Source of the DNA: Candidatus Jordarchaeia archaeon
GTDB taxonomy: Archaea; Asgardarchaeota; Jordiarchaeia; Jordiarchaeales; Jordiarchaeaceae
Assembly: GCA_029856435.1 (NCBI GenBank)
Contig: JAHQXB010000010.1
Span: 1 to 21,945, forward strand
Length of the DNA stretch: 21,945 bases
Direction: 5' to 3'
Position 1 is the stretch's first letter; the number at the start of each line of letters is the position of its first letter. The notes beneath the pieces are model-generated. The model did no database searches. It was not told the DNA's origin and saw nothing but the letters and a program-made list of their open reading frames with translations. Position numbers and translations under genes: made by a program. Below, piece by piece: positions 1-21,945 of this stretch.

Positions 1-127
1 CGCGAAAAAGACTTTTTTAAACAAGTTCATAAAAATGCAAAAGTTAAAAAACAGAGTTTTAGTATGATTGCTTTGATTTATACAGTTGTAAGCCCATTTT
101 GTGAGAAGTAAGGAAAAGGTGTGAGCC

Positions 128-931
128 ATGAAGCAAACTTTTGAAACTATTCTCTACGAGGTGGAAGAAGGCGTAGCCACGATAACCTTGAATCGCCCAG
201 AGGTTTTGAACGCCTTTAACACCCAAATGAATCAAGACCTTAAACTAGCTTTAAAGAAAGCCAAAGAAGATGAGAATGTTAGGGCCATAATAATTACCGG
301 CGCAGGTAGGGGTTTCTGCTCCGGGGCCGATGTTAAAAGCTTCGCTGAGGGTGTAGCTCTAGAGTCTTTCAAAAAAATGGTGGAAAACGAGGAACTAATG
401 GATTTGCTAATCTCCCCCTACGATTTGATTAACGTGGAGAAACCGATAATCGCCGCCGTGAACGGGGTCGCCGTAGGGTTCGGGATGAACCTCTGCATAA
501 ACTGCGACATTGTAATAGCTTCAGAGAAGGCAAGCTTCGGGGAATTCTTTGTAAAAATGGGAGTCCTCCCAGACATGAACGGCTGCTTCATACTACCCAG
601 AATAGTTGGAATACACAAAGCAAAAGAACTAATATTCACAGGAGACAGAATCGACGCCAAGGAGGCGGAGCGCATAGGACTGGTAAACAAAGTTGTCCCC
701 CACGAGGAACTAATGTCCACCGCAAAGGCGCTGGCAAAAAAACTAGCTGAAAACCCGCCCCTCGCCATAGGTATGGCCAAGAGACTGATACATGAGGGAT
801 ACGGTGAATTTTTCAGTGAAATGTTAAAACGGGAGATTCGCTACCAAGCCAAGTTATATGCATCCGAAGACCACAGAGAAGCAGCCCTAGCTTTCCTAGA
901 AAAAAGAAAACCAGTATTCAAAGGAAAATGA
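128..931 (+). CDS. Enoyl-CoA hydratase/isomerase (crotonase) family protein, PaaG-like active-site pattern
   Basis: 267 aa. Crotonase motifs ITLNRPEVLNAF, GRGFCSGADV, KPIIAAVNGVAVGFG, GVLPDMNG and C-terminal FLEKRKPVFKGK. Confidence 0.95.
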   Translation: MKQTFETILYEVEEGVATITLNRPEVLNAFNTQMNQDLKLALKKAKEDENVRAIIITGAGRGFCSGADVKSFAEGVALESFKKMVENEELMDLLISPYDLINVEKPIIAAVNGVAVGFGMNLCINCDIVIASEKASFGEFFVKMGVLPDMNGCFILPRIVGIHKAKELIFTGDRIDAKEAERIGLVNKVVPHEELMSTAKALAKKLAENPPLAIGMAKRLIHEGYGEFFSEMLKREIRYQAKLYASEDHREAALAFLEKRKPVFKGK

Positions 932-949
932 AGGAAAAATATTCCTTTC

Positions 950-1780
950 TCACTTCTGGGCAACATATATGGCGTAATTTATATACCGCTTACCTTCTTC
1001 AATTTTCACATTTTTAAAACCCGTCTTTTCTAGAAGGTTGGCCCAGTACTGTTTAGGCTTCCAGACGAATGCGAAGAATAGCATAGCAAAAAGCATTTTA
1101 GTGTCTCTTAGAAGTTCAATGGTTATGAATTTTCTACCGGGCTTTAAAACCCGCCTTATTTCCTTTAGGGCTTTAATTTTATCTTCATCGCCATGTAATT
1201 CATGCAGTACGGAGCCTGCGGTTACTGTGTTAAAGGTGTTATCTGGGTAGGGAATCTCCAAAATGTTCCCATATTTGAATTCTATCCTATCGATAACACT
1301 CTCTATTTCAGCGTTTTTGTAGGCCTGGTCAGGGGAATTCCCGCTCATTCCGCCGTAAATGTCGATGCCTACCACTTTTCCTTTATCCAAAATCTTAGCC
1401 CAACTGATGGCAACCGAACCTGTACCGCACCCAACATCCAGAAGATGCTCCTCATACTTAACACCCTCTTTTTCCGCAACCTGTTTCCACATATTAGAAG
1501 TGTATCGAGGTCTGAGTAGCAAATAATGCATCGGTATATAGGAAGAACCAAAATATAATCCCACAAAAGCCACAGGTATGCCGATAAGCAGTAAAATCCA
1601 GCTCAAAGGCGAATCAATGAGAAAACCTGCCAAAGCCAAAAGTAACCCCATCACACCCACAATTGTAACTCTTAGGAAGGGTTTGAGGGCAACGTATCCA
1701 TAGTTTGGCTTCTGACTCCTCTTCTTTAGGGCTTCCCCTTTTTGAGGTTTTAAAACAGCCTTTTTGCCCAAAACTATCAT
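950..1780 (-). CDS. Class I SAM-dependent methyltransferase with N-terminal membrane helices
   Basis: Motif I LLDVGCGTG, VGID, and later EIRRVLKPG. Two hydrophobic stretches near the N-terminus. The start overlaps the upstream stop (ATGA at 1777-1780). Confidence 0.9.
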   Translation of the reverse strand: MIVLGKKAVLKPQKGEALKKRSQKPNYGYVALKPFLRVTIVGVMGLLLALAGFLIDSPLSWILLLIGIPVAFVGLYFGSSYIPMHYLLLRPRYTSNMWKQVAEKEGVKYEEHLLDVGCGTGSVAISWAKILDKGKVVGIDIYGGMSGNSPDQAYKNAEIESVIDRIEFKYGNILEIPYPDNTFNTVTAGSVLHELHGDEDKIKALKEIRRVLKPGRKFITIELLRDTKMLFAMLFFAFVWKPKQYWANLLEKTGFKNVKIEEGKRYINYAIYVAQK

Positions 1781-2319
1781 TCCTTTTTCTCACTCAATTT
1801 TTTTTGAAAATTGTATACTTTTTCTCCCTTTTTTGAAAGTTTGAATAACCCGGAGCTGGTTATCTTAGAAATTATTTCCTCTTCGTTCATGTGGTGGTCG
1901 CTTAAGGATAGTATTCCGCCCGGTTTCAGTACCCTGTATAACTCTTTCAACACACTGTTTGGATCACTTAATGCATGAAAGGTGTCATATAGTAGAACCA
2001 CATCGATGCTCTCGCTTGGTAAACCGGTTTTGCAGTCTGAAGTGATAGTTTCAACATTTGTCAATCCTTTTTTTGAAGAGATTTTCTGGACTGCTTGGGC
2101 GGCTAGTGGATTCATATCCAGGGCATAAATTTTTCCAGATTTGCCCACTAACTCAGCTGTGGGAAGTATGTAACTTCCGGGGCCACATCCATAATCAAGC
2201 ACATGGTCTCCCAGTTTTATACCCACCTCTTTTAGAATATTCCTGCGGGGAGAAAAGAAGTCACGCAGTTTGAAGCTGAATGTCATCATTTTAAAGTGCA
2301 GCTTATTTGAATCCATCAA
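1777..2319 (-). CDS. Class I SAM-dependent methyltransferase
   Basis: VLDYGCGPG, YALD, ELYRVLKPGG. ATGA overlap with the upstream AbrB-like gene. Confidence 0.92.
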   Translation of the reverse strand: MMDSNKLHFKMMTFSFKLRDFFSPRRNILKEVGIKLGDHVLDYGCGPGSYILPTAELVGKSGKIYALDMNPLAAQAVQKISSKKGLTNVETITSDCKTGLPSESIDVVLLYDTFHALSDPNSVLKELYRVLKPGGILSLSDHHMNEEEIISKITSSGLFKLSKKGEKVYNFQKKLSEKKE

Positions 2320-2600
2320 GATTTACTCCTTTTTTTGTCATCCTTTTCTTTCTTTTCTTTAGGTAGTTCGAAGGGCTCTAGTGGTGCTTCTTCTGGGGCG
2401 GCAAGTATTTTCATTGCGAATCCTTTGAGCCCCTCAACTTTGGCTATGGCGATTCCCTTATTTAGATCCCCCATTACTATGAGGGTGTCTCCGGGATTGA
2501 TTTTGAACATTTCGCGAGCTTCTTTGGGTATCACTATTTGTCCTCGTTCGCCCACTTTTACGGTTCCGAAAATGAACTTATCTTTACCTATCTTCGCCAC
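2316..2600 (-). CDS. AbrB/MazE/SpoVT-family DNA-binding protein
   Basis: GTVKVGERGQIVIPKEAREMFKINPGDTL is a swapped-hairpin signature. GTG start. First gene of a three-gene overlapping operon. Confidence 0.92.
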   Translation of the reverse strand: MAKIGKDKFIFGTVKVGERGQIVIPKEAREMFKINPGDTLIVMGDLNKGIAIAKVEGLKGFAMKILAAPEEAPLEPFELPKEKKEKDDKKRSKS

Positions 2601-2654
2601 AATTCACACCAATCACACTATTCATATTTGTCATACTTGTAATACAAATCATAT
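2601..2654 (-). promoter_or_regulatory. Six tandem 9-nt units (RTRTGA core) abutting the AbrB-like start codon; probable operator
   Basis: Minus strand reads ATATGATTT GTATTACAA GTATGACAA ATATGAATA GTGTGATTG GTGTGAATT, then the GTG start. The operator role is inferred. Confidence 0.6.
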
Positions 2655-2975
2655 TATTTTAAATCTTTCCGAATGGTCAATTAAATTTAGTTTTGTTTTA
2701 TCCCCCACAAATCAAGCTTTCACCATTCTCCAATTTTGCACACAAAATAATTAAAAATACTATAAATCCTACTTTCCGCCACTCATGAATTTTTGATATT
2801 TTTTTTCTCTTTCCCAATTTATGCTAATGTCTCTTGCTGAGATTGAGAGGCTCCCAGAAAATTATCCGGTAAAGGTCTGACATTCTTCGTATAGACCTAC
2901 AAATACTACCAAAAATAAAAAAATAAACCAAGGATGCGGAGAGTGGAATAAATTACAATTTTGTTTACTCATTCT

Positions 2976-3175
2976 GACCCAGTTTTAACCTTGCGTAACT
3001 TTGGGTCTTCCTCCCTCAAGTTCCATGGTGAGGCTTTCTCCCGGGGAACGGTTGAAGCAGGCACATCTCTCTTGCTTTCGGTGGGATGTCCCCAATTGTG
3101 GCTCTGCCCTCTTTGAGCTTTTTCGAACTTCAACCCGGCATTCCGAGCTGGGCCGGAATCGGCTGCACGACACAT
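2976..3175 (-). ncRNA. Candidate structured RNA; 3' half resembles a TnpB omega-RNA/right end (orphan locus A)
   Basis: GC-rich island in AT-rich intergenic DNA. Stems ATTCCG/CGGAAT (3140-3159), GGTTGAAG/CTTCAACC (3128-3135 with 3050-3057) and GACCCA/TGGGTC (2976-3007). Motifs are collinear with the IS607 right end at 11315-11385. Confidence 0.5.
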
Positions 3176-3795
3176 GTATATGTATGGTTGTTTTTGAAGA
3201 ATGATAGATTTAATGGTTTTTCTTTAACGTTAACTGTTGGAGTCAATTTTAACAAACTTTACTCTAAATATAGAGTTTCTCATTAATTTTTTCCTAAACC
3301 TATCCTTGACCGGGGTTATTTAAGGCTTCTTTCCCCAAAAAAGGCGGAAAAAACCATACTTTCTGGAAGCGAAAAGGAAAAAAATTAAATGGAAAGTCTA
3401 TAGTTTTAACACCCCTCAAAAGTGGCAAAAAGGGCGATTTTGTCAAAATTAAAAGAAAAAGGCGAGAGAAATAAACGGAAACAGAATAAATTTAACATTA
3501 CCAAAAATTTGGCAGAATTGTTGTGTGACCGGCAATCACTAGTTTTCTTTAACAGGAAGTACATCGCTTTGGGGGTTAAACATTATTTTCTTGAAGACAG
3601 TTTGAAGCCAGATTATTTCCTTGCAGTTTTTTCGAGAATTTTTTAACTGGTAAAAGGTTTCCCTCCCTCAAGAGTTTTGTGCTTCTAATTTTCATTAAAT
3701 TTTTTTATAACAATTTGCAATATATTTATATATTAAATTACATCTATCTATCTTTAAGGGAAGTTTATGCATGTAAATTCTGGGAGAAATGTGGA

Positions 3796-4278
3796 ATGTA
3801 TGGGGTAGCGAGGAAACCAGAAGTGGATAGAACTTTTCAAGACTTAAAACCAGTTAAACTGTTTGAGAGACCTTGCAGACGCTGCGAAAAGCTAGTAGGA
3901 GTATCCATACTATATGATGTGAATGTCTTTGGGAGAGTCCCGTTAAACTATCATTACACCTGTGAAGAGGGAAGAGTTTTATCCGCCACTTCAAAGAGGG
4001 ATGGTGGATGTCCGATTAACTCTTTCCAGCCCTCAAAAGGCGGAGAAATTGAATTAACACCCGAATCTCTGACTAAAAATGGTTTCACAAAATTGAATTA
4101 CGAAAAGTACATCGCAAAGTTGGATCCAAATCACCCCCAAGCTAAGCGCTACGGCGAAATAATCATCCACCCAGGAGAAGAACTTCTCAAGTTCATTTCC
4201 CAAATCTATGATATATGGATAAAGAAAGGAGAAAACAACGGTGAAAATAACACGCACTTTGCACCAGTCTCAAAATAA
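3796..4278 (+). CDS. Hypothetical protein with a CxxC motif
   Basis: The ATG at 3796 is preferred, because the ORF-track extension to 3679 runs through AT-rich promoter-like DNA. Contains CRRC plus two more Cys. No family recognised. Confidence 0.65.
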   Translation: MYGVARKPEVDRTFQDLKPVKLFERPCRRCEKLVGVSILYDVNVFGRVPLNYHYTCEEGRVLSATSKRDGGCPINSFQPSKGGEIELTPESLTKNGFTKLNYEKYIAKLDPNHPQAKRYGEIIIHPGEELLKFISQIYDIWIKKGENNGENNTHFAPVSK

Positions 4279-4573
4279 GTGCACTGAAGTAGTTAAATAG
4301 ATAAATAACAGGGGGACTTGCCAAAAAGCCAAACACTTAGCCCAAAAGCCCCGAATAATAAAAAAGGCATATTATTAGGTTTTTGAAAATTTTTCTGTGA
4401 AAAAACCCCTTTATACATCCTTACCAAAAATTTCCAGAGACTATGCTTGCGGTGGATGCATATCAAGATGAAATTAATTGTTAATTTTTTTGAGGATATG
4501 CCTTTGAAAGGTAGGCAAATCAGTTGCGAATTAGTTTCCTTTTTGGAAAACCCCTTTTTTAAAGATGGATAAT

Positions 4574-4681
4574 GGTGATGTAGAATCGTTCGGTTTCGCC
4601 TCAAAAAAGGGGTGTTTATAGGGCTTCTTTCACGATTTGGAGCCTTATTAGGGAGATGGAGCCGAATAAATCTGCATCACC
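4574..4681. mobile_element. MITE copy 1 (108 bp)
   Basis: Imperfect 20 bp terminal inverted repeats: GGTGATGTAGAATCGTTCGG and CCGAATAAATCTGCATCACC. 10 bp target-site duplication GATGGATAAT at 4564-4573 and 4682-4691. A second copy lies at 21505-21610. Confidence 0.92.
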
Positions 4682-4783
4682 GATGGATAATTTTGCTAAG
4701 GTTTAAATGTTGCCAGTTAATATAGTCCTTAATAACAAATATACCCTGCGTATTTCAGAATAAATCTGGTAGGATTGAGGTTT

Positions 4784-5734
4784 ATGATATTTCTAGAGGG
4801 TAAAGAGGTTGAGGTAATAGACATCCATGTTCATCCTCCCGATACACTTATGGATCCTGCTCCTCCGGGTTTTAATTCCGTGGAGGGAGAGCTACTGGCC
4901 AGAATGGACGAGGCTGGAGTTGACAAAGTGGCTTTATTAGCCTTCGATGTGGACAAAAACGATGTTGCCGCAAACCAAGACCTATTCTATAGACCAGTGA
5001 GATACATCCGAAACTTGGGAGGCGGAACTTTTGGAAGCATTCTTATCGAAATAATGTCTTGGTTTGATAGGGTTAACCGGTCCGAGGATGACATATACAA
5101 GTATGTTGAAAAGGATCCTAAAAGAATAATTGGTTTCGGCTCCATTAATCCAAAAAGGCCAGATAATGAGATTAGAGAAAAAATGAAAAAAATGAAAAAA
5201 TATGGATTTAAGGGGATAAAGCTTATTCCCACCTTCCAGTTCTGTAACCCCTGTGATGAGCGTCTAAACCCCGTGTACGAATACGCCCAGAAAGAGAACC
5301 TAGTCATCCTAACACACACGGGATGCGATCCAGGATTGTGGGAGTATCCTGACTTCTGTGAGGATGCGAAACCAACCCACCTGGCTAGTGTTGCTGAGAG
5401 GTATCCCCGTCTAAATATAGTGGGGGCGCATCTTGGCAGTTATAGTGCAGAGAACCCGGGAATATGGTTTGAGGAGATGATGCAAGTAGTTGAACAGTAC
5501 GATAACATATATACCGATACCTCTGCGGTAGACCCCGAACTGGTGAGGAGAGCAGTAGACAGGGTGGGTTCTGAAAAAATATTGTTTGGAAGTGATTACC
5601 CTGTGGTTCTCACCTACTGCGACCGCAAGGTGGGTATGCTTCTAAACCTAGGCAACATATTAAATCTGGACATGAGCACAGAGGACAAGATAAACATCTT
5701 GGGAAAAAATGCAAAAAAGATACTAAAACTTTAA
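4784..5734 (+). CDS. Amidohydrolase family protein (Amidohydro_2-like, TIM barrel)
   Basis: IDIHVH, GFKGIK, HTG, GAHLG, DTSA and LFGSDYP. The ATG at 4784 is preferred over the TTG at 4775. Confidence 0.92.
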   Translation: MIFLEGKEVEVIDIHVHPPDTLMDPAPPGFNSVEGELLARMDEAGVDKVALLAFDVDKNDVAANQDLFYRPVRYIRNLGGGTFGSILIEIMSWFDRVNRSEDDIYKYVEKDPKRIIGFGSINPKRPDNEIREKMKKMKKYGFKGIKLIPTFQFCNPCDERLNPVYEYAQKENLVILTHTGCDPGLWEYPDFCEDAKPTHLASVAERYPRLNIVGAHLGSYSAENPGIWFEEMMQVVEQYDNIYTDTSAVDPELVRRAVDRVGSEKILFGSDYPVVLTYCDRKVGMLLNLGNILNLDMSTEDKINILGKNAKKILKL

Positions 5735-5861
5735 CTTGCTCACCCTTGGAACCAAATTAAACTTGTAGACAGCCCAAAATTCTTTCGTGTGGAGCAATTA
5801 TACCCGATGCTAATTTTCTTTTTTGGTAGGTTTTTCATAATTTCCTTCCCAAAATTTTTAT

Positions 5862-6305
5862 TCAGTTTTTAAAAATTTTAGACTTGAATTTTCCGAGCAA
5901 ATCTCGCTGTCTACCTAGGAGGCCGCTTTTTTCCAGAAAGTTTTCAATCTCGGAAACAATTTTTAACGCATCCTCTTTGTTCGAAGGGTTGGATTTAGGA
6001 TAGATTGACTGCACAAAATTTGTGAGTCCATCAATGTACTTTTGATACTTTTTCAACTCGTCATGGGACTCGATTTGAAAAGCAACGAAAAAATTGTTTC
6101 TAGTCACTAACAGAAATTTTCCCCTCTCCATATGTATGGCTTGCAAATCTTCCCCACCAACTTCCCTTGCAAGGTTGTTTAGCGCAGTTAGTAAACCACT
6201 AACAGACAAGCTGTCAAGCTTCTCCAACTGGCATGCATCATGACCTACACAGCGCGCATAGATAGGCGTGCCATTAATGTCAATAATAAAAATATGTTTA
6301 ATCAT
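5862..6305 (-). CDS. Stand-alone longin-like domain protein (Asgard eukaryotic-signature type)
   Basis: N-terminal strand HIFIIDINGTPIY, helix SVSGLLTALNNLAREV, then strands LQAIHM/KFLLV/FFVAF. Same pattern as the N-terminal domain of 18186-19184. The fold call is from pattern recognition only. Confidence 0.75.
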   Translation of the reverse strand: MIKHIFIIDINGTPIYARCVGHDACQLEKLDSLSVSGLLTALNNLAREVGGEDLQAIHMERGKFLLVTRNNFFVAFQIESHDELKKYQKYIDGLTNFVQSIYPKSNPSNKEDALKIVSEIENFLEKSGLLGRQRDLLGKFKSKIFKN

Positions 6306-6510
6306 AGTGATGACACCTTATCTGAGCAAAACCAAAGCATCCCTTAAAACGCTGAATTATTTACTGGTACTACTTCAATATATTGGTTTTGAAAAGCTTG
6401 TCCCCCTTTCGTTAGCGCGATTTTATTATTCTGTTTGAAGAATTGCTGTTCCCCAAAAAAATAAAAATGGTTTTGGAATTTGAAGCTTGTCTAAAACAGC
6501 GTCCAAACCT

Positions 6511-7071
6511 TTACGCAAATGTTTTGAATTTGTTTTTAGGTGCATTACATATGGGGCATTTTTCTGGGGCTTCGCCTTCAACTGTGTGACCGCACACCGT
6601 GCATATTTGGATTGGGCCCAGTTTGATATCTTTACCCTGGTCTACGATTTTTTTTGCGTTCTCAAACATGCTCTTGTGGATTTTCTCGGCTTCCAAAGCA
6701 TATCTGAAACTGGTCTCCGCGCCCTTTTCCTTTTGTAATTTAGCTACTTCCAAATAGGCAGGATACATCTCCACTATTTCGAAAGTCTCTCCGTCTATGC
6801 CCGCTTGGAGATCCTCTGAAGTATTCTTGCTGCCAAAAACACCACCAGAAGCCACGAGAGCATGTCCTTTACTCACAATATTCCTATAATGATTGGTTGC
6901 GTGAACTTGCTCAGCAAAAGCTATAGCTGTAAACAGCCTCCCAACATTTGGAAAGTTATTTGCTTTCGCCCTTTCTGCAAAGATCATATACCGCATATGG
7001 GCTTGGCTCTCGCCACCATACGCGCTACGAAGATTTGCTTCAGTCATTTCCTTTACCATGCGTAATTCCAT
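6511..7071 (-). CDS. rbr: Rubrerythrin
   Basis: Di-iron motifs GESQAHMRY, EQVH, ETFE..MYPAY and EKIH. C-terminal rubredoxin-like CTVCGH...CPIC. The true start may be a few codons downstream. Confidence 0.96.
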   Translation of the reverse strand: MELRMVKEMTEANLRSAYGGESQAHMRYMIFAERAKANNFPNVGRLFTAIAFAEQVHATNHYRNIVSKGHALVASGGVFGSKNTSEDLQAGIDGETFEIVEMYPAYLEVAKLQKEKGAETSFRYALEAEKIHKSMFENAKKIVDQGKDIKLGPIQICTVCGHTVEGEAPEKCPICNAPKNKFKTFA

Positions 7072-7555
7072 CCCTTATAATTTAGGGACAACCAAACAAA
7101 ACTACTATTTATATATTATCAAAAATTCCTCAACTCATTCCGAAAAAAGTCTAGCAATTATTCAGCAGCAACTAGTAATGATATGAACATATTTTTAATA
7201 GTCCTCAGTTTTTTGGGATATTTTATTTTTGACAAGGATGGGAAACAAGCTATCTCCCCTTTTCAACACATTTATGTAGAAAAACGGGAGCCTTTACAAG
7301 GAGGAAACCACGGAACACATTCACCAACACGTTCAACACTCTAAGAGGCACTGTTTACACATGTACGTGTTTATTTGGCTGTTTGCTCCCCCCTTTGCAT
7401 ATTCTAAATTTGGAAAAGGAGCCTGATTTAAAGAAATATTTCAGATGCAAAACTGAATTGTGCTAAAAGTAACCACAGAAATTAAACCAAAAAAATAAAA
7501 GCAAGATTGGACACCGAGAACTTCAAATTTACTCACTGTTGAGGAAGTCAAAACT

Positions 7556-9133
7556 ATGGCAAAAAGTAAGGAAGAAACTACCGGAAGCTCTAGAGAAAAA
7601 ACGGGCGAAAGCAAGAGGACGATGGGAACACTAGGATTATCCTTCTTTGTCAACAACGCGGACACACAGGCACTTCCAACCTACCTAACCTCCATAGGAA
7701 GAGAATTTAGAGTAGCACGGACCTCGCTGGGTTTCGTGAACACAGTTAGCTCACTGGTTCAAACAGCCGCCCTACCCATTTGGGGATATCTATCAGACAG
7801 GTTCTCACGCAAAAAAACGCTAGTAGCAGGAATACTAATATGGGCCACCGCAACACTTCTCATATCCTTTTCGGCAAGCTTTGAACAGCTACTATACTTC
7901 AGAATCCTCGTAGGAATAGGACTAGCAGCCATTGTACCCACAGCATTCTCAATAATAGTAGACATGTACAAACCAGAAGTTCGAGGCAGAATGTTCGGCA
8001 TATTCTGGCTCATGGGTATGCTGGGAATAGTAGTAACGGTGCCGGTTCTGGGGATGCTTGACGCTCCCAGCCTAACATTCGGAATTGAATCCAACCTAAC
8101 CCAACTACTCATACTGCAGTATGTGCCTGGATTTTTGGACTGGCTCAAATCCCTACTATTATGGGACTACGTACTGAAACAGACAGTATATCTGGGTGCA
8201 TGGAGGTCTGGTTTTCAGCTGCTGGCCATAGTGTGCTATGTGGTGGCAGGTCTTGTGGCCGCATTCCTGAAGGAGCCTATACGGGGAGCGTCGGAGAAGG
8301 AGCTAATGGACGTAATCACCAAGGAAAACGTGGAAAAATACAAAATAGACCGAAAAGCAGTTGGAGATGTGTTCAGGATACCAACTATGTGGGTCATCAT
8401 TGCACAGGGGCTGACAGGGTACTTCCCGTGGATAGTGTATCAGGTTTGGCTTATACACTGGTTGGAGAGTGTACGTTACCTTGCTCCAGAGCAGGCTACC
8501 ATGGTTTTTGCAATGATTGTGCTGGGTGCAGCTGTAGGCAGTCTCATAGGCGGTTTTCTGGGAGATAAAATGGAGGCGAGAACTCCCAATAGAGGTAGAG
8601 TTATTGTTGCGCAGATTTCAGTTTTTGTCGGTATTCCTATGTCTTGGATTCTCTTGTTCTTGGTGCAGGACTTCATGATGTTCATGCTTGTCGCGTTTGT
8701 TACGGCGGCTCTGATTAACTGGCCTGGCAGTGGCGCTGTTTATCCTATTGTTGCTTCTGTTAATAAGCCAGAGGTTAGGAGTACTGCCTGGTCTCTGGAA
8801 CAGATTTTCGAGCAGGGATTCGGGGCCTTCGCCGCGGTTCTTGTGGGCTTCTTCGCTGATAACATAATAAATGGTGGAGTCGCCGGGTTTGTTATGGGCT
8901 GGGTTAGCCCCAATATAGGTTTATGGCTGATTTGGGGCACACCAGTAGTGGAGCTTCTGTGCTGGATGACCCTGTCAGGTCAAGCTCTGACATATTCCAT
9001 GGTGCTATTCGTAACTATTCCTTGGACTTTATCGTTCTTATTCTGGTCCCTTGCCTACAAGTACTATCCCAAGGACAGACAAAAGATAATTGACCTACTA
9101 ATGCAGAGACGAAAAGAACTAGTCAAGAAATAG
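7556..9133 (+). CDS. Major facilitator superfamily transporter
   Basis: About 12 or more hydrophobic segments. Motif A in both halves (GYLSDRFSRK, GFLGDK). Also RILVGIG. Confidence 0.93.
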   Translation: MAKSKEETTGSSREKTGESKRTMGTLGLSFFVNNADTQALPTYLTSIGREFRVARTSLGFVNTVSSLVQTAALPIWGYLSDRFSRKKTLVAGILIWATATLLISFSASFEQLLYFRILVGIGLAAIVPTAFSIIVDMYKPEVRGRMFGIFWLMGMLGIVVTVPVLGMLDAPSLTFGIESNLTQLLILQYVPGFLDWLKSLLLWDYVLKQTVYLGAWRSGFQLLAIVCYVVAGLVAAFLKEPIRGASEKELMDVITKENVEKYKIDRKAVGDVFRIPTMWVIIAQGLTGYFPWIVYQVWLIHWLESVRYLAPEQATMVFAMIVLGAAVGSLIGGFLGDKMEARTPNRGRVIVAQISVFVGIPMSWILLFLVQDFMMFMLVAFVTAALINWPGSGAVYPIVASVNKPEVRSTAWSLEQIFEQGFGAFAAVLVGFFADNIINGGVAGFVMGWVSPNIGLWLIWGTPVVELLCWMTLSGQALTYSMVLFVTIPWTLSFLFWSLAYKYYPKDRQKIIDLLMQRRKELVKK

Positions 9134-9323
9134 TGAAGTTTGCGGTTGCCACAAATTCCTCCCTTCTCTTCCTTTTTTATAGCGAGAGTATCTGCCTCTT
9201 TTTTCAGATGTCAGACCATGATTGTCTCAAGATTGAAATCAGAGAGAAAATTAAATCTTTGTGTGCGCTTCCCATTGATTGGGCAAAAATTTTGCAGTTG
9301 GTGGGTTGAACCATTTTGACTTT

Positions 9324-10292
9324 TTAGTTTTTTGTACTGTTGTGTTGGACGTACAAGTGGTTCATTGTATGTATTTTTGATTCTTTTTGTAGTTTCTTGA
9401 TGGTATCTTTTATGGTTTCTTCATTTTCGTGGTTTTTGGTCTTTTTTGTAATGTCTAGTGCGTCTTCCAGGTATTTGATTGCGTTCATGTAGTTTTTCAG
9501 TTTTGCGTATGTTTCTCCAATTTTTTTGAGGATTTCATATTGTTGTGTGGGGCTTCCAGCTTCTTGGTGGAGATTTAGTGTTTCCTCATAGCATGTTAGT
9601 GCGTTTTCATATTCTTGGAACTGGTAGTACATGTTTCCCATTCCTTGGAGAGCTACTGCTAGATTCTTGCGGTTTCCCGTCTCTTCCATAATTTTGAGTG
9701 CTTCACTAAAACCTATTAGGGCGGCTGAATATTTTTCGAGCTTCACATACATTTTTGCAGCTTGTAGATATCCTTCGCCCTCTTCTTCCCTTCTTCCCAA
9801 GTCTCGGTTGATTCTCACAATTTCTTGGTAGCATCTAAGCGCAGAGTGGTACATTCCGAGATTACTATATGCATTTGCTATCCCTCTGATTATAATCTCC
9901 TCGTCCTTTTGGTTGCCTGTTTCGCGGGCTAGACTAAGAGCTCTTTTGAAGGTTTTTATTACAGATAAGTAGTTACGCAGCAAGAGGTGCATGTACCCTA
10001 TGCCTAGGAGTGTTTCCAACTCTTCCTTTCGGTTGCCCGATTCGCTAACTATTTCCAGTTTTTCCTGTAGGTCTCTTAGCACAGCTTGATAGTCGCCGAT
10101 TCGGTAATGTATATGTCCTATTTCAGTTAGTAGGTTTTGAACCAACTCTGTTTTATTTACTAGTTTTAGAAGGGGGATGGCTTCATTTAGCAGGCTGACT
10201 GCTTTTTCCATCTCAGAATTGTTGTAGGCTTTGAACCCCTCCTCCACTAGTTTCTGAGCCGTAATTTCCAGTGAATTGCCTTCTCGTCCCAT
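9324..10292 (-). CDS. Tetratricopeptide-repeat protein
   Basis: About seven helical repeats with TPR-type spacing, e.g. LGIGYMHLLLRNYLSVIKTFKRALSLARE and GMGNMYYQFQEYENALTCYEETL. Confidence 0.9.
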   Translation of the reverse strand: MGREGNSLEITAQKLVEEGFKAYNNSEMEKAVSLLNEAIPLLKLVNKTELVQNLLTEIGHIHYRIGDYQAVLRDLQEKLEIVSESGNRKEELETLLGIGYMHLLLRNYLSVIKTFKRALSLARETGNQKDEEIIIRGIANAYSNLGMYHSALRCYQEIVRINRDLGRREEEGEGYLQAAKMYVKLEKYSAALIGFSEALKIMEETGNRKNLAVALQGMGNMYYQFQEYENALTCYEETLNLHQEAGSPTQQYEILKKIGETYAKLKNYMNAIKYLEDALDITKKTKNHENEETIKDTIKKLQKESKIHTMNHLYVQHNSTKN

Positions 10293-10569
10293 GTTTTGTC
10301 TCCTTTTTTCCCAAAAGTGGGAATTTTCCCACTTTATAATTAATACCCACCATATTTATAAATTTTTGTATGTGCATATGCTGTGTTGTATAATTTTACT
10401 TTTTTTAGTATATTTATATAATACTTTAATAATTTTTCAAATTAACAATGTAAAATTGCAAAAAATTCAACAAAAGAAACGAATAAAATGAAAAAAGGAA
10501 TTATGCAACACCGCATATGTGCAGGGCCCTGGGACAAAATTGATGTTCCCAACGCGTATCACCCGTAAT

Positions 10570-11300
10570 GTAGTGAAAGAGTATTGTTTTCCGTTGCAGA
10601 TACGACCTCTAAAGACGAAAAAAGGCTAAAAAGACAAAACCAATTTCGTCCAAGCCTATGTGCAGAATACACTTACAAGGAATTTGGAGCTGGATAGAAT
10701 ACAACCAATCAAAAAAGTAGTGACGGGAACGAGGGGGCGGGTACATGCTTTTTTGAATTTTGACTACGTTTGAACCATTTCTACATATTTTCAATACGCG
10801 TTCAATCCTAGATCCAAAATACAGAAAGCTAGTAAATTGATTAGAAAAAGATACAATAATAAACTTGAAAAATAGGGGGTATTAGCATTCCAAACTGGAC
10901 AGTAAACCAAAACGAGGCAAAAAGGTATGCCAATATGCTGCTCAGTGTGAAAGCAACGACAATTAACTTTTCCTAGTTTAACCCTTGAAATATAAAGGAT
11001 TTGATTTCTTCACGTACCTTCCCAAATTTTTCGAATCCCTTAACATCTTTAAAAGGACGAGTAAAAGGGGCTGCCTACACGACAATCACTACAAGGGGTA
11101 AAGAAATAAAGAGGAGCGCCACTATAAACACCGTTGTACCGGTAAAAACTGGAATCACCAGTCGCTACCCCATTTCATCCCAAAAGAAGTGTATTCAAAC
11201 AATCCATAACCTGTGAAAAAACTGAATGAGTAACTTAAAATAAAAAGTAAAAGTGCTGGCAACAAATAACGGTACTGAAGAGAGTACACCGTTGTGGGAT
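10570..11300 (-). pseudogene. Decayed multi-pass membrane protein gene
   Basis: Manual translation gives consecutive hydrophobic fragments broken by stops and frameshifts: VPLFVASTFTFYFKLLIQFF; LVIPVFTGTTVFIVALLFISLPLVVIVV*; EKLIVVAFTLSSILAYLFASFWFTVQFGMLI. It begins right after the IS607 right end. Boundaries are approximate. Confidence 0.5.
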
Positions 11301-11312
11301 TCCTAGATTTTC

Positions 11313-11440
11313 ATCCCTTCCCTCTCACCTCTATTATTAGAGGCTCATGGAAGGCTTCCGCCGCCAGCGGTAAAGGGCGGCACATGGGGGTTTGGCGGCT
11401 GTGTTCCATGCGGCTGCTGGGTGCCTGTCCGCTTATAAGC
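11313..11440 (-). ncRNA. Putative TnpB omega-RNA (right-end RNA) of the IS607 element
   Basis: Overlaps the tnpB 3' end. Hairpins GCCGCC/GGCGGC and CCTCTA-ATAA-TAGAGG, the second enclosed by CCTTCC/GGAAGG. The location matches established TnpB omega-RNA organisation. Confidence 0.65.
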
Positions 11441-12447
11441 CGCATCTCTTACATTTGAAGACATACACATTCGGCTTATTCAACTCGCCACACATCGGGT
11501 ATGTCTTGGGGGTGTTTTTGGAATTAATGAACTTGGGGCTGAAACCATTTTCCACAGACATATGAAATGTGGGATTTAATCTTTCTAAACGGTATGTCGT
11601 GAAGCCTCCTATTCATTTTCCTGCCGTATCGTATTTTCTTCCTAATGTTAGTGAGCTTCTCCATTGCGGGCTTAACGTTCTCCTCGGCGATTATTTGAGT
11701 TAATAATCCTTGAAGCTTTGTGGAGTATATCACTTACCCGCCTCTTCTCCCTCCCAGAATATTTCGCCAGTAGCTCAGCCTCCGTCTTCCCCGACTTTTT
11801 GCTCTGTATGTTCCACCTCTTCTTGAAGTACCTGGTGTATTTCGCTTCGCTTACGTCTATCTTGGCGAATCTAACCTTATCAGGCTTAACTACAGCTAGG
11901 TCCACGCTCCTCTCGTTGACATCTATGCCAAACACGCCTTCAGGCTTTCTCTTCAACCACCTTTTTGAAGGTCGCGTGCAGGAAGAGATTGTCACCTCTT
12001 CTCACAAGCCTTGAGCCCTTAACCTGCCGCTCCGCGAACTTCTTGGAATATTCATGAACCTCAAAGGGCAACACTATATGCTCCTTATGTGTAGCCAGCT
12101 TCAGGCTTCCCCAGCTAAACTAGGAATGGTGCGTATCATCTAGAAGAATGGGGTTTAGGTTTTCAGCTTTTGGCGGGCTAACCTTCTTCCTCTTCCTCTT
12201 CCAAGTCTCCTATAAGGCTTGAATATCGCTAGAGCCTGCGTCATAGCCGTATAGATGTAATGAGATGGGCGCTTCACTCTTAATTCCTTGTAAACAGTTT
12301 CGTGAAGTTTCCTCCTAGAGGTTACGCCTAGGCGTGTGGCCTTATCAAAGATATGCCCTGGCCATTTTGGAGTAGGCCTTAAAAAAGCTCATCAGGCGCT
12401 ATTGCTTGTTCCTCTTTTAGGTTGAGGTTTAAATCTACGTGTCTCAT
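11337..12447 (-). pseudogene. tnpB: TnpB RNA-guided nuclease pseudogene
   Basis: Fragments recovered across frames: RuvC-I GVFGIDVN, RuvC-II region AMEKLTNIR, zinc finger remnant YPMCG...CKRCG, RuvC-III ADRHPAAAWN. I count about six frameshifts and two in-frame stops. Confidence 0.92.
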
Positions 12448-13076
12448 TCAGCAATAAGCTGTTTGACACCTTCAACCACCTTTTCGTACTTATGGCTTCT
12501 CGTCCCGTAGAGCTTTCCTGCAAGGCTTGAAACTAAGGCTATTAGATCCTCTACAAGCTCCTGATGAGCGTCTTTAGGTTCATCGCCGTTGACAACCTCT
12601 ATTCTAACCCCACGAGAGGCGAAATAACGCTCTAAATATTTGAAGCCGAACCTTGTAAGCCTATCCTTAAATCTGACTACAATCACTCCAATCTCCCGTG
12701 TCTCAACCATGTCGAAGAGCTTGTTCAGAGATCTTCTATTCTCGTTAGGCCCGCTGGCGACGTCCTCTAGAACCGAGACGACCTCATAACCTTTTGATTT
12801 GGCGTATTCTAATAAACTCTCTTTCTGCCTCTCCAAGTCGCCTTTTTGCTTTTGATCGTAAGAAGAAACTCTAGCATATATTACGGTTTTCCTGCCTACA
12901 TCTATCTCCTTTATTCCGAGAATGCGCTTTATTTCGCTTTCAGGTATCCTCCTCCTACCTCCAACCGTCCTAACGCACCTTATCTTCCCCTCTTTATCCC
13001 AAATCTGGAGGCACCTAACGCTAACTCCAAGAATTTCGCTGGCCTCTTTCATCGTATAATGTTTCTCTAAGCTCAT
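12444..13076 (-). CDS. tnpA: IS607-family transposase TnpA (MerR-type HTH plus serine recombinase)
   Basis: HTH YTMKEASEILGVSVRCLQIWDKEGKI, catalytic IYARVSS, EDVASG and DRLTRFG. Uninterrupted 210 aa. Confidence 0.96.
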   Translation of the reverse strand: MSLEKHYTMKEASEILGVSVRCLQIWDKEGKIRCVRTVGGRRRIPESEIKRILGIKEIDVGRKTVIYARVSSYDQKQKGDLERQKESLLEYAKSKGYEVVSVLEDVASGPNENRRSLNKLFDMVETREIGVIVVRFKDRLTRFGFKYLERYFASRGVRIEVVNGDEPKDAHQELVEDLIALVSSLAGKLYGTRSHKYEKVVEGVKQLIAE

Positions 13077-13350
13077 TGAGATAAACTTTTATAAACGTCT
13101 AATACAAACCTATTTATTTGGAAACAGTAAAAGAATTATTACCTAAAAACCAAAAGAATTTTTGGGCGTGCTCAGCTGGATAAAAAAAGAGAAAAACCCT
13201 TTTAGGAGGATACTGGGGATTCCTTTTCCAAAAGCATGTTTGTCTTCCTGAGGATTTAAATAGTATTTGAGTAAAACATTTTTCTATCCTCTAGTTATTC
13301 TTTCAATTGTTATGTTTTTATAATTAGTTAAAATCCATATCCACACAAAC

Positions 13351-13626
13351 TTAGCCTTTCTTGTTTATTTTTGGATCTTTGTCCGCTGACTTTTGAGAAT
13401 CCTTTGCTTCCAGTAGTTTTTTGACTTCCTCGTATTCAAATGGACACCGGTTTCTCACCAAGAAGTCGTAGTGTTTTTTGTATCTCCAGTGGGATTTCCC
13501 CCTAGTGAATGCTGAGGCCCATTCTAGTATGTGCTTAGCCTCGTTGCCGATGCCCTTTATGCGTTTACCGCACACTCGACAGAAATAAGGCAGAACCACC
13601 ACTTCCCACTTATGGAGAATTTGCAT
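13351..13626 (-). CDS. Small hypothetical protein with a C2H2-like zinc-finger start
   Basis: YFCRVCGKRIKGIGNEAKH fits CxxC-x12-H. The start codon is uncertain and may be a GTG near 13600. Confidence 0.6.
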   Translation of the reverse strand: MQILHKWEVVVLPYFCRVCGKRIKGIGNEAKHILEWASAFTRGKSHWRYKKHYDFLVRNRCPFEYEEVKKLLEAKDSQKSADKDPKINKKG

Positions 13627-13834
13627 TTCCAGGTAGCAGGCTTATCTGTATATCTTTCTTGAAGTTAATTGTTTATTCCATTTAAATAGGATCTTTTCCT
13701 CATCCAGCGAAGCTTACTTGGATTAAACCATATGGTTCCTTCTATGATTTAGGTTTCTATGCAGTTCCCACTTTTAATATTTATGGTGTATTTTTCGGCA
13801 CAATTAATTTGGTGTCCTGCTGCGTGTTGTTTGT

Positions 13835-13980
13835 TTTTCGGCTTTCATCATCCCTTGGTGTGCCCTTTTCGGCTTTTTTGCCCTCGTAGAATAACTCAAA
13901 ATGGGCTTCAATCCGGGGAACGCAGGACACGAAACAAACGCATACCCAAAAGGCGACGCCCAATTAACTGTGCCTATTTT
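13835..13980 (-). other. Omega-RNA-like / tnpB right-end remnant without tnpB (orphan locus D)
   Basis: Shares AATTGGG, CGTTCCCCGG-N4-AAGCC and GAGGG with locus A, in the same order. Shares AGGCAC and AAGGGATGA with the IS607 right end. Confidence 0.45.
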
Positions 13981-14138
13981 TTCGACTCAAGATGAATTGT
14001 AATTTTTTGATGGCATCATGCTTTTTGAAGTTTATGGGTGAGCTTTTTTGGTTTCCATTTTTAAAAAAGGGTTGGGAGAGGAAAAATTTCCGAGTAGCCA
14101 AACACTCAGGATAAATGCGGGTTATGTTGATCTCCTAT

Positions 14139-14924
14139 TTATTTTCCTTTAAATATGGGTTTCCTTTTTTCTTTTATGGCTTTTAACGCTTCGTTATGGT
14201 CTTCAGTTTGGAATAGTAGTGTTTGCTGTAGGGCGACATATTCTAGTTCTTCTTTGAGTTGGGGTATTATTCTTCTGTTTAGTGCATTCTTTGTTGCGGC
14301 TATTGCTCTTGTGGCTCCTTGTGCCAGTCTTTGTGCTAGGGCTTCTGCCTCCTCTTGCAGTTTGTCTTCTGGTACACACTTGTTTACCAGTCCTATGCGC
14401 TCCGCCTCTCTACCTTCAATATCATCACCTGTAAACAGGAGTTCGCTGGCTCTTCCCAAGCCCACGAGGAGTGGAAGCATATAGGTGTCTCCGTCTCCGG
14501 GCATTATACCTATTCTCACAAATCTTTCACTGAACACCGCTTTTTCGGAAGCAATTCTAATATCGCAGGCTAAAGCTAAGCCGCACCCAATACCCAGAGC
14601 ATAACCATTGACGGCGGCTATTACTGGTTTTTCTAAGCTTCTAACAGCAATTATCAGCCTCTCTACGAAGGAACGCATAAAATTTATGGAGTCAAATGGG
14701 CTGGGTCGTGCTCCTAGCTCTGTGAGTTCAGCTCCGGAGCAGAAGGCGCGACCAGCGCCTGTAATTATGACTGCTCTCACCTCATCATCTATATCAATTC
14801 CATCTAGTGCGTCGACCAATTCGTCTACCATCTGGAAATTCATGGCGTTCAACTTATCAGGCCTATTAAGGATAATTTTGCCTACACCATTTTTCTTTTC
14901 ATAAATTATGGTTTCGTAACCCAA
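14139..14924 (-). CDS. Enoyl-CoA hydratase/isomerase (crotonase) family protein
   Basis: LNRPDKLNAM, GRAFCSGAEL, KPVIAAVNGYALGIG and C-terminal KEKRKPIFKGK. The TTG at 14924, preceded by GGAGG, is preferred over the GTG at 14939. Confidence 0.94.
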   Translation of the reverse strand: MGYETIIYEKKNGVGKIILNRPDKLNAMNFQMVDELVDALDGIDIDDEVRAVIITGAGRAFCSGAELTELGARPSPFDSINFMRSFVERLIIAVRSLEKPVIAAVNGYALGIGCGLALACDIRIASEKAVFSERFVRIGIMPGDGDTYMLPLLVGLGRASELLFTGDDIEGREAERIGLVNKCVPEDKLQEEAEALAQRLAQGATRAIAATKNALNRRIIPQLKEELEYVALQQTLLFQTEDHNEALKAIKEKRKPIFKGK

Positions 14925-15024
14925 ACATAACGCCTCCACTAAACGATTATTAAAACTGTTATGGCATTAAACCTTTTAAAATAAACCCCAAAAATAACCT
15001 TAAAAACTACTAAAATTGTATGTA

Positions 15025-15190
15025 TTTAGCTTATGTGAGCTGATCTGGTTTTATATGCTTCCTTTCCCTGAAAGGAGGGCCCTTTTGGGTTCTTTTCCGG
15101 AGCGGGAGACATTAGCCGAAGTCTAAATAAGCTTCCTTCGGGGTTTTAGAGCCCCAGCATCCGTTACTCGATCACGACAGCTGGACACAT
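15025..15190 (-). ncRNA. Candidate structured RNA with its own TATA-like box (orphan locus B)
   Basis: GC-rich island with no ORF. TTTATTTAAA at 15203-15212. Stems GGGG/CCCC, CCGAAG/CTTCGG, CCC-AAAA-GGG and CCCT/AGGG. The loop AGCTTAT is complementary to downstream ATAAGCT. Confidence 0.45.
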
Positions 15191-15481
15191 ACGCTTAAGC
15201 GCTTTAAATAAAGAATGAAAACCTCAAGTTTTTCATAACAAACCCTCATACCTAAAATTTTTAAACAATATAAATAAAAAAGCCGAATTGGTACACCAAT
15301 TGCAGAAAATGTGGCTTACAAGAAAACTTACAACTACTCTTCACTTAGAGCATTGTGGTTTAGCTTCTAATTGGGTACTTTATCATTGCTCTTTAAAGGC
15401 CTTAAATTAGCTTCCTGCGGTGGAGATATGAGGGAGGATTGAATATGAATCCGTCTGTGAATTCCAAAACGGCTGAACTTT

Positions 15482-15880
15482 TTAAAATTGGTCTTGAATA
15501 ACTGTTACTGTTTCTTCGCTTAGGTGTTCTATTAGCTCCTCTAGGACTGAGAACAATTTCGAGGCAATAATTTTCTTGTTGTGTAGTATCATTTCCTGTA
15601 TTGCGATGGCCAATCCGTCTGCTCTCTTCGAGAATTTGATTTTTCCCATGTCATGAAGAACCCACAGTACACATATTAGCTTGCGTTCCTCATCAGTTAC
15701 CACATCTACCTGATTTTGGATCACATTTTTTAATCGTCCCATTAGTGCTTTGGCGGAATAGGTGGTTATTATCTCGCAGAGTTCGCTGATTTCCAGAATT
15801 TTTTCTCGAAGTCTTGAATTTGCATTGTTCAGGTATACTTGAAGTTCTGAAAGTTTTACCGTCAAGAACCCATTCACCAA
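15482..15880 (-). CDS. Hypothetical helical protein
   Basis: 132 aa ORF with protein-like composition and an AT-rich TATA-like region upstream. No family recognised. Confidence 0.65.
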   Translation of the reverse strand: MVNGFLTVKLSELQVYLNNANSRLREKILEISELCEIITTYSAKALMGRLKNVIQNQVDVVTDEERKLICVLWVLHDMGKIKFSKRADGLAIAIQEMILHNKKIIASKLFSVLEELIEHLSEETVTVIQDQF

Positions 15881-16023
15881 AATAAACTCTAATATATCTA
15901 TATATTTTTTACATTTATAAGTTTAATAGTTGAGCATTTCCAGCAATTTCTTTGACATTTTTTACACCAAATGTGTGGAAAAGGTGCTGCAGAGAGCTTT
16001 GTAAAATGTTTAGGCAAGTTTTT

Positions 16024-16872
16024 CTATTTTACTTGTGGCTTTTTCTGGAGTTGGGTTAGTTTTTCAATCATGGTTTCTTTATATTTTGGCATTTCTACTT
16101 TTCTGAAATTTTTTGGGTCGATCTTTTCTCGAATCAGTTTTAGCTGTTCTTTTGTGGGTGGCTCTGTTTCGGGAACTTTGTCTGGAATAATTAGTTTGAA
16201 GCCCGTATTTTTAACCACCTCTTCAACCGATATCCCCGGGTGAATTGATTCCAGTTGCAACTGCTTGTGTTTATTTTTAAAATTCATTACTGCCAAATTG
16301 GAAATAACCTTAGTTGGCCCCTGAGATTGAATATTTAGTCTTTTTCTCCATTGGCCATTTTCAAGATGGCCGGCTCCGGTAATGTAGTCCACCTTTTCTA
16401 CAAAAACTCGGGTGTCGTGATGGGGAGCATAGTACACTATTCTATCTGCAAGAACTAGTAGGTCAGCGGTGCCCACACCTCCACTAAATCTAATAGTGGG
16501 TTTGGTGCGGTCTCCTATTAGGGACATATTTGCATTTCCCAATTTGTCTATCTGGGCGGGTCTAAGAAACATCAGGTCTATACCATTTCTCTGTTGTAGG
16601 TTCCAAAACTCGCCAATACTTAGAGTGCCGGAGACAGTTCCCAAAAAACTCTCAGGCTTAACCATAGCTTGTGACATGTCCTGAATGATGGGATTAACTC
16701 CTAAAAAGTATAGATGGTTTGCGTTTGGAGCGTGAGTTTCCCGAGCAAGCATGATAGCGGCCCCAGCTAAGGGAGTGGTTATACCCTGAAAAACTAAATC
16801 CCCGTCCCTGATCTCTCGAGACATGGCAACTATCATTAACTCGTCAACAGTGTAATCCTCAGCATATTCCAA
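16024..16872 (-). CDS. CoA-transferase family I beta subunit (GctB-like fold)
   Basis: YTVDELMIVAMSREIRDGD, AQIDKLGNAN, RFSGGVG, VFVEKVDYIT and VVKNTGF follow the GctB pattern. The usual catalytic Glu appears to be absent. Confidence 0.9.
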   Translation of the reverse strand: MEYAEDYTVDELMIVAMSREIRDGDLVFQGITTPLAGAAIMLARETHAPNANHLYFLGVNPIIQDMSQAMVKPESFLGTVSGTLSIGEFWNLQQRNGIDLMFLRPAQIDKLGNANMSLIGDRTKPTIRFSGGVGTADLLVLADRIVYYAPHHDTRVFVEKVDYITGAGHLENGQWRKRLNIQSQGPTKVISNLAVMNFKNKHKQLQLESIHPGISVEEVVKNTGFKLIIPDKVPETEPPTKEQLKLIREKIDPKNFRKVEMPKYKETMIEKLTQLQKKPQVK

Positions 16873-16875
16873 GAC

Positions 16876-17730
16876 TCAGCACCTCCCCACCAATTTTAGA
16901 TATGCCTCGTGTCCATTTGGCTGATAAACATATTTCTCTAAATACTCTTGGAATGTCTGGGGGTCGTTTGAAGCCCTCATGTACTCCATTAAATGCCCTA
17001 CATCTTGGTCATAGAGGGGATAGAAAGCCATAGGATGGGCACCTTGAGGCGCTTCCACTACAGCATCAACTTCGTAGCTGAACAGTATAGTTTTATCAAA
17101 GTTTTTTCTTATATCCTCGGTGCTAACTATCCTTTCCACGGTAGCTATGAGCAATTTACCAGACCTTGCAAGGGAAACATCATAATCAATAGTACTCTCA
17201 GTGGGCAAGTAGGCTTGGACATTGCCATAACAGTCGGCCTGAAGCTGGTGTACCACGCAAACATCCAAATCGAAAGCTGGAACCGCCAACAATTCTTTAC
17301 CAGTGTAGGGGCAACTTATGGTTTTAAATCCTAGGTCTTTTACAATATCGCTGCCAAAACCTCCCCTCATAGGCAGGAAAGGTAAACCCATAACCGCAGC
17401 CCTTAAGGCTGAAGCAAAACCAAGAATATCGTACTCATTAATTTTAATTAGCCCCTTCTCCGCAGCTCTCCTGAAATTTAGCGCAAGTCCCAATTGTCCC
17501 ATACCCAGATAAGTGTAGTTGACACTCTGCACGCATCTTGCACCGATTAACATATCAAGATCTATATTCGCATTTAGAGAGTAGGCGTCCAAATTCTTTT
17601 TTCCAGCCTTTATCAAACCTCTGATAAAAGCCATCGGGCGACGGAAAAACATAAACCCCCCGAATCCTATCGAGGAAGCGTCCTCTACTAGCTCAACAGC
17701 CTCTTCCAACTTCATTAGTTTATCCTTCAT
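16876..17730 (-). CDS. CoA-transferase family I alpha subunit (GctA/IpdA-like fold)
   Basis: KLMKLEEAV, RRPMAFIR, GLPFLPMRGGFGSD, QADCYGN and VVEAPQGAHP. The ATG at 17730 follows GAGGAG. Confidence 0.9.
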   Translation of the reverse strand: MKDKLMKLEEAVELVEDASSIGFGGFMFFRRPMAFIRGLIKAGKKNLDAYSLNANIDLDMLIGARCVQSVNYTYLGMGQLGLALNFRRAAEKGLIKINEYDILGFASALRAAVMGLPFLPMRGGFGSDIVKDLGFKTISCPYTGKELLAVPAFDLDVCVVHQLQADCYGNVQAYLPTESTIDYDVSLARSGKLLIATVERIVSTEDIRKNFDKTILFSYEVDAVVEAPQGAHPMAFYPLYDQDVGHLMEYMRASNDPQTFQEYLEKYVYQPNGHEAYLKLVGRC

Positions 17731-17843
17731 TTCAAATCTCCTCAACACAAGACAGCCATTAAAAATGGGAAAATAAGTTCTTATCGCAAAAATTTGCTCG
17801 CAACCTTGCTTTTCATCCCTTATCGCTATAAACTTTTTAATCT

Positions 17844-18101
17844 CTACTCGTGTCCCAGAACGTGCTTTTTCAAGGTTCTTGTTTTTTCAGGTAAATTTTT
17901 TTCCAAAATTTCAATTATCTGCTCGTTTATTATTGCGTGTTCTAAGGTGCAACTGTCAGCCTTCTCTTTTCCACTCAAAATTGCTGCAGTGTTTTCTGTG
18001 ATGCGGATTAATTCTGTTGCAATTACTCCGTTGAGCCAGATGAGCTCCCTCAAAACTTCCTTCAACTCTTTAAGTTCCTTTCCATATTCCATAATGTTCA
18101 C
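17844..18101 (-). CDS. Small hypothetical protein
   Basis: 85 aa helical ORF (LIWLNGVIATELIRITEN), co-oriented between the GTPase and CoA-transferase genes. No function recognised. Confidence 0.7.
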   Translation of the reverse strand: MNIMEYGKELKELKEVLRELIWLNGVIATELIRITENTAAILSGKEKADSCTLEHAIINEQIIEILEKNLPEKTRTLKKHVLGHE

Positions 18102-18185
18102 CAGTAAAATTTTCTACAAGAATTAGGATATATACAGAAAATAATTTTTACAATGAAAGAGTTTTTGGTTTCTCTGTTTGGTTTG

Positions 18186-19184
18186 CTACTCTTTTTTGAT
18201 TAGGAGTTCCGCCATTGATTTGAATAGTTCCTCTATGTTTGCCCCTGTTTTGGCGCTTGTCTCAAAGTAGGATGCATTTATCCCCTTGGCGTATTTTAGG
18301 CCTTCTTCCCCTAGCATCTTTCCTTCTAGGTCTGCCTTGTTGCCGACTACAAACATTGTAATAGGGCCAAAGGAGCTCAGTATTTCTCTACGCCATTTTT
18401 CTAGGTTTTGGAATGATTTTGGATTGGTTAAGTCGAAAACCAGAATGGCTGCGTCTGCATCTACGTAGAGTTCTTTTCTCATATGCTCGAAGCTTGTTGA
18501 GCCCCCGAAATCCCAGAAGTGTAATCGTACCTTGTTCCTACCAATTTCAAACTGTTTCACAGTGAAGTCGCAACCCAGGGTAGGTGTGTATTCCGTAGAA
18601 AATTTATTTTCAGTGGTTTTTTTAATGATACTGGTTTTTCCCACGTTTTGGTCTCCCACAAGGAGGATTTTGAACATGAAGGTTTTCGACCTTCTAAGAA
18701 TCTGCTTTAAAGACAAAACTGGCTTGGATGGCTCCTGTACTGAGACTGTGGCTTTAGGCTCCGCCTTTGGAACTTCTGGTACAATTAGCTCTCTCAAATC
18801 TTTCTCGAGAAGCACTTCATCGATTTTTTCCTCGAAACCTGCAAACGGTTGAACGCTTCCATTCCAATATTGGAGCTGGGAGCCAAAACTCTCAATAAAC
18901 TGGTTGATTATTTTTCTCAAAGCTTCTCTTACCAGTTCTTCATTGTCTTCCCTATGGATAACCGCCACGAGTTTAAAGTTGTCACTTGACTCGTATACTA
19001 TTCTGTGATTCTTTAGTATGATTTCTTGAAGGTCTTCTTCCTCTCCATGGATAAGTTTACTGGAAAACTTGAGAATTGCAGTTAAAAAGCCACCAATAAG
19101 ATTCTCATCAATATTAATGGAGCCATACTTCCTAGAAAGAATGCACACACCACGATGATCAATAAGATATATTCCCTGAATCAT
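18186..19184 (-). CDS. Longin domain - Ras/Rab-like small GTPase fusion
   Basis: N-terminal longin-like domain (GIYLIDHRGVCI, LIGGFLTAILKF). GTPase motifs G1 GDQNVGKTS, G2 YTPTLGCDF, G3 WDFGG, G4 NKAD, G5 ETSAK. Confidence 0.92.
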   Translation of the reverse strand: MIQGIYLIDHRGVCILSRKYGSINIDENLIGGFLTAILKFSSKLIHGEEEDLQEIILKNHRIVYESSDNFKLVAVIHREDNEELVREALRKIINQFIESFGSQLQYWNGSVQPFAGFEEKIDEVLLEKDLRELIVPEVPKAEPKATVSVQEPSKPVLSLKQILRRSKTFMFKILLVGDQNVGKTSIIKKTTENKFSTEYTPTLGCDFTVKQFEIGRNKVRLHFWDFGGSTSFEHMRKELYVDADAAILVFDLTNPKSFQNLEKWRREILSSFGPITMFVVGNKADLEGKMLGEEGLKYAKGINASYFETSAKTGANIEELFKSMAELLIKKE

Positions 19185-19588
19185 TAAAGGAAACCACCCA
19201 CAAATCTAAAGCACACAACAATCTATATTATGCAAACACCCATATTAAATTATCATCACCCTTTAATAGTCCCCCCATAAATTTCAGCCCTTCCCCTTCA
19301 CAGAAAAGTAAATTAAACTATAAAATAACTATATATAACCTAGACTGTCAGGTAAGTTCCCATTGAATCAATCTTTCTTGCATAGAAAAAATAAGCCTAA
19401 ACTCCACTACGGGTCTTTTGAGAACCGTTACACCATCAATTATGATGCCCACTCGTAAAAAAGCAGAATTCAGCAAAACCCAGAGGGATAAAATGCAAGA
19501 AATTAATAGAAATCCTGTAGAAAAAACACATAAAGCAGAATAAAGGTGTAAATAAATTAACGATAAAAAAATGAAAATGAAAGTTGTT

Positions 19589-21256
19589 CTACTTTTTAAT
19601 TTTGGCTTTTTCTTCTTCTCTCAGTTCTCTCTTAAGAACTTTACCCGTGGCACTGAGTGGTAGCTCTTTTCTAAACTCAATTATCTTTGGAACCTTATAG
19701 GGTGCTAAACTTTTCTTCAGGAACTGTCTAATCTCCTCGGCGAGTTTAGGGCTTCCCTCGTATCCCTCCTTCAATGTGACGAAAGCCTTTACTATTTCGC
19801 TACCCGGTCTATCCGGATCCGGTATACCTATGGTCGCGGCCATATTCACTGCGGGATGTTCAAACAGCACGTCGTCAACCTCTCTTGAAGCCACTTTATA
19901 CCCTGAAACATTGATTATGTCCTTCTTCCGGTCAACGATGTAAAAGTAGCCGTCCTCATCCATGTAGCCAATATCGCCAGTATAGTACCAACCATTCTTT
20001 AAAGCCTTCTCAGTTTCCTCCGGTTTCTTCCAGTAACCCTTATAGAACACCTGAGGACCGTATGCTATGAGTTCTCCCCGCTCTCCCACCGGAAGCTCTT
20101 CACCCCCAGTCTCCGCATCCACTACCTTAACTATGGTGTCTGGGAGGGGAATACCTACAGACCCCACCTTTTTTAGCCCCTCAGCCGGATTCGCGGTGAG
20201 CACGGGGCTGGCTTCGGTCATTCCCCAGACTTCAAGCACTTTTCCTTGGGTTTTGCTGTTATACTCGTTTATAATTTCTGGGGGGAAGGCTGCGGCTCCG
20301 CTTATGAATATTTTCGCCTCCCTTATCGCTGATTTTTCAAATTTTGGATGTCTCAGTAGCTGAATGTAGATTGTAGGAACATTGCATACGACTGTGGGAT
20401 GGTACTGGTCAATTAGGTTTATTGTTCCCTCAATGTCCCTTGGGTTGGGTATTAGGATTTGGCCTGCTGCCATAGAAACACATACTATATTGAACGCCAG
20501 ACCCGCCAAATGGAAGAACGGGAACGATGAGCAAACAATCTCCTTACCCCTCTCAAACTTAAGCCAAGATATGAGTTGGGTTGTTTGTCTAACCATATTT
20601 TCGTGGGTAAGAATTGTTCCCTTAGGTAAACCAGTGGTTCCCGCAGTATACTGGAGTAGAGCCCAATCATCTCTGGGATTTATTTTCACCTTAGGGGGTT
20701 TCGGCTCATATTTAAGAAGTTCCAAGAACGATATCGCCCCCTCATACTCTGTTGGCTCAGGCAGAGAGCCCTCCTGTGGAAAGTCACCCAACCCCGCTAC
20801 TATCACATTCCTCAATTTGGTTTCCTTTCTTACCTCCTGTACCCGGGACAGGAAAAGGTCCAAGGCTACAATTGTTTCCGCGTCGGAATCATCTAAAATG
20901 TATTTAAGTTCTCGGGGGGTGAGAAGTGGATTTATTCCTGTGGGCACCGCCCCAATTTTTATGGCTGCGTAGAGTGCTATCAAGTATTGGGGCATATTTA
21001 GACAGTATATTCCCACACGATCCCCCTTCTTTACCCCCATATCTGCAAGGGCCGCTGCGAAGCTATAATGGTACTTGCCAAACTCTTTGAAAGAAATTAT
21101 TCTCTTGCCCTGGATCATCATGGGTCTATCTGGAAATTCCTTCACCGAAGCATCCACAAAGTGGAATAATGGTACGTTTGGATATTCGAGCGTCTTTGGA
21201 ACATTGGGATCATAGTGTTTCAGCCAAGGTTTACTCTCATAAATTCCTTTAGACAA
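19589..21256 (-). CDS. Long-chain fatty-acid--CoA ligase (AMP-binding family)
   Basis: LQYTAGTTGLPKG, WGMTEASP, GWYYTGDIG, IVDRKKD and LSATGKVLK. TTG start. Confidence 0.95.
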   Translation of the reverse strand: MSKGIYESKPWLKHYDPNVPKTLEYPNVPLFHFVDASVKEFPDRPMMIQGKRIISFKEFGKYHYSFAAALADMGVKKGDRVGIYCLNMPQYLIALYAAIKIGAVPTGINPLLTPRELKYILDDSDAETIVALDLFLSRVQEVRKETKLRNVIVAGLGDFPQEGSLPEPTEYEGAISFLELLKYEPKPPKVKINPRDDWALLQYTAGTTGLPKGTILTHENMVRQTTQLISWLKFERGKEIVCSSFPFFHLAGLAFNIVCVSMAAGQILIPNPRDIEGTINLIDQYHPTVVCNVPTIYIQLLRHPKFEKSAIREAKIFISGAAAFPPEIINEYNSKTQGKVLEVWGMTEASPVLTANPAEGLKKVGSVGIPLPDTIVKVVDAETGGEELPVGERGELIAYGPQVFYKGYWKKPEETEKALKNGWYYTGDIGYMDEDGYFYIVDRKKDIINVSGYKVASREVDDVLFEHPAVNMAATIGIPDPDRPGSEIVKAFVTLKEGYEGSPKLAEEIRQFLKKSLAPYKVPKIIEFRKELPLSATGKVLKRELREEEKAKIKK

Positions 21257-21504
21257 AGTTTCTCCCTCCTAGAAATCACTCACTTATAATGTGAAATAAG
21301 AAATAAAGTATATAAAGTTTTAATCTTCGACAATTTCGGGAGAAATTAATTCCGGCCCTAGCCCGCGGTGCTTAAATTGAAAGCGTGATACTTTTTATGG
21401 TTTCAAGAGCTTCTGAGTAGTTTATGCAATATGAGGCTTACTATGCTCGCATGCCTTTAACCAAACCCTTATTTATCCGTCTTCTTTTTTGGCTTCTTGA
21501 AAAG

Positions 21505-21610
21505 GGTGATGCAGATTTATTCGGTTCCATCTCCCTATAAGGCTCCAAATCGTGAAAGAATCCCTATAAACACCCCTTTTTGAGGCGAAATCGAACAATT
21601 CTACATCACC
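21505..21610. mobile_element. MITE copy 2 (106 bp, inverted relative to copy 1)
   Basis: Reverse complement of 4574-4681 with 4 substitutions and 2 single-base indels by manual alignment. 9 bp target-site duplication CTTGAAAAG at 21496-21504 and 21611-21619. Confidence 0.92.
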
Positions 21611-21660
21611 CTTGAAAAGGTCGATTATTTTTATATTACAAATGTTGTAAACGGTGATAC

Positions 21661-21840
21661 ATGCCTGAGACTACCCTGAAGAGATGATTCCAATAAGATT
21701 AGGCGAGGATCTTCATAAAGAGATTCAACAGTATTGTAGGGAGAGTCGAAAACAAAGGCGATGACCTAACTTTTGAGGCTGGAATTGGAAAAGTGTGGAT
21801 GGCGAAGGCTCTCGAAATGTATCGGGTAAGAAATTGTAAA
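21661..21840 (+). pseudogene. Possible frameshifted small DNA-binding (ribbon-helix-helix-like) gene
   Basis: Three overlapping frames can be joined as MPETTLKR / MIPIRLGEDLHKEIQQYCRE / VENKGDDLTFEAGIGKVWMAKALEMYRVRN. Weak support. Confidence 0.25.
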
Positions 21841-21945
21841 AGTTTTTTATCATTAGTTATATTGGTCTCCGTGAAAAAGAGGGCAAAAAACGCTTTTTTT
21901 GGGGAAAAGAAGACTTCATTAACCGTTTATGCCCGGGACACCAAA

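Follow-up and report, generated by a model that had tools for sequence, protein, structure and literature searches.

Is an omega-RNA-like sequence that stands in an intergenic region, with no tnpB beside it, an RNA gene in its own right or part of a mobile element? The question is posed by locus A, a GC-rich island (0.525) amid AT-rich intergenic DNA of a Candidatus Jordarchaeia archaeon. The window, that is, the whole 21,945-nt stretch of DNA analyzed, is contig C177 of a fragmented 3.54-Mb MAG (181 contigs, 97.8% complete). A preliminary description of the window had portrayed locus A, placed at 2976-3175, as orphan, omega-RNA-like, and fused to an extra structured 5' domain; it might be an independently transcribed guide RNA acting in trans with a TnpB or a nuclease-dead derivative encoded elsewhere. 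The locus lies in a 1.08-kb intergenic gap between divergent genes, one encoding a MazE/AbrB-type antitoxin-like protein (2316-2600, minus strand) and the other an ORF with no Pfam match (3679-4278, plus strand). As originally stated, locus A contains no tnpB ORF, and no TnpB-like ORF is located beside it. ARAGORN detected no tRNA or tmRNA at the locus; Rfam searches at gathering thresholds gave no match in the window, the IS607 TnpB-linked RAGATH-18 included, and a permissive Rfam search produced just chance-level matches in 2700-3500.

BLAST and nhmmer profile searches of its own genome revealed that locus A is not singular but one of ~56 loci of a dispersed ~320-nt element, a mobile IS607 deletion derivative (see below), 25 of which are full-length. 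The copies have common sharp ends, 5' GGGGTGTTAAAACTGCTTCTATTTAG... and 3' ...CTGGGTCAGAACGG, beyond which the flanks are unique, and several contigs terminate inside them. None of the family copies contains a TnpA- or TnpB-type ORF, and the two most divergent family matches (C165:17693-17802 and C55:26767-26941) have no tnpB upstream. Pairwise identity among copies averages 85.6% (range 69-98%), with locus A being the most diverged (83.9% identity to the consensus), and the tree of the copies is star-like, with no resolution of shared ancestry among the MITE2-bearing copies. The sole near-identical pair, C129:9445-9775 and C129:15055-15383 (98% identical, inverted, 5.3 kb apart), may have arisen by a recent duplication nearby or belong to a composite element.

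The limits of locus A are window positions 3404 and 2969 on the minus strand, and the span initially assigned to it was too short. The element opens with the left-end tip GGGGTGTTAAAAC (3392..3404, minus), equivalent to positions 1-13 of the family model; the same tip also opens a full-length IS607-type element of L088, at 817. The tip is severed from the remainder by a nested insertion, an unrelated 123-nt TIR MITE (3269..3391, no strand assigned), which is not family DNA and is missing at the same position in the other 24 full-length family copies. The remaining left end (3200..3268, minus) includes a purine-rich stretch and, as reported earlier, the TATA-like ATTAAAT (3214-3208), a conserved BRE/TATA-like box upstream of the GC-rich part that may function as a promoter. 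It is followed on the same strand by a decayed, internally deleted tnpB 3' end (3082..3199) bearing CPECG, CPKCG, and RNLL zinc-finger remnants, by the omega-RNA 3' scaffold module (2969..3081), and, outside the element, by a unique 3' flank (2949..2968), which would serve as guide in any functional transcript of the locus, a role suggested by the published mechanism of IS607 TnpB.

The check with covariance models (CMs) that the preliminary description had proposed was applied to the 3' module, in both directions. R2, a CM built solely from eight tnpB-adjacent right ends of related archaea with the family excluded, matched 2969-3081 (minus) with 66.6 bits (E = 7e-19) and the right end of the IS607 copy in the window (11289-11400, minus) with 27.8 bits (E = 5e-7); genome-wide, it recovered 57 such modules in the source genome. 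Conversely, R1, a CM of the family 3' module, matched right ends beside intact tnpB with E values of 1e-14 to 1e-10. Given the R2 match, the 3' ~113 nt of locus A are a genuine IS607-type omega-RNA scaffold, the homology to TnpB right ends originally proposed is upheld, and chance resemblance is excluded. The motifs on which the proposal was based are also in place on the minus strand, namely ATGTGCC (3066-3060), CCGTT (3051-3047), GAAAGCCTCACCATG (3038-3024), and GAGGGAGG (3017-3010) in locus A, and ATGTGCC (11385-11379), CCGCT (11370-11366), and GAAGCCTTCCATG (11358-11346) in the IS607 right end. When locus A and the IS607 right end were simply aligned as a pair with MAFFT, the two were misaligned, and their homology was clear just with the family profile and the CMs. 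Another part of the window, 13835-13980 ("locus D"), considered as a second tnpB-less omega-like copy, was rejected, since neither R1 nor R2 matched it with filters off and E values up to 10. The RNA module belongs to a class of archaeal IS607-type omega RNAs outside Rfam coverage.

In locus A, the scaffold comprises the helices P1 (3062-3058 with 3043-3039), P2 (3033-3028 with 3015-3010), P3 (3007-3002 with 2981-2976), and P3b (2999-2996 with 2987-2984) and ends with the tail AGAATGA (2975-2969), all on the minus strand. P3 is the hairpin GACCCA/TGGGTC of the preliminary description; it is present as described but is the last conserved stem of the scaffold and not a terminator. Likewise, the stretch following GGAGGAAG, which had been taken for the guide, is this conserved terminal hairpin, and the variable flank starts past ...AGAACGG, from window position 2968 downward. 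The 8-bp stem connecting the GC-rich part to the scaffold exists insofar as GGTTGAAG (3135-3128) exactly complements CTTCAACC (3057-3050), but the pairing needs a 4-nt insertion that is seen in 5 of the 25 full-length copies.

Among the eight tnpB-adjacent right ends, P1 (after ATGTG), P2 (CCNNCC...GGNNGG), and the terminal P3 display strong covariation. In an alignment (A6) that had been fitted to the structure of the family model, 13 of the 21 pairs show changes on both sides and 92.9% of the cells are paired, compared with 74.7% in shuffles (0 of 500 reaching the observed value), whereas sliding the 3' partner by 1-3 columns leaves at most 3 pairs with both-side changes. The compensatory changes anticipated in homologues do not occur within the family: no compensatory pairs were found, helix-breaking substitutions are uncompensated, pairing (88.6%) equals that of shuffles (89.0%), and 11% of helix cells are broken, a pattern of neutral decay from a structured ancestor. 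RNAalifold likewise yielded a weak consensus for the 25 copies (-15 kcal/mol, with a covariation term of -0.16). Because covariation within the family is nil, the family copies cannot prove the structure, and the covariation had to come from the tnpB-adjacent relatives. In locus A, 18 of the 21 pairs are standard and 3 are broken; the full-length copies in the source genome (G000) have a median of 4 broken pairs of 21, and copies with 0-1 broken pairs include C118, C40, and C123a.

The origin of the family can be traced through full-length elements. Intact IS607-type elements, each consisting of a serine-recombinase tnpA and a tnpB of ~390-420 aa, are found in same-order genomes (L031, L037, and L032), and more such elements are present in Bathyarchaeia, Korarchaeia, Baldrarchaeia, Jordarchaeia, Archaeoglobi, and Nitrososphaeria. 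Directly after tnpB, their right ends match family positions ~180-323 and have the same finish, ...GTCAGAACGG. Family model positions 1-53 match the left ends of full-length elements in L088 (817-868), L103, and L085. The element of L088 (Ca. Bathyarchaeota QZM_A2_bin_24) combines the left end at 817-868 with tnpA (888-1511; Resolvase and HTH), a tnpB with a TNB domain, and a right end, matched by family model positions 178-323, reaching 2661 and finishing ...GGCTCAGAACGG. Because both of its ends match full-length elements, the family is a deletion derivative that has lost tnpA and most of tnpB. Intermediate forms persist in the same-genus genome G003, in which tnpB C-termini (...CPECG...RCPKCGMEEDRDVIAVRNLLLKY..QRDVPASSVP) precede right ends and in a 754-nt element the family left end and the right end are joined by TnpB sequence of ~200 aa that contains frameshifts.

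These intermediates also account for the GC-rich part, which the preliminary description had regarded as an extra 5' domain standing in place of tnpB and which is instead decayed DNA coding for the tnpB 3' zinc finger. It is collinear with G003 tnpB DNA apart from two internal deletions: in the family, GCCCGGAATGCGG corresponds to CPECG of tnpB, AGCCCAA...GGGCAGGGCCACAACTG to CPKCG..EEDRDII, and GGAACATCCTCC to RNLLL. For locus A, the assignment of 3082..3199 is based on the nhmmer alignment to the G003 tnpB remnants and on a collinear pairwise alignment to L015 2280-2634. In intact elements, the equivalent of 3082..3199 makes up the 5' half of the DNA that codes for the omega RNA, and the GC-rich part is therefore not an additional domain.

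The window itself harbors an IS607 copy (11288-13127, minus strand) with an intact tnpA (13076..12444; Resolvase and MerR-type HTH) and a tnpB frameshifted into at least 4 frames (~12400-11430), and mini-derivatives of this type, consisting of a left end and ~230 nt of right end, were identified at C41:5116-5400 and C99:9192-9468. Two independent IS607 lineages, represented by the locus A family and by C41/C99, have thus given rise to gene-less derivatives that keep the whole ~220-nt omega-RNA region. The source genome encodes two intact IS607 TnpAs (window 13076..12444 and C53:13703-14290), and the left ends of their elements differ from that of the family.

The site of locus A is empty in a sister species, in which contig C198 (G001:C198) joins the equivalents of window positions 2965 and 3406, with flanks 87-91% identical, and the locus A element was consequently once mobile. 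By comparison with this empty site, 440 nt (2966-3405), approximately two fifths of the 1.08-kb gap, are inserted MITE DNA. Contigs of a hot-spring relative (runs X3 and X4) skip 2966-3437; these runs are labelled metatranscriptomic, were flagged as probably DNA, and were taken as contigs. The high summed depth over 2948-3109 in X3 and X4 stems from repeat copies and carries no information on transcription. According to the published rules for IS607, the core dinucleotide is GG, the TGGG target doubles as the TAM, and the scaffold ends with ...CGG (10.1101/2023.11.20.567912). The left flanks of the family copies are T-rich followed by GGGG, the right ends read AGAACGG, and the consensus junctions are ...GG/TGTTAAAAC and ...AGAACGG/ (slash, boundary), which fits these rules as far as the sequences go. 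The window copy ends with AGAATGA rather than AGAACGG and has therefore lost both the GG core and the CGG end of the scaffold. The recurrence of the same deletion junctions in ~56 loci indicates that the deleted form itself multiplied.

Conservation is uneven along the family model. The most conserved part is the BRE/TATA-like segment (model 61-95; mean column identity of 0.944 across 25 copies), and this segment and the terminal hairpin (0.92) somewhat exceed the 0.82-0.90 observed elsewhere, which could hint at residual constraint. The 22-nt 3' flanks of the 49 copies with an intact right end are all different, save for the pair C113/C136, whose identical flanks probably reflect one locus assembled twice. 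Apart from that pair, searches of these flanks against the genome returned chance-level matches of 16-20 nt alone, and for the 3' flank of locus A, a search of the kind suggested in the preliminary description found no credible second match in the source genome. An intact cognate TnpB was not found in six genus genomes, one of them closed. In G000, there was no match to the cognate TnpB C-terminus, and the best full-length tblastn matches were at most 30% identical or corresponded to the frameshifted tnpB of the window; in five further genus genomes, identity of at least 50% to the cognate TnpB was confined to G003 pseudogenes. The source MAG of 181 contigs breaks at repeats, and a full-length parent or cognate tnpB could therefore be unassembled.

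We consider it highly probable that locus A is a copy of an IS607-derived MITE and that its family is now a decaying fossil lacking an intact cognate TnpB. An IS607 insertion sequence with a serine-recombinase tnpA and tnpB would have lost tnpA and most of tnpB, leaving a MITE that retains ~100 nt of left end with the promoter-like box, ~115 nt of decayed tnpB zinc-finger DNA, and the ~113-nt right-end module, the last two parts together being where intact elements encode the TnpB omega RNA. From published IS607 biology, we infer that a TnpA serine recombinase acting in trans would have moved the copies, by way of a circular intermediate and with GG cores, into T-rich/GGG sites. The omega-RNA module may have been kept because transcripts reading into the flank would, together with TnpB supplied in trans, guide cutting of the emptied donor site and thereby favor retention of the element. 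Locus A itself, with its nested MITE, three broken pairs, and lost CGG, most likely neither moves nor works as a guide.

The main competitor of this explanation holds that the copies remain active guide-RNA genes: transcription would start at the left-end promoter, and the RNAs would be taken up in trans by a TnpB whose gene is unassembled, carried by a plasmid or virus, or resident but divergent, with the role of shielding the MITEs from loss or cutting matching invaders. In its favor are the conserved promoter-like box 25-30 nt upstream of the GC-rich part, the retention of the entire ~220-nt omega-RNA region in two independent IS607 subfamilies, the nearly unbroken pairing of C118, C40, and C123a, the accepted idea that omega-RNA-encoding PATEs act in trans (PMC10055086), and the ability of an omega RNA supplied in trans to work for an IS607 TnpB. 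We nevertheless regard it as unlikely: the six genus genomes, including the closed one, contain no intact TnpB more than ~36% identical to the cognate type, the helices lack covariation within the family and are broken in 11% of their cells, copies have been interrupted by secondary insertions (inside P1 in nine cases), the genome offers no second target for the 3' flanks, and locus A has no CGG terminus. The evidence speaks against a working guide RNA for the locus A copy and makes a weak case for one in the family, and action of locus A in trans with TnpB or a dead derivative is disfavored. A more far-reaching variant, which we also judge improbable, is that the family is a guide-RNA-only hyperparasite that is still primed, its ~50 promoter and omega-RNA cassettes forming a standing guide set. 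If this were true, the guides would be loaded by any compatible IS607 TnpB that came in on a plasmid or virus or with an IS invading anew, and the MITEs would gain homing and retention without encoding a protein; selection on the RNA would then explain why the promoter box and the terminal hairpin are conserved above average.

Two other explanations have hardly any probability. Domestication as a host-serving guide RNA for a nuclease-dead, TldR-like TnpB repressor has published precedents (PMC10705468) and would suit the position of locus A in a lengthy gap that separates two divergent genes; it is extremely improbable in view of the 56 mobile copies with random flanks, the empty site in the sister species, guides that match nothing elsewhere in the genome, and the lack of an adjacent or syntenic TnpB-like gene. 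The degenerate tnpB codons upstream of the scaffold would agree with the decay in situ of a single dead IS607 copy, and the preliminary description had accepted that degenerate tnpB coding sequence at this position would make the locus a decayed IS end. Such sequence was indeed found, but the decayed form was itself amplified as a MITE; with the same deletion junctions present in ~56 loci, we give this explanation almost no credence, and none more to a fortuitous likeness, against which the E value of the CM match stands.

Viewed as an IS607-derived MITE copy, locus A is not a new RNA gene but an element of a known sort, and PATE-like elements with omega RNAs have already been described. The family resembles IS607-family insertion sequences (e.g., CboIStron/IS607; Zedaveinyte et al., 10.1101/2023.11.20.567912) in that its ends are homologous to the tnpA_S-tnpB elements of L088, L037, and L031, both consensus junctions have a GG that may be the core dinucleotide, the T-rich, GGG-containing left flank recalls the TGGG target/TAM of the literature, the boundary of the element coincides with the ...CGG end of the scaffold, and the omega-RNA region and the 3' end of tnpB overlap. 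Unlike such insertion sequences, the family has no tnpA, tnpB, or group I intron, is only ~320 nt long, and is archaeal, and its scaffold gives no match to Rfam families, including the IS607-linked RAGATH-18. In common with the PATE mini-elements of the IS200/IS605 group (Meers et al., PMC10055086), it is protein-free, has two ends, keeps a guide-RNA scaffold, and presumably depends on TnpA and TnpB in trans; according to the published view, mini-elements that encode no protein frequently retain omega RNAs as a means of exploiting TnpB supplied in trans (PMC10055086). However, PATEs derive from IS200/IS605, with a Y1 transposase and single-stranded DNA hairpin ends, whereas the family descends from IS607, which uses a serine recombinase and a double-stranded DNA circle; further differences are the high copy number (~56) and the absence of a detectable cognate TnpB in the genus. 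With TldR-associated guide RNAs (PMC10705468), the family shares an omega-RNA-like scaffold outside an active transposon, but it has no linked TnpB-like gene, is neither single-copy nor syntenic, and has flanks without a second target.

What is new is the occurrence in archaea and with an IS607 parent, the number of copies (~56), and the finding of no cognate nuclease in the genus; no new mechanism is revealed by the locus A family. The orphan omega-RNA-like loci in the source genome are copies of one IS607-derived MITE family and not independent RNA genes, and the family is an archaeal, serine-recombinase (IS607) counterpart of the protein-free IS200/IS605 mini-elements that keep omega RNAs. 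The loss of genes with retention of the guide-RNA region in two IS607 lineages fits the notion of the guide RNA as a selectable, modular part of the transposon. In addition, the aligned right ends provide a covariation-backed structure (P1, P2, terminal hairpin, and A[C/G]AACGG) for a widespread clade of archaeal IS607 TnpBs, and the MITE insertions could be used as strain markers.

Window positions 2786-2953 belong to a different dispersed repeat of ~170-190 nt, with a few copies in the source genome (72-79% identity) and a larger number in G001, G003, and G004 of the same genus; at this site, it is present in G001 and in the hot-spring relative and absent in G003. The 123-nt MITE nested in locus A has the TIRs TATAGAGTTTCTCATTAATTTTTTCC... 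and ...GGAAAAAAATTAAATGGAAAGTCTATA and a very high summed contig depth in run X1, and with 64 full-length genome copies at ~93.5% identity, it is younger than the locus A family. Further family copies bear other insertions. Another element, 155 nt long and bounded by perfect inverted repeats of 14 nt (GGCGATAGATTCGC), is present in the genome in 26 copies, 9 of which reside inside P1 of family copies (C138:38025-38180, C22, C126, C84, C45, C136, C132 with two, and C150), at the same position in the palindrome CCCCGGGG and in both orientations. The family copies that carry it come from scattered parts of the tree, a distribution suggestive of a strong target-site preference of the 155-nt element.
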